Source of the DNA: Actinomycetes bacterium
GTDB lineage: Bacteria; Actinomycetota; Acidimicrobiia; Acidimicrobiales; Bog-793
DNA length: 64,000 nucleotides
Reading direction: 5' to 3'
Assembly (NCBI GenBank): GCA_021809805.1
Contig: JAJZKA010000001.1
Coordinates: 15,246-79,245, forward strand
Position 1 is the first letter of the stretch. The number at the start of each line of letters is the position of its first letter. Below the pieces are notes generated by a model. The model did no database searches and was not told the DNA's origin. It saw only the letters and a program-made list of their open reading frames with translations. The position numbers were made by a program, and so were the translations under genes. Of the stretch, positions 1-64,000 are shown piece after piece.

Positions 1-15
1 GCATCGGCGGCGCGT

Positions 16-2496
16 TCAGCCATCGGTGCCCTCCTCGCCATGGGGCGCGCTCGCCTCGATAGGCAAGGTGATGCGAAAACAGGTACCTGACGGGCTCGAG
101 GTGGCAACGATGCGGCCCTGGTGCGCGTCCACAATCGCCCCGGCGATCGACAGGCCGAGCCCGGTCCCTGCGCCCTTGGAGCCGTGGCGCCGCCCGGGCT
201 CAAAGGGCGCCCGGGCCACCGCGTCCGGCAGGCCGGTGCCGTCGTCGCAGACCGACACCGTGACCTCCTCGCGCGCGCTGGTGAGGGTGACGGCGACGGT
301 GGTGCCGGACGGGTTGTGGCGCATGGCGTTGTCCATCAAGTTCACGAAGACCTGCTCGAGGCGGTCGTGGTCGGCGAAGATCGCCGGGACGTCGCCCTCG
401 GCGGCGATCGTCACCCGCGCCGCGGACTCGGGGGCAAGACAGGCGCGCGCCGCGTCGAGGATCAAGCACAGGTCGCACCAGTCCCGCTGCAGGCGGAGCA
501 CCCCGGACTCGAGCGCCGAGAAGTCCAACAGGTGCTCGACGAGCCGGCCGAGGCGCGCCGACTCAGAGGCCATCCGGCTCAAGAAGCGCTCGACCGACTC
601 GCCGTCCCAGGCGATATCGGGCTGCAGCAGCGTCTCGGCGTAGCCCTGGATGGCGGTGAGCGGCGTGCGCAGCTCGTGGCTCAGCCGCGAGAGAAAGTCG
701 CGCTGGATGTGGCGCGAGCGCCGAAGCGCCTCGGCCTCTTGCTGGACGATGCCGATCTCCTCGCGCTCGAGCGCGAGGCGCAGGCAGTGCGCCGCGTCGC
801 CGAGCAAGGCGGTCGCCGTCTCTGGCACCTCCTCGCCTGAAAGGCGTGCCACGAGCGCTCCGGGACCCGCCGGGGCGGAAAAGCGCGTCGAAACCAGCAC
901 AAGGCCATGGCCGTCTTGGTCGTGCTCGAAGCTCACGTTCACCGAGCCGTCGCTCGCCGGCGCCTCGAGCGCGCCCGCGGCGAGGGCAACCACGCGCGAT
1001 GGCGCCGCGGTCAACGGCTTCTCGTGCTCGACGCTGGGCAGGCAGGTGGCGCTGCGCACGAGCACGCTGCCGTCGCGCTGCCCCGTGGCGAGCACGACCT
1101 CCTCGGCGCCGAGTCCTTGTTGAAGCGCCCGCAGCGCGATCGCCAGCCCCTCGGCGACAGGGATTGGACCGGCGAGGGTCTCGAGCACTTCGCGGATCGT
1201 CTCAAGGACGCGGTTGCGAGACGTCACCTCCCCAAAGAGCCGGTCGCGCTCGAGGGCGCTGGCCGCGTAGCCGGCATACAAGGTGACGAGGTCGAGCTCG
1301 TCGCGCCCGGGTCGGCCCGCCGTGGCGCGCAGCACCGTGATCGCTCCGCTTGGCCCGTCGGGGCCCATGATCGGCACCGCCCAGGAGCTCTCGACGCCGG
1401 CGGCCTTGGCGAGCCAGCCAAAGCGTGCCCAGCTCAAGCTCGAGCGCGCGTCCTCGTCGATCACCGGCTCGCCGCGCGCCGCGGCGAGTCCGGCGGGGCC
1501 GCCGGCGGGGCCGAGCTCGAGCTCGGCGAAGGCCTCGAGCACGGGAGGTGCAAGCCCCAAGGTGGCCGCGCAGCGCAGCGTGCCGCCGTCGAGGCGGTGG
1601 ATGGCGAGGCGCTCGTCGCCGAGCGCCGCGCCGAGCGCTGAGCAGATCAAGGTAAGGCTGGAGGAGCGGTCTGCGGTGGTCAGCTCGTCGACGAGGTGCT
1701 GGAGCCGGCTGAGCTGGTGGCGGGCGGTGCCGCTCACCGCGCGACCGCCCATCAGCGCGATCACGTCGTCGGGATAGACGCGCTCGGGGTCCACCTCGCC
1801 AACCCGGCGCCCGCCGCGCATGACGACGAGACGGTCCGGGATACGGAACATCTGGCCGAGGTCGTGGGAGATCATCAACACCGCCGTCCCCTCGGCGGCG
1901 AGGCTGCGGATGAGGCGCTCGACTTCGGCGGACTCCCCGAGGCCGAGCGCGGCCGTGGGCTCGTCGAGGACGAGGAGGCGAGGCCGGCCGCACACCGCCC
2001 GGGCGATGGCGAGCAGCTGGCGCTGGCCACCCGACAGCGCCCGCACGGGGGTGGTCGGATCCAATGCAACGTCCAACGCCTCGAGCATCACCCGGGCGCG
2101 CCGGTGCCGGCGCGAGTCAGAGCTCGACAAGAAGCCCGCCTCGCGCCCGAGCAACAGGTTCGAGGTGACGTCGAGGTTCTCGCAGAGCGCGAGATCCTGC
2201 CAGACCACAGTCACCCCAGCCCGGGCGGCGCCTGCCGGGTCGCCGGTGACTTCCACGCCGTCGATCCGGACGCGGCCCGCCACGGGCTGCAGGTCGCCGG
2301 CGATGCAGCGCACGAGCGTCGACTTGCCGGCGCCGTTCTCCCCGACGAGGCCGAGGATCTCGCCCGATTCGAGCTCGAGGGCCGCGCCATTCAAGACGGC
2401 GAGCGACCCAAAGCGGACCACCAGGCCGGAGACCTCGAGCAACGGCGCGCTCGCCATGGGCGCATCGGCGGTCTCGAGGGCAACCACAAGCCTCAT
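16..2496 (-). CDS. Soluble fusion protein: ABC-type ATPase domain + GAF-like region(s) + HisKA/HATPase_c histidine kinase
   Basis: Lower 827 codons of ORF 16..3432(-). ABC motifs: Walker A GENGAGKST, signature LSGGQRQ, Walker B LLVLDEPTAAL, H-loop ISHDL. A GAF-like segment follows (LAIHRLDGG...WAVPIMGPDGPSGAITVL). Kinase motifs: H-box SHELRTPLTAIQGY, N-box NLMDNAMRH, G1 DDGTGLP, G2 GTGLGLSI. No hydrophobic TM stretch. Start set at ATG 2496 (MRLVV); ATG 2457 (MASAPLLEV) is an alternative. The upstream 312 codons of the ORF are R/G/A-rich and run antisense through the DUF929-like gene. Confidence 0.8.
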   Translation of the reverse strand: MRLVVALETADAPMASAPLLEVSGLVVRFGSLAVLNGAALELESGEILGLVGENGAGKSTLVRCIAGDLQPVAGRVRIDGVEVTGDPAGAARAGVTVVWQDLALCENLDVTSNLLLGREAGFLSSSDSRRHRRARVMLEALDVALDPTTPVRALSGGQRQLLAIARAVCGRPRLLVLDEPTAALGLGESAEVERLIRSLAAEGTAVLMISHDLGQMFRIPDRLVVMRGGRRVGEVDPERVYPDDVIALMGGRAVSGTARHQLSRLQHLVDELTTADRSSSLTLICSALGAALGDERLAIHRLDGGTLRCAATLGLAPPVLEAFAELELGPAGGPAGLAAARGEPVIDEDARSSLSWARFGWLAKAAGVESSWAVPIMGPDGPSGAITVLRATAGRPGRDELDLVTLYAGYAASALERDRLFGEVTSRNRVLETIREVLETLAGPIPVAEGLAIALRALQQGLGAEEVVLATGQRDGSVLVRSATCLPSVEHEKPLTAAPSRVVALAAGALEAPASDGSVNVSFEHDQDGHGLVLVSTRFSAPAGPGALVARLSGEEVPETATALLGDAAHCLRLALEREEIGIVQQEAEALRRSRHIQRDFLSRLSHELRTPLTAIQGYAETLLQPDIAWDGESVERFLSRMASESARLGRLVEHLLDFSALESGVLRLQRDWCDLCLILDAARACLAPESAARVTIAAEGDVPAIFADHDRLEQVFVNLMDNAMRHNPSGTTVAVTLTSAREEVTVSVCDDGTGLPDAVARAPFEPGRRHGSKGAGTGLGLSIAGAIVDAHQGRIVATSSPSGTCFRITLPIEASAPHGEEGTDG

Positions 2497-2628
2497 TCTG
2501 ACCCGCCAGCCCGCCGCCCCGCGGGAGCGCTCACGTGCGATCGCCGGGCCGAATGTGACACAAGGCCCTGCGAAGGCGCCCGAGCGCTCGGCTATTGCTG
2601 AAGCGGGCGTGGCGGGAAGCGAGGTTCG

Positions 2629-3642
2629 ATGGCGTCGAATCGAAAGGCCCGCGGCGGCGCGCGCCGTCTCGGCGCGGCCAGAAGGCCTGCGACACGCCAG
2701 GGCGGGGAGGCCAAGGCGGCGGCGCTCCCAAGGCTGCGCCGCAGCCGGCAGGCGGGCTGGACGATGGTCGCCGCCGCCGTCGTCGTGGCGCTCGCCCTCG
2801 TATCGATCCACGTGCTCGAGGGCTCCACCAGCACCTCGAGCCCCATCGTCACCGGTGCCGACCGCAACCCGACGCTCGCGCCCCAAGCGGGGGTGCGGGC
2901 GCTCACGACGATCCCGGCCGCCGTCTACGACGAGGTCGGCACGAACGGGGAGCCGGCGCTGCTCGCCGTCACCGCCGGCCAGCCCCTGCTCCACAGCGCC
3001 CACAAGCCGCGCCTTGTCTATGAGGGGGCGGAGTACTGCCCCTATTGCGCGGCCGATCGCTACGCGATCATCGCCGCCCTGGCGCGCTTTGGACGCTTTT
3101 CTGGCCTGCGCGTCACCGCATCTGGCGCGAAGGACGGCGACATCGCCACCTTCAGCTTCCTCAACAGCTCCTATCAGAGCCGCTACGTCTCTTTCCGCCC
3201 CTATGAGGCCGCCGACCGCCTCGGCCAGCCGCTCCAGCACGTTCCAGCAGCGGTGGAGCGGCTGTTTTCGACCTACGCCGGCAACCCGGCGACGAACACC
3301 CCGTCGCGATTTGGCGCGGGTCGCTGGGCGGCGCCCGGCATCCCCTTCTTGGACCTCGCGAACCGCTACGTCGTCGCCGGGACCTCGAGCGCGCTCGCCG
3401 AGGTCGTCGGGAGCGGGGCGCTCGATGAGCACAACGCCAACCTCCTCGCCATCGCCGAGGCGATCCGCGCGCCGATGTCGGCATCGTCCCGAGCGCTCGG
3501 AGCGGCCAGCTTCGTCGCGGACGCCAATTACCTTTCGGCTGCGATCTGCAGCCTGGATGGCTCCCGGCCAGCGAGCGTGTGCCGCTCCTCAGGGGTGCGC
3601 ACCGCCGCCGCCGTGCTCGCCCGGGTGCGGCCGATCCGCTGA
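2629..3642 (+). CDS. DUF929-like thioredoxin-fold protein with N-terminal membrane anchor
   Basis: ATG at 2629 preceded by GGAAGCGAGG. Basic N-terminus followed by a TM helix (WTMVAAAVVVALALVSIHVL). Conserved YEGAEYCPYCAADRYAII and FGRFSGL blocks recall the DUF929 family. Confidence 0.7.
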   Translation: MASNRKARGGARRLGAARRPATRQGGEAKAAALPRLRRSRQAGWTMVAAAVVVALALVSIHVLEGSTSTSSPIVTGADRNPTLAPQAGVRALTTIPAAVYDEVGTNGEPALLAVTAGQPLLHSAHKPRLVYEGAEYCPYCAADRYAIIAALARFGRFSGLRVTASGAKDGDIATFSFLNSSYQSRYVSFRPYEAADRLGQPLQHVPAAVERLFSTYAGNPATNTPSRFGAGRWAAPGIPFLDLANRYVVAGTSSALAEVVGSGALDEHNANLLAIAEAIRAPMSASSRALGAASFVADANYLSAAICSLDGSRPASVCRSSGVRTAAAVLARVRPIR

Positions 3643-3999
3643 GCGCTGGCGCCGAGGCGCGCTCGGCCCGACCGGTCCCCCCTCAGCGCCGCGCGACAAC
3701 GAGCACACCGGCCGGGTCTTTGCACAACGGGGAGGATTGGACCGCACAGATCCCCGCGAGATGAGGTTTGCAAGACACCGAAGGCTCACGGGCCCCGGTC
3801 GAGTTGTGGTCCGCCGCCACCGCGACGATTCGCAGGTGCCGGCCAATTCGCGCACCGCGCTGCGCGAGGTGACGGACCAGGTCCGCAGAACTGCACGGCT
3901 CGCCAACTGATCACGTGCCGCGCGACTCCCCGATCCCCGGTGGCCCTCGGGAGCTGCCTTGTGCTCGTCGCGTGACGGGCGCTGAGAGTGCCGAACAGC

Positions 4000-5133
4000 T
4001 CAGGCCTCGGGGCTCTCCTCGCCGTCGCCGGTCTCACCCTCGCCACCGGTGAAGGTGCCGGTCTCGCCCGCGGGCGGGGGCACCGTCGGGGCCTCGCTCG
4101 GCACGAGGCGGTTGAGCTCGGCGATCAGCTGGCGGAGACGGCCGTGGTGCGCCCGGTCGAACTCGAGCGCGATGCGCGGCAGCTCGAGCTGGTCATCGCT
4201 CGCGCGCTCAGCCGCGAGCGGCTCGGTGCGCCAGATTCCTCGCGGCGAGCAGATATCGGCGAACTCCGCCGACAGCCGCGCCACGTCCTCCTCGCTCGGG
4301 GCATGGCGGAGCCGAATCACCATCCGGTCGCCCACAAAGCGGCGCGAGTGGTAGTTGCGGTGGAAGGCAAGGAGCTCCTCGATCGCCTCGCCGACGTCGT
4401 CGGTGATGCGATAAAGGTTGGTGTCGGCGGGGTCCGCCAGCTTGTGGCCGTAGACCTGCTCGACGACGAAGCGCTGCCATCCCCGCCAGTACTCGCCGCC
4501 GGCGACATCGACGAGGACGATCGGAGCGGGTTCGGCCTTGCCGGTCTGGACGAGCGTGAGGAGCTCAAAGGCTTCATCAAGGGTGCCAAAGCCGCCCGGG
4601 AGGCACGCAAAGCCGGTTGATTCCTTCATCAACATGAGCTTTCGCGTGAAGAAGTACTTCATGTCGACGAGCTTCTTGTTGCTCGCAATCCAGGCGTTCG
4701 GCTCGGTCTCAAAGGGCAGGCGGATGTTGACGCCGATCGCCATCTCGGGCCCCGCGCCCTCGTTGCCGGCGGCCATGATCCCTGGACCGGCGCCGGTGAC
4801 GACCATCCAGCCGGCATCGGCCATCTTGCGGGCAAGCTCGCGCGCCAGGCCATAGAGCTGGTCGGACGGCGCGGCTCGGGCGGAGCCGAAGATCGTGAGC
4901 TTGGGCACGTCGTGGTAGGGGGCGAACATCCGAAAGCCGTCGCCCATCTCGGCGAGCGCCGTGCCGACGATCTTTAAGTCGAGCCGGTCAGTCTCGTCGC
5001 CGGCGAGGCGCAGCGCCGAGAGCACCAGGCGACGGACGAGGTCGCGGTTCTTGCGCACGCCAAGCTCGTCGAGCAGCTCCTCGACGAGCGCGACAGTGTG
5101 GTCCTGCTCGGACGGCTCGAGCTCACTGGTCAT
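4000..5133 (-). CDS. LOG-family protein (nucleotide 5'-monophosphate nucleosidase / lysine-decarboxylase-like), long form
   Basis: Motifs VVTGAGPGIMAAGNEGA and CLPGGFGTLDEAFE (PGGxGTxxE). Has a C-terminal extension. ATG 5133 chosen; TTG 5166 would overlap the pgl stop. Confidence 0.8.
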   Translation of the reverse strand: MTSELEPSEQDHTVALVEELLDELGVRKNRDLVRRLVLSALRLAGDETDRLDLKIVGTALAEMGDGFRMFAPYHDVPKLTIFGSARAAPSDQLYGLARELARKMADAGWMVVTGAGPGIMAAGNEGAGPEMAIGVNIRLPFETEPNAWIASNKKLVDMKYFFTRKLMLMKESTGFACLPGGFGTLDEAFELLTLVQTGKAEPAPIVLVDVAGGEYWRGWQRFVVEQVYGHKLADPADTNLYRITDDVGEAIEELLAFHRNYHSRRFVGDRMVIRLRHAPSEEDVARLSAEFADICSPRGIWRTEPLAAERASDDQLELPRIALEFDRAHHGRLRQLIAELNRLVPSEAPTVPPPAGETGTFTGGEGETGDGEESPEA

Positions 5134-5162
5134 CGTCTGCTCATCGTGACACGCGGGCGCGC

Positions 5163-5873
5163 TCAATCGACGAGGGGCGAGAGGAGTGGCACCGTCGGCA
5201 GGGCACCGGCGGCGTCGCGGTCGACGAGCACGACGAGCCGCGGGGCAACGACGCGAGCAGCCGGCAGGTCAGCCCCCTCATGCAGGGCGACGAGGACGTC
5301 GTGCTTGGCGGCGCCAAATACGGTCATGACGACGAGGGCGGCGCGGGAGATCGCGTCGTAGGTCAAGGTGAGGCGCGGGTGGCGATTGTTGCCGGTCGGG
5401 TCCTCGTTGCGGGCTACGAGCGTGCCATTTGGGACCTCGAGCGCCGCCGAGTGGGGGAAGAGCGATGCCGTGTGGCCGTCGGGACCGAGGCCGAGCTGGA
5501 CGAGGTCGAAGGCACCGCCAGCCGCCGCGATCTCGGCGGCATAGGCCTCCGGGCCGGCCTCGCACGACATCAAGTGGAAACCGCCGAGGCGGGCGCGGGC
5601 ATCCCCGAGTCCCTCGGCGAGGGAACGGGCGTTGGAGTCGGGGTGGTCCGGCGGCACGCACCGCTCGTCGACGAGGAAGAAGTCGACCCCGGTCCAGTCG
5701 AATTCGGTGGCGGTCATGGCGTCCAGGCAGGCCCGCCCGGCGCTGCCGCCGGAGAAGGCGAGACGCAATGGTCGGGCGGCCTGGCGTCTGCGGGTGGCGT
5801 CGGCGAGTTCGGCGAAGGCGTCCGGCACATCCTCGACGAGAGTGAGTGGGGGCAGGCTCACGGGGTGCGCCAC
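5163..5873 (-). CDS. pgl: 6-phosphogluconolactonase
   Basis: Motifs LAFSGGS, FFLVDERCVPPDHPDSN and LGLGPDGHTASLFP. GTG start overlaps the zwf stop by 16 nt. Confidence 0.85.
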   Translation of the reverse strand: MAHPVSLPPLTLVEDVPDAFAELADATRRRQAARPLRLAFSGGSAGRACLDAMTATEFDWTGVDFFLVDERCVPPDHPDSNARSLAEGLGDARARLGGFHLMSCEAGPEAYAAEIAAAGGAFDLVQLGLGPDGHTASLFPHSAALEVPNGTLVARNEDPTGNNRHPRLTLTYDAISRAALVVMTVFGAAKHDVLVALHEGADLPAARVVAPRLVVLVDRDAAGALPTVPLLSPLVD

Positions 5874-7411
5874 TGACGGTTGGAGCTCTCGATGAGACGG
5901 TCGGCTTCGATCGGGCCCCAGGTCCCGACGGGGTAGCGGGCCAGGGGAGGCTCGCCTTCGGCGAAGGCGTCCTGGATCGGGGCGACGATGTGCCAGGCTT
6001 GCTCAACCTCATCGGTGCGGATGAACAGCATCGGGTCACCGGTCATCGCGTCGAGCAGCAGCCGCTCGTAGGCCTCGGCCGTCCCGCCGGGGAAGGCCTG
6101 GCTGTAAGAGAAGTCCATTGAGACCGTGCGCACCGTGAAGCTCGGCCCGGGCACCTTGGCGCCGAAGCAGAGGCTGATGCCCTCGTCGGGCTGGATCCGC
6201 AGCACGAGCGCGTCGGTCGACAGGTCGCGGGTCAGCTGGCCGGCGAAGGGGAGGTGCGGGGGACGCTGGAAGACCATGACCACCTGGGTCTCGCGGCGCA
6301 CCAGGCGCTTTCCGGTGCGCACGAAGATCGGCACGCCGGCCCAGCGCCAGTTGTCGACGGCGAGCTGCATCGCCACGTAGGTCTCGGTCAGTGAGGCGGG
6401 GTCGACGCCCTCCTCCTCGCGGTAGCCGGGAAGCTCGATCTCATTCGCCTTGCCGCGCACGTACTGGGCGCGCACGACGCGGTCCACCTCCTGGTCGGAC
6501 CCGGGGATCACGACCGAGCGCAGCACCTTCACCTTCTCGTCGCGGATGGAGTTGCCCTCCATCGTCGCCGGTGGCTCCATCAAGGTGAGCGCCAGGACCT
6601 GCATCACGTGGTTCTGCACAATGTCGCGCAGCGCGCCGGCATGCTCGTAGAAGTTGCCGCGGTGCTCGACCCCGAGCTCTTCGGCCACGGTCACCTGGAC
6701 GTGGTCGACATAGCGGCGGTTCCAGATCGGCTCGAAGATGGCATTCGCGAAGCGAAGTGCCAAGACGTTCTGGACGGTCTCTTTGCCCATGTAGTGGTCG
6801 ATGCGGAAGATCTGTTCCTCGTGGAAGCACTCGTGCAGCTCGCGGTCGAGTTGCCGGGCGCTGTCGAGGTCGATGCCGAAGGGCTTCTCGACGACGAGGC
6901 GCGCGAAGCTGCCGCCCGATCCGGGCTCGTTCGCCTTGAAGGCCGCGAGGCCCCTCGCGACCGTGCCGAACAGGTCGGGGTTGGTGGCGAGGTAGTAGAC
7001 GCGGTTGCCCGCCGTCCCGCAGGTCACGTCGACGTCGGCGAGCACCGATGCGAGCTGCTCAAAGGTCGCCGGGTCGCCGTAGTCACCGGCCACGTAGCGG
7101 AAGCGCCCGGCGAACTGGTCCCAGCGCGGGTTGTCCTCGGCGCCCTCGACGCCCCGGCACAGGTCCCTGAAGCCGTCGTCGCCCATGATCGAGCGCGCCA
7201 CACCGACGACGCTGAAGCCGTCGGGAAGGTGGCCGAGGCGCGCCTGGCGGGCGAGGGCCGGCAGGAGCTTGCGGGAGGCGAGGTCGCCCGAGGCGCCGAA
7301 GATCACGAGCGCCAGGGGATCGGGACGGCGCTGGGCGGCGCTCGGCATCTCGTCCGCCGCCCGGTCGAGGGCGTCTTTCAGCGCGTCGTCGAGCGGGGGA
7401 GCGAGGTTCAC
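5858..7411 (-). CDS. zwf: Glucose-6-phosphate 1-dehydrogenase
   Basis: Motifs IFGASGDLASRKLLPAL, EKPFG and RIDHYMGKE. The GTG start overlaps the gnd stop (GTGA). Confidence 0.95.
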   Translation of the reverse strand: MNLAPPLDDALKDALDRAADEMPSAAQRRPDPLALVIFGASGDLASRKLLPALARQARLGHLPDGFSVVGVARSIMGDDGFRDLCRGVEGAEDNPRWDQFAGRFRYVAGDYGDPATFEQLASVLADVDVTCGTAGNRVYYLATNPDLFGTVARGLAAFKANEPGSGGSFARLVVEKPFGIDLDSARQLDRELHECFHEEQIFRIDHYMGKETVQNVLALRFANAIFEPIWNRRYVDHVQVTVAEELGVEHRGNFYEHAGALRDIVQNHVMQVLALTLMEPPATMEGNSIRDEKVKVLRSVVIPGSDQEVDRVVRAQYVRGKANEIELPGYREEEGVDPASLTETYVAMQLAVDNWRWAGVPIFVRTGKRLVRRETQVVMVFQRPPHLPFAGQLTRDLSTDALVLRIQPDEGISLCFGAKVPGPSFTVRTVSMDFSYSQAFPGGTAEAYERLLLDAMTGDPMLFIRTDEVEQAWHIVAPIQDAFAEGEPPLARYPVGTWGPIEADRLIESSNRQWRTP

Positions 7412-8328
7412 TTGGTGCCTCCACTGGCCTGCGCGCGCTCGACGGCATGCCCCCCGAACTGGTTGCGCAGGGCCGCAAGGATTCGGTTGGCGAAGTCGCC
7501 GTTGTCGCGGGACTCAAAGCGCCGGTAGAGGGACTCGGTCATCACCGGGGCGGGGACTCCGCGCTCGACGGCCTCCTGGACCGTCCAGCGCCCCTCGCCC
7601 GAATCGTCGACCCACGGCTCGATCGTCTCGAAGCCGGAGTCCTCTCGCAACGCGAGCTCGGCGAGTTCGAGCAGCCATGACCGCACGACCGAGCCATAGC
7701 GCCAGATGGAGGCGATCTCGTGCAGGTCGAGGTCGAATTCCTTGGCGGCACCCATCAGCTCGAAACCTTCGGCGTAGGCCTGCATCAGGCCGTACTCGAT
7801 GCCGTTGTGCACCATCTTCACGAAATGGCCGGCACCGACGGGCCCGACGTGGGCGTAGCCGCCCTCAGGGGCGAGGTCGACGAGCAGTGGCTCCACTTTT
7901 TCGACCGCCTCCTTTTCGCCACCGACCATCAAGCAGTAGCCGTTCTCGAGCCCCCACACGCCCCCGGAGGTGCCGGCGTCCACGAAGCCGACGCCCTTTC
8001 GCCCGAGCGCTTCGGCATAAGGGGCCGCCGTCTTGTAGTTGGAGTTGCCGCCGTCGATCACCACGTCCCCGGCCGACAGCAACTCGCCGAGCGCCCGGAT
8101 GCTCTGATCGGTCGGGTTCCCGGCGGGCACCATCACCCAGATCGCACGCGGCGCGTCGAGGAGCGAGACGAGCTCTTCGAGGCTGGCCGCGGTGCGAGCG
8201 CCCTGGTCCGCCACCTGCTTGCGCGCTGCCTCGCCGAGGTCGAACCCGACGACGTCGTGGCCGCGTTGCAACAGCCGGACGGTCATGTTGGCCCCCATCC
8301 GTCCCAGTCCCACCATGCCGAGCTGCAT
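7408..8328 (-). CDS. gnd: 6-phosphogluconate dehydrogenase (decarboxylating), short ~300-aa form
   Basis: N-terminal Rossmann motif MQLGMVGLGRMGANM, then GGNSNYK and HFVKMVHNGIEYG. AGGAGG lies upstream of ATG 8328. Confidence 0.9.
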   Translation of the reverse strand: MQLGMVGLGRMGANMTVRLLQRGHDVVGFDLGEAARKQVADQGARTAASLEELVSLLDAPRAIWVMVPAGNPTDQSIRALGELLSAGDVVIDGGNSNYKTAAPYAEALGRKGVGFVDAGTSGGVWGLENGYCLMVGGEKEAVEKVEPLLVDLAPEGGYAHVGPVGAGHFVKMVHNGIEYGLMQAYAEGFELMGAAKEFDLDLHEIASIWRYGSVVRSWLLELAELALREDSGFETIEPWVDDSGEGRWTVQEAVERGVPAPVMTESLYRRFESRDNGDFANRILAALRNQFGGHAVERAQASGGTK

Positions 8329-8444
8329 CGCGCTCCTCCTGTGTTCTCCTCGAGGCGTTGTGGTTGCAATGGCGCGTCCCTACGCGCGCGGGCACCTGGC
8401 CCGCCGGGGGACCCTAGCGGCCGGGGGTCTTTGCGAATGGTCGC

Positions 8445-9836
8445 TCAGAGGTTCGAGATGAGCTCGTCGAGATCGTCGAGCGCGACGCGCAGCACGCGCC
8501 GTCCGTGGGATTCGAGGCTCTGGTGGTCGCCAATCGCCTGGGCGGCGATCAAGGTGTTGAAGTCATAGGGCTTGTCCGGAATGGCGACCGAGGCTCGCGC
8601 CGAGCGCTCGACGATCTGCACCGCGACGACCGAGTTGGGGCCGCCCTTGTGGAGCTGGCCGGTCGAGTGCAAAAAGCGTGGCCCGTAGCCCGCCGTGACT
8701 GCCATGCCCCCATGGGCATCCCGCACGGCGGCGCGCAGCCGCTCGAGCTTGTCCTCGCTGCCATAGGGCAGATACGCCTGGATGCTCACGTAGTCGCCCG
8801 CCTTGATCTGCTCCTCGAGCCAGGGGGTCACCGCCTCGGGACCGACCGACGCGAGTGAGGGGAGCGGGAGATTCTCGAGCACCTTGTTGGTGTTCGCCTT
8901 GGACTCTGCGACGTTGGGCTCATCGAAGGGATCGATGCCAAGCCCGTGGCCGGCGGCCGCGGTGGCAAGCTCGAAGCGGTAGAAGACGGCGCCCAGCTCG
9001 TGCGCCGCCGACAACTCGACCGGGATCACGTGGCGGTCCTCGCCGCGCTCGTGCTCGCTCGTTGGCACCGGCACGCAGCCCTTGTTGTGCTTTCCGGTCG
9101 ACTCCGCGACCAGCTGCTCGAGCCACAGGCCGAGCGAGCGCTGGGCGCTGGGGACGACGAACGTCGCCTTGTCTTGGCCCGCTTCGGCCGCCATTGCCAT
9201 CGACAGGCCGATCTGGACCGCCTCGGGGCCGTTCACTTCGAGCGCCCGGCCGCAAAGCTCCTCGACGTCATAGCCGGCGAGCGCGGCGGGGACGAGGCCG
9301 AAGTAAGAGAGGACCGAGTAGCGGCCGCCGATGTCTGGCGGGTTGGTGAACAGCCGGTAGACGCCGAGCTCGGTTGCCTCGCTGGCGAGCGGCGTGCCCG
9401 GGTCGGTGATGACGGCGTAGCGCTTGGGGTCTTTCAGGCGGGCGCGCGCGGCGGCGAGGAGCACGTTCGGCTCGAGCGTGGTGCCGGATTTTGAGGAGAC
9501 GAGGACGAAAGCCTCCTCGATCGGGGCGTCGGCGACCGTGGTCGGATCGGTCGTGTCGCAGACGACGATGCGCCGGCCCGCGGCGCCGAACGCATCGCGG
9601 ATCTGGGCGAGGACCTCTGGGCCGAGCGAGGAGCCGCCCATGCCGAGCAGCACGACGGTGTCCTGATCGACGTTGCGTGCCCAGCTGGTCAGCTCTTTGG
9701 CCTGGCGCTCCATCTCGCGGGGTAGCTCGAGCCAGCCGAGGCGGTTGGCCGACACGTTGCCCTCGGGCCACAGCGTGGCGTCTCGGGCGATGAGGCGGCG
9801 GTAGAGGTCCTCGGGTTCGAGGACGGCGCCGGCCAT
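8445..9836 (-). CDS. pgi: Glucose-6-phosphate isomerase (short actinobacterial/archaeal-like form)
   Basis: Motifs LLGMGGSSLGPEV, SKSGTTLEP and GGRYSVLS. ATG 9836 overlaps the tal stop (ATGA). Confidence 0.85.
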   Translation of the reverse strand: MAGAVLEPEDLYRRLIARDATLWPEGNVSANRLGWLELPREMERQAKELTSWARNVDQDTVVLLGMGGSSLGPEVLAQIRDAFGAAGRRIVVCDTTDPTTVADAPIEEAFVLVSSKSGTTLEPNVLLAAARARLKDPKRYAVITDPGTPLASEATELGVYRLFTNPPDIGGRYSVLSYFGLVPAALAGYDVEELCGRALEVNGPEAVQIGLSMAMAAEAGQDKATFVVPSAQRSLGLWLEQLVAESTGKHNKGCVPVPTSEHERGEDRHVIPVELSAAHELGAVFYRFELATAAAGHGLGIDPFDEPNVAESKANTNKVLENLPLPSLASVGPEAVTPWLEEQIKAGDYVSIQAYLPYGSEDKLERLRAAVRDAHGGMAVTAGYGPRFLHSTGQLHKGGPNSVVAVQIVERSARASVAIPDKPYDFNTLIAAQAIGDHQSLESHGRRVLRVALDDLDELISNL

Positions 9837-10960
9837 CACTTGGCCGACAGCGCCGCAGCCTTTTGGCTGAGGCGGTCGATGAGGTCATCGAAGGACCTGC
9901 TGAACGCGGCGATCCCTTCGAGCTCGAGGGTCTTGGTGACGTCGTCGAAGTCGACGCCCACCTCGGCGAGGCCGGCGAGATCCGCCCGAGCCTCCTCGAC
10001 GCCGGCATCGACCGTGCGGGCGAGCGTGCCGTGGTCCAAGAAACCGTCCACGGTCGCCCCCGGCATGGTGTTCACGGTGTCGGGGCCGATGAGGCCGTCC
10101 ACGTAGATCAGATCGGGGTAGTTGGGGTTCTTGGTCGAGGTCGAAGCCCACAGCGGCCGCTGCACCTTGGCGCCCTTGGCGGCGAGGGCCGCGAAGCGCT
10201 GCGACCCGAAGCGCTCGCCGAACAGGGCGTAGGCGAGCTTGGCGTTGGCGATGGCCGCCTTGCCGCGCAGCTCCGCGGCCCGCTTGGCGGCGGCGCCGTT
10301 TTCGGCAACGACCGCCTCGAGGCGCCGGTCCACTTCGGTGTCGACCCGGCTGACAAAGAACGAGGCGACCGAGGCGACCCGACTCGGGTCGCCGCCGGCG
10401 GCGACGAGACGCTCCAGCCCATTCAGGTAGGCCTCGATGACTGCGCCGTAGCGTTCGAGGGAGAAGATCAAGGTGACATTGACGCTCTTGCCGGCGGCGA
10501 TGGTCTCCTCGATCGCCGGGATTCCCTCGAGCGAGGCGGGGATCTTCACGAACAAGTTGGGCTTGGCGATCCGCTCGTGCAGGTCCTTCGCGGCCGCTGC
10601 GGTGCCGGCGCTGTCGTGGGCGAGCGACGGGGCGACTTCGAGGGAGACGAAGCCGTCGGTGCCACCGGACTCGTCGTACATCGGCCGGAAGAGGTCGAGC
10701 GCGCCGTTGATGTCGGCGATGACCATGTCCCAGTAGGCGTCGTCAACCGAGGCGCCGGCGTCAATCAGCGACGCGAACTGCTCGTCATAGTCGCTGCCTT
10801 CAGAGATCGCCTTTGCCATGATCGTGGGGTTGGAGGTCACCCCCCGGATGCCTGAGTCAATCAGGCGCTGCAGGCCCCCGGCGACGACATAGCTGCGCTT
10901 CAGGTCGTCGATCCAGGGGCTCTGGCCCTGCTGCTCGTAGAGATCGTGCAGACGGGTCAC
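9836..10960 (-). CDS. tal: Transaldolase
   Basis: Motifs SPWIDDL, RGVTSNPTI, FVSLEV, FVKIPA and SFFVSRVD. First gene of the minus-strand PPP operon. Confidence 0.9.
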   Translation of the reverse strand: MTRLHDLYEQQGQSPWIDDLKRSYVVAGGLQRLIDSGIRGVTSNPTIMAKAISEGSDYDEQFASLIDAGASVDDAYWDMVIADINGALDLFRPMYDESGGTDGFVSLEVAPSLAHDSAGTAAAAKDLHERIAKPNLFVKIPASLEGIPAIEETIAAGKSVNVTLIFSLERYGAVIEAYLNGLERLVAAGGDPSRVASVASFFVSRVDTEVDRRLEAVVAENGAAAKRAAELRGKAAIANAKLAYALFGERFGSQRFAALAAKGAKVQRPLWASTSTKNPNYPDLIYVDGLIGPDTVNTMPGATVDGFLDHGTLARTVDAGVEEARADLAGLAEVGVDFDDVTKTLELEGIAAFSRSFDDLIDRLSQKAAALSAK

Positions 10961-11071
10961 GGGCCGCTCCTCTTGGTCGCCAGATCCGGGCCGCGCCGGC
11001 GATGCACCGGCGGGCCGCTCTTCAGCGAGATCCTATGGGCGCAGCTGGGGGGGCCGGCCAGTCGGGAGGGC

Positions 11072-11863
11072 TCAGGCGCCGGTGGAGGGGCTCTTCGGTG
11101 CCGCCGCGCCGCTCGCCGCGCCGGCGAAGGCGGCCGAGGGCTTGAACTTCGGTTCGCTCAGGCGGACCGTCGCGCCATGCACCCGGGCCAGCAGGTGGAT
11201 GATCCACCAGCCCGGGTCGAGCTCGCCCTTGACATGGGCGAGGCGCGCCGCGGTCGGGGCGGCGTGGTGGTTGTTGTGCAGTCCCTCACCAGCGGTGAGG
11301 AACGCGAGCCACTGATTGTTGCGGGCGGTGTTTTCGTAGCGCTGGCGCCCGACGGTGTGGCCGATCGCGTTGATCGCCCCGTTCAACAGCAGGTAGCTCA
11401 CCGTGTGCACGGCTGCCGCGATCAGCCCGTACTGCCAGCCGAGCGAGACACACAACAAGGCGATGCCGATCCCGAGGCCGACAAAGGCGTGGTCGAACAG
11501 CCCGCGGTCCCAGGCATCGGGCGGCAGGTCCTTCGCGTAGCGCTGGACGGTCTCCCCGTCGCGGGCGCAGCGGCGGTAGAGCGCGGCGTTCGCGAGCTGG
11601 ACCTTCCAAAAGCCGAGAAGCACAGGGGAGTGCGGGTCACCCTCGACGTCGGTGAAGGCGTGGTGGCGGCGGTGCACCGCGGCCCACTGACGGGGCCGGA
11701 TGCCCGTTGACATCCAGAGGAAGAACCGGAAGGCGAACCCGATCGGCCGGGAGTAGGTCACCGCCCGATGCGAGACGCCGCGATGCAGATACAGCGTCGT
11801 GCAGATCAGCGCTGCCTGGCTCACCGCAAGGCCGACGAGGATGGCGACCACGAGCTGGGGCAC
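11072..11863 (-). CDS. Membrane fatty-acid (acyl-CoA/acyl-lipid delta-9 type) desaturase
   Basis: Three histidine boxes (HRGVSH, HRRHH, HNNHH) together with hydrophobic segments. Confidence 0.8.
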   Translation of the reverse strand: MPQLVVAILVGLAVSQAALICTTLYLHRGVSHRAVTYSRPIGFAFRFFLWMSTGIRPRQWAAVHRRHHAFTDVEGDPHSPVLLGFWKVQLANAALYRRCARDGETVQRYAKDLPPDAWDRGLFDHAFVGLGIGIALLCVSLGWQYGLIAAAVHTVSYLLLNGAINAIGHTVGRQRYENTARNNQWLAFLTAGEGLHNNHHAAPTAARLAHVKGELDPGWWIIHLLARVHGATVRLSEPKFKPSAAFAGAASGAAAPKSPSTGA

Positions 11864-11946
11864 GGCCGAAGGCTAGCAGCGCGACCCTGCGGGGTCGGTC
11901 AGCAAGGTCGGCCCGGTGCGCAATGCGGGACGAGTAGCCTCTCGGC

Positions 11947-12300
11947 GTGGCTCGGACCAGGCAAGGTGGCTTCGCCAGTCGACTGTCCTTTGGGGCGGAG
12001 CGTGCCGAGCTGACCGAGACGGCTCGGCTGGCGTGGCGCTATGTGCTCCAAGAGACGGTCGGCCCGCTCAAGGGTCTTGCCAAGCGTGCCGGACTTGCGC
12101 TCGCCGGGGCCTTCGCGCTCGCCGTGGGCCTCGTCGTTCTCCTGATTGGGCTGCTGCGATTGATCCAGGGCGAGACCGGGAGCACCTTCTCGGGCAGCCT
12201 GAGCTTTTTGCCTTACCTGCTTACCGCGATCGGGGCGCTCATCGTCTTCGGGATTGCTGCGGCGATCGGGCTTCGCTCAAAGGAGGGCTCGGACCGATGA
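11947..12300 (+). CDS. Small 2-TM membrane protein (holin-X/phage-holin-like family of Actinobacteria)
   Basis: Two hydrophobic helices (LALAGAFALAVGLVVLLIGLL; LLTAIGALIVFGIAAAIGL). First of three small, tightly spaced ORFs upstream of trmI. Confidence 0.5.
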   Translation: MARTRQGGFASRLSFGAERAELTETARLAWRYVLQETVGPLKGLAKRAGLALAGAFALAVGLVVLLIGLLRLIQGETGSTFSGSLSFLPYLLTAIGALIVFGIAAAIGLRSKEGSDR

Positions 12301-12346
12301 ACGCGCCACGATGCGGGACGCGGACTTGTGAGGAGAAGGGGGCACA

Positions 12347-12598
12347 GTGATCGGACTCGAGCTCGCCCATCGGCTGTCCGCGACCGCGGAGTCGGGGGAC
12401 AAGATCTCGCTCGGCCAGATCGAGCAGCGCCTGCGCGCCGTGCGCTCGGAGGTGGCCGAGTCGGCCAAGGGCGCGGCCAGCCCGGGCGTCGTGGCAATCG
12501 CCGGCGCCGCCGGTCTGTGCGTCGTGTTGTTGAGCTACCTGCTCGGGCGCCGCCGTGGCAAGCGCCGAGCGACCGTGCTCGAGATCCGCCGGATCTGA
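12347..12598 (+). CDS. Small C-terminally anchored membrane protein
   Basis: Helical N-terminus, one C-terminal TM helix (VVAIAGAAGLCVVLLSYLLG) and a basic tail. Confidence 0.45.
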   Translation: MIGLELAHRLSATAESGDKISLGQIEQRLRAVRSEVAESAKGAASPGVVAIAGAAGLCVVLLSYLLGRRRGKRRATVLEIRRI

Positions 12599-12602
12599 GC
12601 CG

Positions 12603-12875
12603 ATGTTCGGCTTCCTCGATGCCGCCGCGCTGCGCGCGATGCGGCGCTTTGTGCAGCGCACGATCGGTGGTGACCCGCGCTACGCGGTCCTTGCCGTCAC
12701 CGCGCTGTTGCTCCATCTCGCGCTGCGGCCCGAGAAGCCGAGGATCGCCCGGGAGGAGCTCGCCCTCGGCGAGGCGCTGGTCGTTCGTCACCTCCCTCCG
12801 GCGCCGACGCGGCGCCAGCGTCGCAAGCAGGCTCGCGCGAAGGCGCTGGCGCGCGTCGTTTCCACTGGCGAGTGA
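12603..12875 (+). CDS. Small hypothetical protein
   Basis: ATG 12603 lies 5 nt after the preceding stop. The stop overlaps the trmI GTG start (GTGA). One hydrophobic segment (YAVLAVTALLLHLAL). Confidence 0.4.
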   Translation: MFGFLDAAALRAMRRFVQRTIGGDPRYAVLAVTALLLHLALRPEKPRIAREELALGEALVVRHLPPAPTRRQRRKQARAKALARVVSTGE

Positions 12876-13687
12876 GCGCCTGGGCGACGCCGCGCGGCGT
12901 CTTGCAAGCCGGTGAGCGGGTGCTGCTGATCGACCCGAAAGAGCGTCGCTATCTCGTCCGCCTGCAGCATGGCGGTCGGTTCCAGACGCACTCGGGGATC
13001 ATTGAGCACGACGAGGTGATCGGCGGCCCGGCCGGCGGAGAGATCGTCGCACACCGGGGCGAGGGGGAGGGGCGCCGCTTCCTCGTCTTTCGGCCGACGC
13101 TCAGCGACCTCGTGGTGAAGATGCCCCGTGGGGCCCAGGTGATCTACCCAAAGGACCTCGGCGCGATCCTGCTCACGGCGGACCTGTTCCCCGGGGCGCG
13201 GGTGCTCGAGGCCGGTGTCGGCTCGGGTGCGTTGTCGATGGCGGCGCTCCGCGCCGGCTGCGAGGTGACCGGCTATGAGATCCGGGACGACTTCGCCGAG
13301 CGCGCCCGGGCGAACGTCGCCGCGCTCTTGGGGGAGACTGCGCCCTATCGGGTCGAGTCCCGCGACATCTACGAGCACATCGCCGAGGAGGGGTTCGACC
13401 GCGTCCTGCTCGATTTGCCCGAGCCATGGCGGGTCGTGCCGCATGCCGAAGCAGCCCTCGTACCAGGCGGAATCCTGCTTGCCTACCTCCCGACGATCAA
13501 CCAGACCGCCGAGCTGCGGGCCGCGCTCGACCGCTCGTGCTTCGCGGCTGCCGAGACGATCGAGGTGCTCCAGCGCTCGTGGCACGTCGAGGGCCGCTCG
13601 GTTCGCCCAGACCACCGCATGGTCGCGCACACGGGTTTTCTCACCTCAGCGCGCCTCGTCCGGCGCAGCGCCGGGTCGCCGCAGTGA
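12872..13687 (+). CDS. trmI: tRNA (adenine58-N1)-methyltransferase
   Basis: Motifs GAQVIYPKDLGAILLTADLFPGARVLEAGVGSGALS and LDLPEPW. Sits beside the proteasome ATPase gene, as in other Actinobacteria. Confidence 0.85.
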   Translation: MSAWATPRGVLQAGERVLLIDPKERRYLVRLQHGGRFQTHSGIIEHDEVIGGPAGGEIVAHRGEGEGRRFLVFRPTLSDLVVKMPRGAQVIYPKDLGAILLTADLFPGARVLEAGVGSGALSMAALRAGCEVTGYEIRDDFAERARANVAALLGETAPYRVESRDIYEHIAEEGFDRVLLDLPEPWRVVPHAEAALVPGGILLAYLPTINQTAELRAALDRSCFAAAETIEVLQRSWHVEGRSVRPDHRMVAHTGFLTSARLVRRSAGSPQ

Positions 13688-13762
13688 GTGATTCGACCCA
13701 TCGGCGCGTCGCGCCCGTTGGGCCATCCGCCATGGCAACGGGAGCGCGATCCGGCGTGCGGT

Positions 13763-13999
13763 TCAGTCCCGCTCGATGAAGATGCACTCGCCGGGGCACT
13801 CCTCGGCGGCCTCGGTCACGGCGTCCTCGAGACCAGGCGCGACGTCGACCATGCCGGCGGCGCCGCCAGGATCGCTCATCACCTTGTCGCCGTTCTTGAC
13901 GTAGGCAAGACCATCGTCGAGCAGGGTGAACACGCTCGGACAGATCTCTTCGCACAATCCGTCACCGGTGCAGAGATCCTGGTCGATCCAGACCTTCAT
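13763..13999 (-). CDS. Ferredoxin (small single-cluster type)
   Basis: [21 protein letters not shown]...[13 protein letters not shown] 13999 chosen inside ORF 13763..14176. Confidence 0.8.
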
Positions 14000-14178
14000 G
14001 GGCGGGCGCGCTCCTTTTGTGGGCCGGCTCCCCAGCGTATCGGAGGAGCCACGCAAGGTCGCGCAATGGCGGCGGACAGCGCGGAAATGACGCGCCGGTC
14101 CGGCGGGGGCAGAGGTGTAGGGTCCGCGAGAACGGCGCTGCAGCGAGAGTGCCGGGCCGGCAAGGAGGTGGTCCAAAG

Positions 14179-15909
14179 ATGGACGAGCTAGAGCTCGCCG
14201 AGCTGAGGACGAGGGCCGAGACGGCCGAAGAGGAGATCAACGAGCTCCGTCATCGTCTCTCGGAGGCGCCCCAACGCGTCCGCGTGCTCGAAGAGCGGCT
14301 GCTTGAGGTGAAGGGCCAGCTCGCCCAGGCGCTTGCGCAGAACGAGCGCCTGACCTTCACCTTGCAGCAGGCCAAGGAGAACGTCACCGCGCTGCGCGAG
14401 GAGGTGGACAAGCTCACGCGCCCTCCGAGCGCCTACGGCACCTTCTTGCAGGCCAACGACGACGGCACGGTGGATGTGATGACGAGCGGTCGCAAGATGC
14501 GGGTCGCGCTGCACCCCTCGCTCGATGCCAGCGAACTCGCGCGCGGCCAGGAGGTCGTCCTGAACGAGTCGTTCAACGTCGTGCTCGCCCGGGCCGGCGA
14601 ACGGGCCGGCGAGGTGGTCACGATCGAGGAGCTCCTCGAGGACGGTACCCGCGCGCGCGTCGTCGGCCGGGCTGATGAGGTGCGCGTGGCCGAGCTCGCC
14701 GCGTCGCTGCAAGGGACGCGGCTTCGCGCCGGCGACAGCGTGCTCATGGACCCGCGCACCGCGCTGTTGCTGGAGAAGCTGCCCCGACCCGAGATCGACG
14801 AGGTGGTGCTCGAAGAGGTGCCCGACGTCGCCTATGGGGACATCGGCGGCCTCGATGACCAGATCGAAGCGATCACCGATGCCGTTGAGCTGCCGTTCTT
14901 GCACCGCGAGCTGTTCGCCGAACACCAGCTGCCTGCGCCCAAGGGGATCTTGCTCTACGGACCGCCGGGATGCGGCAAGACGCTCATCGCCAAGGCGGTG
15001 GCGAACTCGCTCGCAAAGAAGGTGGCCGAGCGCACGGGGAACGAGAACGTGCGCAGCTACTTCCTCAACATCAAGGGCCCCGAGCTGTTGAACAAGTATG
15101 TCGGGGAGACCGAGCGCCAGATCCGCCTCGTCTTCCAGCGGGCGCGGGAGAAGGCCGCCGAGGGCGTGCCCGTGATCGTCTTTTTCGACGAGATGGACTC
15201 GCTGTTTCGCACGCGGGGCACCGGGATCAGCTCGGACATGGAGTCGACGATCGTCCCCCAGCTCCTGGCGGAGATCGACGGCGTGGAGACGCTTCGGGAC
15301 GTGATCGTGATCGGCGCCTCCAACCGGGAGGACCTCATTGACCCGGCGATCCTGCGGCCCGGGCGCCTCGACGTGAAGATCAAGATCGAGCGGCCGAACG
15401 AGGCGGCGGCGCAGCAGATCTTCGCCCGCTATCTGCACGCTGGCCTGCCCCTCGATGCCGGCGCGGTGAGCCAACTCGGTGGCGGCGATCCTGCGAAGGC
15501 GGTCGCGGCCATGATCGAGCACACCGTGCGCGAGATGTATCGGGCCGACGACGAAAACCGCTTCTTGGAGGTCACCTACCAAAACGGTGATAAGGAGATC
15601 TTGTACTTCAAGGACTTCGCCTCGGGTGCCATGATCGAGAACATCGTCCGGCGGGCGAAGAAGCTCGCGATCAAGCGAGCGCTGGCCGGCACCGGCCGCG
15701 GAATCCGGCCCACGGACCTGCTCGAGTCGATCAAGCAGGAGTACAAGGAGAACGAGGACCTGCCGAACACGACCAACCCGGACGACTGGGCGAAGATCTC
15801 GGGCAAGAAGGGCGAGCGCATCGTCTACGTGCGCACGATCTTCGACCACGGGGACGAAACCCGAGGTGGGCGGGCGATCGAGCACGTCGGCACCGGGCAG
15901 TACCTGTGA
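14179..15909 (+). CDS. arc: Proteasome-associated AAA ATPase (Mpa/ARC)
   Basis: AAGGAGG sits 10 nt upstream of ATG 14179. Has an N-terminal coiled coil, Walker A GPPGCGKT and Walker [10 protein letters not shown]. The C-terminus ends in GQYL, the proteasome-docking motif. Confidence 0.95.
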
Positions 15910-15955
15910 GTGGTCCGCAGCGGGCCTTCGCAGCGTGATCCACTAGCGTCCGAAC

Positions 15956-17443
15956 GTGGCCCTTCCCAAGGTCCTCGGGATCGAGACGGAGTATGGCATT
16001 CAGGCCGTCAACGTGCCCGACTCCAACCCGACGAGCGCGGCCTCGCTGCTCATCAACGCGTACGTGAGCGAACTCGCCCAGGGCGTCGGCTGGGACTTCG
16101 AAGACGAGTCGCCCGGGCGCGACGCCCGGGGGTTCGTACGCGACGGCGCCCAGGCACCCGAGGTCGAGCGGCATCTCGTCAACACCGTGCTGACCAACGG
16201 GGCGCGCTATTACGTTGACCACGCGCACCCCGAGTACTCGGGCCCTGAGTGCTCCTCGCCGCGCCAGCTCGTCACCTACGACCGGGCGGGGGAGGTGATC
16301 CTGCAGCGCTCGATGGCTGCTGCCCGCCGGATCCTGCCGCCGGGCCAGGAGATCGTCGTCTACAAGAACAATTCCGACGGGAAGGGCAACTCCTATGGTT
16401 GCCACGAGAACTATCTCGTCGACCGTGCGGTCCCCTTTCCTCGCCTCGCCCGCTTGGCATGCGCGCACCTCGTCACCCGCCAGATCTACACGGGCGCCGG
16501 CAAGGTGGGCTGCGAGGAGGAGGGCGCCGAGCGGGCGCGCTTTGAGATCAGTCAGCGCGCGGACTTCTTCGAGGAAGAGGTCGGCCTCGAGACGACCCTC
16601 AAGCGGCCGATCGTGAACACCCGTGACGAGCCGCATGCCGACCCCCAGCGCTATCGCCGGCTGCACGTCATCACCGGGGACGCCAACCTCGCTGAGACCG
16701 CGACCTTCTTGAAGGTGGGGGTGACCGCCCTCGTGCTGATGCTGCTCGAGGATGACGCGCTCGGCCCGCGCGAGCTCGTGCTCGCTGAGCCGGTGCGGGC
16801 GATCCACGAGATCTCCCACGATCCGAGCCTCCGCACCACCCTCGAGCTCGTGGACGGGACGACGTTGACCGCTCTCGAGCTGCAGTGGGAGCTCTACGAC
16901 CTCGCCCGCAAATACGCCGAGGAACGCGGCCTGGCGGCGATTGGGAGTGAGGATGAGGGCACCGAGGTCCTCCAGCGCTGGGAGCACGTCCTCGGCGCGC
17001 TCGAGTCGGACCCGGCCAGCCTGTCGCGCGAGCTCGATTGGGTGGCGAAGTACGAGCTCGTCAATGCCTACTGCGAGCGCCACGGCTGCGGTCTCGACGA
17101 CCACCGGGTCGCGGCCTTGGATCTGCAGTACCACGACCTGCGGCCCGAGCGCTCCCTGTTCAGTCGCCTGCGCGTCGACACCTTGGTGGATCCGGCCGAG
17201 GTGGAGCGCGCGGTGACGGATCCACCGCCAAGCACCCGAGCCTTTTTCCGGGGCGAGTGCCTGAAGCGCTTCGCCCCCTCCATCGTGGCCGCGAACTGGG
17301 ATTCGATCGTCTTCGACGTCGGTCAGGACGCGCTCCAGCGGGTCCCGATGATGGAACCCCTGCGGGGAACGGCGGCACACGTGGGTACGCTCTTGGATGA
17401 GGTCCACAGCCCCGCCGAGCTGCTCGCACGGCTCAGTGGGTAG
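15956..17443 (+). CDS. dop: Pup deamidase/depupylase
   Basis: LGIETEYG N-terminus and [11 protein letters not shown]. Paralogous to the pafA ORF. Located between arc and pup. GTG start. Confidence 0.9.
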   Translation: MALPKVLGIETEYGIQAVNVPDSNPTSAASLLINAYVSELAQGVGWDFEDESPGRDARGFVRDGAQAPEVERHLVNTVLTNGARYYVDHAHPEYSGPECSSPRQLVTYDRAGEVILQRSMAAARRILPPGQEIVVYKNNSDGKGNSYGCHENYLVDRAVPFPRLARLACAHLVTRQIYTGAGKVGCEEEGAERARFEISQRADFFEEEVGLETTLKRPIVNTRDEPHADPQRYRRLHVITGDANLAETATFLKVGVTALVLMLLEDDALGPRELVLAEPVRAIHEISHDPSLRTTLELVDGTTLTALELQWELYDLARKYAEERGLAAIGSEDEGTEVLQRWEHVLGALESDPASLSRELDWVAKYELVNAYCERHGCGLDDHRVAALDLQYHDLRPERSLFSRLRVDTLVDPAEVERAVTDPPPSTRAFFRGECLKRFAPSIVAANWDSIVFDVGQDALQRVPMMEPLRGTAAHVGTLLDEVHSPAELLARLSG

Positions 17444-17455
17444 GGGAGGAAACTG

Positions 17456-17656
17456 ATGGCCGAGCGGGAGCTCAAGCGACGCCCGGCGCCCCAACGCGAG
17501 GCGCAGGAAACCGAGGAACAAGAGGCACCGACAACGAACGAGCGCGGCGAGAAGCTGAAGGCCGAGCTCGATGACTTGTTGGACGAGATCGACGAAGTCC
17601 TCGAGGACAACGCTGAGGAGTTCGTCCGCAACTACGTGCAAAAGGGCGGCCAGTAG
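17456..17656 (+). CDS. pup: Prokaryotic ubiquitin-like protein Pup
   Basis: 66 aa, acidic. Contains the conserved LDDLLDEIDEVLE..AEEFV..YVQKGGQ block. The C-terminus is GGQ. Confidence 0.95.
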   Translation: MAERELKRRPAPQREAQETEEQEAPTTNERGEKLKAELDDLLDEIDEVLEDNAEEFVRNYVQKGGQ

Positions 17657-17720
17657 CGCTTGGCGCAGGTGGAGTGGCCGGAGCCGGTGGTCTCGAGCCG
17701 TCCAGTAGGGTGAGCCGGCG

Positions 17721-18530
17721 ATGAGCCTCTACCTCTTTGCTCCTCCGGACGACCCGGGGCCGAGCTTCGCTGCCCTGTGGAGCCGCGTCCACCCCGATGC
17801 CCCGCTCACGACCCCGGTCCCTCCCGACGCGGTGCGCCACGGCACGACGATCGTCGCGCTGCGCCACGCGGGCGGAATCGTGATGGCGGGCGACCGCCGG
17901 GCGACCGAGGGGGTGAGCATCGCCCATCGCACGATCGAGAAGGTCTACCCGGCGGACCGGCTCTCGGCGGTCGCGATCGCCGGGGCCGCCGGGCCGGCGA
18001 TCCAGATGGTGCGGTTGTTCCAGACCCAGCTCGAGCACTACGAGAAGGTCGAGGGCGCGACGCTCTCCCTCGAGGGAAAAGCAAACCAGCTCTCTGAGAT
18101 GGTGCGCGCCCATCTGCCGATGGCGATGCAGGGCCTCGTGGTGGTGCCGCTGTTCGCCGGATGGGATGAGCGACGCGAGGTCGGGCGCATCTTCACCTAT
18201 GACGTGACCGGTGGCCGCTACGAGGAGGCCGACTTTCACGCCACGGGCTCGGGCGGCCGTGATGCGAAGACGACGATCAAGCTCGGCTATCGCGAGCAGC
18301 TGACGCGCGACGAGGCGGTCGAGCTCGCCGTGCAAGCACTGTATGAGGCGGCCGACGAGGACGCTGCCACTGGCGGGCCGGACCCGGTCCGGGGGATCTA
18401 CCCGACCGTCGCGATCGTTTCGGCCGAGGGCTTTGAGCGCGTGGAGGAGAGCGAGGTGGCCTCGCGCTTTGCCGATGTGCTCGCCCGCCGAGAGCGGCCC
18501 GGGGGCCGCAGCGGGGGTGACGTCGAATGA
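17721..18530 (+). CDS. prcB: 20S proteasome beta subunit
   Basis: A propeptide precedes HGTTIVAL, which carries the catalytic Thr. Its stop overlaps the prcA start. Confidence 0.95.
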   Translation: MSLYLFAPPDDPGPSFAALWSRVHPDAPLTTPVPPDAVRHGTTIVALRHAGGIVMAGDRRATEGVSIAHRTIEKVYPADRLSAVAIAGAAGPAIQMVRLFQTQLEHYEKVEGATLSLEGKANQLSEMVRAHLPMAMQGLVVVPLFAGWDERREVGRIFTYDVTGGRYEEADFHATGSGGRDAKTTIKLGYREQLTRDEAVELAVQALYEAADEDAATGGPDPVRGIYPTVAIVSAEGFERVEESEVASRFADVLARRERPGGRSGGDVE

Positions 18531-19222
18531 CCATGCCGTATTACGTCGCGCCCGAACAGGTGATGAAGGACCGGGCCGAGTACGCGCAAAAGGGGATCGC
18601 CCGCGGCCGGGCGCTCGTCGCCGCCGTCTTTTCCGATGGCATCGTGATCGTGGCCGACAATCCCTCCCGGACCTTGCACAAGATCAGCGAGATCTATGAC
18701 CGCGTCGCCTTTGCTGGGGTGGGCCGCTACAACGAGTACGACCAGCTGCGTGTCGCCGGGATTCGCCACGCCGACACCAAGGGCTTTGCCTATTCGCGCG
18801 AAGACGTTGATGCGCGATCGCTGTCGAACATCTACGCCCAGTACCTCGGCCAGGTGTTTACCCATGAGATGAAGCCGCTCGAGGTCGAGATCCTCGTGGC
18901 CGAGCTCGGCGGTGGCCCGGGCGATCACCGCCTCTACCACATTGCCTACGACGGGACCGTCGTCGATGAGGAGCGCTACAGCGTGCTCGGTGGGGAGGCA
19001 GAGGCGATCACGGGCCGCGTGGAGGCGGTGTACTCCCCGAGCTGGAGCTTGGCGGAGGCGCTGCGCGCCTGCGTCGCCGCCCTCGGTGGACCCGAGCGGA
19101 CGCTCGCGCCCGACGACCTCGAGGTTGGCCTGCTGGCGGCGACGAACGGGCGGCGGGCCTTCCGGCGCATCGGGGCCGCTGAGCTTGGCGAGTTGCTCGG
19201 CGCGGGCGCCGAGGAGGGCTAG
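18527..19222 (+). CDS. prcA: 20S proteasome alpha subunit
   Basis: MTMPYYVAPEQVMKDRAEYA... is a typical actinobacterial PrcA N-terminus. Confidence 0.95.
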   Translation: MTMPYYVAPEQVMKDRAEYAQKGIARGRALVAAVFSDGIVIVADNPSRTLHKISEIYDRVAFAGVGRYNEYDQLRVAGIRHADTKGFAYSREDVDARSLSNIYAQYLGQVFTHEMKPLEVEILVAELGGGPGDHRLYHIAYDGTVVDEERYSVLGGEAEAITGRVEAVYSPSWSLAEALRACVAALGGPERTLAPDDLEVGLLAATNGRRAFRRIGAAELGELLGAGAEEG

Positions 19223-19554
19223 CGCCCCTGGCGCCGCCGGAGGCGGCGCCGTAGCCGCCTCCGGCGGGCCGAGGTGCGCCGCTCGTGCCCGGCGCGCAGC
19301 GCGGCGGCCCGCCCGAGCGGACGGGACGGGCTGAACAGGGCATCGACGGCGTCAGCCAGAAGGACCTCGCGGGCGAGCAAGAGCTTGGTCACCGGGACGA
19401 GGACGTCGACCAGGCCCGGCAGGGGATAGGGGCCACCGGTGGTTCCGTGGAGCTCGCTCGGGACCCCCACCGAGCGCAGCCGGGCCGCGAGCACGCGAGC
19501 AGGGAACGCCCCCGCGACACTGATCAGGCGCACCATCGGGCTCGCCGGTTCCAT
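19219..19554 (-). CDS. Hypothetical small protein with Arg-rich tail (possibly DUF2007-like)
   Basis: Fills the prcA-pafA gap on the opposite strand. N-terminal part [28 protein letters not shown]; C-terminal [15 protein letters not shown]. No motif-level support. Confidence 0.35.
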
Positions 19555-19584
19555 GCGCTTGTGAGGCTACTAGGTTGGCCAACG

Positions 19585-20943
19585 ATGGAGCGGCGGATCT
19601 TTGGCCTCGAGAACGAGTACGGCGTCACCTGCACGCTGCGGGGCCAGCGCCGCCTCTCACCCGATGAGGTGGCGCGCTACCTCTTCCGCCGAGTGGTCTC
19701 TTGGGGACGCTCCTCGAACGTCTTTTTGGAGAACGGCGCCCGGCTCTACCTCGACGTCGGCAGCCACCCCGAATACGCGACGCCCGAGTGCGACTCAGTG
19801 GAGGACCTCGTCGCCCACGACAAGGCAGGGGAGCGGATCCTCGAGGGGCTGGTCGCCTCGGCCGAGGCGCGCCTTCGCGACGAAGGGATCCGCGGCGTCG
19901 TCTATCTGTTCAAGAACAACACCGATTCGGCCGGTAACTCCTATGGCTGTCACGAGAACTACCTGACGAGCCGGCGAGACGACTTCACGCACTACGCCCA
20001 GGTGCTCATCCCCTTCTTGGTCACCCGCCAGATCTACGCCGGGGCGGGCAAGATCCTCCAGACCGCACGCGGCGCCACGTACAGCATGAGCCAGCGCGCC
20101 GAGCACATCTGGGAGGGCGTCTCGTCCGCCACGACGCGCTCGCGCCCGATCATCAACACCCGCGACGAGCCGCACGCGGACGCCGAACGGTACCGGCGGC
20201 TGCACGTGATCGTCGGCGACTCGAACATGAGCGAGTACGCCAGCTTCTTGAAGATCGGGGCGACGAACATCTTGTTGCGCATGCTCGAGGACCCGGGCGT
20301 GGTGCTGCGGGATCTGACGCTCGAAGACCCGATCCGGGCGATCCGCGAGATCAGCCACGACCTCACCTGCAAGCGCAAGGTGCGCCTCGCCAACGGCCGG
20401 GAGGCGAGCGCGCTCGACATCCAATCTGAGTACCTCACCCGGGCGCTGCGCTACGCGGAGAGCCGCGGCCTGCCCCCGCTCGATCAAAAGGCGCTCGACA
20501 TGTGGCAGCACTGCATTCAGACCATCGAAAAGGACCCCTTCCTCCTCGATCGGGAGTGCGACTGGGTGATCAAGCACCGCCTCGTCGAGGCGATGCGCAG
20601 CCGGGACGACCTGCCCCTCGGCCATCCAAAGCTTGCCCTGTTGGATCTGCAATACCACGACGTCAGCCGCGAGCGCGGCGTGTTTTACCGCCTGCAGTCC
20701 CGTGGCGCGGTCGAGCGCTTGATCACCGACGAGGCGATCACCCGGGCGATGGAGCAGCCGCCCCAGACGACCCGGGCACGACTTCGCGGCGAGTTCATCC
20801 GCCGCGCGAAGGAGCGCCGCCGCGACTTCACCGTCGACTGGGTCCATCTCAAGCTGAACGACCAGACCCAGCGGACGGTGCTGCTGAAGGACCCCTTTCG
20901 CGCGCACGACGAACGGGTGGAGCGGCTGATCGAGGCGATGTAG
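19585..20943 (+). CDS. pafA: Pup-protein ligase
   Basis: Starts at ATG 19585 ([14 protein letters not shown]). Contains [11 protein letters not shown]. Roughly 450 aa. Confidence 0.9.
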
Positions 20944-20969
20944 GGCGTCCCGCTAGGTAGCATGAGCGC

Positions 20970-21434
20970 GTGCTCGGCAGTCTGGATCCGGCGAAGATCC
21001 TCGTCATCTTGGTGTTCGCGCTCGTCGTGGTCGGTCCCCAGCGCCTCCCCCAGGCGGCCCGACAGCTCGCCACCGCTTGGAAAGAGCTGAGCCGCATCAG
21101 AGATACGGTGCGCGAGGAGATCCGCTCAGCGCTCCCGGACCTGGGCCTGGACGAGCTCGACCTCCCCCACCTCCCGAAGAACCCCTCGGCCGCCGTCGGC
21201 GGGTTCGTGCGCGACCTCGCGAGCGGCTTGAGCAGCACCGAGGCAGCCAACGGCGCGGAAACGGCCGATGCTGAAGCGACGGCATCGGGCGCCGATGCGG
21301 GCGTGCCCGCCACCCGGCGCAGGCCGGTGCGGGTTGTATCGGGCAGCCGGCTGCCCGAGCGAGGAAGCCTCGTGGTCGCCGAGCCGTCCCGGGGTGAGCT
21401 CGGCGTGGTCCTCGACGACCCGTCGATGAACTGA
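20970..21434 (+). CDS. Twin-arginine translocase TatA/TatB-family protein
   Basis: N-terminal ILVILVFALVVVGPQRLPQAARQL followed by an amphipathic helix and a long acidic/Ala-rich tail. GTG start. Lies upstream of tatC. Confidence 0.75.
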   Translation: MLGSLDPAKILVILVFALVVVGPQRLPQAARQLATAWKELSRIRDTVREEIRSALPDLGLDELDLPHLPKNPSAAVGGFVRDLASGLSSTEAANGAETADAEATASGADAGVPATRRRPVRVVSGSRLPERGSLVVAEPSRGELGVVLDDPSMN

Positions 21435-21441
21435 GCGAGCG

Positions 21442-22188
21442 GTGGCAACCTTGACCCGCCGAAGCTCTGAGCGACCCGATCCCGATCAGATGACCCTGGT
21501 GGCGCGCCTCGCCGAGCTGCGCCGGCGCCTCATCGTCTCGCTCGTCTTCTTCGCCGTCGCGGTGATCGTGGCCTACGTCCTCTACGGGCACATCTTGAGC
21601 CTGCTCACCCACCCCTACTGCGTCCTGCAGCCCCACCACTGCAACCTCGTCGTGCTGGCGCCGCTCGATGGCTTTGGGATCCGCCTCGACATCGCCGGCT
21701 ACGGCGGCTTGCTGCTGGCCTCACCGGTGCTGATGTGGCAGCTGTGGCGCTTCATCACCCCGGGGCTCAAGGCGAGCGAGAAGCGCTACGCCATCCCCTT
21801 CGTCGCCGCCAGCGTCGGGCTCTTTCTCCTCGGGGCATTTGTCGCCTGGCTGACGTTCCCTCACGCGCTCGGCTTTTTGAAGGCGGTCGGCGGCAAGCAG
21901 CTGACCACCTTCTACACCGCGCAGAAGTACCTGAGCTTGATCTTGTTGTTGATGGGGGTCTTCGGTGCCACCTTCGAGTTCCCGGTGCTCTTGGTCGCGC
22001 TCGAGCTCGCCGGGGTTCTCAGCCCGCAAAAGCTCGCTCACTTCCGGCGTTGGGCGATCGTCGTCATCGTGTGTGTGGCGGCGATCGTCACACCGAGCTC
22101 GGACCCCTTCTCGATGCTCGCCCTGGCGATCCCCATGATCCTCTTCTATGAGGTGTCGATCCTGATCGGACGGCTGGCAAAACGGTGA
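21442..22188 (+). CDS. tatC: Twin-arginine translocase subunit TatC
   Basis: MTLVARLAELRRRLI start, six hydrophobic segments and TPSSDPFSM. Confidence 0.9.
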   Translation: MATLTRRSSERPDPDQMTLVARLAELRRRLIVSLVFFAVAVIVAYVLYGHILSLLTHPYCVLQPHHCNLVVLAPLDGFGIRLDIAGYGGLLLASPVLMWQLWRFITPGLKASEKRYAIPFVAASVGLFLLGAFVAWLTFPHALGFLKAVGGKQLTTFYTAQKYLSLILLLMGVFGATFEFPVLLVALELAGVLSPQKLAHFRRWAIVVIVCVAAIVTPSSDPFSMLALAIPMILFYEVSILIGRLAKR

Positions 22189-24344
22189 GTGACGCGCCGA
22201 GAGCGCTTCGCCAGCGCTTCCTCGGCGAGCGGCCGTTCCCCCTCGATCCCTTCCAGCTCGCCGCGCTCGACCACCTCGACGCCGGGCGCTCGGTGCTGGT
22301 CGCCGCGCCGACGGGCTCGGGCAAGACGCTCGTCGCCGAGTACGCAGTCGCCCAAGCCCTCGAGGCCGGCGGCCGCGCGTTTTACACGACGCCGTTGAAG
22401 GCGCTGTCGAACCAGAAGTACGGGGACTTCGTGGACGCGTACGGAGCCGGCTCGGTCGGGCTGTTGACGGGTGACAGCTCGATCAACGGTGGGGCACGCA
22501 TCGTGGTGATGACCACCGAGGTGCTCCGCAACATGATCTACGCCGACCCTGAGCAGCTCAAAGGCCTGCGCTGTGTCGTCCTCGATGAGGTGCACTACCT
22601 CGAGGACCCCTACCGCGGAGCGGTCTGGGAAGAGATCATCTTGTCCGCCCCGGCACCGATCGCCTTGGTCTGCCTGTCCGCGACGGTTTCCAACGCCGAG
22701 GAACTCGCGGGCTGGATCGCCACGGTGCGGGGTGCGACGGGCGCGGTGATCGAGGATCACCGGCCAATCGAGCTGCGCAACCTCTACGTCGTGGGCGACC
22801 GCTCGGCTGAGCGCCTCCACGTGTTGCCTACCTTCGTCGGTGCCCTGCCCAATCCCGAAGCGCTTGGCTTGGACCGCCAGGCGCGCCGCATCACCCGTCG
22901 TGGGCCCCGGGGGCGGCCGGCGGGGCGGGCACGGCTGTACCGGCCACGGCGCGTGGATGTCGTCGAGCGGCTCGGCGAGGAGGACCTCCTCCCGGCGATC
23001 CACTTCGTCTTCTCCCGCGCGGGCTGTGACGATGCGGTCCGTCACTGCCTCGATGCCGGCGTGCGGCTGACGAGCCCCGAGGAGCGCACGGCGCTGCGGG
23101 AGATCGCCGAGCGCCACGTGGAGGATCTCTCCGATGCCGATCTGCGCGTGCTGGGTTACGGGCGCTTCGTGTCCGGCCTTGAGGCCGGGGTGGCTGCGCA
23201 CCACGCCGGCATGGTCCCGGCCTTTCGCGAGACGGTCGAGGAGTGCTTCGCCAAAACACTCGTCAAAGTGGTCTTTGCCACCGAGACCCTGGCGCTTGGC
23301 ATCAACATGCCGGCGCGCACCGTGGTGATCGAGAGTCTCTCGAAGTACTCCGGCGCGGGCCACGTGGATCTCACCGCCGGGGAGTACACCCAGCTCACCG
23401 GGCGCGCTGGCCGCCGCGGGATCGACGCGGTGGGCTATGCAGCCGTGCTGTGGTCGCCGTTCCACACCTTTGAGGAGGTCGCTGCGCTGGCGAGCTCGCG
23501 CAGCCGCCCGCTGCGCTCGTCGTTCCGCCCGACCTACAACATGACGGTCAACCTGGTGCGCCGGTATGAGCGCGACGCCGCGTACCGGTTGGTGCGCTCC
23601 TCGTTCGCGCAGTACCTGAGCGAGGTGCCGCTCACCCGCCAGCTCGATGCCGTGGTCGGCGTGCTCGGCCGGCGCGGGTATCTGAGCGGCTGGCGGGTCA
23701 CCCACTCCGGCGAACGCCTGGCCGGCCTCTACCACGACTGCGATCTGCTGATCGCCGAGGCGCTCGGCGAAGGGCTCTTTGACGGCCTGGACCCCGCCAG
23801 TCTCGCGGCGCTGGTTTCCTGTTTCATCTACGAGCCGCGACGCAACGCGCCGGGATCGGCGCTCCCCAACGCCAAGGTGGCGCGCCGGTACTCCGAGCTC
23901 GAGCTGCTCGCCGCGGACCTTCGCCGAGACGAGGCCGCCGCCGCCCTGCCCCAGACACGCCAGCTCGATCCGGGATTCTCCGGCTTCGCCTTCGAGTGGT
24001 CGCGCGGCGGAGACCTTCGCCGGGTGCTGAGCGGGCGAGACGAGCGCCGTTCGGAGCGCGAGCTGCCGCTTTCAGGTGGCGACTTCGTGCGCAACATCAA
24101 GCAGCTGGTCGACCTGCTCGGCCAGATCGGGGGCGTGGACGCGCAGAGCCGGACGGGCAAAGTGGCCCGCCAGGCGGCCGAGTCGCTCGTGCGCGGTGTG
24201 GTCGCCGCCTCGGCGGTCGCCCCGCATCTCGCCGCGAGCCCTGGGGCCGCTCCCGAGCCGGAAGAAGCCGCCGGACGCCGCCCCGCCGCGGGCCCAGGTC
24301 ACCTCGAGCCCGCGTCCTTCGAGGTCGGAGACGATCCCCGTTAG
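22185..24344 (+). CDS. Ski2-like DEAD/DEAH-box helicase (HelY-like)
   Basis: Motifs APTGSGKT, VLDEVHYL and SAT. The tatC-helicase order matches mycobacteria. Confidence 0.85.
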   Translation: MSDAPRALRQRFLGERPFPLDPFQLAALDHLDAGRSVLVAAPTGSGKTLVAEYAVAQALEAGGRAFYTTPLKALSNQKYGDFVDAYGAGSVGLLTGDSSINGGARIVVMTTEVLRNMIYADPEQLKGLRCVVLDEVHYLEDPYRGAVWEEIILSAPAPIALVCLSATVSNAEELAGWIATVRGATGAVIEDHRPIELRNLYVVGDRSAERLHVLPTFVGALPNPEALGLDRQARRITRRGPRGRPAGRARLYRPRRVDVVERLGEEDLLPAIHFVFSRAGCDDAVRHCLDAGVRLTSPEERTALREIAERHVEDLSDADLRVLGYGRFVSGLEAGVAAHHAGMVPAFRETVEECFAKTLVKVVFATETLALGINMPARTVVIESLSKYSGAGHVDLTAGEYTQLTGRAGRRGIDAVGYAAVLWSPFHTFEEVAALASSRSRPLRSSFRPTYNMTVNLVRRYERDAAYRLVRSSFAQYLSEVPLTRQLDAVVGVLGRRGYLSGWRVTHSGERLAGLYHDCDLLIAEALGEGLFDGLDPASLAALVSCFIYEPRRNAPGSALPNAKVARRYSELELLAADLRRDEAAAALPQTRQLDPGFSGFAFEWSRGGDLRRVLSGRDERRSERELPLSGGDFVRNIKQLVDLLGQIGGVDAQSRTGKVARQAAESLVRGVVAASAVAPHLAASPGAAPEPEEAAGRRPAAGPGHLEPASFEVGDDPR

Positions 24345-24375
24345 TGGGCCCGTGGTCTTCTAATCTTCATCGGGC

Positions 24376-26037
24376 ATGACCGGGCACCCCTACGCCGCCG
24401 AGTCCTTCACGCCCGAAGAGCGCGAGGTGCTCGCGCACTACGTCACCAACCTCGACGGGCCCGTGTTCGCCCTGGTGAACCTTCCCGAGGTGGTGATGGG
24501 GGCGCTCTTTGCCCGCTACTCACGCTCGGCCAAGAGCTTGCGCCGCCTCTTTCTGGACGAGTTCGTCGACGACCTCGACGTCAGCGGGGACGCCACGATG
24601 GATGCCAGTGTCGGGCTGCGCCGGGCCGAGGAGCTCTACGCCCGGGTCTTCGGCGAGTACGGCGATGACTCGGTCGCCCAGCTCGGCGGTGTCCACCTCG
24701 CCTGCGAGCAGGCCTCGAACGTCCTCACCAAAGTGCTCGAGCGCGGCCGGCTCATGAGCTACCTCGAGCAATCGACGCGTTATGTGCCCTATGACAGCCG
24801 GATGCCAACGGGGCACTACCGCTACTACCGTGATCCCGAGCTGCTCGAGTCGCCCTATGGCGCCCGATTCGTCGGCGACATGGACCGGATGTTCGACACC
24901 TACGCCGGCTTGCTCGAGCCGCTGAGTGAGCACCTGCGCCGGGTGCACCCTCCCCGCGGGGACATCTCACCGATCGCCTACCGTCAGTCGATCCGGGCCC
25001 GCGCCCTCGACGCGCTGCGCGGGCTCCTGCCCGCCGGATCGCTCTCCAACGTCGGGATCTACGGCTCGGGCCAGTCCTTTGAGCTGCTGCTGTTGCACCT
25101 GCGCGATCATCCCCTGCCCGAGGCGCGCCACTACGGCGCGCTCATGCTCGCCGAGCTGCGCAAGGTGATCCCCTCGTTCCTCACCCGAGTGGACCGACCC
25201 GACCGCGGGGTGGCGTGGGCCGACTACCTCTCGGGCCGGCGCGAGGAGATGGCGGCGCTCGTCGCGTCGTGGTGGCCTGAGGAGTCGGTAGCCGACGCGC
25301 CGATGCGCGGCGGCCTCCCGGGCGCGGGGAACTGGTCGGTCGACCTCGTCGACTTCGATCCGGCCGGCGAGGACAAGGTGCTTGTCGCGTGTTGTTATCC
25401 CTATGTGACCTGTGCTGAGCGCGAGCTCGAGCGGGCTGTCGCCGGGCTCTCGCCCGAGGCACGCGCGGCGTTGATGTCGGCCTATGTCGGCGAGCGGGCC
25501 AACCGGCGGCACCGGCCGGGGCGAGCCTTCGAGCGCACCGGGTATCGCTTCGACATCGTCAGCGACTACGGCGCGTTCAGGGACCTCCAGCGCCACCGCA
25601 TGCTCACCGTCGAGTGGCAGCCGCTGTCGACGGAGCTTGGCTGGTCTATCCCCGAGCTCATCGTCGAGGCGGGCCTCGCCGATACCTACCTCGCCTCGCT
25701 CGAGCGTTCCTTCGAGCTCCATGCGCTCTTGGCGCCGCACTTTGGCGAGGCGGCGCGCTACGCGATCGCGCTGGGTTTTTTCGTCCGCTACTCCCTCGAC
25801 TGCTCGGCGCGCGAGGCGATGCACATCATCGAACTGCGCTCGAGCCCCCAGGGGCATCCCACCTACCGCCGAATTGCCCAGGAGATGCACCGCCTGATCG
25901 CCGAGCGCGCGGGCCACCGGGCGATCGCGGCCGCCATGAGCTTCGTCGATCACACGAGCCCCGACCTCGGCCGCCTTGCGGCCGAGCAGCGTGCCGCGCT
26001 GCGCAAGCTCGGCATCGCCCAGGCGAGCACGCCGTGA
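24376..26037 (+). CDS. Double-length ThyX-family (FAD-dependent thymidylate synthase-like) protein
   Basis: 553 aa. The C-terminal half carries the ThyX-type FRDLQRHRMLT and ELRSSPQGHPTYRR blocks. The N-terminal half has only a degenerate FARYSRS. Confidence 0.7.
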   Translation: MTGHPYAAESFTPEEREVLAHYVTNLDGPVFALVNLPEVVMGALFARYSRSAKSLRRLFLDEFVDDLDVSGDATMDASVGLRRAEELYARVFGEYGDDSVAQLGGVHLACEQASNVLTKVLERGRLMSYLEQSTRYVPYDSRMPTGHYRYYRDPELLESPYGARFVGDMDRMFDTYAGLLEPLSEHLRRVHPPRGDISPIAYRQSIRARALDALRGLLPAGSLSNVGIYGSGQSFELLLLHLRDHPLPEARHYGALMLAELRKVIPSFLTRVDRPDRGVAWADYLSGRREEMAALVASWWPEESVADAPMRGGLPGAGNWSVDLVDFDPAGEDKVLVACCYPYVTCAERELERAVAGLSPEARAALMSAYVGERANRRHRPGRAFERTGYRFDIVSDYGAFRDLQRHRMLTVEWQPLSTELGWSIPELIVEAGLADTYLASLERSFELHALLAPHFGEAARYAIALGFFVRYSLDCSAREAMHIIELRSSPQGHPTYRRIAQEMHRLIAERAGHRAIAAAMSFVDHTSPDLGRLAAEQRAALRKLGIAQASTP

Positions 26038-26372
26038 TTGCGAAAGCGTCACAGAAATGTCGCTTGACGTAACGTCCCGGCCGCGCCTCAATGGTGGGCG
26101 TCCCGCATTCTGGCGACCCTCGTCGCGGAGCATCCGTCAATGCTCCCGGTCGCGTGGAGTGGGGCAGTTGCGCAGGAGCGGTCCGGAGGGCTGAGTAGAC
26201 AACGCGGCGGCTCGCCCGCAGCGGCGCCAAAGGCTCTCCGGACCGATGCACCGGGCGCGTCGGCGCGTGCCGTCAACATGTGACGCGAGCAGAGCGGGTC
26301 GCGGGCCGTATAGTGACCGCGCCCAAGGGCCGGCAGGGCTCCAGGAATCAGTTCGAGCGACATGAGGACGGA

Positions 26373-26867
26373 ATGGCGAGCGAGGCGGACGACGGTCTCG
26401 AGGCGGAAAGCCTCGACGAGGAAGAACTCGGCGACCTCGGTGAGGATCTCCCCGACGATCTCGAAGACGAACTCGGCGATGACCTCGATGAAGAGGATGT
26501 CGACGAGGACGAGGAAGATGAAGAGGTCGGCGAAGAGGACGAGGGAGACGGACCGGAGGAGACCGCGTCGGCGCGGCCGCGACCAGCCGGCGAGAGCGAG
26601 AGCGATGAGGACGAGGAGGAGGAGCTCGACGACGATGACGTCGAGGCGAGTCTCGATGTCATCTTGAAAGAGCGCCTGGTCGTCGAGGACGAGGACGAGG
26701 AGTCCGACGACGAGGACGAGGTCGTCGACGTCGAGGACCGAAGTGACGGTTCCGGCCGGGTGCTGCCCAAGCAGCCGGGCGAGTTCGTCTGCCAGTCCTG
26801 CTTCCTCGTCAAGAGCCAGACCCAGCTCGCCGACCGGACGAGGATGCTCTGCAGGGACTGCGTGTGA
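26373..26867 (+). CDS. DUF4193-like acidic protein with C-terminal zinc-ribbon
   Basis: Long D/E run followed by FVCQSCFLVKSQTQLADRTRMLCRDC. ATG 26373 chosen. Confidence 0.7.
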   Translation: MASEADDGLEAESLDEEELGDLGEDLPDDLEDELGDDLDEEDVDEDEEDEEVGEEDEGDGPEETASARPRPAGESESDEDEEEELDDDDVEASLDVILKERLVVEDEDEESDDEDEVVDVEDRSDGSGRVLPKQPGEFVCQSCFLVKSQTQLADRTRMLCRDCV

Positions 26868-27391
26868 TGCCGGGCGACCAGCAAGGAGAGGAGCGCAAGG
26901 CGCTGATTGACCAGGTGCTCGAGGTGGCCGTCTACGTCCCCCTCGGCGCCGCGTTGAAGGTGGCCGAGCAGGTCCCCGAGCTCGCGGCCACCGGCCGCTC
27001 CGTGGCCGGCCGCCAGATCGACAACGCGCGCATGATCGGGCGGGTCGCCGTCGAAGCGGCGCGCCGCAGCGTGGGGACGCGCATGGGGCGCACCGGGACG
27101 CCGGTCGAGCCAGGCGCCACCTCAACAGCGCCAGAGCCGCCACGCGCCGAGCCGGTTGAGCGGGAAGCGACGCCCCCGGCGCACCACGAGGCGGCCGCGC
27201 CGCCCGCGGGGTCCGAGCTCGCCGTCGCCGGCTATGACACCCTGGCGGCTTCCCAGATCGTGCCGCTGCTCGCCGGGCTGTCCGGTGCCGAGATCGAAGA
27301 GATCCGTCGCCACGAGGAGGCGACCCGGCGCCGCCGGACCGTGCTCGGCCGCATCGCCCAGCTCCAAGCAGAGCGCCACCACGGCGCCTGA
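26864..27391 (+). CDS. Conserved hypothetical protein
   Basis: GC3-rich frame. C-terminal block GYDTLAASQIVPLLAGLSGAEIEEIRRHEEATRRRRTVLGRI. Its start overlaps the preceding stop. Confidence 0.5.
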   Translation: MMPGDQQGEERKALIDQVLEVAVYVPLGAALKVAEQVPELAATGRSVAGRQIDNARMIGRVAVEAARRSVGTRMGRTGTPVEPGATSTAPEPPRAEPVEREATPPAHHEAAAPPAGSELAVAGYDTLAASQIVPLLAGLSGAEIEEIRRHEEATRRRRTVLGRIAQLQAERHHGA

Positions 27392-27410
27392 GGGCCCCGA
27401 GACCGCTCGG

Positions 27411-27842
27411 CTGGCCGTTCCAGCCGACCTTGGACGCCTGAGCGCGCTGTTTGGCGAAGCGCTCGCCGCGCTCGCGGCGCACCGGGGTGGCGCAGCCCTG
27501 CTCGCCTCGCTCCCAGAGGGCCTCGATCGGCGCGAGCGCCTCGCCGGCCTGGGCGAGCGGGTCGTGCTCCTTGCGGGGTGCTATGAGGGCGTGGTGGTGG
27601 GCGCAGCCGCGCTTGAGCTCCTCGGCGGGCGCGCGGTCCTCGCTCCCCTCTACGTCGAGCCCGGGGCGCGCGAGGTGGGGGTCGGGCGCTGCCTGCTCGA
27701 GGTGGCCAGCCGCTTTGCGGCGCACGCCGGCGCCATCGCCCTCGACGTTCCTGCGCTGCCTGGCGACCGGGAGACCAAGGCGCTGCTCGAGCAGTCGGGT
27801 GGGCGCGCCCGGCTGGTGATCATGGAACGAGCGCTCCGCTGA
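27411..27842 (+). CDS. GNAT-family N-acetyltransferase (start codon unresolved)
   Basis: Motif A-like YVEPGAREVGVGRCLLE. The domain begins at about ARLAVPADL. No in-frame ATG/GTG/TTG occurs between the upstream stop (27391) and 27560. The listed start is nominal. Confidence 0.55.
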   Translation: MAVPADLGRLSALFGEALAALAAHRGGAALLASLPEGLDRRERLAGLGERVVLLAGCYEGVVVGAAALELLGGRAVLAPLYVEPGAREVGVGRCLLEVASRFAAHAGAIALDVPALPGDRETKALLEQSGGRARLVIMERALR

Positions 27843-29154
27843 GCTGTCGGGCCCCGACGAGCTCGCCCCAGCGCCGCCATAACAGGATCGCACGGGCACC
27901 CATCCACATGGCGAGCCCCAGCCACAGGCCCACGAGGCCGAGCTCGGGGGAGGCGGCGGTGGCGAGCGCGAGGGGAGCGAAGGCGAAGAGCGCGAGGACC
28001 ATGGCGCGCCGCAGGCGTGCGTAGTCGGCGGCACCGAGCACGAGGCCGTCGAGCACATACGCGAGCGCGGCGAGTGGCTGTTGCGCACCACAGCACACCA
28101 GTGCCAGCGAGGCCTGGCGCTGAACGGCCGGGTCGCTCGTGAACAGCGGCGGGATTAGGGGCGCCAGGGCCATCGTGGAGATCCCCGCCACGATCCCAGC
28201 GGCGAGGCCGAGACGGAGCACCCGACCGCCGAGGCGTCGTGCCGCGTCGCGCCCGCCGGTCGCGAGCGCCTCGCTGACAAAGACCTGCGCGGGAACCGCC
28301 AGCGCGTCGAGTCCGAGGGCGAGGAGGTTCCACAGCGCCATTGCGATCTGGTGGCCGCCGAGGCGGGTGATGCCGAGCCGTCCCGCGACCGCGGTGGCGG
28401 CGAGGTAGACGACGCCAAGGGCGATCGTGCGCACGCTGAGCGGTGCGGCGGCCTGTGCCAGCTCGCGGAGCTCAAGGGGACCAGGCCGTCGCGGGACGAT
28501 CGCGGCGCGACGGGCGGCGAGGAGAAACCAGGCAGCTGAGAGGTACTGGGCGGCGACCGTCCCCCACGCCGATCCCGCCACACCGAGGTGGATGACGTCC
28601 ACGAGGAGGACCTCGAGCACCACGTTGGCGATGTTCGCTCCAAGCGCGATGCGAAGCGGCCGCCGGGTGTCAGCGAGCCCGACGAGGTGCCCGTTGCCGC
28701 CGAGCGTGATGAGGAGCCCGGGCAGGCCAAGCGCGGCGATACCGAGATAGGTGACGGCAGCGGAGTGGACGCTGGCGTCATGATGGCCGCCGAGCGCGCT
28801 CGCGAGGGCGGGGGCGGCTGCCTCCAGCGCAACGAGCGCGGCCAGGCCGAGAACTCCCGCCGCCACGTAGGCCGCGCCGGCGGCGCGGGCCGCGTCGTCG
28901 CGGCGTCCCGCGCTGCGTTTGGCGGCCACGGAAGACACAGTCGCCATCTGCAAGAAGCCGGCCGCCCAGCCGACGAGATTCAAGGCGGCGGTGGCGACCG
29001 CAAGGCCGCCGAGCGGCGCCGCGCCGAGATGTCCAACGATGGCCGAGTCGACGAGGTTGTAGAGCGGCTCGATGACGAGCGCGCCGAATGCCGGGAGCGC
29101 GAGCGCGAGAATTCGGCGGTCGGTAGCGCTCAGTTTCGGCCGGAGACGGCCCAT
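27820..29154 (-). CDS. MATE-family efflux transporter
   Basis: LALPAFGALVIEPLYNLVDSAIVGHLG and about 12 hydrophobic segments. Confidence 0.85.
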   Translation of the reverse strand: MGRLRPKLSATDRRILALALPAFGALVIEPLYNLVDSAIVGHLGAAPLGGLAVATAALNLVGWAAGFLQMATVSSVAAKRSAGRRDDAARAAGAAYVAAGVLGLAALVALEAAAPALASALGGHHDASVHSAAVTYLGIAALGLPGLLITLGGNGHLVGLADTRRPLRIALGANIANVVLEVLLVDVIHLGVAGSAWGTVAAQYLSAAWFLLAARRAAIVPRRPGPLELRELAQAAAPLSVRTIALGVVYLAATAVAGRLGITRLGGHQIAMALWNLLALGLDALAVPAQVFVSEALATGGRDAARRLGGRVLRLGLAAGIVAGISTMALAPLIPPLFTSDPAVQRQASLALVCCGAQQPLAALAYVLDGLVLGAADYARLRRAMVLALFAFAPLALATAASPELGLVGLWLGLAMWMGARAILLWRRWGELVGARQLSGALVP

Positions 29155-29196
29155 CGCCGAACCGGCCGTGCGCGGGCGCGGTGCCGGCGCACGGCG

Positions 29197-30870
29197 TCAG
29201 TGCTCGTCGTTGCTCGGCGCCAGGGACGAGGGGTCCTGGACAGGGTCGGCGGCCGTCTGGGTCGGCTCGGGCCCTTCGGCCGGGGCTTCGCGCTGAGGCG
29301 CGTCATCGCCGAGCTCGCGGCCCGACCCGCTGGCCTCACCGCCAGGCGGCGGCCCGTCCGGCCCTGGCGCTCCGGGCGCTTGGGTTGCGAGCGGGACGGG
29401 TCCACCCATTGGCGCGTCGGGTGCGCCCGTGCCCTGTTCCGGCGAGCCAGTCTGCTGAGGCGCGGCGGGTGCGCTCGAAGCGCCGTCGGCTGGGCCGGAG
29501 GCCTCGTGCACTGGGCGGGGCGCCGGGCGGGCTGGCCGGCCAAAGGTCCGATTCGGTGCTGGCCGTGCGACCGGTCGCGGCGGCGGCGGCATCGCCAGGC
29601 CGAGGAGCGTGGCGAGCGCGGGGATCCGCCCGGCAGCCGCGGCGGCCGCCTGGTGCGCGGCGTTCTGGGGGTCCTCAGCAGGCAGGCCGACGGGCTTGAT
29701 CAGGCGGCGCACCGGTGAGAGCAGGGCGGCGTCGAGCAGCGCAATCCATCGATCGACCGAGGCCGAGGGGTTGAGCGCGGCACTCGCCGCATCGGCAAGA
29801 GGCGTGACGAGCGACGCGGCGAGTCGTGCCGCCGGCTCGGGGGGACGCGAGGAGAGGCGCAGTGCTTGCAGCACGCGGCCTTCCTCGAGCGCGTGGCTGA
29901 GGTCGTGCTCCCAGGTGGTCCGGAGCTTGGTGACGCGCTCGTCGAGTGAAGTGCGCAGCTGGCGAAGCAGCTCCCGGCTGGCCTCGTCTCGCGGCGCGCC
30001 AGCGGTTACGGTGGCGCGCAGGTCGCGCAGTGAGACGGTGTCCAGCCGAGCGGCGACGGCCTCGGCGCGGTCCAGCCACATGACTTCTTTCACCCGACCG
30101 GCGAGCTGCTCGGCGATCGCGATGATCTCCTCGCCGGACACCTCGGGACGACCGGCGGCACGGGCAGCCGCCCGCTCTTCACCAAGGGCGCGTCGTACCC
30201 CGGGAAGCCCGCCGGCGGCCAGCTGTTCGGCGATCGGGCGTTGCTCGACCGGCAACTCGGCGAACAGGGTGTCGCGATGCACCGTCCCCGGTGTGAGGCG
30301 GGCCGGGCGGGCCCGGTTGGCCTGCTCACGCGGTGGCCGTCCCTCACCCTCACGCGCTGGCCGTCCCTCACCCTCGCGTCGGCGCGGATCCTCACCGCCG
30401 GGGCGAGGGCTGTGGCGACGCTCGGCGGGCCGACGCTCGTCCGGCCGACGCTCGTCCGGCCGACGCTCGTCGGGACGCCCTTCGCCGCCGTGGCGCTCGC
30501 GGGTGGCGCTGCGGGCGCCACGCTCGTTGTGGCGCTCTGGGCGCTCGCGCTCGCGGCCGCGTCGCTCGCCTCGTCCGCGTCGCTCGACGAGCGAGCTCGT
30601 GACCGTGCCCGCCTCACGAGGCGGCCGGCCGACGATCTCGATGCGCCGGCCGTCGTCTTCCTGCTTGTCACGTGGAGGCAGGACGCCGACGACGGTGATG
30701 CCGTCGAGGTCGAAGTCCGCCTCGATGCGCAACACCTGGCCGACCGTGGCGCCCGATGGCGCCATCAGCGCGTCGAGCACTCCACGTGGCTCGCGTGCGC
30801 CAGCGGCCCGCCAGGTGAAACTCCCGTCGGGGCGCGACGAGGTGAGCTCGATGTCCATACGCCGTGCCAT
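29197..30870 (-). CDS. Hypothetical protein: small N-terminal domain, R/E/D/P repeat linker, helical domain, Pro/Ala-rich tail
   Basis: GC3-rich frame. Contains RPDER x3-4 and EGEGRPxRE x2 repeats. No recognised catalytic motif. Confidence 0.6.
   Translation of the reverse strand: MARRMDIELTSSRPDGSFTWRAAGAREPRGVLDALMAPSGATVGQVLRIEADFDLDGITVVGVLPPRDKQEDDGRRIEIVGRPPREAGTVTSSLVERRGRGERRGRERERPERHNERGARSATRERHGGEGRPDERRPDERRPDERRPAERRHSPRPGGEDPRRREGEGRPAREGEGRPPREQANRARPARLTPGTVHRDTLFAELPVEQRPIAEQLAAGGLPGVRRALGEERAAARAAGRPEVSGEEIIAIAEQLAGRVKEVMWLDRAEAVAARLDTVSLRDLRATVTAGAPRDEASRELLRQLRTSLDERVTKLRTTWEHDLSHALEEGRVLQALRLSSRPPEPAARLAASLVTPLADAASAALNPSASVDRWIALLDAALLSPVRRLIKPVGLPAEDPQNAAHQAAAAAAGRIPALATLLGLAMPPPPRPVARPAPNRTFGRPARPAPRPVHEASGPADGASSAPAAPQQTGSPEQGTGAPDAPMGGPVPLATQAPGAPGPDGPPPGGEASGSGRELGDDAPQREAPAEGPEPTQTAADPVQDPSSLAPSNDEH
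30327..30374. repeat. 24-bp tandem repeat x2 within a CDS
   Basis: cacgcgGtggccgtccctcaccct / cacgcgCtggccgtccctcaccct. Encodes EGEGRPxRE on the minus strand. Confidence 0.9.
30412..30471. repeat. 15-bp tandem repeat x3, plus one degenerate copy, within a CDS
   Basis: (c/g)ggccgacgctcgtc repeated head-to-tail. Encodes the RPDER pentapeptide on the minus strand. Confidence 0.9.
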
Positions 30871-31006
30871 TCGTCTTCAACCTAGCTCCTCTCAAGGTTG
30901 TGGATAGACGGGCGTGCTCGTCGGGGCCGCGACGAGCCACAACTACGCTGGCCCGAGCGGCGCCGTGCGTCGACGCAGGGACATCGGAAGGCGAAGAGGA
31001 GCGCGC

Positions 31007-32974
31007 ATGGGGCCCGGGATGGGCGCAATGGGGGGCTTTCGGGCGCTGCACGGCCTGCGGACCCAGGACCCCTCGGTCAAGAACGCAGCGCTGCGATCGG
31101 GGCTCCGGCGGCGCATCGCCCGGTTCGCCCGGCCCTACTGGCGGCTGCTGGCGCTCTTCATCGTCTTATTGATCGCCGACAGCGCGACGGGCGTCGCCGC
31201 CCCCTTGCTCTATCGGGCAATCATCGACACCGCGACGGCGCGCCACCTCCATGACGCTCATGCGGTGGCGGTGATCACCGAACTGGCGATCGTCGTCGCG
31301 GCGCTGGCGTTGTTTGACGTGCTGCTCGCCATCGGCGAGCGGGCCATCTCGGCGCGCGTGGGCGAGGGACTGATCTACGACATGCGATCGCGCGTCTTCG
31401 CGCACGTCCAGGAGATGTCGATCGCCTTCTTCACCCGCACCCAGACCGGTGCGCTCGTCTCCCGGCTGAACAACGACGTCCTCGGTGCCCAGCAGGCTTT
31501 CACCGATGTGCTGCAGAACGTGATCGGAAACCTGTTCACGGTGGTGTTCGTGCTCGCGGCGATGCTCGCGCTGTCCTGGAAGATCACGCTCGTCTCGCTC
31601 GTGTTGGTCCCGCTGTTCATCATCCCGGCCAAGCGCTTTGGCCACCGGCTGCAGCGGATCACCCGGGAGAGCTACAACCTCAACGCCGAGATGACGACGA
31701 TGATGTCCGAGCGCTTCAACGTGGCCGGGGCGCTGCTCGTCAAGCTCTTTGGCCACGTGGCGACCGAGCGGTCGGCCTTCGAGGGCCGGGCCGCCCGCGT
31801 CCGCGACATCGGGGTCACCCAGGCGATGTTCACCCGCGTGCTGTTCGCCTTTTTCATGTTGACCGCAGCGCTCGGATCGGCGCTCGTGTATGGCTGGGGC
31901 GGCGTGCTGGTCGTCCACCACCAGCTGCAGATCGGCACGCTGGTCGCGCTCACCGCCTACCTCGGGCGTCTCTACGCGCCGCTGACCGCGCTCTCGAATG
32001 TTCAGGTCGACGTGCTGACGGCGCTCGTGTCCTTCGACCGGGTCTTTGAGGTGCTGGACCTCGCCCCGATGATTCGCGAGCAGGCGGGGGCAAGCGACGC
32101 GCCGCCCGGACCGGTCTCGCTCAGCTTCTCCCACGTGGATTTCGCCTATCCCGGCGCCGAAGACGTCTCGCTCGCCTCGCTCGAGTCGGTGGCCGTGCTC
32201 GAGCGCTCTGCTCGCGTTCCGGTGTTGCACGACGTCAGCTTCGAAGTCGCGGCGGGTCAGATGGTGGCGCTCGTGGGCCCCTCGGGCGCGGGCAAGACGA
32301 CGATCAGCCACCTCCTCACCCGCCTGTACGACCCAGATGGCGGAAGCATCTGCCTCGGTGGTCTCGACCTGCGATCGCTCACGCTCGAGTCGCTCCAGCG
32401 AGCCGTCGGGGTCGTGAGCCAGGATGCGCACCTCTTCCATGATTCAGTGCGGGCCAACCTGTGCTACGCCCGGCCGGGTGCGAGCGAGGAGGAGTTGCGC
32501 GAGGCGCTCGCGGCCGCGCAGGTCCTCGATCTCATCGAGAGCCTGCCCGATGGCCTCGACACGATCGTCGGTGACCGCGGCTACCGGCTGTCTGGAGGCG
32601 AGAAACAGCGGGTGGCGATTGCCAGGCTGCTCCTCAAGGCGCCGAGCCTGGTGGTCCTCGACGAGGCGACCGCCCACCTCGACTCTGAGTCCGAGCTTGC
32701 GGTCCAACATGCGCTCGATCGCGCGCTCGTGGGGCGCACCTCGCTCGTGATCGCCCACCGGCTCTCGACCATCCGCGCCGCGGATCAGATCCTCGTGCTC
32801 GAACGGGGCCGGATCCTTGAGCGTGGCACGCACGAGGACCTCCTCGACGCGGGCGGGCTCTACGCCGAGCTCTACCGCACCCAGTTCGCTCCCGCGACCT
32901 CTGGCCCACCAGACCCGCTCGAAGCGGCGGCTGCGCTCAGCCGCGGGGGCGTCGGGCAGGGCGTCGAGGCCTGA
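31007..32974 (+). CDS. ABC exporter, fused permease + ATPase (MsbA/MdlB-like)
   Basis: Six-TM N-terminal domain. Walker A GPSGAGKTT, signature LSGGEKQR, Walker B LVVLDEATAHLD. ATG 31007 chosen. Confidence 0.9.
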   Translation: MGPGMGAMGGFRALHGLRTQDPSVKNAALRSGLRRRIARFARPYWRLLALFIVLLIADSATGVAAPLLYRAIIDTATARHLHDAHAVAVITELAIVVAALALFDVLLAIGERAISARVGEGLIYDMRSRVFAHVQEMSIAFFTRTQTGALVSRLNNDVLGAQQAFTDVLQNVIGNLFTVVFVLAAMLALSWKITLVSLVLVPLFIIPAKRFGHRLQRITRESYNLNAEMTTMMSERFNVAGALLVKLFGHVATERSAFEGRAARVRDIGVTQAMFTRVLFAFFMLTAALGSALVYGWGGVLVVHHQLQIGTLVALTAYLGRLYAPLTALSNVQVDVLTALVSFDRVFEVLDLAPMIREQAGASDAPPGPVSLSFSHVDFAYPGAEDVSLASLESVAVLERSARVPVLHDVSFEVAAGQMVALVGPSGAGKTTISHLLTRLYDPDGGSICLGGLDLRSLTLESLQRAVGVVSQDAHLFHDSVRANLCYARPGASEEELREALAAAQVLDLIESLPDGLDTIVGDRGYRLSGGEKQRVAIARLLLKAPSLVVLDEATAHLDSESELAVQHALDRALVGRTSLVIAHRLSTIRAADQILVLERGRILERGTHEDLLDAGGLYAELYRTQFAPATSGPPDPLEAAAALSRGGVGQGVEA

Positions 32975-32979
32975 CGGCC

Positions 32980-33933
32980 GTGGCGGTTGGCGCGGATGAC
33001 CAAGGGGTAGCACGCGCCGTGGTGGCGGTCTCGAAGTCTGCAACCTCCAAGATCACCGTCTGTGTCGAGGGGGAGCGGCTCAGCCTCACCAACCTCGACA
33101 AGGTGCTCTATCCCGAGGCGGGCGTCACCAAGGGCGCCGTCCTCGACTACTACCGCCAGGTGGCGCCCGTGGCCCTGGTGCATCTGAAGCGGCGCCCCGT
33201 GACCTTTCGCCGCTTTCCCGACGGCGTGGACGGCGCTTCGTTTTATGAAAAGCACGTGCCCCGCGCTGCACCCGGCTTCGTCTCGAGCATCCCCGTCCCG
33301 ACGCGCTCAGGCGAGCTCGACCACTACCCGGCGATCGACTCGCTCCCGGCCCTCATCTGGGCGGCAAACCTCGCTGTGCTCGAGTTCCACGTGCCGATGT
33401 GGCGCTCGGCTGCCGACGGCACGCCAGAGCCCTCCGACCTCATCGTGTTCGACCTCGACCCCGGGGCGCCGGCGGGCCTCGTGGAGTGTTGCATCGTCGG
33501 CCTGGCAGTGCGCGAGCGGCTGGTGGCCGACGGCTATGTCCCGCTCGCGAAGACGAGCGGCTCCAAGGGCATCCAGCTCTATGCAAAACGTCCGGTCTCC
33601 TCACGTGAGGAGGACCCGACCCGCTACGCCAAGGCGCTTGCCAGCGCGCTCGCCAGCGATGCGGGCCTCGGCGTGGTGGCGAACATGCGGCGAGATCTCC
33701 GCAAGAACAAAGTGCTCGTTGACTGGAGCCAGAACAGCACCGCCAAGACAACCGTCGCTCCCTACTCCTTGCGTGCAACAAGCAGGATCGGGGTGTCCAC
33801 CCCACTGCATTGGGAGGAGATCGAGGCCGTCGCGGGCGGAGATGACCCGGATCGGTTGCGCTTTGGGCCCGCTCAGGTGCTCGAGCGCATCGCCCGCGAC
33901 GGCGACTTGTTCGCGCCCCTCGCTGGCGCCTGA
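32980..33933 (+). CDS. Stand-alone NHEJ polymerase/primase domain (LigD PolDom-like)
   Basis: LSLTNLDKVLYPEAGVTKGAVLDYYRQVAPVALVHLKRRPVTFRRFPDGV..SFYEKH, DLDP and SGSKGIQLY. The exact start is uncertain. Confidence 0.8.
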   Translation: MAVGADDQGVARAVVAVSKSATSKITVCVEGERLSLTNLDKVLYPEAGVTKGAVLDYYRQVAPVALVHLKRRPVTFRRFPDGVDGASFYEKHVPRAAPGFVSSIPVPTRSGELDHYPAIDSLPALIWAANLAVLEFHVPMWRSAADGTPEPSDLIVFDLDPGAPAGLVECCIVGLAVRERLVADGYVPLAKTSGSKGIQLYAKRPVSSREEDPTRYAKALASALASDAGLGVVANMRRDLRKNKVLVDWSQNSTAKTTVAPYSLRATSRIGVSTPLHWEEIEAVAGGDDPDRLRFGPAQVLERIARDGDLFAPLAGA

Positions 33934-34032
33934 TCGCTCGCTCGTTTTCCCTTGCGGCGCGACCGGGTAGTTCCTCAACAGGCGGTCGCGGAGCACCGGG
34001 ACCGCACGAGCGCAACTCGAGGAGGTCTTGGG

Positions 34033-34644
34033 ATGAGCGCCGCGTACGAACCGATTCCTTCAACCGAAGCGCCGATCGGCGAGGGCGTGGCCCCGGTGGC
34101 CTCGCGACACATTCGCGGCACCGGGGTCGGCCTGCTCGGCCTGGCAACCGTCGTCATATCGGCCTGGGGTGGCATCGTGCCCTTCGTCGGACCGATTTTT
34201 GGCTACCGCGCGGACGGTGCCTCGTCATGGCACTGGGACCTCGCTCACGGCATTCTCGCCGTGGCCCCGGGAGCGATCGGCGTGGTCGCCGGTGTGATGA
34301 TGATGGGCGCGGCGATGCGGGTCTCGTTCGGGGCAGGCCGGCTGAGCCTGTCATTCGCGGGCTTTGTGGCGCTGGTGTGCGGCGCATGGTTCGCGATCGG
34401 GCCGCTCGCATGGGCCACCTTCGAGCCCAGCCACTACTTCCTTTCCGTATCGCCGTTGCATCAACTGGCGAACGAGGTTGGCTACGCGCTCGGCCCAGGG
34501 CTGCTGCTCGCCCTCTTTGGCGGAGAGGCGATCGGCTGGGCGCTACGCCACCGCCAGGTGCGCTTTGCCGTTCCTGCCGGGCCACGCCGTCGCGCGGGCC
34601 GGCACCTCGCCCCCGTGGCCAGCGAGCCCGGCACCGCCAGCTGA
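34033..34644 (+). CDS. Hypothetical multi-pass membrane protein
   Basis: GAGGAGG lies upstream of ATG 34033. About five hydrophobic segments. Confidence 0.55.
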   Translation: MSAAYEPIPSTEAPIGEGVAPVASRHIRGTGVGLLGLATVVISAWGGIVPFVGPIFGYRADGASSWHWDLAHGILAVAPGAIGVVAGVMMMGAAMRVSFGAGRLSLSFAGFVALVCGAWFAIGPLAWATFEPSHYFLSVSPLHQLANEVGYALGPGLLLALFGGEAIGWALRHRQVRFAVPAGPRRRAGRHLAPVASEPGTAS

Positions 34645-34761
34645 ACCGGCTGGCTCCTCGCCGCCAAGCCCGTCATGGCGGACCGCGGTGGCCCGTCGCC
34701 CATCACGGCGCTCCAAGTCAGGGAGGCCTCGAATTCCATGAAAGAGAAGTGAGGCACGTCC

Positions 34762-36528
34762 ATGGACAAGATCGCCTCGGAGCTGTTGGTCGAGCGCTTG
34801 ATCGACTGGGGAGTTGACACGGTCTTTGGACTTCCCGGAGACGGGATCAACGGGATCATGGAGGGGATGCGGCGCCACGCCGGGCGCATCCGCTTTGTCC
34901 TCGTCCACCACGAGGAGGCCGCGGCCTTCATGGCGACGGGGTATGCGAAGTCGACTGGGCGACTCGGGGTCTGCCTCGCGACCTCAGGGCCCGGCGGCAT
35001 CCACCTGTTGAACGGGCTGTACGACGCAAAGCTCGATCATGCCCCCGTGCTGGCGCTGACGGGCATGCAAGAGACCCAGCTGCTCGGTACCGGTTACCAG
35101 CAAGAGGTCCATCTCGACCGGCTCTTCAGCGACGTCGTCGAGTACTCGGCGATGGTGCTCACGCCCGCTCACCTCCCGACCCTCGTCGACCTCGCCGTGC
35201 GCCACGCGCTCGCTCGACGCGGCGTCGCTCATCTGACGATCCCCGTTGACCTACAGACAGCCCCGGCAGACGAGGCACCCCCGGGAGGACCGGCGCCGGC
35301 GCGGCCCCCCGCATCGGCGGCGGTGTTCTTCGAGGCCCCCAAGGTTCCCGGCCCAGACGAGCTGCGCCGCGCCGCGGAGGTGCTCAACGCGGGGGAGAAG
35401 GTGGTGATCCTCGCGGGAGCGGGCGCGCTCGGCGCCAGGGAGGAGCTGCTGGCGGTGGCCGACCAACTTGCTTCGCCCATCGTCAAGACCCTGCCGGGCA
35501 AAGCGGCGGTCCCCGACGACCATCCGCTCACGACGGGCGGCATCGGCCTGCTCGGCACCAAGGCCTCCGATGAGGCAATGGAGGGTGCGGACACGCTGTT
35601 CATGGTGGGGACCAACTTCCCCTACACCAAGTTCCTGCCCAAGCCGAACCAGGTCAACGTGGTCCAGATCGAGGTGGACCCGACGCGCGCCGGGGTGCGG
35701 ATCCCGACTGCCGTCCCGCTGATCGGCGCGGCGAAAGAGACGCTCGGCGCGCTTTCGCCGATGCTCTCGCGCAATGAATCGCGCAAGTTCCTTGCCGGGA
35801 TCCAAGCCGCCATGAACAAGTGGCGGGCCAACATGGCGTCGCTCGGGAATGACACCCGTGATCCGATCCAGCCTCAGCGCCTGATGGCGGTGATCGACCG
35901 GCTCGCCGCGAATGACGCCATCTTGACCTCAGATTCGGGCACCATCGCGACGTGGGCGGCGAGGAACTTCACCGTCCGGGAACAACGCGAGTTCTACCTC
36001 TCGGGCAACCTCGCGACCATGGCGCCGGGGATGCCGTACGCGATCGGGATGCAGGTCGCGCACCCCGGCCGTCAGTGCATCGCCTTCGTCGGCGATGGTG
36101 GCTTTTCGATGCTGATGGCAGAGGTCCTCACGGCGGTCGGCCACGATCTGCCGATCAAGGTCTTCATCTGCAACAACGGCGCACTCGCCCAGATCCTCTG
36201 GGAGCAGATGGTGCTCGGCTACCCCGAGTTCGGCGTGCGCGAGCCGGCCGTCGGCGAATTTGCCAGTTTCGCCTCGGCCAACGGCGCCCTCGGCATTCGC
36301 GTCGAGAAGCAGGAGGAGCTCGAAGAGGCCGTGCGCTCGGCGCTCGCCCACCCTGGCGTCTCCGTCGTCGACGTCCTCGTCAACCCCGATGAGCCGCCGA
36401 TGCCCGCATCGGTCAGCTACGACCAGGCCAAGGGCTTCGCCCAGGCCTTCCTCCGCGGCCAGCCGCGGCGCTCGACGATCGCGTCGACGCTATTTCGCGA
36501 CCGCCTGAGCATCCTGCGCGGCGACTGA
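34762..36528 (+). CDS. Thiamine-diphosphate enzyme of the pyruvate oxidase / pyruvate dehydrogenase (quinone) family
   Basis: VDTVFGLPGDGINGIMEG, HEEAAAFMATGYAK, LATSGPGGIHLLNGLYDA and GDGGFSML. Confidence 0.85.
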   Translation: MDKIASELLVERLIDWGVDTVFGLPGDGINGIMEGMRRHAGRIRFVLVHHEEAAAFMATGYAKSTGRLGVCLATSGPGGIHLLNGLYDAKLDHAPVLALTGMQETQLLGTGYQQEVHLDRLFSDVVEYSAMVLTPAHLPTLVDLAVRHALARRGVAHLTIPVDLQTAPADEAPPGGPAPARPPASAAVFFEAPKVPGPDELRRAAEVLNAGEKVVILAGAGALGAREELLAVADQLASPIVKTLPGKAAVPDDHPLTTGGIGLLGTKASDEAMEGADTLFMVGTNFPYTKFLPKPNQVNVVQIEVDPTRAGVRIPTAVPLIGAAKETLGALSPMLSRNESRKFLAGIQAAMNKWRANMASLGNDTRDPIQPQRLMAVIDRLAANDAILTSDSGTIATWAARNFTVREQREFYLSGNLATMAPGMPYAIGMQVAHPGRQCIAFVGDGGFSMLMAEVLTAVGHDLPIKVFICNNGALAQILWEQMVLGYPEFGVREPAVGEFASFASANGALGIRVEKQEELEEAVRSALAHPGVSVVDVLVNPDEPPMPASVSYDQAKGFAQAFLRGQPRRSTIASTLFRDRLSILRGD

Positions 36529-36609
36529 TCGTTCCCTGTACCCGGCACGTCTCGCCGTCGGCATCCACCGGCGCGAGGCGTGCCCCCAAGCCCCCCGGGA
36601 GAAGAATCG

Positions 36610-37191
36610 ATGTCGAACAAGACCGACCGCCGTCTGCACGGGAAGAAGATCGCCTTCCTCACCGCCAACGAGGGAGTCGAGCGCGTCGAGCTCGAGCGTC
36701 CCTGGCAAGCCGTGAAAGCGGCGGGCGGCTCGCCGGAGCTGCTCGCCCCGAAGCTCGGAAGCGTGCAGAGCTTTGATCACTTGGACAAGTCCGCGACCTT
36801 CCCGGTCACCACGACGACGGCCTTCGCGCGCGCGGAGGACTACGACGCGGTGGTGCTGCCCGGTGGCGTCGCCAATCCGGACCAGCTGCGCCTGGACGAC
36901 GCGGCGCTCGAGCTCTTGGGCGAGTTCCACGCTGCCGGCAAGCCGATGGCCGTGATCTGCCACGGCCCATGGACGCTCCTCGAGGCGGGCCTCGTGCGCG
37001 ACCGCACGCTCACGTCCTGGCCGAGCCTGCAGACCGATATCCGCAATGCCGGTGGCAAGTGGATCGACAAGGAGCTCGTCATCGACGACGGGCTCGTGTC
37101 GAGCCGCAAGCCCGACGACCTCGACGCCTTCTGTGAGGCACTCGTGGAGCGCTTCGCCGACGGCCGGCCCGCGCACCAAGGAGCGTCCTAG
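36610..37191 (+). CDS. DJ-1/PfpI-family protein (type 1 glutamine amidotransferase-like)
   Basis: KKIAFLTANEGVE, DAVVLPGG and the nucleophile elbow AVICHGPW. Confidence 0.85.
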   Translation: MSNKTDRRLHGKKIAFLTANEGVERVELERPWQAVKAAGGSPELLAPKLGSVQSFDHLDKSATFPVTTTTAFARAEDYDAVVLPGGVANPDQLRLDDAALELLGEFHAAGKPMAVICHGPWTLLEAGLVRDRTLTSWPSLQTDIRNAGGKWIDKELVIDDGLVSSRKPDDLDAFCEALVERFADGRPAHQGAS

Positions 37192-37194
37192 CGC

Positions 37195-37229
37195 TCTTGA
37201 CGGGCCGGGTGTCCCCCGGCCCGTCAAGA
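37195..37229 (+). terminator. Perfect 15-bp-stem hairpin 4 nt after the DJ-1 stop
   Basis: tcttgacgggccggg-tgtcc-cccggcccgtcaaga. No U-tract, which is common in high-GC Actinobacteria. Confidence 0.7.
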
Positions 37230-37514
37230 CGTGGCGGAGCGACTGGCGGGCGGTGCCGGCCGGTCTGCGCCCGCCCACCATGCGGGGGCGTCGCTTGCCG
37301 GGAAGGACTCCTCGCCCTGCTCATCGACGCGTGCGTCGTCGTGGTCGTGCTCGGCCGAGCCCGCTTGCTGCCTGGGTTGTGATGCGTCTTGCACCTCGGC
37401 CACCTTTCGGCCACGTCGGCGCGCGGCCCATAGCGCGCGTACCCGCGGCGCGCCGGGGCGACACGGGTCAAAGATCGCTGGGGGCGAGGCGGCTCGACGA
37501 GTGCGGTCAGCTCG

Positions 37515-38540
37515 TCAAAACAGCGGGAGCTGCTCGAGGGCCCCTGTGTTCGCCACGCGGCGCCGAGGTGGTGGCTGGCGGTGTGCGCCGTCCGGCTCCG
37601 TGCGGTCGGACGCGGCGAGCGCGCCGAGGCGCTGGCGGATCGCAGGTCGTTGTTCGCTGCGTCGGCCAAAACGCTCGCGATGCAGCGCCGACAGATCAGG
37701 GCGGTGCTCCTCGAGCCACCCGAAGTAGTGCTCGCGCACGCCAGGCCGGAGGTGCAGCGGGATGACGTGCACCGACGTCGCCCCCGCCGCTCGCACGGCC
37801 GAGACGACGCTGGCAATCTGGTCCTCAGCGTCAGATAGTCCAGGGATCACCGGGGCAACGAGCACGCCGCAGGAGAGGCCCGCGGCCCGGACGCGCTCCA
37901 GCGCAGCCAGCCGGCGCTTGGGCGGCGGTGCCCCTGGCTCGGTCAGTTGGGCGACCTGTTGATCCAACGTGCCGATCGAGAATGCGAGGCGCACGCTGCA
38001 GCGCTTTGCCGCCCACACCAACAGTTCGAGGTCGCGCAACACGAGCGTGGACTTGGTCAGGATGCTGAAGTCGTTGCGGGCATCCGCAAGCGACTGCACG
38101 ATGCCTCGGGTCAGGTGGTAGCGACCCTCGCCAAGCTGGTAGGGGTCCGTGTTGGTGCCCATTGCGACCGCCTCGCGACGCCATCGGCTGGACGCGAGCT
38201 CCGCGCGCACACGTTCGATGGCATTCACTTTGACGACGATCTTCGACTCGAAGTCCTTGCCGGTGTCGAGACCGAGGTGCGCATGGGTCGGACGCGCGAA
38301 GCAATAGCAGCAGGCATGTGAGCAGCCGCGGTAGGCATTAATCGTCCAGCGGAACGGCATGCGCGAACTCGCGGGCACGCGGTTGAGGACACGGACGGCC
38401 TCGACGTGAATGAACTCCAGGCCACGGTACTCACCCACTCCGACGTGGCGCTCTGGCGCAAAGTCTGTGAATAGGCGGCCCTCGTCGCCCCCTTGATCGC
38501 TGAGGCGCCAGCGGAGCCCTTCCGGGCGGATCTCGGGCAT
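37515..38540 (-). CDS. Radical SAM protein, SplB-like / Rv2578c-type
   Basis: CX3CX2C cluster motif (YRGCSHACCYCFAR) and MGTNTDPYQ. Confidence 0.85.
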   Translation of the reverse strand: MPEIRPEGLRWRLSDQGGDEGRLFTDFAPERHVGVGEYRGLEFIHVEAVRVLNRVPASSRMPFRWTINAYRGCSHACCYCFARPTHAHLGLDTGKDFESKIVVKVNAIERVRAELASSRWRREAVAMGTNTDPYQLGEGRYHLTRGIVQSLADARNDFSILTKSTLVLRDLELLVWAAKRCSVRLAFSIGTLDQQVAQLTEPGAPPPKRRLAALERVRAAGLSCGVLVAPVIPGLSDAEDQIASVVSAVRAAGATSVHVIPLHLRPGVREHYFGWLEEHRPDLSALHRERFGRRSEQRPAIRQRLGALAASDRTEPDGAHRQPPPRRRVANTGALEQLPLF

Positions 38541-38552
38541 CGATACAGTCTA

Positions 38553-38568
38553 TCGAACATATGTACGC
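38553..38568. promoter_or_regulatory. SOS-box-like (LexA) operator candidate
   Basis: TCGAACATATGTACGC compared with the actinobacterial consensus TCGAAC-N4-GTTCGA: 10 of 12 specified positions match. Lies 13-28 nt upstream of the radical SAM start, in the most AT-rich patch of that spacer. Confidence 0.5.
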
Positions 38569-39107
38569 TATATCCGCTCAGGTACAGCGCACCCGTATCT
38601 TGTGGTCGGTGACCGGTCGCTGCGCGGGAGTCGTCTATGTGGCGACCTGCCAGGAGTTCATCGCTGGTTCCGCGACGAGACCGCAGGTCGCCCCTCGACC
38701 TTGCAGCGAAGTGGCGACATGGGCCCGCGAACGACGCGACGCCTGGCCCTCGGGCCGCGAGGGTGAGGTGCTCGAAGCTTGCATCACCGCCACGAAAGAG
38801 CACTCGTCCCGCCGAGGACCACCGGGCCGCAGTTCGAGATCGAGGACCGCGTCTCACCCGGCCGGAGCGCCGGGTCGACCCGATCGCCGTGCAGGCAAAG
38901 CCAAACAGGGTGACCGGTGTGGCCGGAATCGCCCCCGAAGGAACGCCGGAGCCCGCTGGGACTGATCGCGCCCGCGTTGCGGGCCGTCTCGGAACCCGCC
39001 ACTCAAGGCAAAGCCACCTGCAGGTCGAGCTGCTTCAGATCCCTCGAGTCGTGGTCAAACCTGACCGCGCCAGGACAGTGTTGCCGACAGCGATCGCCGG
39101 ATTGCCC

Positions 39108-39689
39108 TCAGCTCGCCGCGTCCAGTCCGTTGAGCCAGCGCTCGATTCTGGCGAGGTCATGCTCGGTGAGCCCACAGCGCGGATCGGGCGCGTAGAGCAG
39201 GTTCGGAATCTCGAGGGCGCCTGCCCACTGGCGTGGGGTGAGCCCGTGCGCGTCGGGCCAATCCAGCGCGTCATCGTCGAGCCACACAAAGGGCCGCTGC
39301 TCCTGTTCGACGATGCAACGGATCTGGGCGAATTTCCAGTTGGTGAGCGCCGCGGTGGCCTCCAGCGGGAGGCGCGCTGCGACATGGAGCCCGGCGGGGA
39401 GGCCGACGAAGGGCGTCACATCACGATCGATGGTGTCGCTCCACGTCGTTGCCCAGCAGATCTCGACGGGAAGGCGCGCCAGGCGGGCGCCCATGGCGGG
39501 GGAGAGGCGGAGCGGGAACCCCCGCGCCTCGTGCAGCGAGAAGTCCGCGAACGTGCCTGGGCGTGGCCCGTCCCAGGCGTAGGGGTTGAGGACCCCATCG
39601 ACGTCCAAGAACAACAGTGCCAGAATCTGGCGGAGCGCAACACTGGCATCCGGGTTGGGGGGCGAGCTGGACACGGCGCTCGATTCCAT
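39108..39689 (-). CDS. HAD-superfamily phosphatase-like protein (resembles the HAD domain of RNA-repair 'Swiss army knife' proteins)
   Basis: Motif I LFLDVDGVLNP; later WLDDD. ATG 39689 chosen within ORF 39108..39800. Confidence 0.6.
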   Translation of the reverse strand: MESSAVSSSPPNPDASVALRQILALLFLDVDGVLNPYAWDGPRPGTFADFSLHEARGFPLRLSPAMGARLARLPVEICWATTWSDTIDRDVTPFVGLPAGLHVAARLPLEATAALTNWKFAQIRCIVEQEQRPFVWLDDDALDWPDAHGLTPRQWAGALEIPNLLYAPDPRCGLTEHDLARIERWLNGLDAAS

Positions 39690-39733
39690 CACGCCGGGAT
39701 CAGCGACGCAGCTGGTTCGTGCTCGGCCGGCAC

Positions 39734-40762
39734 TCAGGGGGCCGCCGGCGCACCGGCGAGGAGCGCCTCGACCTCGAGAAGCGGAAGCCGCGCCCACCAC
39801 CGGTCGGGTCGAGCTTGTTCTGGATCGGCCTCCCGGTGGGAAGCGGCCCAGCGCTCCGCGAAGGCGGGGGCCCCGGTCCCCGGCGCCACGGACTCGAGCG
39901 AGAAGAGGTTGCGGATCAAGATGGCCGCGAAGACTTCAGGCTCGCGATCGAGCCGCTCCAACCTGGCGAAGCGATCGAGTGAATGGCGGGCAAGCACGAG
40001 CGCTTCGTCGAGGTAGCGCTGCTCGCCGGACATCTCGGCGAGCGCCACGCCGGCACCGATCATCGCGCCCTGGTTGTAGCTCCACTCAGTGGGCTCGAGC
40101 GCGCCGTCCGGACGGATGTGGTCGCCATACAGCCCGCTCGGGCGCAGCAGAGCCTTTGTGGTCCAGTGATAGATGCGCTCGGCCCAAGCGCGAGCGGAGT
40201 CGTCGCGCCCAATGCGCGCGACCCTGGCCGCCAACGCGGCGGTTGGGGCGTTGGCGCACGTGTTGCGGCCACCGCGATTCGGCGCCTCGTGCCAGCAGAT
40301 CCCACCGGGCACCGCCCAGTCGGCCCGCTCGGACCAGCCCGAGACGCAGAATGCGAGCACTCGCTCGGCGAGCTTGAAGAACGCGTCACCGCCGCTCAGC
40401 GCGTGCTCCCGCAAGGCCGCGAGGCCGATCCAGGCATTGTCGTCGTAGTAGCGCGCACCGCCAGGTCCGAGCGGCGGCCGGACCGCGGCCTCGAGGCCGA
40501 GCGCGCCGGAGCCGGCGAGATCGCCGGAGCGGGCGTAGCACGCGAGGCCGGTGAGCCACGCCCCGCCACCCCGGGCGCCGGGGGTTCCCGCCGCGGCATC
40601 GAGGGCGCTCGCCGCCGACCAGGCGGCGCTGTAGGGCCACAGGTACTCATAACGCCATCGGCGAAAAGGGCGGGCGGTGCCATAGAGGTGGTGGCGAGGA
40701 TCGAGGTGGCGGTGCTCGAGCGCGCGCCACTCATCGAGCGCGACATCGAGCGAGCCCGTCAT
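39734..40762 (-). CDS. Glycoside hydrolase family 76-like (alpha-1,6-mannanase-like) protein
   Basis: ARYYDDNAWIGLAAL, NTCANAP and EWSYNQGAMIGAG. The start overlaps the ClC stop (ATGA). Confidence 0.7.
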   Translation of the reverse strand: MTGSLDVALDEWRALEHRHLDPRHHLYGTARPFRRWRYEYLWPYSAAWSAASALDAAAGTPGARGGGAWLTGLACYARSGDLAGSGALGLEAAVRPPLGPGGARYYDDNAWIGLAALREHALSGGDAFFKLAERVLAFCVSGWSERADWAVPGGICWHEAPNRGGRNTCANAPTAALAARVARIGRDDSARAWAERIYHWTTKALLRPSGLYGDHIRPDGALEPTEWSYNQGAMIGAGVALAEMSGEQRYLDEALVLARHSLDRFARLERLDREPEVFAAILIRNLFSLESVAPGTGAPAFAERWAASHREADPEQARPDRWWARLPLLEVEALLAGAPAAP

Positions 40763-42615
40763 GCCGACTCGCTCAGCATGACCTCACCGACGGCCACCTC
40801 GAGTCGCAGTGCTGCGCGATAGGCGGTGTTGACGTCGCTCAACGACAGCGTGCCGATGACGCGACGCTCGTCGTCGACGACGGTCACCCATCCGGCCACC
40901 GAGGTTGCCAGCGCGTCGAGGCCGACCTCCAAGGTGGCATCGCCGCGCAGCGTCTGGGCAGTGGCGTCCGCGTAGCGCGCCGCGGGATCCTCACCGTTCG
41001 CGCCGTTCAGGCGGAAGCCCTCGATCGTGCCGGCGAAGCGCTGCTCATCATCGAGCAGCGGTGCACCTCGCACCGCCTGCTCGCTAAGGTGGCGTCGCGC
41101 CGTCGCAACGTCGTCGCCAGCGCCTAGGGTGCAGCGCACCGTGCCCATCGCGTTGCGCACCGGGAGGGTCGTGAGCAGTGGGATCGGCGCGTTGCGCGCC
41201 GCGGTGATCTCGGAGCGGTTGCGCGGCTGGCTGCGGTAGATGGTGTCATCGCCACGGCTGACGATCAGCGTCGCGATGCCGACGGCGACCATTGCGGGTC
41301 CAAGAACCGAGAGGTTCCCAGTCATCTCCGCGACCATGAGCATCACGGCGAGCGGGGCGCGGGCGATCGAGCCAAAGCAGGCCATCATCGCGATGATCAC
41401 GTAGGGCGCCGGGTGGTCGCCAAGGGCCGGCAGCACCCCGAGGAAGACTCGCCAGAAGGCTGCGCCGAGAAAGGCGCCGATCACCAACCCCGGCCCGAAG
41501 ATGCCGCCCGATCCGCCCGAGCCGATCGAGAGCCCCGTCGCGATGATACGAACGAAGGGCACGACGAGCACCGTCCACAGCGGCAGGCCGAGCAGGCCGT
41601 GTGCGGTGAGGACTCTCTGCACGTAGCCGTACCCGGTGCCGAGCGTCTCGGGAATCATGAGGCCGATCAGCCCGACCAGTAGGCCACCGAGCGCCGGGCG
41701 AAGGCCGCGGGGAAGCGATAGGCGGGAGAACAGCCCGGCAATACCGTAGAAGCCCTTCGCATAGAGCAAGCCGACGATGCCGCATACGACGCCGAGGAGC
41801 GCGAACCACCCGAGCTGGTAGGGGCTCTTGAACGTGTAGGCGGTCACGCCGAAGACCGGGACGAAGCCCTCGACGCCCGAGAAGATGGCGTAGGCGACGA
41901 TCGATGCGACGAAGGCGGGGACAAGGACGGTCGGATCGACGTCCTCGCGATAAACGATCTCGCTCGCCAGCACGGCTCCACCGAGTGGCGCGCGGAAAAT
42001 GGCGCCGATGCCGCTGCCGATCCCGGTCGACACCGCGATCCGGGCGTCTGCTGGGGAGAGGTCGAGGAGGCGGGCGAGCAGCGAGCCGAAGCCGGCGGAG
42101 ATCTGGCCGGTCGGGCCCTCGCGGCCGCCCGAGCCCCCCGAGCCGATCGTGATCGCCGAGGCGACGAGCTTCACGATCACCGCGCGGAAGCGGATGCCGC
42201 GAGGATTGTGGTGAACCGCGTGGATCGCAGCGTCGGTGCCGTGACCCTCGGCCTCCGGCGCGATCGAAAAGACGAGGAGGCCAGCGACCAACGCACCACC
42301 GCCGACGACGAGCGGGATCGCCCAGGGGCGGGTGAAGTGGCCCGAGGCGAGGCCGCCGCCCTCACCGGCGGGCGCAGGGGGGCGCCACCCGCCGATCGTG
42401 CCGAGGAGGAGGTGGGTGGCCATGGAGAGGGCGCTATAGAAGGTGATCGCACCGAGCCCGGCAATGGCACCGATCGTCACGCCGAGGATGATCCAGCGTC
42501 GGAGGTAGGAGAGCCGGTTGAGGCGGGCGCCGAGATTGGCGGAATGACGGCGAAGGAACCGTCCCGTGCCGAGCCAGGGAGCGGCGGGGAGCTCGCGCCG
42601 GCTCAGAGCTGCCAT
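40759..42615 (-). CDS. ClC-family chloride channel/antiporter with C-terminal CBS pair
   Basis: GSGGREGP and GGSGGIFGP selectivity motifs, more than 10 TM segments and a CBS-like C-terminus. ATG 42615 chosen (MAALSRREL). Confidence 0.9.
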   Translation of the reverse strand: MAALSRRELPAAPWLGTGRFLRRHSANLGARLNRLSYLRRWIILGVTIGAIAGLGAITFYSALSMATHLLLGTIGGWRPPAPAGEGGGLASGHFTRPWAIPLVVGGGALVAGLLVFSIAPEAEGHGTDAAIHAVHHNPRGIRFRAVIVKLVASAITIGSGGSGGREGPTGQISAGFGSLLARLLDLSPADARIAVSTGIGSGIGAIFRAPLGGAVLASEIVYREDVDPTVLVPAFVASIVAYAIFSGVEGFVPVFGVTAYTFKSPYQLGWFALLGVVCGIVGLLYAKGFYGIAGLFSRLSLPRGLRPALGGLLVGLIGLMIPETLGTGYGYVQRVLTAHGLLGLPLWTVLVVPFVRIIATGLSIGSGGSGGIFGPGLVIGAFLGAAFWRVFLGVLPALGDHPAPYVIIAMMACFGSIARAPLAVMLMVAEMTGNLSVLGPAMVAVGIATLIVSRGDDTIYRSQPRNRSEITAARNAPIPLLTTLPVRNAMGTVRCTLGAGDDVATARRHLSEQAVRGAPLLDDEQRFAGTIEGFRLNGANGEDPAARYADATAQTLRGDATLEVGLDALATSVAGWVTVVDDERRVIGTLSLSDVNTAYRAALRLEVAVGEVMLSESA

Positions 42616-43079
42616 TCGAGCAGGTCTTGTTGTGCGAACACCTCGCCTGCTGCCTCGGCGAGCTGGGAGAGTGCGCGCAGCACTTCGGACCGTGCCGGGA
42701 TCGCGAGCGCTTGGACGAGTACGGCGATCTCCGCGCGGCGGCGCTCGCTCACCTCGGCTACAAGGCGGCGCCCCGAAGGCGTGCACTGCAGGCACACCTG
42801 GCGGCGGTCGCTCGGATCCTCGGAGCGGGCTACGAGCCCCTTGCGCACAAGGCGATCACACATCCGCGTCGCCGTCGAGGGGGCGACCGCCAAGGCGTCG
42901 GCAAGGCCGGACAGTCCCTGGGGGCCGCGCAGGGCGAGTAACACGAGCACCCGGTACTGCGGCAAGGTGACCTCGTCCGCGACGCCGGCCAACGATCGCG
43001 CTGCGACGGCCACGAGCGCTCGACTGGCGAGCAAGACCCCCTCGACGACCGCGTCGTCGGAGGGGTCAGTTGTAGACAT
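42603..43079 (-). CDS. MarR-family transcriptional regulator
   Basis: LPQYRVLVLLALRGPQGLSGLADALAVAPSTATRMCDRLVRKGLV...DRR. Its stop overlaps the ClC start by 13 nt. Confidence 0.9.
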   Translation of the reverse strand: MSTTDPSDDAVVEGVLLASRALVAVAARSLAGVADEVTLPQYRVLVLLALRGPQGLSGLADALAVAPSTATRMCDRLVRKGLVARSEDPSDRRQVCLQCTPSGRRLVAEVSERRRAEIAVLVQALAIPARSEVLRALSQLAEAAGEVFAQQDLLEWQL

Positions 43080-43099
43080 GCAAATATTGTAGGACGCCC

Positions 43100-44425
43100 T
43101 CAGGTCTGCCGCACATGATGGCCGTTGCGCGACCCCCCGTGGAGCCGCTGGGTCGCCTGCGCCACGACCGTGGCGCTCAAGTGCCGGGCGGCGCTTGCGA
43201 GGAGCGTCGGCGCGCTCGCTGCGAAACTGGACAGGCCAGAGAGCGACTCGGGCGCATGGGCGAGCACCCCAGGGACGTCGGCGAGGACCGCGGGGATCTG
43301 GGCGACGACCGCTGGCAGGTGACGCGCTGAGGCGCTCGCTGGCTTGCCGTTCTTTGATACGCCACCGCTACGGTGCACGAAGCGGTAGCCAGCCATCGCC
43401 CCGGCAAGCGCACCCGCGCCGAAAAGGCGCCGGTGTTCGCTCACGAAGAGCTCCACGCTGTGAGGGTGGGAGCGGTCGTCGAACACGCCGTGTGCTCCAT
43501 CGTCCTCACCGTCTGCGCCATCGAGAGGCGCGAAGAGATTGCCGCCCTGGTGGGCTGAGGTGGGCTGGTCACTCTGCTGGGAGCCAAACCCAGTGCGCGC
43601 GAGGTAACGGTCAAGGAGCGCCGGGGCGACCTTCTGGGCGCTTAGCGTCGCTGCGGTCGTGGCCCCCACCCAGTACTGCTTGCGGCCGGGCCGCAGGGCG
43701 GCGTGAAGGACCGCTCGGGCAGCGACTTCGGGCTGGTAGATGGGCGGCACGGGCTGGGGATGGTGGGAGAGGCGCGATCGCACCCAGGAGAACTGGGGGG
43801 TGTTCACCGCCGGCATCTGCACCACGGTGACCCGGATCTTGCTCTTCTCATGCATCAGCTCGCAGCGCAGTGACTCGGTGAAGCCGTTGATTGCATGCTT
43901 TGCGCCGCAATAGGCGGACTGCAGTGGGATGGCGCGCTCACCGAGCGCGGATCCGACTTGGACGATCGTCCCCTCGCCGCGCTCGCGCATGCTCGAGAGC
44001 GCGACCATGGTGGCGTTGACGAAGCCGAGATAGCTGACCTCGGTAACCCGGCGAAACTCTTCGGGCGAGATCTCCCAAAACGGCGCAAAGACCGAGGCGA
44101 ACGCCGCGTTCACCCAGACGTCGATGGGACCGAGCTCGCGCTCGATGCGCGCGTGGATATCTCGCAATGCCGCGACGTCGGCCACGTCGCAGGGATATGC
44201 GGCACCTGTCCCGCCGCCCTTTTCGATCTCTGCCAGGGCGCCGTTGAGTCCGGTGATGCCGCGGGCGATGAGAGCGACCTTTGCGCCGCGCTGTGCGAAG
44301 GCCTTTGCGCTGGCGCGCCCAATGCCTGCGCTCGCACCGGTGACCACGACCACCTTGCCTGTTAGCTGCTGCACGCTCCTGCCCACCCTCTCTGTGCTGT
44401 CTTGCCGGCAACAACTGGTCCCCAT
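43100..44425 (-). CDS. Short-chain dehydrogenase/reductase with a ~170-aa C-terminal extension
   Basis: GKVVVVTGASAGIGRA, NAA and YCGAKHA. The start is either ATG 44425 or an internal GTG. Confidence 0.85.
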   Translation of the reverse strand: MGTSCCRQDSTERVGRSVQQLTGKVVVVTGASAGIGRASAKAFAQRGAKVALIARGITGLNGALAEIEKGGGTGAAYPCDVADVAALRDIHARIERELGPIDVWVNAAFASVFAPFWEISPEEFRRVTEVSYLGFVNATMVALSSMRERGEGTIVQVGSALGERAIPLQSAYCGAKHAINGFTESLRCELMHEKSKIRVTVVQMPAVNTPQFSWVRSRLSHHPQPVPPIYQPEVAARAVLHAALRPGRKQYWVGATTAATLSAQKVAPALLDRYLARTGFGSQQSDQPTSAHQGGNLFAPLDGADGEDDGAHGVFDDRSHPHSVELFVSEHRRLFGAGALAGAMAGYRFVHRSGGVSKNGKPASASARHLPAVVAQIPAVLADVPGVLAHAPESLSGLSSFAASAPTLLASAARHLSATVVAQATQRLHGGSRNGHHVRQT

Positions 44426-44704
44426 CCGCGCTCCCGCCTAAGGGGCCTGGCACTCATCCAGTGCGCCTTCCTCCCGCCTTCCCGCCGGGCCGCGCGACGA
44501 AACGGACACCGAGATACCCGGGCGCGAGGGGCTTCCCATGCGGGCATGGCCCGGCATCGTCGCCGGGGAGGGCCTGTGCCCAAAGGCACATTGATCGCCG
44601 GGGAGAGGTCGCGGTGACCCGAGCGATGGGTACCCAATGGGACGGAACCAAGCCCGGACTGCGGTCAGCGGGTGTGACCCAACAGACTCAGGAAGGAGAC
44701 GCTG

Positions 44705-45493
44705 ATGGCACTCGAGCAACCCTTTGGGGCCGCACCCCAGCAGCTAGGTCCCGAGGACAACGCCGCCAAGCTGTACCAGCTCCAGATCGGCGAAGGCGAG
44801 GTCGCCTGGCGTTCGCGAGCGCGGGTCGTTCTCACCCCGATGGCGGCTCCGTCGATCATGGGTCTGTTCGGCTTCGCGATCGCGACGATGATGGTCGGCG
44901 CATGGCAGGCCGGCTGGTACGGGGGCGCGGCCACCGGCGCAATGTTGTGGCCGTTCGCCCTCTTTGTGGGCGGCGTTCCCCAGATCATCGCCGCCATCGC
45001 CTGCCTGCGTGCGCGCGACGGCGTCGCCGTTGCCGTGCACACCGTCTGGGGCGCGTTCTGGATTGGCTGGTCCGTGCTCCAGATCCTCGTCGTGACCCAC
45101 ATGGTCCCCGCGATCCCCTTCAGCGGCTACCACCCGGCGATCGGCTTCTGGTTCATCGGGCTCGCGGCCGTGACGATTTCGGCGTGCCTCGCGTCGCTCG
45201 GAAAGAACTTCGCCATGTTCGTCACGCTCGGCACGCTCGCGGCTGGCTCATCGTTGACCGCAGCGGGGTGGTGGTCGGCCAGCCATGGCGTGCTCGTCGC
45301 CGGCGGATGGCTGTTCTTTATCTCCGCCGCCTGCGCCTGGTACGTAGGAACGGCGATGATCCTCGAGAACGCCTTCGGTCGGACGATCCTGCCGCTTGGG
45401 CATTACTCCAAGGCCGCCAACGTTCCCGGTGCAAGGCCCACCACGCCGATCGCCTTCCCCGAGGGCATGCCCGGGGTCCGCGTCGGCCAGTAA
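44705..45493 (+). CDS. GPR1/FUN34/YaaH (SatP-like) acetate/succinate channel family protein
   Basis: Six TM segments, with the family-like AAPSIMGLFGFAIATMMVG near the N-terminus. GGAAGGAG lies upstream of the ATG. Confidence 0.8.
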   Translation: MALEQPFGAAPQQLGPEDNAAKLYQLQIGEGEVAWRSRARVVLTPMAAPSIMGLFGFAIATMMVGAWQAGWYGGAATGAMLWPFALFVGGVPQIIAAIACLRARDGVAVAVHTVWGAFWIGWSVLQILVVTHMVPAIPFSGYHPAIGFWFIGLAAVTISACLASLGKNFAMFVTLGTLAAGSSLTAAGWWSASHGVLVAGGWLFFISAACAWYVGTAMILENAFGRTILPLGHYSKAANVPGARPTTPIAFPEGMPGVRVGQ

Positions 45494-45514
45494 CCCCGCT
45501 CGGCTGGGTCCCCT

Positions 45515-45542
45515 CGTGCCGGCCGCTTTCGCGGCCGGCACG
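45515..45542 (+). terminator. Perfect 12-bp-stem hairpin after the satP-like gene
   Basis: cgtgccggccgc-tttc-gcggccggcacg, 22 nt after the stop. Confidence 0.75.
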
Positions 45543-45789
45543 ACCCGGCGCGTTCGGCAAAACCACCGTGGGCGACTCAGCGCGCACGGCGCCTTGCCCG
45601 GATGACCGCCCGCTGGGCCGGACAAGGCGACTTCAGTGGGCGGCGCCGAGCCGGAGTCCGCAACGTCCTTGCTGGGGGACCGCCCTCGCGGTAGGGGCCA
45701 ATGAACGGATTCGGCATCCCGCCACTCCGAGCATGCGGTCGACGTGCACGAGATGCACCGCAGATGCGGCAGCTTGCTAGCCTCTCGTC

Positions 45790-46695
45790 ATGCATCCTCG
45801 GCGTTGGAAGCTCCGCCCGCGGTTCCTGGCCGCCCTGATGGCAGGGACGGTCGCGCTGGTCGTCGTCCAAGGCGGCGCAGCAGGGGCGTCCAGAGCGCGG
45901 GGGGCGGTCACGGTCTTGTACGCCGGATCACTCCTCGATCTGATGCAGAACCGGATCGGCCCCGCCTTCTTGCGCGCGTCGGGCGACACGCTGAACGGCA
46001 CGGCTGGTGGGTCGAACGAGCTCGCGCATGAGATCGTGGCGGGCACCCAGCGCGCCGACGTCTTCATCAGCGCGTCCCCATCGATCAACGCCGACTTGGA
46101 GGGCCCTCGCGGCGGCAGATTCGTCTCGTGGTATACGACCTTTGCGACCTCGCGGCTATTGCTCGCCTACAACCCGCACAGTCGTTTCGCTCGGGCGCTG
46201 CGCACCGAGCCGTGGTGGAAGGTCGTGACTAAGAAGGGTTTCTTGCTCGGACGCACGGATCCGGCGACCGATCCCAAGGGCAAGCTGGCCCTCGATGCGC
46301 TGAGACAGGCCGCGCGCCAGCACCACGACGCCGCACTTTCGGCCATGGCGCGCTCGACGAGCGGGGTCTTCCCCGAACAGACGCTCGTCGGTCGCCTCCA
46401 GGCCGGCCAGCTCGACGCGGGTTTCTTCTACGCCGTGGAAGCCAAGGCGGCGAAATTGCCGACCATCCCGCTGCTCGGGAGCAATCGCTCGGCGGCCTAC
46501 ACCTTGACCGTGCTCAATCGGGCGCCCGATCCATCGGAGGCTGAGCGTTTTGTCAGCTTCCTGCTCGGCGCGAGCGGTCGAACAATCCTCGCCGAGAATG
46601 GCTTACAGGTCGTGCGCCATCTTCGCGTCGTCGGCACGAGCGCCGCCGTGCCCAACGGGTTGCGGCGCTTGTTGTCGCTCGGCACCCGCGGGTGA
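45790..46695 (+). CDS. Periplasmic solute-binding protein, molybdate/tungstate (ModA/WtpA)-like
   Basis: Signal-like N-terminus. VTVLYAGSLLDLM, GGSNELAHEIVAG..RADVFISASP and TDPATDPKG. Confidence 0.7.
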   Translation: MHPRRWKLRPRFLAALMAGTVALVVVQGGAAGASRARGAVTVLYAGSLLDLMQNRIGPAFLRASGDTLNGTAGGSNELAHEIVAGTQRADVFISASPSINADLEGPRGGRFVSWYTTFATSRLLLAYNPHSRFARALRTEPWWKVVTKKGFLLGRTDPATDPKGKLALDALRQAARQHHDAALSAMARSTSGVFPEQTLVGRLQAGQLDAGFFYAVEAKAAKLPTIPLLGSNRSAAYTLTVLNRAPDPSEAERFVSFLLGASGRTILAENGLQVVRHLRVVGTSAAVPNGLRRLLSLGTRG

Positions 46696-48575
46696 CCGCG
46701 CGGGCACCTTTCGGGGTGCTCGCCGCACTGCTCACCTGCTACCTTGCGGCGCCGCTCGTTGCATTCGCCGTCCGCCTCGCCACCTCGCGCGAGCGCGGCT
46801 TTGGCGTGCCGGGGCTATGGGGAGCGCTGTACATCTCATTTGTCTGCGCGACCATCTCGCTCTTCCTTGTCTGCCTATTCGGCATTCCGCTCGCGTACCT
46901 GCTGGCGCGCCGGCCTGGGCGCGTGGCGCGAGTTGTCGGCGTCGCCGTGCAGCTCCCGCTCGCCCTGCCGCCGCTCATGAGCGGCCTGTTGCTCATCTAC
47001 CTCGTCGGCCCCTACAGCTTTCTCGGCGCGCATCTCGGTGGGCGCCTCACCGACTCGATGGCCGGCGTCGTGCTCGCGCAGAGCTTCGTCGCGGCGCCTT
47101 TCCTCGTGGTTGCGGCGCGCGCAGCCTTCGTCCAGGTGGACCGCTCGCTCCTCGAGGTGGCCGCGACGCTTGGCCACGGCGAGCTCTCGCGCTTTGTTCG
47201 CGTCGCCCTGCCCGCGGCAGCGCCGGGAGTTCGCGCCGGCATGGTGCTGTGCTGGCTGCGCGCCTTTGGCGAGTACGGCGCGACGGTCATCCTCGCCTAC
47301 CACCCCTTCACGCTGCCGATCTATGACTTCAACCAGTTCTCCGCTGCCGGGCTGCCCACCACCCAGGCGCCGGTCGCGCTCGCCCTCGGGAGCGCGCTGG
47401 TCGTGCTCGCGGCGAGCCGCCTTCCACTCGCTCGGCTCTGGAGACACCGGGACACCCGACTTGCCGCCATTGGCGAACCAGCACACCCGAGCGCCGCGCC
47501 TCGAGGCGTCGTCACCGCGGTGCACGCCGTGCCTCCGCCGCCGCTTCGCTTCGCGGTCGCCGCGCACCAGGGCGGGTTCGCACTCGAGGTCGCCCACGAC
47601 GCCACGAGCGGTCGCCTGGCGGTGCTGGGTCCCTCCGGATCGGGCAAGTCGACGCTGCTCCGCGCGCTCGCCGGGCTGCTTGGTCCCGGCGCCGCCGAGG
47701 TCACGCTTGGTCGCGACACACTCGGCGATCGCGCGCCGGAGACGCGAGAGGTTGGCTACGTCGCGCAGAGCTTCGATCTGTTCCCAGGACGCGCTGTTGC
47801 CGGCCAGTTGACCTTCGGGGTGGGTGCCGATGCACAAGCGGCGGCCCGCCTTGTCCACGAGCTCGGCCTCACCGAGCTGTGGGCGCGTCTGCCCAATGAG
47901 CTATCGGGGGGCCAACGCCAGCGCGTGGCGCTCGCCCAGGCGCTGGCGCGGACACCGGCGTTGTTGCTGTTAGACGAGCCCTTTACGGGCCTCGACGCCC
48001 CGGTCCGCCTCGAGGCGCGCCGGGCGTTGCGACGCCTCCAACATGAGCACGGCCTCGCCAGCGTCGTGGTCACCCATGACCCCGAGGACGCCGCCTATCT
48101 CGCCGATGAGGTCATCGTCCTCGCCGAGGGCCGCGCGCTGCAGGCGGGCCCGATCGCCACGGTCTATCGCCATCCGGCATCCTTGGCCGTCGCGCGCCTG
48201 CTCGGGATCCCGAACTTCGCGCGCGCCGTAGTGGTCGAGCCCGGCGTGCTCGCGATCGGCACCGGGCGACTTTTCGCGGACACCGCAGGATTGGCGCGGG
48301 GGAGCACCGTCGCCTGGAGCGTGCGCCCCGAGCACATCGAACTCGTCGCCCGGGGTCCGAACCGTCTGGCCGCGCGGGTTCTTGATCGCACCGAGCTCGG
48401 CGTGCTCGCTGAGGTGACGCTCCTCCTCGAGACCGGGACCGAGCTCGTTGCCCGCCCTTCCGCTTCGCCGGACGTACGCGCCGGCGAAGCGGTCGGGCTC
48501 GAGATCGCGCCCGCGGCAATCTCGTGCTGGCCGGCCGAACCGGACATCAACGACGCCGGCGCCGCGGTGCTCTAG
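46692..48575 (+). CDS. Fused ABC importer permease (ModB/CysW-like) + ATPase (ModC-like) with a TOBE-like C-terminus
   Basis: N-terminal six-TM permease. Then Walker A GPSGSGKST, signature LSGGQRQRVALA, Walker B LLLLDEPFTGLD and a beta-rich tail. Confidence 0.85.
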   Translation: MTARAPFGVLAALLTCYLAAPLVAFAVRLATSRERGFGVPGLWGALYISFVCATISLFLVCLFGIPLAYLLARRPGRVARVVGVAVQLPLALPPLMSGLLLIYLVGPYSFLGAHLGGRLTDSMAGVVLAQSFVAAPFLVVAARAAFVQVDRSLLEVAATLGHGELSRFVRVALPAAAPGVRAGMVLCWLRAFGEYGATVILAYHPFTLPIYDFNQFSAAGLPTTQAPVALALGSALVVLAASRLPLARLWRHRDTRLAAIGEPAHPSAAPRGVVTAVHAVPPPPLRFAVAAHQGGFALEVAHDATSGRLAVLGPSGSGKSTLLRALAGLLGPGAAEVTLGRDTLGDRAPETREVGYVAQSFDLFPGRAVAGQLTFGVGADAQAAARLVHELGLTELWARLPNELSGGQRQRVALAQALARTPALLLLDEPFTGLDAPVRLEARRALRRLQHEHGLASVVVTHDPEDAAYLADEVIVLAEGRALQAGPIATVYRHPASLAVARLLGIPNFARAVVVEPGVLAIGTGRLFADTAGLARGSTVAWSVRPEHIELVARGPNRLAARVLDRTELGVLAEVTLLLETGTELVARPSASPDVRAGEAVGLEIAPAAISCWPAEPDINDAGAAVL

Positions 48576-48839
48576 CACTGCTAGACCGGTTCGATCGAGC
48601 ACGGCTCCTTGCGGTGGCGGCTTCTCTGCGGCCAGTCCCTCCACCCCGCCACTGCCACCCATCGAGCGAGACGAGACATCAACGGAGGTTCACGCAATTG
48701 ACCCGTCCGGTCTGCCCCTTGCCCGTAATTCCCGGATGGAGCGGGAGTGCTTCGGCGTTCCCTCGAGCTTCGCATCCCGCCTTTACCAGCGACGCACGTC
48801 AAGGGCGGGGCCAGGCCATCGAGCACTGAACTGGAACTA

Positions 48840-49431
48840 CACAGCCGGAATAGGCCGGCCCTCCACTGTGCGAGTCCGCTCGCTACGTGCGACTTCGTGT
48901 CGCAACTTCTTCTTGGTGTCCACGCTGATCACCGGCTGACCGCCAGCAACGAGGGCGTCGGGCCGGGAGTTGATGTGGCGGAACTGGGCGTCGCGGTCGC
49001 GATGCTGGCGGCCCTCGTTGACCTTGCGTTGGCCTGGAGCGAATACCCCAGCCGGTGCAACAGTCGCGCACCGAACGAGCCGACACCTCGAAGCCCTGAC
49101 CGACCAGCTCGTCAGCCAGCTTGGTCGACGACTTCGACGTCCAACGCAACTTCGACATCGCGTTGCCCCGAGTCTCGGGGTTCACGAGCTCGTCGAGGGC
49201 CTGCAGGAGTCCGGGCTGCTTCGGCTCGGCTTTGATGTCACCGCCGCCGACGGCGCGCTGGCGGTTCGAGGGCACGATCCCGGCCTTCACCTCCCCCTCG
49301 GCCTTGATCACAGTGTTACGGCTCATCCCCGACGCGGCCGCCACTGCAGTCTTGCCGCCCCGACCCAACATCTCCGCCATCGCACCGGCCACCACCCGCC
49401 GCTGTATCTCGTTCATGTGCGGAACGACCAC
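48840..49431 (-). pseudogene. ISAzo13-family transposase remnant (N-terminal ~200 codons, frameshifted and truncated)
   Basis: Frame 1: MSRNTVIKAEGEV...PGLLQALDELVNPETRGNAMSKLRWTSKSSTKLADELVGQGFEVSARSV. The family-like sequence continues in another frame (LLHRLGYSLQANAKVNEGRQHRDRDAQFRHIN...VISVDTKKK) and then stops at 48840. The DDE catalytic part is absent. Confidence 0.7.
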
Positions 49432-49702
49432 CTCGAAAAATCGCGCGAGTCCCTCGGCGGTGACCTGGCGTGGACCCTTAGCATCACGGCGTCAGGCCCC
49501 TTCTTCTGACCGAGCAGCCGTCCCAGTCGTTCGTCAAACCGGGTCTCCGAGGAGGGACCAGGCGATATAGGCCGATCCGGTGACGAGGCCGCCGGTTCTG
49601 CCGGCCCACCTGCCAGCGCGGACCGTTCGTCGGCTCCTGTCTCGCGAGGGTGATGGGTTCCATACTGCAAGCGTCCCGATTCGGAGTCGGGAAGTTGGTC
49701 GG

Positions 49703-50158
49703 TTATCTGTCTGCAGCCGGCGTGCTCGCGTCGGACGGTTCGTCGGGGCGATGCCCGAAGCGGTGCAGCCTGTGTTGGGGTCGAGGAGACCCGTTGCTGG
49801 TTGCGCGGGCGGACTCCGCTCGGGCGGCGTCGCGCTGGTCGACAAGGTCGTCGCGGTCCCGGCTGACCTCGGCGGTCTCCCGGTGCGATTGCTTGAGCCC
49901 GCGGCGTGCCGCCCGGCCACGCCGGGCCGCGCGGCGGGCACTGGTCAAAAGAAGGCTGAGACCGAAAACGGCGATAGCGCCGACCACTATGCCGTAGAGG
50001 AACAGGGTGCCGGTACTGCCGGTCACGTGGTAGCCGAACACCGAGAAGCCGTGAGTGAGCGCGTGCGTGGCGCCGGTGTTGCCGAGCACGCCGGCCACCG
50101 CGACGATCACTGCAGCGACGAGAAGGATGAGACCGAAAATCAGGATCATGACATGCAC
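49703..50158 (-). CDS. Small 2-TM membrane protein with Arg-rich cytoplasmic tail
   Basis: MILIFGLILLVAAVIVAVAGVL and LFLYGIVVGAIAVFGLSLLL. Lies 18 nt downstream of the STAS gene. TAA stop. Confidence 0.55.
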   Translation of the reverse strand: MHVMILIFGLILLVAAVIVAVAGVLGNTGATHALTHGFSVFGYHVTGSTGTLFLYGIVVGAIAVFGLSLLLTSARRAARRGRAARRGLKQSHRETAEVSRDRDDLVDQRDAARAESARATSNGSPRPQHRLHRFGHRPDEPSDASTPAADR

Positions 50159-50176
50159 TCGGTTAGCATTGTTGAG

Positions 50177-50608
50177 TTACTCTTCATACCTGAGGCCGGG
50201 TAGCTGTCCCCAGCCGAGCTGAAGAATTTTCACGAGCATCGCAGGCGGGCGGCGGACGACGAGTTGGTTATCCGCTCCCCGGTTCGCAGCAGCGGCAGCG
50301 AGCAGTCGGGCCCCGCCGGTGTCGATGAAATCGACGTCCGCGAGATCAAGATGGGCCTCGCCTCGCGAGATGGCCCTGCGGTCCGAGGGGTTCGTCACGG
50401 CCTCCACCACCATCGCGAACAGGTGGTGATTGGCGATGTCGATTTCACCGTGCACGGCTACGGCACCCCGCCGTGTTTCCGTCCACATCTGTGGTGACCG
50501 GAGCGGTGGCCTCGCAGAGTTTGCGGCCGCCCGAACAACTGCGCCAGGGCGCCGACCATCTTGGCACCCAGCACCCCTCGTCGTGACGTGTTCGCCCCCG
50601 GTGCTCAT
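50177..50608 (-). CDS. STAS-domain protein (anti-sigma-factor-antagonist-like)
   Basis: VHGEIDIANHHLF...HLDLADVDFIDTGGARLL. ATG 50608 has a strong SD (AGGAGGA) 6 nt upstream. Confidence 0.65.
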   Translation of the reverse strand: MSTGGEHVTTRGAGCQDGRRPGAVVRAAANSARPPLRSPQMWTETRRGAVAVHGEIDIANHHLFAMVVEAVTNPSDRRAISRGEAHLDLADVDFIDTGGARLLAAAAANRGADNQLVVRRPPAMLVKILQLGWGQLPGLRYEE

Positions 50609-50617
50609 GCCAGTCCT

Positions 50618-50643
50618 CCTGGTGGTGCTGAAACGTCACCAGG
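50618..50643 (-). promoter_or_regulatory. Leader hairpin partly occluding the STAS gene SD
   Basis: cctggtg-N12-caccagg. On the mRNA the 3' arm (CACCAGG) overlaps the SD CCAGGAGGA. Confidence 0.4.
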
Positions 50644-50782
50644 GTCTCGAGCGGCGTAGGTCGACTTAGGCAGTACTGCTCCCTTAGTCTACCTCACCCG
50701 TCGCTCGGGCGCAGGGCCGCCGCGCCCCGGCATGGTCGGCGATGGCGAGCAGCCCTGTGTGGCGTGGCGTTAGGCCAGGGCG

Positions 50783-50809
50783 ACGTCGGCCGAGACGCTC
50801 GGCCGACGT
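50783..50809. other. Perfect 12-bp-stem, 3-nt-loop hairpin in a divergent intergenic region
   Basis: acgtcggccgag-acg-ctcggccgacgt, between the STAS and GAF-ANTAR genes. Confidence 0.6.
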
Positions 50810-51023
50810 GACTGGGCGATGGGGGCCCTCCGACGGTTTCTCGGCGGGACGAGGGCAACCGCACACCGCGGGTGCTGGTCGCCGCCGCGGGGACGGCGAT
50901 CCCAATCGACGGCCCAGTTCCCGTGTCGGGTCGAGGGAGTAGGGTGTTGGTGTCCGGCTGCCGCCGGGGTGCGCTGAATCAGGTCCTCGTTGAGCGTCTC
51001 GCCTTTGGATCAGGAGACGACCG

Positions 51024-51080
51024 ATGACTCAACAGCGCTCGGCGCCAAGCAGACCAGCCAGCCGAGGCAGGTGCCTGTGA
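51024..51080 (+). promoter_or_regulatory. Candidate 18-codon upstream ORF coupled to the GAF-ANTAR gene
   Basis: AGGAG sits 7 nt upstream of ATG 51024 (MTQQRSAPSRPASRGRCL*). Its TGA (51078-80) overlaps the in-frame GTG 51077 of the downstream gene (GTGA). Confidence 0.4.
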
Positions 51081-51793
51081 GCGGCGAGCGGCTGCTTCGG
51101 ATCCTGGCGCTCCTGTCGGCCTCCGGAGAGGGCGGGGATGCGCCACGCGTGTGTCAGGTTGCCGCCCAGGCCATAGGGATGAGCGGCGCGGGAATCATGG
51201 TCTTCGAAGGAGACCTCCCGCGCGGATCGGTGTGCACCACCGACCCGGTGTCCGCCCTCATAGAAGACCTCCAATACACCCTCGGCGAGGGCCCCTGCGT
51301 CGACGCCCACACCCTCGGGGAGCCCGTCTCCGAGGCTGACCTAGCCGCGCCGGCGGTACCTCGCTGGCCGGCCTTCGGGCCACCGGCGGTCACGAAGGGC
51401 GCCCGAGCGGTGTTCGGGTTCCCAGTCCGGATCGGCGCCATACGGATCGGCGCCCTCAACCTTTACCGGGACCGGCCTGGGTCGCTCAGCGGCGACCAGC
51501 ACGCCGACGCCCTTGTCATGGCCGACGTCGCCGCCCGGGCTGTCCTCTCCATCCAAGCCGATGCCCCACCCGGCACCCTTTCCGCCGAGCTCGAAACCGG
51601 CGCCGACTTCCACTTGGTCGTCCACCAAGCCGCTGGAATGGTCTCGGTCCAACTCGACGTCAGCGTGGCCGAAGCGCTCCTGCGGCTCCGAGCCCGGGCC
51701 TTTGCCACCGAGACGCCCCTTACCGAGGTCGCCCAAGACGTCGTCGACCGCCGGTTACGCTTCGCCGACCCCTCCGCCCCCGGCGGTCCGTGA
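51077..51793 (+). CDS. GAF + ANTAR domain RNA-binding regulator (paralogue 1)
   Basis: GAF-like LQYTLGEGPCVDA...FPVRIGAIRIGALNLY. ANTAR-like HQAAGMVSVQLDVSVAEALLRLRARAF. Start is GTG 51077, or TTG 50990 as in the ORF track. Confidence 0.8.
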   Translation: MSGERLLRILALLSASGEGGDAPRVCQVAAQAIGMSGAGIMVFEGDLPRGSVCTTDPVSALIEDLQYTLGEGPCVDAHTLGEPVSEADLAAPAVPRWPAFGPPAVTKGARAVFGFPVRIGAIRIGALNLYRDRPGSLSGDQHADALVMADVAARAVLSIQADAPPGTLSAELETGADFHLVVHQAAGMVSVQLDVSVAEALLRLRARAFATETPLTEVAQDVVDRRLRFADPSAPGGP

Positions 51794-51903
51794 AGCCACG
51801 CGCCGAGCCGTGTGCTCCAATGTAACCTTGAGAGCCCGTTCGCCCCTCCGGCACGCCCAGACCCCGCGCCGCTCGTGAGCCCATCCGACTGGACGATGGC
51901 GTG

Positions 51904-52647
51904 ATGCCCAAACAAGCGGTCCTGGTACGCACTCTCGTTGACCTAGTCGACAGCCTCGTCGCCGACTTCGACATCGTCGACCTGCTCACCCTGCTCTCCG
52001 ACCGCTGCGTCGAAGCCCTCGATGTGGCGGCCGCAGGGGTTATGATCGCCACCCCAGCCGGACACCTCCAAGTCGTCGCGTCCTCGAGTGACGCCATGCG
52101 CACTCTCGAACTGTTCCAGCTGCAATCCGACCAAGGCCCCTGCGTCGACGCCTACCGAAGCGGCAAGCCCGTCGTCAACCAGGACCTCCGCGCCAACCTC
52201 GGGAGGTGGCCGCGCTTCACTCCCCACGCCATCGCCGCCGGGTTCCGCTCCACCCACTCGCTGCCCATGCGCCTACACGGCCAGACCATCGGTGCGCTCA
52301 ACCTGTTTCGCGTCGACAACGGCACCCTCGACCCCGACGACGTGGCCGCCGCTCAAGCCCTCGCCGACGTTGCCACCGTCGCCATTATCCAGAACCGGGC
52401 CACTGCGGATGCCCAAGCACTCAACAACCAGCTCAACCACGCATTAACCAGCAGGGTCATCATCGAACAAGCCAAAGGCAAGATCAGCGAAGCCGCTCAC
52501 CTCGACATGGACCAGGCCTTCCAACGCCTTCGCCACCACGCCCGCAACCACAACCTCCGCCTCACCGACCTCGCCCACGACATCGCCGCCGGCACCGTCA
52601 GACCAGGATCACTCGACCCCCTCCCCTCACCACACCCTCACCGCTAG
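51904..52647 (+). CDS. GAF + ANTAR domain RNA-binding regulator (paralogue 2)
   Basis: LQSDQGPCVDAYRSG...LPMRLHGQTIGALNLF. ANTAR block IIEQAKGKISEAAHLDMDQAFQRLRHHARNHNLRLTDLA. Confidence 0.85.
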   Translation: MPKQAVLVRTLVDLVDSLVADFDIVDLLTLLSDRCVEALDVAAAGVMIATPAGHLQVVASSSDAMRTLELFQLQSDQGPCVDAYRSGKPVVNQDLRANLGRWPRFTPHAIAAGFRSTHSLPMRLHGQTIGALNLFRVDNGTLDPDDVAAAQALADVATVAIIQNRATADAQALNNQLNHALTSRVIIEQAKGKISEAAHLDMDQAFQRLRHHARNHNLRLTDLAHDIAAGTVRPGSLDPLPSPHPHR

Positions 52648-52654
52648 CTAGCGG
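52641..52654. other. 14-bp perfect palindrome formed by two abutting convergent stop codons
   Basis: ccgCTAGCTAGcgg. The TAG of GAF-ANTAR 2 (52645-47) is immediately followed by the reverse TAG of the HTH-TOBE gene (52648-50). Confidence 0.9.
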
Positions 52655-53076
52655 GGGGTCGGAACCTCGACGCCGACGTTGGTGGCCTTGACCACCGCGG
52701 CGGCCACGACACCGGGGGCAAGGCCGAGCTCGTCGACCGCTTCTCGGGTGATCAAAGAGACGAATCGGTGCGGCCCGGCCTGGATCTCCACCTGCGCGGC
52801 GACCGCGTCGGTGGTCACCTTGGTGACGATGCCGACGAAGTGGTTACGGGCCGAGCGCGCCATCGCCCGGGGTGACGCGTCCCCACTCTGACCAGGGCGC
52901 TCCTCGGCGAGCTCGACGGCGAGCCGGGCGAGGTCCTCGCCGTCGATGAGCCGCCTCCCCCCGGGTCCCTGATGCGAGCGGACGCGGGATGCCTCGACCC
53001 ATCGCCGCATGGTGTCGTCGCTCACACCCATCAGCTCGGCGGCGTAGCTGATGCGGTATTCCGGCACGACCGGCAC
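52648..53076 (-). CDS. HTH (MerR/excisionase-type) + TOBE/Mop-domain regulator (ModE-like, molybdate-responsive candidate)
   Basis: EYRISYAAELMGVSDDTMRRWVEA, then SARNHFVGIVTKVTTDAVAAQVEIQAG...VVKATNVGV. GTG 53076 or 53067 is the start. The remainder of ORF 52648..53736 is R/P-rich junk. Confidence 0.75.
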   Translation of the reverse strand: MPVVPEYRISYAAELMGVSDDTMRRWVEASRVRSHQGPGGRRLIDGEDLARLAVELAEERPGQSGDASPRAMARSARNHFVGIVTKVTTDAVAAQVEIQAGPHRFVSLITREAVDELGLAPGVVAAAVVKATNVGVEVPTPR

Positions 53077-53447
53077 GCTATCAACGGCCTTGCGCGCCCC
53101 TTGCCAATCGCGCCGGCAGGGGGGCCGCGTGTCGGTATCTGGCACGCGATGGCTGGGCCGACGCGATGGGCGAGCGCGAGCCCGAACACGTCGTGGCCGC
53201 CTCGAACCTACGCGTCGCCGATGGAGGCGCGCACCGCGTGGGGATCGAGGTTCTCGCGCGAATGGGCGAAGGTGCGACTCATCACTCGGCGCAGGTCTCG
53301 CCAGCTGGCTGCGCCGCGCGCACAACGAGGTCCGCCCGGGTCCGCCTCCCGGTGGCCCAGGTGCTCGTCGGGTGCGGCTCGCGTCCCTGTCAGCCTGATC
53401 ATGGCTTCGGGTCCTGCCCAACTCTTGGCGCTGGGGCAGGAGTGAAG

Positions 53448-54350
53448 ATGTGGGACGCTTTGGCGATGGAGGTGCACCTCGTCGACGGTACGTACGAGCT
53501 GTTCCGCCACCACTTTGGCCAGCCCGCGGGGCGAGACGGGAGCCGCTCCCCCTACGGAGCGACGCGCGGGGTGCTCGCGCACGTGATCGGACTGCTCGAG
53601 CGGGGGGTGAGCCATCTCGGGGTCGCCACCGACACGGTGGTCGAGTCGTTCCGTAACCAGTTGTGGCCCGCCTACAAGCGCGGCGACGGGGTCCCGCCCG
53701 AGCTTGCCGCCCAGTTTCCGCTGCTCGAAGCCGCACTCGAGGCGCTCGGGGTCACGCTCTGGGCAATGGTCGAGCTCGAAGCCGACGACGCACTTGCGAG
53801 CGCCGCGGCCGTCCTTTGCGAGGATCCCGCAGTTCACCAGGTGCGGCTCGCCACACCGGACAAGGACCTCGCGCAGTGCGTGCGTGGCCAGCGAGTCGTC
53901 CAGTTCGACAGCCGCAGCGGAGCGTGCACCGATGAATCCGGGGTGCGGGCGCGTTTTGGCATCGGGCCGCGCTCCATCCCGGACTGGCTGGCGCTCGTCG
54001 GCGATAGCGCAGATGGCTTCCCGGGCCTGCCGGGCTGGGGGCGCACCTCGGCCAGCACTGTGCTTGCGCACTACCACCACCTCGAGGCGATCCCCGAGGC
54101 CGTTTCGGACTGGGACCCGACCGTGCGCGCCAGCGTGCGCGGTGCCGCCCGCCTCGCCGGCGTGCTCGCCGAGGAGCGCGACCTCGCCGGGCTCTTCAAG
54201 CACTTGGCGACGCTGCGCATCGACCGGAGCTTGCTGAGCGGGACCGACGCGCTGTCTTGGCGCGGTCCCCGGCCCGACTTCGCCGAGCTCTGCGCGACCC
54301 TCGGTGCCCCACGGCTCACCGAGCGCGCGCTGCAACTCGCCGAGCGCTGA
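53448..54350 (+). CDS. 5'-3' exonuclease / flap endonuclease (Pol I N-terminal-domain-like)
   Basis: HLVDGTYELFRHHF, ELEADDALAS and GDSADGFPGLPGWG. Start is ATG 53448 or 53466. Confidence 0.8.
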   Translation: MWDALAMEVHLVDGTYELFRHHFGQPAGRDGSRSPYGATRGVLAHVIGLLERGVSHLGVATDTVVESFRNQLWPAYKRGDGVPPELAAQFPLLEAALEALGVTLWAMVELEADDALASAAAVLCEDPAVHQVRLATPDKDLAQCVRGQRVVQFDSRSGACTDESGVRARFGIGPRSIPDWLALVGDSADGFPGLPGWGRTSASTVLAHYHHLEAIPEAVSDWDPTVRASVRGAARLAGVLAEERDLAGLFKHLATLRIDRSLLSGTDALSWRGPRPDFAELCATLGAPRLTERALQLAER

Positions 54351-54366
54351 GCGTCCCGGCAGGCGC

Positions 54367-56124
54367 TCAGCTGCCGAGTGCTGCCTGGGGGTCAACCACC
54401 GCCTGGCTCTCGCCGGCCGGTTCGAGGTCGCGCGCACGCGTCCGGCGCATCCGCGGCAGGGCCACCGAGGCCATTCCGGCGACGACCATGGCGGCGATCG
54501 CGAAGTCGAAGGCCTCGTGCAAGCCGTTGCGGAAGGGACCCGCGATCAGCCGCGGGAAGAAGGAACGGCCGGTCAGGTAGGCGACGTGCGCGGGGGAGAG
54601 ATGTCCGAGCACCCCGGAGGGCCCGAGGAGGCTCTGGATCGGGTTATAGCCGAGGAAGGCGCCAAAGACGGACGCGGTCGGCGGCAATGCCGCAAAAGTC
54701 CGCGCCGCCTTTGCCGGGACGCCCTGGGCGACCAGGCCGCTGTAGAGGCTGTGGGGCAGCGACGAGGCGAGGCCGGTGATGATCAAGGTGAAGAAGATGC
54801 CCATGGACAACACCATCGCCGCGTTCTGCGCGGTCGTCGTCATGCCAGCGCCCTGGCCGCGTTGGGCTGCCGGCAGGCTGTTCATCACGCCCGCCCGGTT
54901 CGGTGAGGCAAAGATGCCCATCGCAAGGCCGTTGACGAACAACAAGAGCGCGAAATCGCCGTAGTGGAAATTGATCGGCAACACTTCGAGGCCGACGAAG
55001 CTCGCGGCGGCGAGCGCCATGCCGCCGGTGGCGAAGGGCCGAGGGCCGAAATGATCCGAGAGGTAACCCGAGATCGGCCCCGCAAGCAGGAACCCACCGG
55101 TCAAGGGCAGCATGTAGATCCCCGCCCACAACGGCGTTCGGGCAAAGCTGTAGCCGTGCTGGGGCAGCCAGATGCCTTGGAGCCAGACCACCAAGATGAA
55201 CATCAAGCCACCTCGTCCGAGCGCGGCGAGCAGGCTGGCGACGTTGCCGAGGGCGAAGGTCCGGTTGCGGAACAGCGAAATCTTGAACATCGGCGCGTCG
55301 ACCTTGGTCTCGATGATGACGAAGGCCACGAGCAACGCGACGCCACCGCAGAGCGCGACGAGGACGCGAGGGCTTGTCCAGCCCATGGTCGAGCCACCGT
55401 AGGGTTCGATGCCATAGACGATGCCGACGAGCACCGCGACCAGGCCAACGGCGAAGGTGACGTTGCCGAGCCAGTCGATCTTCGCCGGCGTGCGCACGCC
55501 GTGATCTTTTAAGTTGATATAGCCCCACACCGTCCCCGCGATCCCGACGGGAACCGAGATCAAAAAGACGAGGCGCCAGTCGACGGGCCCGAGCAGGCCA
55601 CCGAGCACGAGGCCGATGAAGCTGCCGCCGATCGCCGCGATCTGGTTGACGCCGAGCGCGAGGCCGCGCTGATTCGGCGGGAACGCGTCGGTGATAATCG
55701 CCGAAGAGTTCGCGAATAAAAGTGCGCCACCCACGCCTTGGAAGATCCGCATCACGATCATGAAGATCGCCGCTGCCGCGCCGTGCATCCAGGTGATGGA
55801 GAGCAGGATCGAGAAGAAGCTGAAGACAGCGAAGCCGAGGTTGTACATCCGTACCCGGCCGTAGATGTCGCCGAGGCGACCGAAGCTGACCACGAGTACG
55901 GCGGTGACCACCATGTAACCCATCAGCATCCACAAGAAGTAGCTCGTGTTGCCCGGCGCGAGCGGGTTGAGCCGGATGCCCCGGAAGATGTCGGGGAGTG
56001 AGATCAGCACGATCGAGGAGTCGATCGTCACCATCAGCACCCCGAGCGTCGTGTTAGACAAGGTGGACCATTTGCCGCGGTAATGGTCTTGCCCCTCCAC
56101 AAGGACGCTCGCGCGCGGGCTCAT
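54367..56124 (-). CDS. MFS transporter, 14-TM DHA2/EmrB-like
   Basis: Many TM segments. LGDIYGR and the LPxxxGxL pattern are typical of drug:H+ antiporters. Confidence 0.9.
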   Translation of the reverse strand: MSPRASVLVEGQDHYRGKWSTLSNTTLGVLMVTIDSSIVLISLPDIFRGIRLNPLAPGNTSYFLWMLMGYMVVTAVLVVSFGRLGDIYGRVRMYNLGFAVFSFFSILLSITWMHGAAAAIFMIVMRIFQGVGGALLFANSSAIITDAFPPNQRGLALGVNQIAAIGGSFIGLVLGGLLGPVDWRLVFLISVPVGIAGTVWGYINLKDHGVRTPAKIDWLGNVTFAVGLVAVLVGIVYGIEPYGGSTMGWTSPRVLVALCGGVALLVAFVIIETKVDAPMFKISLFRNRTFALGNVASLLAALGRGGLMFILVVWLQGIWLPQHGYSFARTPLWAGIYMLPLTGGFLLAGPISGYLSDHFGPRPFATGGMALAAASFVGLEVLPINFHYGDFALLLFVNGLAMGIFASPNRAGVMNSLPAAQRGQGAGMTTTAQNAAMVLSMGIFFTLIITGLASSLPHSLYSGLVAQGVPAKAARTFAALPPTASVFGAFLGYNPIQSLLGPSGVLGHLSPAHVAYLTGRSFFPRLIAGPFRNGLHEAFDFAIAAMVVAGMASVALPRMRRTRARDLEPAGESQAVVDPQAALGS

Positions 56125-56264
56125 GGCTGGCGCCCAGGGAGCAAGGCCGGCCAGCGGGGGACTCGCGCATGCAACGTTTCAGGCACGGGGGGCTCCTCCA
56201 AGGGCGCGTCGAACTCCGTGAGTGCTTAGCAAGGCTAGCGGTCGCGGAAAGGGCCCGGTTGCGG

Positions 56265-56316
56265 ACCGAGCCATGTTCGGGCAGTGAGAAACCGAGCCAT
56301 ATTCGGGCAGTCAGAA
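56265..56316. repeat. 26-bp tandem direct repeat x2 with two mismatches
   Basis: accgagccatGttcgggcagtGagaa / accgagccatAttcgggcagtCagaa, ending 15 nt upstream of ATG 56332. Confidence 0.95.
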
Positions 56317-56331
56317 AGGGTGAACCCACCG

Positions 56332-56640
56332 ATGAACGAGCGTGTTATGGCGATCCATTGGACCTTCGAGGCGCGCCCGCGCTCCGAAGGTCCAGCTCGG
56401 ATCTCCTGGCTGGTAGCACTGCAGGTGCCAGAACCCGACACTGATCCGCTGAGCGCGCTGAGGGCGGTGGCACGTCGGCTCAGCCGGGGCGACCCAGCTA
56501 CGTCGACCTTTGAGACGGCGTTGTTCGGAGTGCGCGAGCAGGACCTCGCCGCAGCCGGTCTGCGTCGCCTGAGCGGCGTCGCACACGCCGAGCTCGAGCT
56601 CACCGTGCGCGCCAATGAGCTGGTCGGGGCGGGAACCTGA
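56332..56640 (+). CDS. Hypothetical protein
   Basis: The composition of MNERVMAIHWTFEARPR...AELELTVRANELVGAGT is plausible. No motif recognised. Start uncertain. Confidence 0.35.
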   Translation: MNERVMAIHWTFEARPRSEGPARISWLVALQVPEPDTDPLSALRAVARRLSRGDPATSTFETALFGVREQDLAAAGLRRLSGVAHAELELTVRANELVGAGT

Positions 56641-56872
56641 GCGCCCCGCCACGCTGGGGTCGCCCGCGGAGTGCTTCCCGCTCTTTGGCGCGCCAGCAGC
56701 GCTCCAGGGGGGAGGGAGTGCCCTTCTGGCGTTTTCCGCCTCGCCCCCACCCGAGCTCGAGTGGGCCGCCAGGGCGCTGGGGCTGCCAGTCTCTGCCGTC
56801 GCGGCTATCTGCGCCGTAACGGCAGGTGACGGCGAGCAGAACAAGCAGCGCAGCCATGACGATGAGGACCAT
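56600..56872 (-). CDS. Possible small membrane peptide (MVLIVMAALLVLLAVTCRYGADSRDGRDW...)
   Basis: The N-terminal 30 residues resemble the short 'hydrophobic helix + R-Y/F-G-x-D-S-R' peptides common in Actinobacteria. The remaining 60 codons look non-coding, so the true extent is doubtful. Confidence 0.2.
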   Translation of the reverse strand: MVLIVMAALLVLLAVTCRYGADSRDGRDWQPQRPGGPLELGWGRGGKRQKGTPSPLERCWRAKEREALRGRPQRGGALRFPPRPAHWRAR

Positions 56873-56950
56873 TTGACGAGGATGGGCGGGAGCGCGTTCA
56901 AGGACAAGCAACAAGTTGCCAAAGACTCTTCAGCATGACTTAATGATGCG

Positions 56951-57865
56951 GTGATCGACGTCCGTCGACTGCGGGTCCTAAGAGCCGTGGTTGAATGCGG
57001 CTCGGTCTCGGGAGCCGCCGCCCAGCTCGCGTACACGCCGTCGGCCGTGAGCCAGCACCTGGCCGCGCTCGAGCGCGAGACCGCGACGGTGCTGTTCGAG
57101 CGTGTCGGCCGCGGCGTTCGGGCCACCGACGCGGCCCGCCTGCTGAGTGAGCACGCGGCCACGGTGATGGCGGCGCTCGCCAACGCCGAGGAGGCGCTTG
57201 CCGCGCTCCGAGCCGGCAAGATCGGACGGATCCGCATCGGGGCCTTTGCGACCGCCGGCGCGGCCCTCGTTCCGGGCGCGCTGGCCGCTTTCCAAGACAC
57301 CCACCCTGACGTGCTCCTCGATCTCGCCACCGTCGAGGCGGATGACGCGTTGAGCGGGCTGCGCAATGGGACGATCGACCTTTGCATCACGATCGCCCAC
57401 GCCGAGGAGATTGCGTCCTGTGCTGACCTGGTCTTCGATCACCTCTTGAGCGACCCGTTCCGAGTCGTGCTCGCCCGTTCGCACCCCCTGGCCGACACGG
57501 ACCGGCTCGACCTCGCCGCCCTTTGCAATGAGCGGTGGATTGCGATCACCTCGTCACCTGGCTACTGCCAGGCGGTCGTCGACCAAGCATGCGCGAGGGC
57601 GGGCTACCTGCCCCGCTACCACCTGGACGCCGAGGACTACCAGACCGCACAGGGCTTCGTCGCCGCCGGGCTCGGCGTCGCCCTGGTTCCCATGCTCGCG
57701 CTCGGCACCCCTCACGCCAACGTTGCGGTCGTCCGCGTCGAGGGCCCCGAGCCGGTGCGCGACGTCTACCTCGCCACCCGTCCGGCCGCGCAAGACCTCG
57801 CCGCGGTGCGCTCCATGTCGGCCTGCCTGCGCGAAGCGGCGCGCCTCGCCGTTGCCTCTCGGTGA
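56951..57865 (+). CDS. LysR-family transcriptional regulator
   Basis: RRLRVLRAVVECGSVSGAAAQLAYTPSAVSQHLAALE, followed by a substrate-binding domain. Confidence 0.9.
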   Translation: MIDVRRLRVLRAVVECGSVSGAAAQLAYTPSAVSQHLAALERETATVLFERVGRGVRATDAARLLSEHAATVMAALANAEEALAALRAGKIGRIRIGAFATAGAALVPGALAAFQDTHPDVLLDLATVEADDALSGLRNGTIDLCITIAHAEEIASCADLVFDHLLSDPFRVVLARSHPLADTDRLDLAALCNERWIAITSSPGYCQAVVDQACARAGYLPRYHLDAEDYQTAQGFVAAGLGVALVPMLALGTPHANVAVVRVEGPEPVRDVYLATRPAAQDLAAVRSMSACLREAARLAVASR

Positions 57866-58151
57866 GCTCGACCCCGATCGGGATCGCGCGCCGGAGCCCG
57901 CCCGCGCCGGATCGTTGCGCTACGCCGTGGCGAGATCGCTACGCGGGTCCCGGCGACCAGCATGGCGGGTGTGGACGGCTGCGTCTTTGCGTTCCTCACG
58001 TGGGCGAGCCTGAATCGGTCGAATCCTCGCTCGCGGCCGTTCGCGCCCTGCTCGAGCCGCCCAAGGTGGCGCGCGGCGGGCCCGGCGCGCTCAATCGGGC
58101 CCATCCCGGCGATCGCGCGAACGGGCTCGGCCGGCAGTCGGGGGAGGCGTG

Positions 58152-59666
58152 ATGGAGACCGTCAAAGAGGAATCGGCCGACGAGGTCGTGATGCGACTTC
58201 GTGCAGCGGTCGAATCTGGCCGCACGACAGAGCTTTCCTGGCGCGCCCGTCAGCTCGCAGCGCTCGAGGCGATGCTCGCGGAGTGCTCGGGCGCCATGGA
58301 GGCCGCGATCACCGCCGACATCGGGCGTCACGGCCTCGAGGCCTACCTGACCGAGATCTACGCGGTTGCCCGCGAGGTGCGAGCCCTGCGGCGCAACCTG
58401 TGGCGCTGGGCCCGGACGCGCCGCGTGGCCACGCCGCTGGTGCTGCGCCCTGCACACAGCCGCCTCGATCGCGTCCCGCTTGGCGTTGTCCTGGTCGTCG
58501 GGCCGTGGAACTACCCGCTCAATCTCCTGCTGGCCCCGCTCGCGGCGGCCCTCGCCGCGGGCAACGCCGCGATCCTCAAACCCTCCGAGCACGCCCCGGC
58601 CTGCTCGGCGCTACTCGCCGAGCTCGTTCCCACCTACCTCGGCGGCGATGGGGTGGCGGTCGTCGAGGGCGGCCCGGCGGAGACCGGCGCATTGATCGAC
58701 GCTGGGGTCGACCACGTCTTTTTCACCGGCAGTGCCGCGGTCGGCCGGCTCGTCCTCGAACGCGCGGCACCGCGGCTCACCCCGGTCACCTTGGAGCTCG
58801 GCGGGAAGAGCCCGGTGGTGATCGGCGATGGCGCGGATCTCGAGGTGGCGGCGCGGCGCGTCGCCTGGGGCAAGTTCCTCAACGCCGGGCAGAGCTGCAT
58901 CGCCCCGGATTACGTGCTGGCGCCAAGCCGGGTTGCCCGAAGGTTCGCCGAGGCGGTCGCCGCCGCTGCCGACGAGCTCTACGGCGCGGACCCGGCAGCC
59001 AATCCTGACTATGGCCGGATCGTCAATGCGGCCCACCTCGAGCGCCTTGCCGCGCTGTTGTCCGGACATGGGGGTGAGGTCGTGTCGGGAGGCGCAGTCA
59101 TCGCCGAGCGCCGGTATGTGGCACCGACCATCATCTACGCACCCGATGACCGCGCCCCGTTGATGGACGAGGAGATCTTCGGGCCGATCCTCCCGGTCAT
59201 CCCGATCGAGGGAGAGGGCCATGCCCGGCGCTTCCTCGCGGAGCGTCCCGTCCCGCTCGCCCTGTACTACTTCGGGCGAGAGCGAAACGGCCGTGACTTC
59301 ATCGCCGGGACGCGCTCGGGCACCGCATGCATCAACACCGTGATGCACCAGTTCGCCTCGTCCAAGCTGCCCTTCGGCGGGGTGGGGGAGAGCGGCATCG
59401 GCCACTACCACGGCCGCTACGGCCTCGAGCGCCTCTCTCAGCTGCGTCCTGTGCTCATCAAGGCGCCCCACCCGGACTTCCGCTTTGCGTACCCACCGTA
59501 TTCGGCAACCAAAGAGCGCCTGGTGCGCGCTGGTCTGGGGCTGCTCGCCCGCCCGCCGCACCGCGCTCGGCTCGGGAGCGAGACGGGACCGCCCCCGCGA
59601 CCCCACGACGAGGCGGTGGTGGGCGAGGTACGACACCTCGACGCCCTCGACGGCAGGGACGCCTGA
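58152..59666 (+). CDS. Aldehyde dehydrogenase (class-3-like)
   Basis: GGGGAGG lies upstream of ATG 58152. GNAAILKPSEHAP, FTGSAAVGR, ELGGKSP and catalytic-Cys block GQSCIAPDY. Confidence 0.9.
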   Translation: METVKEESADEVVMRLRAAVESGRTTELSWRARQLAALEAMLAECSGAMEAAITADIGRHGLEAYLTEIYAVAREVRALRRNLWRWARTRRVATPLVLRPAHSRLDRVPLGVVLVVGPWNYPLNLLLAPLAAALAAGNAAILKPSEHAPACSALLAELVPTYLGGDGVAVVEGGPAETGALIDAGVDHVFFTGSAAVGRLVLERAAPRLTPVTLELGGKSPVVIGDGADLEVAARRVAWGKFLNAGQSCIAPDYVLAPSRVARRFAEAVAAAADELYGADPAANPDYGRIVNAAHLERLAALLSGHGGEVVSGGAVIAERRYVAPTIIYAPDDRAPLMDEEIFGPILPVIPIEGEGHARRFLAERPVPLALYYFGRERNGRDFIAGTRSGTACINTVMHQFASSKLPFGGVGESGIGHYHGRYGLERLSQLRPVLIKAPHPDFRFAYPPYSATKERLVRAGLGLLARPPHRARLGSETGPPPRPHDEAVVGEVRHLDALDGRDA

Positions 59667-60041
59667 GCAGGTGGCGGCGGAGCCGGCACCGATTCGGACC
59701 GGCGGGATCGAGCACCCAACGCGTGAGGCCTCGATGATGCCAAGGCCGCCTGGCTGCGACGCTGCGCTCCCGGCGAGCTCGGACCTGCGGGCAATCACGC
59801 GAGAAGCCGGCAACGCCTGAACGCACCAAGGAACCGATCAGTCCGAGGAGATCGGCCAGCCAGTTCACCGCGCGGCGACAGGCTCAGCGGGCCGATGCGC
59901 CAGCCCGGCTCCGAGCGCCCCGCGCCGCTCGCGAGTCGCCCGACGTGGGCGGTTACCCCGGGCGGCGCAGCCCTATTGCGTCGACGCGGACCAACACGGA
60001 GCTCGCGCTGAAACCCTTGTTGAGCTGCCCGCCCCGCGACG

Positions 60042-60383
60042 TCAGGGGAGCCGCCGATCGTGCACTGCGCGCGCCGAGGCCTGTTCCTCCTCACTCAGGG
60101 AGTCGGCACGCACCGGCTTGACGATGCTCCAGTGTCTTGCGACCGGGCACCGCTGGAAGCGCACGAAACCGAGCCGCACGGCCTTCAGCGAGGCGCCCGG
60201 AATCCACAACGTGGTGAAGCGGTGGCCGGCCCGGCATTGGACGATGACATCGCCCGCGGGTCGATACCCCTTGCGGAGGACCGCCGCGCTCTCAATCCCG
60301 ACCGCCGCCGCCACCCCGAACGCGGCCATCGTCTTGCGGCTGAGCCGGGGCTTGGCAACGGGCGCTTGCGTCGCACTCAGCAT
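60042..60383 (-). CDS. Conserved hypothetical small protein (N-terminal anchor + C/H-containing domain)
   Basis: AAGGAGA lies upstream of ATG 60383. Contains VIVQCRAGHRFTTLWIPGASLKAVRLGFVRFQRCPVARHW. Confidence 0.55.
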   Translation of the reverse strand: MLSATQAPVAKPRLSRKTMAAFGVAAAVGIESAAVLRKGYRPAGDVIVQCRAGHRFTTLWIPGASLKAVRLGFVRFQRCPVARHWSIVKPVRADSLSEEEQASARAVHDRRLP

Positions 60384-60397
60384 CTCGGTCTCCTTTG

Positions 60398-60413
60398 TTC
60401 TCGCTAATGAGAA
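60398..60413. promoter_or_regulatory. AT-rich palindrome (TTCTC-N6-GAGAA) in a divergent promoter region
   Basis: ttctcgctaatgagaa, followed by tattattgctc. This is the lowest-GC patch in the window. It lies between the 60383(-) and 60454(+) starts. Confidence 0.45.
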
Positions 60414-60453
60414 TATTATTGCTCTTGGGCCCGTCCCGATAGTGTCCATTGCC

Positions 60454-60993
60454 ATGGCGACCGCTGATCTGCTGTTGCACCCGGTGCGCCTGCGCATCGT
60501 CGAGGCCCTCCTCGGCGATCGGGCGCTCACGACTGCGCAACTGCGTGAGACGCTTCCGGACGTCCCGGCGGCCAGCCTGTACCGCCACGTCGCCCGCCTC
60601 GTGAACGCCGACGTGCTGGCGATCGTGGGCGAGCAACGGGTGCGCGGCGCGCTGGAGCGAACCTATGTGCTGCGCCACCAGGCGGCGATGCTCAGTCCGG
60701 ACGAGCTGCAGGCGATGAGCCCGGAACAGCACCGGCAGGCCTTCATGGCCTTCGTCGCCGGACTCGTGGGCGACTTCGACCGCTACTTGGCGCGCGACAA
60801 GCCGGATCCCTTGCGCGACGGAGTCAGCTACCGGCTCGCGGGGATGTGGCTGGACAACGCGGAGCTGCGCGAGCTCGCGATCGAGCTCATGGCGGTCCTG
60901 CAACCGCGCCTCGCCCAAGGCATGCGCCAAGGCCGCCGACGCTGGATCCTCGGCACCGTGGTCCTTCCTGGTGAGTCGGCCCCCGAGCCGTGA
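60454..60993 (+). CDS. ArsR-type winged-helix transcriptional regulator
   Basis: LLLHPVRLRIVEALLGDRALTTAQLRETLPDVPAASLYRHVARLVNADVL. ATG 60454 chosen. Confidence 0.75.
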   Translation: MATADLLLHPVRLRIVEALLGDRALTTAQLRETLPDVPAASLYRHVARLVNADVLAIVGEQRVRGALERTYVLRHQAAMLSPDELQAMSPEQHRQAFMAFVAGLVGDFDRYLARDKPDPLRDGVSYRLAGMWLDNAELRELAIELMAVLQPRLAQGMRQGRRRWILGTVVLPGESAPEP

Positions 60994-61059
60994 GCCCCCA
61001 TCGCCCTTGGGATGCGCTCGCCTGTCCGAGACGCCGGGAACCTCGGTCACCGCTTCTGC

Positions 61060-61560
61060 CGCTCGGTCCATCGATCGCGGCTCGGCACCTGGACAGGGTT
61101 GGCCTCGCGATGCTCGCCACCCATGCCCGCGCCGGTGCCGCCGCCGGTCGTCTCTTCCACAGCGCAACCATCGAGCGCTGAGCACTCGGTCCGCGTGACG
61201 TCTTGATCGACATCGCGTTCGCCAGGATCTAGGAGTCGCCCGAGCAGCCGACGCCGATGCGGTCGCCGACGGCAAGAGGTTCGACCTCTGCCCCGGTCGC
61301 TGCCACGCTGCCGGCGATCTCAGGGCCGGCCACGGGCGGGTCGCGGACGGTGCCCCAATCGCCCCGAGCGGTGTGGCGCGTTGAGCGCGGGAAACACCCG
61401 GGCGAAACCGACGGGGCGCCAGCTCGTGGCCGCGCTCGCGTCGCGCCCCGAGACGATCACCAACCGCGATGAGAGTCTCGTGCCACCGAGCCGGACCGAG
61501 CTGCCTCGTCCAAGTATCCCCGTGCACGCTCCGCTCGTTGACCGAACCACCGCGACCCTC
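61060..61560 (-). pseudogene. Decayed N-terminal fragment of a zinc-type alcohol dehydrogenase / MDR-family gene
   Basis: A minus-strand frame reads GDWGTVRDPPVAGPEIAGSVAATGAEVEPLAVGDRIGVGCSGDS*, which is the GroES-like P-x-x-x-G-H-E-x-x-G-x-V...GDRV block with the H lost. Related pieces occur in other frames (ETLIAV; CSALDGC...GMGGEHRE). There are several frame breaks and no C-terminal Rossmann half. Confidence 0.4.
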
Positions 61561-61655
61561 AAGAAGATTCTGGGCCTTTCGGGCGCGGGTCGTGCCACCG
61601 CGCTGCCGCGCGGGGTAGGGAAGGGGGGACTGCCATGTGAGCAAGGAGGTACGGC

Positions 61656-61913
61656 ATGGCGAACTCCAGCATCAAAGACCAAGCTCAGTACGAGGCACTG
61701 CGCCGCGACGGCGCGAGCAAGGAGAAGGCCGCCAGGATCGCGAACGCTTCGGCCGACACGTCGCGATCGGCGACCGGGCACCGGGGCGGCGAAACCGGGC
61801 GCTATGAGGAGCACAGCAAGCACGACCTCTACGAAAAGGCGAAGCAGGTCGGTATCGAAGGTCGATCGTCGATGTCAAAGCGGGAACTCATCGACGCGCT
61901 GCGCAATCACTGA
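61656..61913 (+). CDS. Small Rho_N/SAP-like-domain protein (DUF7218-like)
   Basis: AAGGAGG lies upstream of the ATG. MANSSIKDQAQYEALRRDGASKEKAARIAN...LYEKAKQVGIEGRSSMSKRELIDALRNH. Confidence 0.75.
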   Translation: MANSSIKDQAQYEALRRDGASKEKAARIANASADTSRSATGHRGGETGRYEEHSKHDLYEKAKQVGIEGRSSMSKRELIDALRNH

Positions 61914-61929
61914 TCGCCAGCAACGGACC

Positions 61930-61963
61930 GGTCAGGGCGGCAATCGACGGCGCCGCCCTGACC
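61930..61963 (+). terminator. 12-bp-stem hairpin 17 nt after the stop of the Rho_N-like gene
   Basis: ggtcagggcggc-N10-gccgccctgacc. Confidence 0.55.
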
Positions 61964-62071
61964 ACCCCAATGCCCGGCCGCGCGCGAGCAGCTGTTGGGC
62001 TGGCTGAAGGAGGAACAGCGCGTCGAGCACCTCGCAACACGCTCGCCCCGATCGACGTCGCCGCCCTGACC
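61943..62071. repeat. 21-nt direct repeat pair, 108 bp apart
   Basis: atcgacgGcgccgccctgacc (61943-63) and atcgacgTcgccgccctgacc (62051-71). Confidence 0.85.
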
Positions 62072-62466
62072 TGAGCCAGCGTGGCGCCCTCGCGCCTCGT
62101 TCGCGTCCCGACTATTGGGGCCCGCGGCAAGCCACGTCCACGGTGAGGCGGACACGCGAAGGGCGCCGCGCGCCAGTCGATGATCGCGCCCGGCGAGGTC
62201 GCGATTGAGACCGGGCGCGAATTGATCCCCGACGCGATCCCAACCGGGAGCGAGCCTTGGAGAGGCCACCCTCTCTCTCCTCATCGTCACGATCCTGGAG
62301 CGCGCCAGCCCTGTGGCGCTGATCAAGCCCGCGCCGCTGATCTGTCATCATCGCGCCGAAACCGCCGGGCTCTTCCGGCGCAAGCTGCGAAGGAAAACGG
62401 AATCATTGCCCTCAACCGGTCGAGGATCGACTCTTCGCGCGAGATGTCAAACTCGCATTCGACGGC

Positions 62467-62793
62467 GTGAGCTCTGAGGAATTGCCTGCGGTCTTGGCAG
62501 TCGACACCGAGAGCGCCGCCGCGCCGGGGCGAAGGTCATTGCGGACCGTGACGGATATACGGCGGCTCGGCACCAACGCCAAGGTGATTGGTCTCGCGAA
62601 TGTGCCGGGCAAGCTCGGGATTTCCGGCTCGCTCGCACCAACCATCGGCCCGGCGATCACCGCGACGCGGCGCGCCATACACGCCGGCGGTGGCTGGCTG
62701 ATCGAGCTCTTCGGACGGCCGAAGGACCTTGTCGGCCGTGGAGGCTGCACAAAGACTGGCGCGCGCTGCACAAGATCGTTACGATCAACATGA
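62467..62793 (+). CDS. Unassigned ORF or gene fragment
   Basis: The central part (VTDIRRLGTNAKVIGLANVPGKLGISGSLAPTIGPAITATRRAIHAGGGWLIELFGRPKD) is GC3-rich and G-rich at codon position 1. The ends degrade. An antisense frame shares the GC3 signal. Confidence 0.2.
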   Translation: MSSEELPAVLAVDTESAAAPGRRSLRTVTDIRRLGTNAKVIGLANVPGKLGISGSLAPTIGPAITATRRAIHAGGGWLIELFGRPKDLVGRGGCTKTGARCTRSLRST

Positions 62794-62940
62794 AGCAAGT
62801 CGAGAGGGGGTGCCGATGTTGATGATGTTTATGCCGCCGGCCACCTCTGCGCGTTTCGCCCGCTGAATCACCGGCTTCTTCCCCGCCCCGCTTAGGGCCG
62901 TCTTCCCCACGCGGTCGCGCTCCGCGCGCTCGCGTGCCAT
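62785..62940 (-). CDS. Possible 51-aa small protein
   Basis: GGAGA sits 10 nt upstream of the ATG. MARERAERDRVGKTALSGAGKKPVIQRAKRAEVAGGINIINIGTPSRLASC. GC3 is high in the first two thirds. Confidence 0.3.
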   Translation of the reverse strand: MARERAERDRVGKTALSGAGKKPVIQRAKRAEVAGGINIINIGTPSRLASC

Positions 62941-62978
62941 TCGACCGTGATCTCCGGCCTTTTTGCTGAAAGGCACCC

Positions 62979-63206
62979 ATGCATCCCGAACTCCTTCGCG
63001 CCGTCGCGCGCGAGCATGATGCCGCGCGCCTGGCCGAGGCCCGCGCGGGCCTGAGCGCGCGGTCCGCGCCGCCGCGCGCCTCATTGCTGACACAGCGCGT
63101 GCGCAGATATGTCGGTTCCCGCCTGCTCGCTGCGGGAACGCGCGTGTTGGCCGGTTGCGCCGAGACGACCCCGATCCAACCAACCAGCCTCTCGACGAGC
63201 CGATGA
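62979..63206 (+). CDS. Possible 75-aa small protein
   Basis: GAAAGG lies upstream of the ATG. MHPELLRAVAREHDAARLAEARAG...RVRRYVGSRLLAAGTRVLAG resembles a recurrent class of small actinobacterial ORFs. GC3-rich. Confidence 0.35.
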   Translation: MHPELLRAVAREHDAARLAEARAGLSARSAPPRASLLTQRVRRYVGSRLLAAGTRVLAGCAETTPIQPTSLSTSR

Positions 63207-63314
63207 TGGCTGGCAACCATCTCGCTACCGGCGGGGCGCGACCGGGCCACGCTCACCGCAGTGGTCTGGCCGCGCCGGATCGGCGGGGGAGGTGGACCTG
63301 CCAAGCTAGAGGTG

Positions 63315-64000
63315 ATGGACCAAGCGCCCGCAGCAGAGGCCATAACGGACGCGGCGCTCTTTGAGCTACGAGTTGGCGCGCTCGCGGCGGGCGGTGGCTG
63401 TGTCGGTCGCGCACCCGACGGCCGGGTCGCCTTCGTCCGCCATGCCGCTCCCGGCGAGCTCGTGCTCGCCCGGGTCACCCAAGACAGCGCACACTTCGTT
63501 CGCGCTGACGCCGTCCAGATCCTCGAGACGTCGCCCGAACGCGTCACCCCTGCGTGCCCGCACGCCGGACCGGGGCGCTGTGGAGGCTGCGACTGGCAGC
63601 ACCTTTCGCGCAAGGCGCAGCGCCACTTCAAGGCCGAGCTGCTCGCCACGCAGCTGCGCCGACTCGCGGGGATCGAGCGCGAGCCTGTCGTCGAAGAGCT
63701 GCCCGGAGCCCCCGATGGGCTGGGCTGGCGCACCCGCGTCCGCTTCGCGGTGGACCGCGACGGACGCATCGGTTTTCGTCGTCATCGCTCGCACGACATC
63801 GAGCTCGTCGAGGACTGCCCGGTCGGCCTCGACGAGGTCCGAGCCATCGCCTCGTCCCTGGCGCGCTGGCGAGGGGCCCGGGAGATGGAGATCACCTCGC
63901 TCGGCCCTGGATCGATGCCGCTTGTCGCGGTGTCGACGCGCGACGGCGCGCGTCGGCGCTCCTCGAATCAGCCGACCCTGCCCGTTGGACTGAGCGGCGT
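63315..64000 (+). CDS. TRAM/RumA-TrmA-family SAM-dependent RNA (uracil-5) methyltransferase, 5' partial (runs off the window)
   Basis: Not in the ORF track because there is no stop in the window. Manual translation gives MDQAPAAEAITDAALFELRVGALAAGGGCVGRAPDGRVAFVRHAAPGELVLARV...CPHAGPGRCGGCDWQHL...GWRTRVRFAV. GCDWQH is the Fe-S/Cys motif of this family. Confidence 0.8.
   Translation, partial: MDQAPAAEAITDAALFELRVGALAAGGGCVGRAPDGRVAFVRHAAPGELVLARVTQDSAHFVRADAVQILETSPERVTPACPHAGPGRCGGCDWQHLSRKAQRHFKAELLATQLRRLAGIEREPVVEELPGAPDGLGWRTRVRFAVDRDGRIGFRRHRSHDIELVEDCPVGLDEVRAIASSLARWRGAREMEITSLGPGSMPLVAVSTRDGARRRSSNQPTLPVGLSG

Follow-up and report, generated by a model that had tools for sequence, protein, structure and literature searches.

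A soluble histidine kinase with an ABC-importer ATPase domain, encoded beside a sugar importer in soil Actinomycetota, may report transport

Introduction

Can the motor domain of an ABC transporter serve as the input module of a histidine kinase, and what would such a kinase sense? This question is raised by a gene at the left edge of a 64,000-nucleotide stretch of DNA from an Actinomycetes bacterium (GCA_021809805.1, JAJZKA010000001.1:15246-79245; the whole stretch is hereafter called the window), whose product joins an ABC ATPase domain to a GAF domain and a histidine-kinase transmitter. The initial annotation, made from the sequence alone, offered two answers: dimerisation of the ATPase domain could itself be the input, or the protein could dock on a transporter encoded elsewhere and report its flux. 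Our evidence favours docking and transporter reporting over stand-alone dimerisation of the ATPase domain. The word "elsewhere" did not survive, as the importer is encoded by the next genes of the same operon.

Results

The kinase gene runs on the minus strand from an ATG at 2496 to a stop codon at 16-18 without interruption, matching the single frame of about 826 codons first described. All the motifs then quoted (GENGAGKST, LSGGQRQ, LLVLDEPTAAL, ISHDL and SHELRTPL) are found in the translation. Two alternative starts would give shorter products, a GTG at 2487 (823 residues, as in NCBI MDA8286890.1) and an ATG at 2457 (813 residues), and length variants of the kinase are present in its 90% cluster. 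Many family members have a leaderless sigma-70-like promoter, GTGACA-n17-CACAAT-n6-ATG, upstream of the gene. In the window's organism CAGAAT-n7-GTG alone matches this pattern and the -35 element is absent, so that a start at 2487 is tentative. The gene and its parts are as follows.

16..2496, minus strand: complete gene for the soluble ABC-ATPase-GAF-histidine kinase, 826 codons (ORF, translation, Pfam, identical product on 8 contigs)
1732..2451, minus strand: ABC nucleotide-binding domain, residues 16-255 (PF00005, invariant motifs, AF2 pLDDT about 90)
1663..1731, minus strand: linker helix from the ATPase domain to GAF, residues 256-278 (AF2 helix 258-275 at low confidence, conserved columns)
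1237..1662, minus strand: GAF domain with a long C-terminal helix, residues 279-420 (PF13185, invariant columns, AF2)
817..1236, minus strand: connecting helix and predicted second GAF-like alpha/beta module, residues 421-560 (AF2, Foldseek)
502..816, minus strand: signalling helix and DHp (HisKA), residues 561-665 (PF00512, invariant H-box, AF2)
52..501, minus strand: HATPase_c catalytic domain with N, G1 and G2 boxes, residues 666-815 (PF02518)

The search for orthologues of the same domain order yielded more than 120 full-length homologues, and more than 240 when both subfamilies are counted. Separate ENA, NCBI and JGI records contribute 8 contigs that encode the identical 826-residue protein. 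With the GAF/sensor part alone as query, the ATPase domain was found in frame, with no intervening stop, at 80 of 80 loci with upstream DNA, and the fusion is also kept in 8 of 8 distant full-length relatives (35-45% identity). As far as sequence data go, the stop or frameshift that might have split the ABC and kinase parts into two genes is therefore not there. Together with the invariant junction residues R259, Q261, L262 and L265, the contigs and loci rule out a misassembly or frameshift at the ABC/GAF junction. Given also the more than 240 full-length homologues in two subfamilies and a dN/dS of about 0.2 in a related lineage, and with no supporting evidence found, there is practically no likelihood that the fusion is an artefact, be it a chimeric assembly, two genes joined by a frameshift or a decaying pseudogene. 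The divergent neighbour was likewise correctly recognised as DUF929-like (2629-3642, plus strand). A search for structured RNAs in the window found none.

From N- to C-terminus, the kinase comprises an ABC ATPase domain, a helix, a GAF domain, a GAF-like module, HisKA and HATPase_c. A Pfam search matched the four families expected in one chain, PF00005, PF13185, PF00512 and PF02518, all above their gathering scores. ABC_tran covers residues 35-182 (3e-33; 115.8 bits against a cut-off of 25) and GAF_2 residues 281-416 (1.3e-11; 45.3 bits against 28.6), followed by HisKA at 598-665 (2.9e-19; 69.3 bits) and HATPase_c at 709-814 (2.1e-23; 83.3 bits). These matches assign the protein to the ABC ATPases, the GAF proteins and the HisKA-type (class I) kinases. 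Of the GAF modules and full transmitter described at the outset, Pfam thus recovers the transmitter and one GAF, the second GAF being indicated by predicted fold alone. The protein was also correctly judged to be free of TM helices: the maximal Kyte-Doolittle mean over 19 residues is 1.59, and the AF2 model assigns this most hydrophobic stretch to beta-strands of the ATPase domain.

The ATPase domain possesses all motifs in canonical order, namely Walker A GENGAGKST (52-60), Q-loop Q100, signature LSGGQ (154-158), Walker B and catalytic glutamate D178-E179, and H-loop H211, and all these residues are invariant among 94 homologues. Its fold matches those of LptB and FtsE (target TM-scores 0.8-0.86) and of MalK (0.54). 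In the following linker helix, R259, Q261, L262, L265 and L268 are invariant in the homologue alignment. The GAF domain adopts an alpha/beta fold in the AF2 model (pLDDT about 90), and its conserved segments GGPxG (332-336) and SSW.VP (370-375) may line a putative pocket. Beyond it, AF2 predicts a helix at 398-440, then strands and helices at 447-553. This second module (about 447-553) gave no match in the Pfam search, is poorly conserved and has many indels in alignments. Its predicted secondary structure and a Foldseek resemblance to the bacteriophytochrome GAF-PHY-kinase spine support a GAF-like module; the best PDB matches of the C-terminal 650 residues are the full-length bacteriophytochromes 9eut and 8upk. 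The DHp region forms two helices in the AF2 model (561-624 and 632-663), with the phospho-acceptor H607 (codon 676-678) in SHELRTPL, where H607-E608-L609-R610-T611-P612 are invariant. The kinase core matches the solved structures of KdpD (6lgq) and HK853 (2c2a/3dge); its best model scores are of the PhoR/PnpS type, yet below the cut-offs.

Longer contigs with the same gene revealed what lies beyond coordinate 1: on the same strand follow genes for a response regulator, a Peripla_BP_4 binding protein, a 290-residue ABC ATPase and a BPD_transp_2 permease. The earlier statement that no permease or binding-protein gene is adjacent is accordingly true inside the window only. Both are encoded just left of it, and their apparent absence is a window-edge artefact, because the 3' side of the kinase gene runs off the left edge. 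The cognate regulator, in turn, is where it had been predicted, an OmpR-type gene whose start lies within the window.

1..23, minus strand: first 23 nt (ATGGCTGAACGC...) of the OmpR-family response-regulator gene (matches the gene on contigs L001-L006)

The regulator gene encodes 250 residues with Response_reg and Trans_reg_C domains, overlaps the kinase stop by 8 nt and is present at every one of the 69 loci, making the two a cognate two-component pair. At loci from soil Actinomycetota, gene order and strand are kept for the regulator (69/69), the binding protein (53/54), the ATPase (49/51) and the permease (47/48). The conserved module comprises five genes, starting with that of the kinase and continuing with regulator, binding protein, single-domain ATPase and permease. 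At one locus (L095), the 5.4 kb downstream of kinase and regulator contain no transporter. The nearest match of the binding protein is E. coli XylF 3m9w (2e-39), with ChvE 3urm (6e-24) a further match, and the permease is GguB/XylH-like with a conserved EAA coupling helix, GGNAEAARRAG. From the XylF/ChvE likeness, which lies below equivalog cut-offs, the transported substrate is predicted to be a xylose-like monosaccharide; catabolic genes conserved beside the module were sought as a substrate clue and none was found. Neighbouring genes further out, ribBA downstream at 14 of 39 loci and an ECF-sigma-like ORF upstream at 18 of 61, reflect lineage synteny only. Given the linkage with an importer in one operon, the transporter itself is probably the sugar receptor of the kinase. 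Operon adjacency alone is equally expected of a kinase that merely regulates a transporter.

Direct repeats of (G)TT[ACT]A[CT], about 11 nt apart, precede the binding-protein gene. The intergenic regions between the regulator and binding-protein genes hold 4.4 repeats each versus 1.0 in shuffles; at least 4 sites are present at 54 of 61 loci, and the spacings have maxima at 11-12, 20-21 and 31 nt. A TAnnnT -10 element follows the array in the examples inspected, and the array is also found in the window's own organism. Inside the window, further operator copies amounted to 1 match versus 0.52 expected, which we take as none.

The ATPase domain of the kinase is 43% identical to the 290-residue ATPase of the operon. 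In an unbootstrapped neighbour-joining tree, the kinase ATPase domains adjoin the single-domain sugar-importer ATPases, including the operon's own, and stand apart from the N and C halves of tandem ATPases. Among NCBIfam models it matches YtfR, AraG, XylG and RbsA best, over their N-terminal half only and at 137-172 bits versus cut-offs of 689-850, which leaves the domain outside the CUT2 tandem equivalogs. It thus appears by sequence to derive from a CUT2 (xylose/ribose-type) single-domain lineage, and is not a member of a named equivalog. A recent duplication of the operon ATPase is not supported as its source: the identity is only about 40-45%, like that to other single-domain sugar-importer ATPases, and the kinase domains form their own clade beside the single-domain group in the tree. 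Sixty-one positions are at least 90% conserved and identical between the two proteins, among them the Q-loop and the first part of the helical subdomain (QDLAL.NLD..N..LG.E). In ABC importers, the coupling helices of the permease dock at the Q-loop/helical-subdomain region. The Q-loop motif QDLALCxNLD was nevertheless discarded as a specific co-adaptation of both ATPases: most of its residues are present in unrelated single-domain ATPases, and since the whole single-domain clade has the trait, the motif is no specific evidence.

One lineage, with kinases 78-95% identical to that of locus L012, has the gene order kinase, regulator, binding protein, permease, and a search for a separate ATPase gene at its loci (seven distinct kinase sequences) found none. 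These loci come from short-read and long-read assemblies of several samples, and their common wider synteny shows that the lineage represents a single loss event. The permease gene is intact at 6 of the 7 loci and frameshifted in L012. Pairwise dN/dS across six loci revealed purifying selection on all four genes, with values of 0.17-0.23 for the kinase ATPase domain and 0.19-0.44 for the permease. The subfamily to which this lineage belongs carries a variant signature motif, LSRGQ. L012 also has an odd Walker A (GKLT). We rejected the view of L012 as a decaying locus: its relatives carry a normal GGNGAGKST and intact permeases, so its oddities are errors or peculiarities of one contig. About 5 kb upstream, the loci of this lineage encode another sugar-importer permease and ATPase pair, and this ATPase could act in trans for the orphan permease.

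A partial Mantel (mirror-tree) test on 40 loci gave a correlation of 0.70 between permease and binding protein and 0.34 between permease and operon ATPase. Among kinase and regulator parts, the permease co-varies with the kinase ATPase domain only (0.21, reached by 11 of 1000 permutations), versus -0.16 with the sensor part and -0.25 with the kinase core; the kinase ATPase domain and the operon ATPase give -0.01. Kinase core and regulator, which are known partners, score -0.17 and are thus missed by the test, and we therefore count it as weak support only.

Discussion

These findings enable us to propose a putative model, which we consider somewhat probable, in which the kinase docks on the permease, sugar-triggered closure of its ATPase domains drives signalling, and the regulator induces the transporter. 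The kinase would be a cytoplasmic dimeric sensor whose input module is an ABC-importer ATPase domain with all catalytic motifs. Initially, the two ATPase domains of the kinase dimer would dock on the coupling helices of the permease like ordinary subunits. Docking of the sugar-loaded binding protein would then trigger their ATP-dependent closure, and the closure motion would reach the DHp/catalytic core by way of the linker helix, the GAF domain, the GAF-like module and the signalling helix, shifting the balance of kinase and phosphatase activities. Afterwards, the phosphorylated regulator would bind the direct-repeat array, and the transporter genes would be switched on. Finally, and more speculatively, the induced ordinary ATPase might assume bulk transport and dilute the kinase-bearing complexes. 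The transporter would thus be the receptor, its motor domain covalently wired to a kinase. The GAF domain may be a mere relay of motion or an extra input for a cytoplasmic metabolite; being strongly conserved, it could be a real ligand sensor.

A stronger version, in which the kinase is itself an ATPase subunit of the importer, closure of the motor domain during transport directly gates histidine phosphorylation, and the kinase is the sole motor in the ATPase-less lineage, is possible, and we put it forward tentatively. Counting against docking, most members encode a complete ATPase for the transporter, which should thus need no kinase to function. The predicted geometry would suit a docked kinase: in MalK-type ATPases the C-terminal regulatory domains hang below the transporter, and in the AF2 model and Foldseek matches the C-terminus of the kinase ATPase domain runs on into a helical spine like that of the parallel-dimeric phytochrome kinases.

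It is unlikely, although it has real points in its favour, that the kinase is a stand-alone cytoplasmic sensor, responding to the energy state through an ATP/ADP-dependent dimerisation switch or to a GAF-bound cytoplasmic metabolite (e.g. a sugar phosphate), its ATPase domains free of any permease, with the transporter merely its regulatory target. The transporter's own complete ATPase at most loci fits this explanation, as do the invariant loop motifs of the GAF domain and its stronger conservation relative to the second module. The operator before the transporter genes provides a regulatory link without physical coupling, and at L095 kinase and regulator have no transporter nearby. However, a stand-alone sensor leaves unexplained the sugar-importer origin of the input domain and its invariant Q-loop segment facing the coupling helix, as well as the near-absolute linkage to one importer type over 35-60% sequence divergence. 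Nor does it account for a lineage that keeps the binding protein and permease under selection without an ATPase gene of their own, or, more weakly, for the co-variation of the permease with the ATPase domain and not with the other parts of the kinase.

An obligate heterodimer, in which the kinase ATPase domain and the 290-residue ATPase sit 1:1 on the permease so that transport occurs only with the kinase attached, is more doubtful still. Canonical CUT2 ATPases such as RbsA and XylG are tandem proteins, and the two separate, 43% identical single domains seen here could replace such a pair. Yet both are N-half-like with fully canonical motifs, and neither resembles the divergent C-half clade; a dimeric kinase, carrying two ATPase domains, better fits a homodimeric pair. 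Furthermore, kinase-free single-domain sugar-importer ATPases are present in cultured Streptomyces, Neorhizobium and Labrys, the ATPase-less lineage does without the supposed partner, and the partial correlation between the two domains is the -0.01 given above.

Several known systems resemble parts of the favoured docking model. In the MalK-MalT system, the C-terminal regulatory domain of the maltose importer ATPase sequesters a transcription activator. There too, a C-terminal extension below the ATPase dimer, as proposed here, ties the state of transport to gene regulation; that extension is a small sequestering domain, whereas the present one comprises GAF, a GAF-like module and a complete histidine-kinase transmitter, and has a regulator of its own. 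In BceRS-BceAB of Bacillus subtilis, a flux-sensing ABC transporter activates its cognate histidine kinase (PMC9169098; bioRxiv 10.1101/2020.02.28.969956; PMC3023708). Both arrangements link a two-component system to an ABC transporter whose activity, and not a sensor domain of the kinase, is the supposed input and which the regulator induces. However, BceS spans the membrane with two TM helices and contacts BceB there, and BceAB is an exporter-type resistance pump without a binding protein; the present kinase is soluble, is covalently fused to its ATPase domain and is encoded with a binding-protein-dependent sugar importer. Neither a two-TM kinase nor a BceB-type permease with a large extracellular domain, the marks of the Bce type, is found here. 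In PstSCAB-PhoU-PhoR, the state of an importer reaches a HisKA-type kinase at the cytoplasmic face via the ATPase subunit PstB (PMC9239213). Pst requires the adaptor PhoU, for which the present module has no gene, and PhoR is membrane-anchored with a PAS domain, whereas here the ATPase domain is within the kinase polypeptide.

CbrA and CrbS, in which an SLC5 solute-symporter domain is fused to a histidine kinase (PMC7096432, PMC5715377), are characterised precedents for a covalent fusion of a transporter part to a kinase. Their fused part is a secondary transporter's translocation domain, embedded in the membrane; that of the present kinase is a soluble, ATP-hydrolysing ABC motor, and it would therefore need a separate permease. 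SSF and STAC Pfam matches and TM segments are all absent from the kinase. In ChvE-VirA and XylFII-LytS-YesN, a XylF/ChvE-type protein signals to a two-component system controlling sugar uptake genes (PMC8050422), and the binding protein of the present operon is likewise XylF/ChvE-like. The kinases there have an extracytoplasmic or membrane domain that the binding protein touches; the present kinase has none, so that any signal from the binding protein has to cross the membrane via the permease. Finally, residues from about 260 to 826 resemble bacteriophytochromes in fold only, with paired GAF-type modules, a helical spine and a DHp/catalytic core in a parallel dimer. The identity is about 20%, an ABC ATPase stands N-terminally instead of the PAS/chromophore module, and the Pfam search gave neither a PAS nor a PHY match.

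The initial annotation knew of no characterised protein of this architecture, and we found none in a limited literature search, the PDB or source annotations; the literature search, directed at papers on ABC-ATPase/histidine-kinase fusions, returned none. The architecture is common in soil metagenomes. The only names given to its members are "ATP-binding cassette domain-containing protein" and, mistakenly, XylG. To our knowledge, how transporters inform signalling proteins has been worked out in only a few systems (Bce, Pst/PhoU and MalK/MalT). The contacts in these systems are non-covalent and difficult to dissect. Should the docking model hold, the kinase would offer a one-polypeptide system for how closure of an ATPase domain becomes a phosphorylation signal, and the cell would measure transport activity instead of concentration. 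If the kinase is itself an ATPase subunit, it would be the first ABC motor domain to serve as a two-component input, a covalently wired flux sensor. The module is small, with four or five genes and a recognisable operator, and should therefore be easy to transplant and test. The 9 full-length relatives among the genome-collection matches listed are all MAGs, and the named members of the family all come from uncultured genomes. With hundreds of members in soil and peat Actinomycetota, this family may therefore be a major sugar-sensing route in carbon-cycling soil Actinomycetota.

Domain architecture of the kinase

The kinase is encoded on the minus strand in a single frame of 826 codons, from ATG 2496 to a stop codon at 16-18, in line with the frame at 16-2496 described in the initial annotation, and every motif quoted there was located in the protein. 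The ABC, GAF, HisKA and HATPase_c domains expected in one chain all gave Pfam matches above the gathering scores:

Residues 35-182, ABC_tran (3e-33)
Residues 281-416, GAF_2 (1.3e-11)
Residues 598-665, HisKA (2.9e-19)
Residues 709-814, HATPase_c (2.1e-23)

The best models for the ATPase domain are the N-terminal halves of the monosaccharide-importer tandem ATPases YtfR, AraG, XylG and RbsA, with scores far under the equivalog cut-offs, and PhoR/PnpS/WalK-type models score highest for the kinase core. An AlphaFold2 model based on an alignment of 94 homologues has a mean pLDDT of 81.7 and a pTM of 0.40, so the domain folds are trustworthy and their mutual arrangement is not. It comprises:

Residues 20-250, ATPase domain
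Residues 258-275, helix of low confidence
Residues 279-397, GAF domain
Residues 398-440, long helix
Residues 447-553, second alpha/beta module
Thereafter, a 60-residue helix leading into the DHp with H607, followed by the second DHp helix and the catalytic domain

Of the GAF modules initially proposed, one is recognized by Pfam, and the second, the alpha/beta module, is GAF-like by predicted fold. Foldseek searches against the PDB matched the C-terminal two thirds to the full-length bacteriophytochrome kinases 9eut and 8upk. For the N-terminal third the matches were importer ATPases, and none of the solved chains spans both the ATPase part and the sensor/kinase part. A 19-residue hydrophobicity scan found no segment at a transmembrane-like level, as had been claimed, the maximum of 1.59 falling in a stretch that the model puts in beta-strands.

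The start of the kinase is ambiguous among ATG 2496, GTG 2487 (the 823-residue form at NCBI) and ATG 2457. Upstream of the gene, about 35 of 74 metagenome loci (e.g., L089, L103 and L105) possess a promoter-like GTGACA-n17-CACAAT-n6-ATG, whose sequence suggests a constitutive sigma-70-type promoter yielding a leaderless kinase mRNA. At 2485-2500 of the window, CAGAAT-n7-GTG (start 2487) alone resembles this element and fits it poorly; it would favor the annotated 823-residue kinase. The H-E-x-x-T motif of HisKA kinases is linked to phosphatase activity, and the HELRT motif suggests that the present kinase may also act as a phosphatase. Window positions 1-6000, read on both strands, contain many long overlapping ORFs opposite the kinase or in alternative frames, such as 1820-3910 (plus strand, 696 residues) and the kinase frame extended to 3432 (1138 residues), which were rejected as genes, being by-products of 72% G+C.

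Conservation and distribution of the fusion

The identical kinase protein was called on eight contigs from separate ENA, NCBI and JGI records. Database searches revealed more than 120 full-length homologues that are 55-63% identical and share this set of Pfam domains, bearing out the expectation of orthologues with this domain order. Two alignments, one of 22 sequences and the other of 94, show all residues for ATP binding and hydrolysis (K58, Q100, the signature motif, D178, E179 and H211) unchanged throughout, and the junction residues R259, Q261, L262 and L265 as well as the H-box are also invariant. For an unbiased test of the fusion, metagenome contigs were queried with the sensor part only (residues 258-592). 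At all 80 loci with enough upstream DNA, an in-frame ATPase domain lies 5' of the sensor part, with no intervening stop. The eight contigs, the 80 in-frame loci and the invariant junction rule out a chimera or frameshift as the source of the fusion, and an artefact is scarcely conceivable.

The same residues were also run, profile-free, against 1.84 billion cluster representatives, yielding 118 matches below 1e-30, about half of which are unrelated multi-GAF giants. All eight distant full-length relatives, at 35-45% identity, carry ABC_tran. The two apparently ABC-less matches are P0151, a fragment, and P0167, a 577-residue protein that begins MDSSAHHQLSRLHAL and contains sensor and kinase without the ATPase domain; the latter represents a genuine unfused variant or else a gene that was miscalled or split.

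The metagenome locus L012 led to a second large subfamily, whose members share about 45% identity with the window protein. At least 90% of its kinases (P0301-P0419) have the signature LSRGQ, not LSGGQ, and Walker A, Walker B and the H-loop remain canonical. Among the matches listed, all named members come from metagenome-assembled Actinomycetota genomes (Acidimicrobiia, Solirubrobacterales, Streptosporangiaceae and Nocardioidaceae), and currently carry the annotation 'ATP-binding cassette domain-containing protein' or the incorrect one 'XylG'. An ABC-ATPase/histidine-kinase fusion is not described in the literature searched, nor is there a solved structure in the PDB or a curated family name, in agreement with the earlier statement that no member is characterized.

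Gene neighborhood and putative operator

On longer contigs with the same gene, four same-strand genes lie 3' of the kinase:

OmpR-family regulator, 250 residues, overlapping the kinase stop by 8 nt, its first 23 nt being window positions 1-23
Peripla_BP_4 binding protein, 3' of the regulator, closest to XylF and ChvE
Single-domain ABC ATPase (the operon ATPase), 290 residues, 3' of the binding-protein gene
BPD_transp_2 permease, 441 residues, GguB/XylH-like

The cognate regulator had been correctly placed left of the window. The claim that no permease or binding-protein gene is adjacent proved wrong owing to the window edge; likewise, the divergent DUF929 gene (2629-3642, plus strand) is present, and it is not the only neighbor, the transporter genes lying left of the window. 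This DUF929 gene adjoins the kinase only in the closest relatives (L007, 71% identical) and is thus outside the module.

The nearest solved relative of the binding protein is E. coli XylF (3m9w, 2e-39), and ChvE (3urm) matches too (6e-24). A survey of 89 loci, with each gene counted where the contig extends far enough, established the operon: order and strand are conserved for the regulator in 69/69, the binding protein in 53/54, the ATPase in 49/51 and the permease in 47/48 cases, with no conservation outside the five-gene module. Only at L095 (5500-11748) do unrelated ORFs, of 251 and 1045 residues, take the place of the transporter genes after kinase and regulator. In the window, a pentose-phosphate cluster adjoins the kinase (4000-7411, minus strand, on to about 12500), with no conserved tie to the module in other lineages; its labels derive from the same genes on L001, a contig carrying the window's own kinase gene:

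4000-5166, minus strand, LOG/Lysine_decarbox-like gene
5163-5873, minus strand, 6-phosphogluconolactonase
5858-7411, minus strand, glucose-6-phosphate dehydrogenase
Beyond 7411 to about 12500, 6PGD-like, PGI-like and transaldolase genes

Left of the window, the intergenic region that separates the regulator from the binding-protein gene carries a direct-repeat array of (G)TT[ACT]A[CT] (L001 13227-13406; same region in L089-L167 and L172). Each region has 4.4 repeats (shuffled sequence, 1.0; opposite strand, 1.9), with spacing peaks at 11-12, 20-21 and 31 nt, and 54 of 61 loci have at least four sites. In the examples inspected, a TAnnnT -10-like element lies 3' of the array, and the window's organism has the same arrangement (GTTCAC-n5-GTTAAC ... 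GTTCAT-n6-GTTCAC ... TACCCT). Direct repeats of such phasing are expected for an OmpR/PhoB-family activator, and, judged by sequence, the array and -10 element look like an OmpR-type operator/promoter for the transporter genes. A 444-residue binding-protein gene call would take in the array; the better-fitting start is ATG L001 13407, which has a G-rich ribosome-binding site. No additional operator copy was found inside the window.

Origin of the ATPase domain and co-variation

The kinase ATPase domain shares 43% identity with the operon ATPase. In a neighbor-joining tree (no bootstrap), the kinase ATPase domains form one clade, separate from the N- and C-terminal halves of tandem ATPases and adjacent to the single-domain sugar-importer ATPases, among them the operon ATPases and stand-alone proteins of Streptomyces, Neorhizobium and Labrys. 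The kinase domains and operon ATPases have 61 identical positions, each at least 90% conserved, some of them in the Q-loop and at the beginning of the helical subdomain, in a motif mostly common to the whole single-domain clade. The permease retains the conserved EAA coupling helix.

Seven components from 40 loci were compared by partial Mantel analysis (1000 permutations), which recovered the established contacts made by the permease, with the binding protein (0.70) and with the operon ATPase (0.34), each reached in 0/1000 permutations. The permease and kinase ATPase domain gave a smaller, positive value of 0.21 (11/1000), and the permease gave -0.16 with the kinase sensor and -0.25 with the kinase core. 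As the known kinase core/regulator pair goes undetected in this analysis (-0.17), the permease/kinase-ATPase value is weak support.

A lineage without the operon ATPase

One lineage of the second subfamily, with seven distinct kinase sequences, has the order kinase, regulator, binding protein, permease. Its loci (L012, L168, L169, L171, L173, L174 and L175-177; kinases 78-95% identical to that of L012) were assembled from several samples with short reads or long reads, and their common wider synteny indicates a single evolutionary event. None contains a separate ATPase gene, and the internal operator is missing; the binding-protein/permease gap is 5-14 nt, with the two genes overlapping in L169. 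The permease, which keeps the coupling helix, is intact (337-420 residues) in six of the seven kinase types and frameshifted in L012. L172 and L170 (63-66% identity) keep the five-gene form and the operator. Pairwise comparison of six ATPase-less loci (dS 0.22-0.63) revealed purifying selection on all genes, with dN/dS of 0.17-0.23 for the kinase ATPase domain, 0.19-0.44 for the permease and 0.20-0.42 for the binding protein. About 5 kb upstream lies a paralogous pair of permease and ATPase genes whose products could function in trans, and the LSRGQ signature of this subfamily is counted as a caveat on the loss experiment.

Proposed mechanism and comparison with known systems

We lean, cautiously, towards a model in which the ATPase domains of the kinase dimer dock on the permease. 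The binding protein would trigger ATP-dependent closure of these domains, the motion would travel along the helical spine to the DHp, and the regulator would next activate the transporter promoter. Of the two mechanisms offered in the initial annotation, docking of the kinase on a transporter whose flux it reports is the better supported. It is rather unlikely that the kinase is a stand-alone sensor of ATP or a GAF ligand, with the transporter merely regulated. An obligate heterodimer of the kinase ATPase domain and the operon ATPase is more doubtful still, given the canonical motifs in both partners, their co-variation of -0.01 and the lineage that has lost the supposed partner.

In this docking model, the module works most like the transporter-coupled two-component sensing of Bce modules and Pst/PhoU/PhoR. 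It is also reminiscent of MalK, in which a C-terminal extension links transport with gene control, and CbrA and CrbS provide a precedent for a transporter part fused to a kinase. Unlike in Bce modules, the kinase lacks a transmembrane helix and the transporter is a sugar importer that depends on a binding protein; unlike in Pst/PhoU/PhoR, there is no PhoU-like adaptor; and unlike in CbrA/CrbS, there is no SLC5 domain. The kinase belongs to none of these systems, MalK included. It represents a widespread yet uncharacterized variant of transporter-coupled signaling, with a clear and testable mechanism and a natural ATPase-less form.

Follow-up and report, generated by a model that had tools for sequence, protein, structure and literature searches.

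In actinobacteria, ANTAR domains occur most often in the GAF-ANTAR combination (10.1101/660928), and approximately 1,200 canonical ANTAR targets have been predicted in the phylum, many of them overlapping ribosome-binding sites (PMC8164766). For NasR, the residues that bind RNA have been defined by mutagenesis (PMC7496416), and STAS_2 and SpoIIE are two of the domains that a published survey has recorded in combination with ANTAR (PMC12591593). Here we compare with these systems a locus in which two GAF-ANTAR genes, GA1 and GA2, lie in tandem next to a STAS gene.

Results

The locus is located between modBC and a convergent TOBE/HTH regulator gene. Positions are those of the window, i.e. the whole 64,000-nt stretch of DNA that was analysed.

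48576-48905, no strand: island DNA with no family assigned, from the modBC stop to the truncated IS remnant end
48906-49478, minus strand: decayed ISAzo13-family insertion sequence (PF07592, NF033519), IS end at ~49478
49479-49708, minus strand: remnant of gene X, the third STAS-operon gene, by nucleotide homology to loci L012 and L019
49703-50158, minus strand: 2-TM small membrane protein with an Arg-rich charged tail, likely start ATG 50149
50177-50608, minus strand: STAS-domain protein (STAS_2), anti-sigma-antagonist-like, with a ~45-aa N-terminal extension
50609-50660, minus strand: conserved 5' leader of the STAS operon, with a predicted hairpin CCUGGUG...CACCAGG overlapping the Shine-Dalgarno (SD) sequence
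50954-51029, plus strand: conserved GA-operon leader RNA (model R1 match 50961-51029)
51024-51080, plus strand: 18-codon uORF (MTQQRSAPSRPASRGRCL), its TGA overlapping the GA1 start codon (GTGA)
51077-51793, plus strand: GA1, GAF and degenerate (pseudo-)ANTAR (GAF_2 29.7 bits, ANTAR 26.1 bits)
51901-52647, plus strand: GA2, canonical GAF-ANTAR one-component regulator (GAF_2 62 bits, ANTAR 57.5 bits)

Positions 48576-52647 are directly supported as a 4.07-kb horizontally acquired insertion. Horizontal acquisition had been proposed in the initial annotation, and the comparison with relatives bears it out, because the related MAG L003 lacks the island in the same gene order and the island core recurs beside mobile-element genes. 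At this otherwise syntenic empty site, the order adh-Gpr1-modA-modBC-TOBEreg-exo-MFS is the one found around the island, the flanking proteins are 78-96% identical to those of the window, and modBC and the regulator gene are separated by only ~30-38 bp, a gap whose sequence can be aligned with both junctions in the window. On the left, homology with this site stops at 48532-48575, and the left junction lies at ~48570-48580 (modBC stop at 48575). At the right end, GA2 and the regulator gene do meet stop-to-stop, as had been described (TAG 52645-52647, CTA 52648-52650). The polarity of the indel is based on this single empty-site genome; the more distant relatives L004-L008 have other mod-locus layouts and give no polarity. 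Copies of the 2.95-kb core (49700-52649), 84-95% identical in nucleotides, occur in at least four unrelated contexts, each copy ending precisely at the GA2 stop on one side and at the 2-TM/X end on the other, with rve_3 transposases, integrases, TA, PIN/RHH and RVT genes as neighbours. Neither a target-site duplication nor terminal inverted repeats turned up at the island. Compared with the near-identical strain L001, amino-acid identity is 94-97% for the products of STAS, the 2-TM gene and the IS fragment, as against 99-100% for the flanking proteins and 98.9-99.6% for GA1 and GA2.

The excess of A/T-ending codons that had been ascribed to the island was found in part of it. Against a GC3 background of 0.863 ± 0.028, STAS (0.70, z -5.7) and the IS fragment (0.73, z -4.6) are clear outliers, and the 2-TM gene lies at 0.80 (z -2.4). 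GA1 (0.82) and GA2 (0.81) are barely under modA (0.83) and modBC (0.84), and the compositional island signal for the GAF-ANTAR genes is weak.

At the left end of the island, the ORFs in 48576-48905 had no match in Pfam or NCBIfam, and the sole signal was a sub-threshold Rfam group-II-intron match (48762-48804, minus strand; 19.4 bits, cut-off 34). The adjacent frameshifted and truncated ISAzo13 transposase, recognised from the outset, was confirmed: the pseudogene (48906-49431, minus strand) has frameshifts near 49069 and 49030 and a deleted 3' half, and matches PF07592 with 40 bits and NF033519 (transpos_ISAzo13) with 101 bits for the first ORF and 171 bits for a stitched three-frame translation. 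The stitched match spans positions 5-178 of 387 across three frames, which implies at least two frameshifts and loss of the C-terminal half. Gene X was cut by the IS after ~codon 75, the truncation point coinciding exactly with the IS end, and its start ATG is mutated to ATA. Nucleotide homology with L012 and L019 begins at 49479, and the X peptide ...SSETRFDERLGRLLGQKKGPDAVM matches gene X of L012, where it encodes a 138-aa small membrane protein, as far as the IS junction.

The minus-strand STAS gene with its strong SD and the 2-TM gene had likewise been called correctly. The SD (AGGAGGA) lies 5-6 nt before the ATG, and the protein matches STAS_2 with 33.4 bits (cut-off 29.2) and TIGR00377 with 27.8 bits, the latter under the cut-off of 53.45. 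The canonical phospho-site is variable (T/V/S/I) and not conserved, dN/dS is 0.38-0.78 (0.72-0.78 in closer comparisons), and the gene is frameshifted in the copies L016 and L019, of which L019 may be an error-prone long-read assembly. STAS in the cassette subfamily is under relaxed constraint, evolving almost neutrally. Its 5' leader is near-invariant in L001, L012, L016, L019 and L020, where the adjoining spacer diverges, and is mostly retained in L015 despite a STAS only 50% identical; the hairpin covering the SD is a predicted fold, and model R1 does not detect this leader. The 2-TM protein belongs to no family in Pfam or NCBIfam, and some source annotations carry a LapA/YciS-like label. 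Its dN/dS is 0.22-0.44 versus L020 and L012. Homologues make up >4,000 clusters in Actinomycetota (60-90% identical), and elsewhere the gene stands near Usp, WhiB and Transgly_assoc genes, with neither STAS nor ANTAR genes around it. The family has no specific tie to ANTAR genes.

Domain searches detected STAS_2, GAF_2 and ANTAR, as had been predicted. The two regulators, described as paralogous GAF-ANTAR proteins, are paralogues (33% identity over 195 aa) and GA2 has a clear ANTAR domain; that of GA1 is degenerate, its score lying slightly under the cut-off of 27.3 bits. Profile matches of GA2 (start GTG 51901 or ATG 51904) include the ANTAR domains of PAL (6HMJ), NasR (4AKK), EutV (6WSH) and Rv1626 (1S8N); GA1 had no sequence match in PDB. 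In GA2, R185, K192, F207, R211 and N218 are invariant among 20 homologues and align with NasR R340, K347, W362, R366 and N373. At the same five NasR-critical positions GA1 has H/A/L/R/E, so that four of the five RNA-binding residues are missing. Across its family (77 close homologues and 132 diverse representatives), K never occurs at the position of the AKG lysine, L mostly replaces the aromatic residue, and G, D or E mostly replaces the Asn. Judged by these residues, GA1 and GA2 are not equivalent, GA2 having a true ANTAR and GA1 a family-wide pseudo-ANTAR, and GA2 is probably the RNA-binding effector of the pair. The RNA-level output once assigned to both regulators is thereby upheld, at the residue level, for GA2 only.

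Purifying selection acts on both genes (dN/dS 0.24-0.28 for GA1, 0-0.27 for GA2). The GA1 family comprises 634 clusters (50% identity) at E ≤ 1e-30, and of the 80 metagenomic loci with enough downstream DNA, essentially every one has GA1 and GA2 in tandem, as do Kitasatospora, Miltoncostaea and Streptomyces records. GA1 most likely starts at GTG 51077, where all relatives have ATG, and not at TTG 50990. Canonical dual-hexaloop targets, not seen in the island by eye, were also missing in our scan: no dual A1/G4 hexaloop motif was found on either strand of 48400-52800, and the whole 64-kb window held 24 as against 33.5 ± 6.8 in shuffles, i.e. no enrichment.

The GA operon is preceded by a previously undescribed, probably translation-blocking leader of ~70 nt. 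It has three elements: a hairpin at the upstream end (CCGGC-UGCC-GCCGG), then the conserved core AAUCAGGUCCUCGUUG, then a long hairpin with the SD (AGGAG) and the uORF AUG in its 3' strand. The leader is 100% identical in six cassette copies, whose spacers otherwise diverge. Model R1 scores 69.9 bits (E 6e-16) at this sole copy in the window and matches 41 loci, one copy each, invariably just upstream of GA1; no Rfam family matches the leader. Its 5-bp helix is 90.9% paired, with a CG<->UA exchange in two columns, and the pairing/covariation score was reached in 0 of 500 shuffles. Cognate strands paired better than non-cognate ones both for the GUCC strand with the start-codon strand (p<0.0002 for 28 sequences, p=0.006 for 19 representatives) and for the anti-SD with the SD (p=0.009 and p=0.02, respectively); control strand pairs were not significant. 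In per-sequence MFE folds, the SD and start codon were within the hairpin in all folded sequences except one. These comparisons show a sequestering helix over the SD and start codon. Single-sequence folding energies in this GC-rich DNA were no better than those of shuffles (z -2.1 to +0.7), and CUGCUG/CAGCAG repeats make the register ambiguous, helices slid by ±3 pairing nearly as well. A proposed alternative 'ON' helix was unsupported by covariation (p=0.14 and 0.21).

In 23 of 28 leaders the sequestered start codon opens a reading frame of 16-20 codons that closes with TGA or TAG, and in 21 of those 23 this stop lies between -4 and +4 nt relative to the GA1 start; the geometry is conserved, the peptide is not. 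An in-frame stop precedes GA1 in 23/28 leaders, so the leader does not extend GA1 at its N terminus. Together with the truncated gene at 49479-49708, the conserved leaders and the GA1 ANTAR degeneracy, the uORF is an addition to the first reading of this DNA.

A co-directional STAS gene lies directly upstream of GA1 in 20 of 67 loci, its end 1-21 nt away from the GA1 start (83 nt in one locus), and all eight such genes tested exceeded the Pfam thresholds. The leader (29 loci, in which the 1.5 kb upstream contain no STAS gene) and the co-directional STAS are mutually exclusive, and 18/67 loci have neither. In other loci the pair adjoins RsbW-like kinases, SpoIIE phosphatases or sigma factors. 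STAS is divergent from the GA genes in the cassette and in L104, where it adjoins a MEDS-HATPase_c_2 kinase; in L067 and L077, GA2 and a SpoIIE phosphatase form a single fusion; and plasmid pLRE541 carries STAS-ANTAR-GAF/ANTAR with a second STAS, an RsbW-like ATPase and a SpoIIE phosphatase. No kinase or phosphatase gene lies within the island. A link of STAS to the GA pair is thus supported by a neighbourhood conserved across three actinobacterial classes.

Discussion

We think it reasonably probable that the locus is a mobile cassette with a partner-switch-linked GA1/GA2 pair, whose RNA-level output is gated, and perhaps autoregulated, at its own leader. An ISAzo13 copy, now dead, would have landed in and truncated the last gene of an operon of STAS, 2-TM protein and X, leaving a STAS operon divergent from a leader-uORF-GA1-GA2 operon, with the GA1-GA2 pair as the presumed selected core. 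GA1 would be an obligate paralogue of GA2 that has kept an ANTAR-like fold and lost the RNA-contact residues, and is therefore most likely a partner or modulator of GA2, e.g. in a heterodimer, rather than an independent RNA binder. By default, the long hairpin of the ~70-nt leader would bury the SD and start codon of the uORF, and GA1 would be translated only through stop/start coupling to it. If a trans-factor binds the leader, the highly conserved and mostly single-stranded core AUC-RGUCCYYGYUG is the likeliest place for it. GA2, alone or together with GA1, would be the most economical choice of factor, and this would amount to autoregulation. STAS would tie the pair to partner-switching signalling. 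A GA1-GA2 complex, contacts between STAS and the GA proteins, autoregulation and ligand sensing by the GAF domains are inferred parts of this reading. Counting against it are the missing dual hexaloops of the leader, the unsupported 'ON' helix, the unremarkable folding energies and ambiguous register, a STAS that is nearly neutral and has no conserved phospho-site, the lack of a kinase or phosphatase in the island, and the loci with a leader but no STAS or with neither.

GA1 and GA2 could instead be two independent conventional antiterminators, each with its own GAF ligand and canonical dual-hexaloop targets elsewhere, the STAS gene, membrane genes and leader being unconnected neighbours or ordinary 5' UTRs. 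The prevalence of the GAF-ANTAR architecture and the many targets predicted in the phylum speak for this, as do the 18 loci with neither STAS gene nor leader, and the target scan spanned 64 kb of the genome only. We nevertheless consider it unlikely, given that the GA1 family lacks the lysine, aromatic and Asn essential for RNA binding by NasR, that the tandem is strict, that in three classes STAS, SpoIIE and RsbW-like genes repeatedly turn up adjacent or fused, and that the canonical motif is absent from the island and not enriched in the window. Quite unlikely, too, is that the leader acts in cis as a sensor independent of the encoded proteins, as a metabolite or ion riboswitch or as a uORF-stalling attenuator of GA1-GA2 translation. 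Its layout is riboswitch-like (upstream hairpin, highly conserved core, SD/start-sequestering expression platform), a uORF of fixed length is present, and with no Rfam match it would be an orphan motif. However, the conserved core is short (~16-25 nt), aptamer-like multi-helix covariation was not found, and the non-conserved uORF peptide argues against peptide-specific stalling. Moreover, in L032, L034 and L035 the core 15-mer lies inside the 3' coding end of the co-directional STAS, at the same distance from GA1, which suggests descent from an operon junction and not from a free-standing aptamer.

That the cassette is ancestral at the site and was deleted in the L003 lineage, with the IS fragment an unrelated later arrival, strikes us as highly improbable. 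A single empty-site genome, the non-polarising layouts of L004-L008, the GC3 of GA1 and GA2 near that of modA and modBC, and the lack of a target-site duplication and inverted repeats would agree with it. It is disfavoured by the same exact cassette bounds next to mobile-element genes at four or more unrelated places, by the strong compositional deviation of STAS and the IS fragment, by the L003 gap aligning to both junctions, and by the lower identity to L001 of the STAS, 2-TM and IS products than of the flanks.

Set beside the described ANTAR systems, the cassette read as a gated GA1/GA2 pair differs at the RNA, the leader being without the dual hexaloops that define known ANTAR targets, and resembles them in GA2, whose putative RNA-binding residues align with those of NasR.

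An empty site and recurring copies mark the island as a mobile cassette

The window is actinobacterial DNA with a G+C content of 69.5%, and the same locus is found on the near-identical contig L001 and on a metagenome-assembled fragment at NCBI (L002, GCA_027411945.1). Domain calls at the locus agreed with the gene inventory of the initial annotation, including its stop-to-stop right end, where the GA2 stop codon lies directly against that of the HTH+TOBE/Mop regulator (52647/52648).

Features of the island and its borders
45790-46695: modA
46692-48575: modBC, a fused gene
minus strand: ISAzo13 transposase fragment
49703-50158, minus strand: 2-TM protein
50177-50608, minus strand: STAS protein
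50609-50660, minus strand: block A, the STAS 5' leader, with a hairpin CCUGGUG/CACCAGG overlapping the SD
~50953-51030, plus strand: block B, the GA1 leader, preceding an 18-codon ORF
51077-51793, plus strand: GA1, GAF-ANTAR paralogue
51901-52647, plus strand: GA2, GAF-ANTAR paralogue
52648-53076, minus strand: HTH+TOBE/Mop regulator

A search with modBC against one genome per species led to the MAG L003 ('Actinomycetes bacterium HSP2.bin26'), which is collinear with the window over adh, Gpr1, modA, modBC, the TOBE regulator, a 5'-3' exonuclease and an MFS gene, with proteins 78-96% identical. In L003, modBC and the regulator converge across a spacer of only ~30-38 bp, without the island, and this short spacer aligns to both window junctions, placing the breakpoints a few nt from 48575 and 52648. 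The exact breakpoint is ambiguous owing to CTAG-containing strings at both junctions; apart from these, we saw no clear target-site duplication and no inverted or direct repeats at the island borders. Nor were there signs of tRNA/att-type integration, with no tRNA in the 64-kb window and no integrase in the island.

At the nucleotide level, the window shares with other contigs a cassette core of 2.95 kb (49700-52649), whose ends coincide exactly with the 2-TM and GA2 stops. The core is 88.6% identical to copies on contigs L020, L021 and L022; for the copy on L016, identity is ~95% in the GA genes and 77-89% in the 2-TM/STAS part. In both L020 and L021, an rve_3 transposase lies at the 2-TM side of the cassette and an ECF-type sigma factor, SLFN_AlbA_2 and a reverse transcriptase lie on the opposite side, while the outer flanks are DivIVA/UPF0182 in L020 and ADH/TetR in L021. 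The copy on L019 neighbours two integrases, PIN/RHH genes and Peptidase_M78/DUF4411. The same contig holds a second GA1/GA2-like pair 6 kb from the intact cassette (L019:15188-16697, minus strand), which is more divergent, apparently fragmented and adjoins rve_3 fragments. None of the four cassette proteins matched PADLOC defence models at E<=0.01. A scan for sigma-70 promoters and intrinsic terminators gave nothing above shuffle expectation.

With an empty site between conserved flanks in L003 and a cassette that recurs elsewhere, the horizontal acquisition proposed in the initial annotation stands: window 48576-52647 is an insertion of a mobile cassette beside the mod genes. An ancestral locus that was deleted in L003 would leave the same empty site, and the more distant relatives L004-L008, having other mod-locus layouts, do not polarise the event; in view of the recurrent cassette, we consider such a deletion very improbable.

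The initial annotation had also seen A/T-ending codons as more frequent in the island than in the flanking genes. Against a background GC3 of 0.863 +/- 0.028 (23 genes), this was true of the STAS gene (0.70, z -5.7) and the IS fragment (0.73, z -4.6), both strong outliers, with the 2-TM gene at 0.80. It was not true of GA1 (0.82, z -1.6) and GA2 (0.81, z -1.8), which are marginal and close to modA (0.83) and modBC (0.84). Codon usage therefore backs a foreign origin for part of the island only, and the real evidence for that origin is the empty site together with the recurrent cassette. Compared with L001, the window has flanking proteins that are 99.4-100% identical, GA1 98.9% and GA2 99.6%, as compared to 94.4% for STAS, 96.7% for the IS fragment and 97.4% for the 2-TM protein; the left half of the island is thus diverging faster than its surroundings. 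Further downstream, an MFS transporter gene that is intact in the window and L002 is split in L001 by an IS1595-family transposase (DDE_Tnp_IS1595; L001:12477-15360, corresponding to window 54367-56124), pointing to ongoing IS activity in this population.

Some smaller observations concern the two borders. At its 3' end, modBC is ~12 codons longer than the L003 orthologue (AEPDINDAGAAVL, window 48533-48575); the extra codons cross DNA that is intergenic in L003 and end at the island junction, a side effect of the insertion. The 330 bp past the modBC stop (48576-48905) have no recognisable coding content. A sub-threshold Rfam match to group II intron D1-D4 lies here on the minus strand (48762-48804; 19.4 bits against a cut-off of 34, E 0.58), which may be compared with the reverse-transcriptase gene near the cassette in L020. 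At the right border, the regulator (52648-53076, minus strand) joins an excisionase/MerR-type HTH (HTH_17) to a domain of the molybdate-binding Mop/TOBE type (TIGR00638, 55.6 bits); it resembles ModE in arrangement, with a non-canonical architecture.

The IS remnant is a dead copy that disrupted a third gene

The first ORF of the IS fragment covers the N-terminus of the family model only (PF07592 positions 1-49; NF033519 positions 2-133 of 387). Transposase homology continues across three frames of the minus strand (49431 to ~49069; 49069 to ~49028; 49031 to 48906) and stops at the '...GQPVISVDTKKK' motif. A peptide stitched from the three frames scored 171 bits over model positions 5-178/387, below the NCBIfam cut-off of 200. 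The gene has thus suffered at least two frameshifts and lost its C-terminal half. The N-terminal 178 residues fit the ISAzo13 family, but unlike members of that family the remnant ends ~210 residues short of the C-terminus, with most of the DDE domain missing. There are no convincing inverted or direct repeats at 48576-49480, and one IS end is deleted. The remnant is a dead copy and in its present state cannot have moved the cassette.

The cassette copies in L012 and L019 share 220 bp more beyond the 2-TM gene, encoding a 138-aa small membrane protein, X, whose gene overlaps the 2-TM stop. In the window, the X start codon is mutated from ATG to ATA and the frame is recognisable up to '...GRLLGQKKGPDAVM', after which comes the IS end at ~49479. 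The IS thus landed in the last gene of a three-gene STAS-2TM-X operon and destroyed it.

GA1 and GA2 form a fixed pair of degenerate and competent ANTAR proteins

The initial annotation had described two GAF+ANTAR proteins. Pfam confirmed this for GA2, whose ANTAR domain (PF03861) scored 57.5 bits against a gathering cut-off of 27.3; for GA1 the GAF domain was confirmed, while its ANTAR domain, at 26.1 bits, fell just below the cut-off. GAF_2 exceeded its cut-off of 28.6 in both proteins (29.7 bits in GA1, 62 bits in GA2), the nearest solved GAF domain by profile being 5W10 (E 6e-4), and the two proteins are homologous to each other (33% identity over 195 aa, E 1e-21 to 1e-25). Their GAF domains share a conserved signature of G-P-C and RWP-F, the Cys being present in 75 of 132 GA1 representatives. 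A 46-nt direct repeat between the two genes (51283-51328 and 52128-52173, 76% identity) encodes this part of the GAF domain, GEGPCVDA in GA1 and DQGPCVDA in GA2, with the conserved Cys.

A profile built from 20 GA2 homologues matched the ANTAR domains of PAL (6HMJ), NasR (4AKK), EutV (6WSH) and Rv1626 (1S8N), and PAL and NasR were the best solved-structure sequence matches of GA2 (E 1e-7 to 2e-7); no PDB sequence match was obtained for GA1. Alanine scanning of NasR has identified R340, K347, W362, R366 and N373 as needed for RNA binding (PMC7496416). With the register set by alignment to 4AKK (chain offset +27), these five positions correspond to R185, K192, F207, R211 and N218 of GA2, all invariant in the 20 homologues. 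GA1 reads H/A/L/R/E at the same positions and thus lacks four of the five RNA-binding residues. The consensus of 77 close GA1 homologues is H/A/L/R/D, and the pattern extends to the 132 representatives (50%-identity clusters), where Lys never occupies the K position (T/A/S instead), Leu stands at the aromatic position in 98, G/D/E at the Asn position in 104, and Arg at the R340 position in only 65. At E<=1e-30 the GA1-type family comprises 634 clusters (50% identity). Judged by these residues, the label 'GAF and ANTAR domain-containing protein' would seem to cover two functionally different paralogues.

Both genes are under purifying selection, as indicated by dN/dS values of 0.24-0.28 for GA1 and 0-0.27 for GA2. 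Among 80 metagenomic loci retrieved with GA1 (58-72% identity), GA2 follows GA1 in essentially every contig that is long enough. The selected core of the cassette is this pair of a pseudo-ANTAR and an ANTAR protein, and a joint function would be the best explanation for such a fixed tandem of competent and degenerate domains.

A structured leader and a coupled uORF precede GA1

When the STAS-GA1 spacer was aligned over six cassette copies, two invariant blocks stood out, the rest being indel-rich. Block A is kept even in L015, a locus where STAS is only 50% identical, and showed no covariation. The element in block B is also visible in much more distant loci. By eye the STAS leader resembles the GA leader motif (GACCCUGGUGA and GUCCUCGUUGA), but that the two are one motif was rejected as unproven, since a covariance model of the GA1 leader (R1) did not recognise the STAS leader at E<=10.

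R1 was built from 24 sequences. It scored the window copy at 69.9 bits (E 6e-16), the sole copy in the 64 kb, and matched 37 loci once each, in every case immediately upstream of GA1. Further matches were obtained in L013, L014, L022 and L103, with marginal ones at the right place in L104 and L105, while the leader was absent from empty-site loci and from the Streptomyces, Kitasatospora and Miltoncostaea loci. Elsewhere in the 64-kb window, matches to the leader or to its 16-nt core were at chance level (6 against 3.6 expected). The best extra R1 match, at 62114-62185 on the plus strand (13 bits, E 0.11), has no obvious related gene downstream and is probably due to chance.

The leader consists of a variable upstream hairpin, a conserved core AUC-RGUCCYYGYUG (AAUCAGGUCC in the window), and a long imperfect hairpin whose 5' strand starts in the core and whose 3' strand holds the SD and start codon. 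This architecture was seen in every individually folded sequence except one (MFE). RNAalifold gave a helix of 4-5 bp with two columns exchanging CG and UA; 90.9% of its cells are paired, and the observed pairing or covariation score was reached in 0/500 shuffles. In an alignment-free test, cognate strands paired better than non-cognate ones, both for GUCC with the start-codon strand (p<0.0002 for 28 sequences, p=0.006 for 19 representatives) and for the anti-SD with the SD (p=0.009 and p=0.02, respectively), and control strand pairs were not significant. Taken together, pairing, covariation and the cognate-strand tests indicate that the helix is selected for, with a register that slips by 3-4 nt between subgroups, such that helices slid by +/-3 pair almost as well. 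In this GC-rich DNA, single-sequence folding energies did not beat shuffles. A model of the full 12-bp hairpin (R2) was too narrow and recovered only its own subgroup plus L036. An alternative 'ON' helix between an upstream GGUGCGC strand and the anti-SD strand looked plausible by eye; it showed no covariation (p=0.14 and 0.21) and is speculation only.

The uORF starts at an ATG (51024) preceded by AGGAG, and its TGA overlaps the GA1 start, as GTGA in the window and ATGA in relatives. Its length is 16-20 codons in 23 of 28 leaders, in 21 of which the stop lies at -4 to +4 nt relative to the start of GA1; the peptide sequence is not conserved. We also considered whether the leader is an N-terminal extension of GA1 (starting at TTG 50990), which in-frame stops in 23/28 homologues ruled out. 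Translation of GA1-GA2 must therefore pass a structured leader and a coupled uORF, both of them predicted.

The 67 loci whose sequence reaches 200 nt or more ahead of GA1 were sorted by what precedes the gene. The leader, without a STAS gene within 1.5 kb upstream, was found in 29/67, a co-directional STAS gene whose end lies 1-21 nt (83 nt in one) before GA1 begins in 20/67, and neither in 18/67; leader and co-directional STAS gene never co-occurred. In three loci, the 15-nt leader core (ATCCGGTCCCYGTCG) lies within the 3' coding part of the co-directional STAS gene (L032:638-652, L034:954-968, L035:2615-2629), ~108 nt before the GA1 start as in leader-type loci. It may be speculated from this that the leader-uORF descends from a STAS-GA1 junction.

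The GA pair recurs with partner-switching genes

The STAS assignment of the initial annotation held for STAS_2 (33.4 bits, cut-off 29.2) and did not hold for PF01740 (20.5 bits, cut-off 22.6); TIGR00377 was likewise below its cut-off (27.8 bits, 53.45). All eight co-directional STAS genes tested pass the Pfam STAS thresholds (8/8). The phospho-Ser/Thr position after the 'D' of F-x-D-S/T-x-G is not conserved, being T in the window, V/S/I in close homologues, and A or G in the co-directional genes. The STAS dN/dS is 0.72-0.78 in closer comparisons, the gene is apparently frameshifted in L016 and L019, and no RsbW-type kinase, PP2C phosphatase or sigma factor is present in the island. Taken together, this suggests that STAS may be dispensable or decaying here.

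Homologous loci do contain such parts, namely L017, L104 and pLRE541, with sigma factors in Miltoncostaea and L020. STAS is divergent from GA1 in the cassette subfamily of the window and in L104, an Acidimicrobiaceae MAG, where it adjoins a MEDS-HATPase_c_2 (RsbW-like) kinase. Kitasatospora has the order sigma factor / HATPase_c_2 / GAF-ANTAR / ANTAR / STAS, and a megaplasmid of Miltoncostaea (Thermoleophilia) the order GA-GA-STAS-sigma-70. The 23.8-kb linear Streptomyces plasmid pLRE541 carries STAS-ANTAR-GAF/ANTAR plus a second STAS, an ATP-binding protein and a SpoIIE phosphatase. Cultured strains with the triad are Kitasatospora sp. CMC57, Miltoncostaea oceani SCSIO 61214 and, through pLRE541, Streptomyces sp. 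LRE541. In two loci (L067:4072-6114 and L077:4313-6286, approximate coordinates), GA2 is even fused to a C-terminal SpoIIE/PP2C domain (134 bits; 657-680 aa). The GA pair is thus recurrently associated with partner-switching parts of the STAS type. In a recent review's survey of Pfam architectures, STAS_2 and SpoIIE are among the domains combined with ANTAR (PMC12591593). Our literature search found no paper with both 'ANTAR domain' and 'STAS domain', the figure legend of that survey being the only mention of STAS_2 and SpoIIE beside ANTAR.

The 2-TM protein belongs to a family of >4,000 clusters and had no Pfam or NCBIfam match at E<=0.01, LapA/YciS (DUF1049) included; only the source annotations of some homologues use the LapA/YciS name. 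We discarded the idea that the 2-TM protein is a specific partner of GA1 and GA2, because its homologues lie in unrelated stress-gene neighbourhoods without STAS or ANTAR.

Discussion

The initial reading of the island, as an acquired sensing module with output at the RNA level, was essentially right, and the finding is real. The individual parts (IS remnant, STAS, GAF-ANTAR) are from known families. Three features appear not to have been described before: the fixed pair of a competent and a degenerate ANTAR domain, the systematic tie of this pair to STAS, SpoIIE and RsbW-like genes, and the conserved leader-uORF.

A canonical ANTAR target consists of two stem-loops (>=3 bp) with A1/G4 hexaloops and a linker of 2-25 nt (PMC8164766). 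The initial annotation had spotted no such target in the island, and a direct scan of 48400-52800 on both strands bore this out; over the whole window, the motif was not enriched (24 against 33.5 +/- 6.8 expected). Translation is the main level at which actinobacterial ANTAR proteins act, by way of RNAs overlapping the RBS or start codon, as ~37% of actinobacterial targets do (PMC8164766). The GA leader resembles canonical targets in preceding an ANTAR operon, in its two successive hairpins and in its occluded SD and start codon. It differs in that its loops are of 4 nt and at least 13 nt rather than hexaloops, that its conserved element is a 16-nt strand plus loop sequence, and that it has an additional coupled uORF. 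By analogy, the leader would therefore work like an actinobacterial ANTAR target, by predicted SD/AUG occlusion, while failing the structural definition of one.

In the mechanism that we propose, GA1 and GA2 would form a complex, with RNA contacts made by GA2 alone. Their GAF domains would sense a signal, STAS may modulate the GA1/GA2 pair, and GA2 could bind the leader core and thereby regulate its own synthesis. Tentatively, STAS, GA1 and GA2 may constitute a new branch of actinobacterial partner switching with an RNA-binding protein, in place of a sigma factor, as output. Here GA2 would read a non-canonical target, a single long hairpin that sequesters the SD/AUG and carries the AUC-RGUCCYYGYUG element; in leader-type loci, autoregulation by this element would operate through the coupled uORF; and the module would be mobile among Acidimicrobiia-like soil actinobacteria.

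Two other explanations were weighed against the proposed mechanism. GA1 and GA2 could be independent canonical antiterminators; with GA1 degenerate at the RNA-binding positions, the pair fixed in tandem, and no dual hexaloops in the island, we find this unlikely. Alternatively, the leader could be a riboswitch or attenuator that works independently of any protein. A selected helix that pairs with the SD and start codon would fit such a device, and it would be an orphan motif: at gathering level Rfam matched nothing in the window, and at E<=10 there was nothing relevant in 48500-52800. With a short conserved core and a uORF peptide that varies, we hold this explanation to be quite improbable. 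The mechanism proposed above is the most likely one.

GAF-ANTAR is the most abundant ANTAR architecture of actinobacteria, yet uncharacterised as to ligand, target and partner (10.1101/660928; PMC8164766). The results turn this gap into testable statements, namely a fixed pair, a tie to partner switching, and a leader of ~70 nt as first RNA, and the locus would provide this large class with a concrete first RNA and first partners. If true, the proposal would link partner-switching signalling to post-transcriptional control and widen the RNA specificity of ANTAR domains.

Among characterised proteins, NasR (NIT-ANTAR) and PAL (PAS-ANTAR-LOV, Nakamurella) share with GA2 an ANTAR domain of three helices that follows a sensor domain and a linker helix. 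In GA2, however, the sensor is a GAF domain, a degenerate paralogue is always encoded ahead of it, linkage or fusion to STAS and SpoIIE is frequent, and there is no adjoining canonical two-hexaloop target. The two-component regulators EutV (6WSH), AmiR and PdtaR/Rv1626 (1S8N) have the ANTAR output domain in common with GA2, but the GA system has neither a receiver domain nor a cognate histidine kinase, and control would come from GAF, STAS and GA1 instead of receiver phosphorylation. The STAS protein itself is shared with the RsbV/RsbW/RsbU and SpoIIAA/AB/E modules, to which the homologous loci add HATPase_c_2 kinases, SpoIIE/PP2C phosphatases and sigma-70-family factors. The island differs from these modules in being without kinase, phosphatase and sigma factor and in its variable phospho-Ser/Thr position, and its conserved partners are of the ANTAR type, so that the output would be RNA binding rather than the release of a sigma factor.
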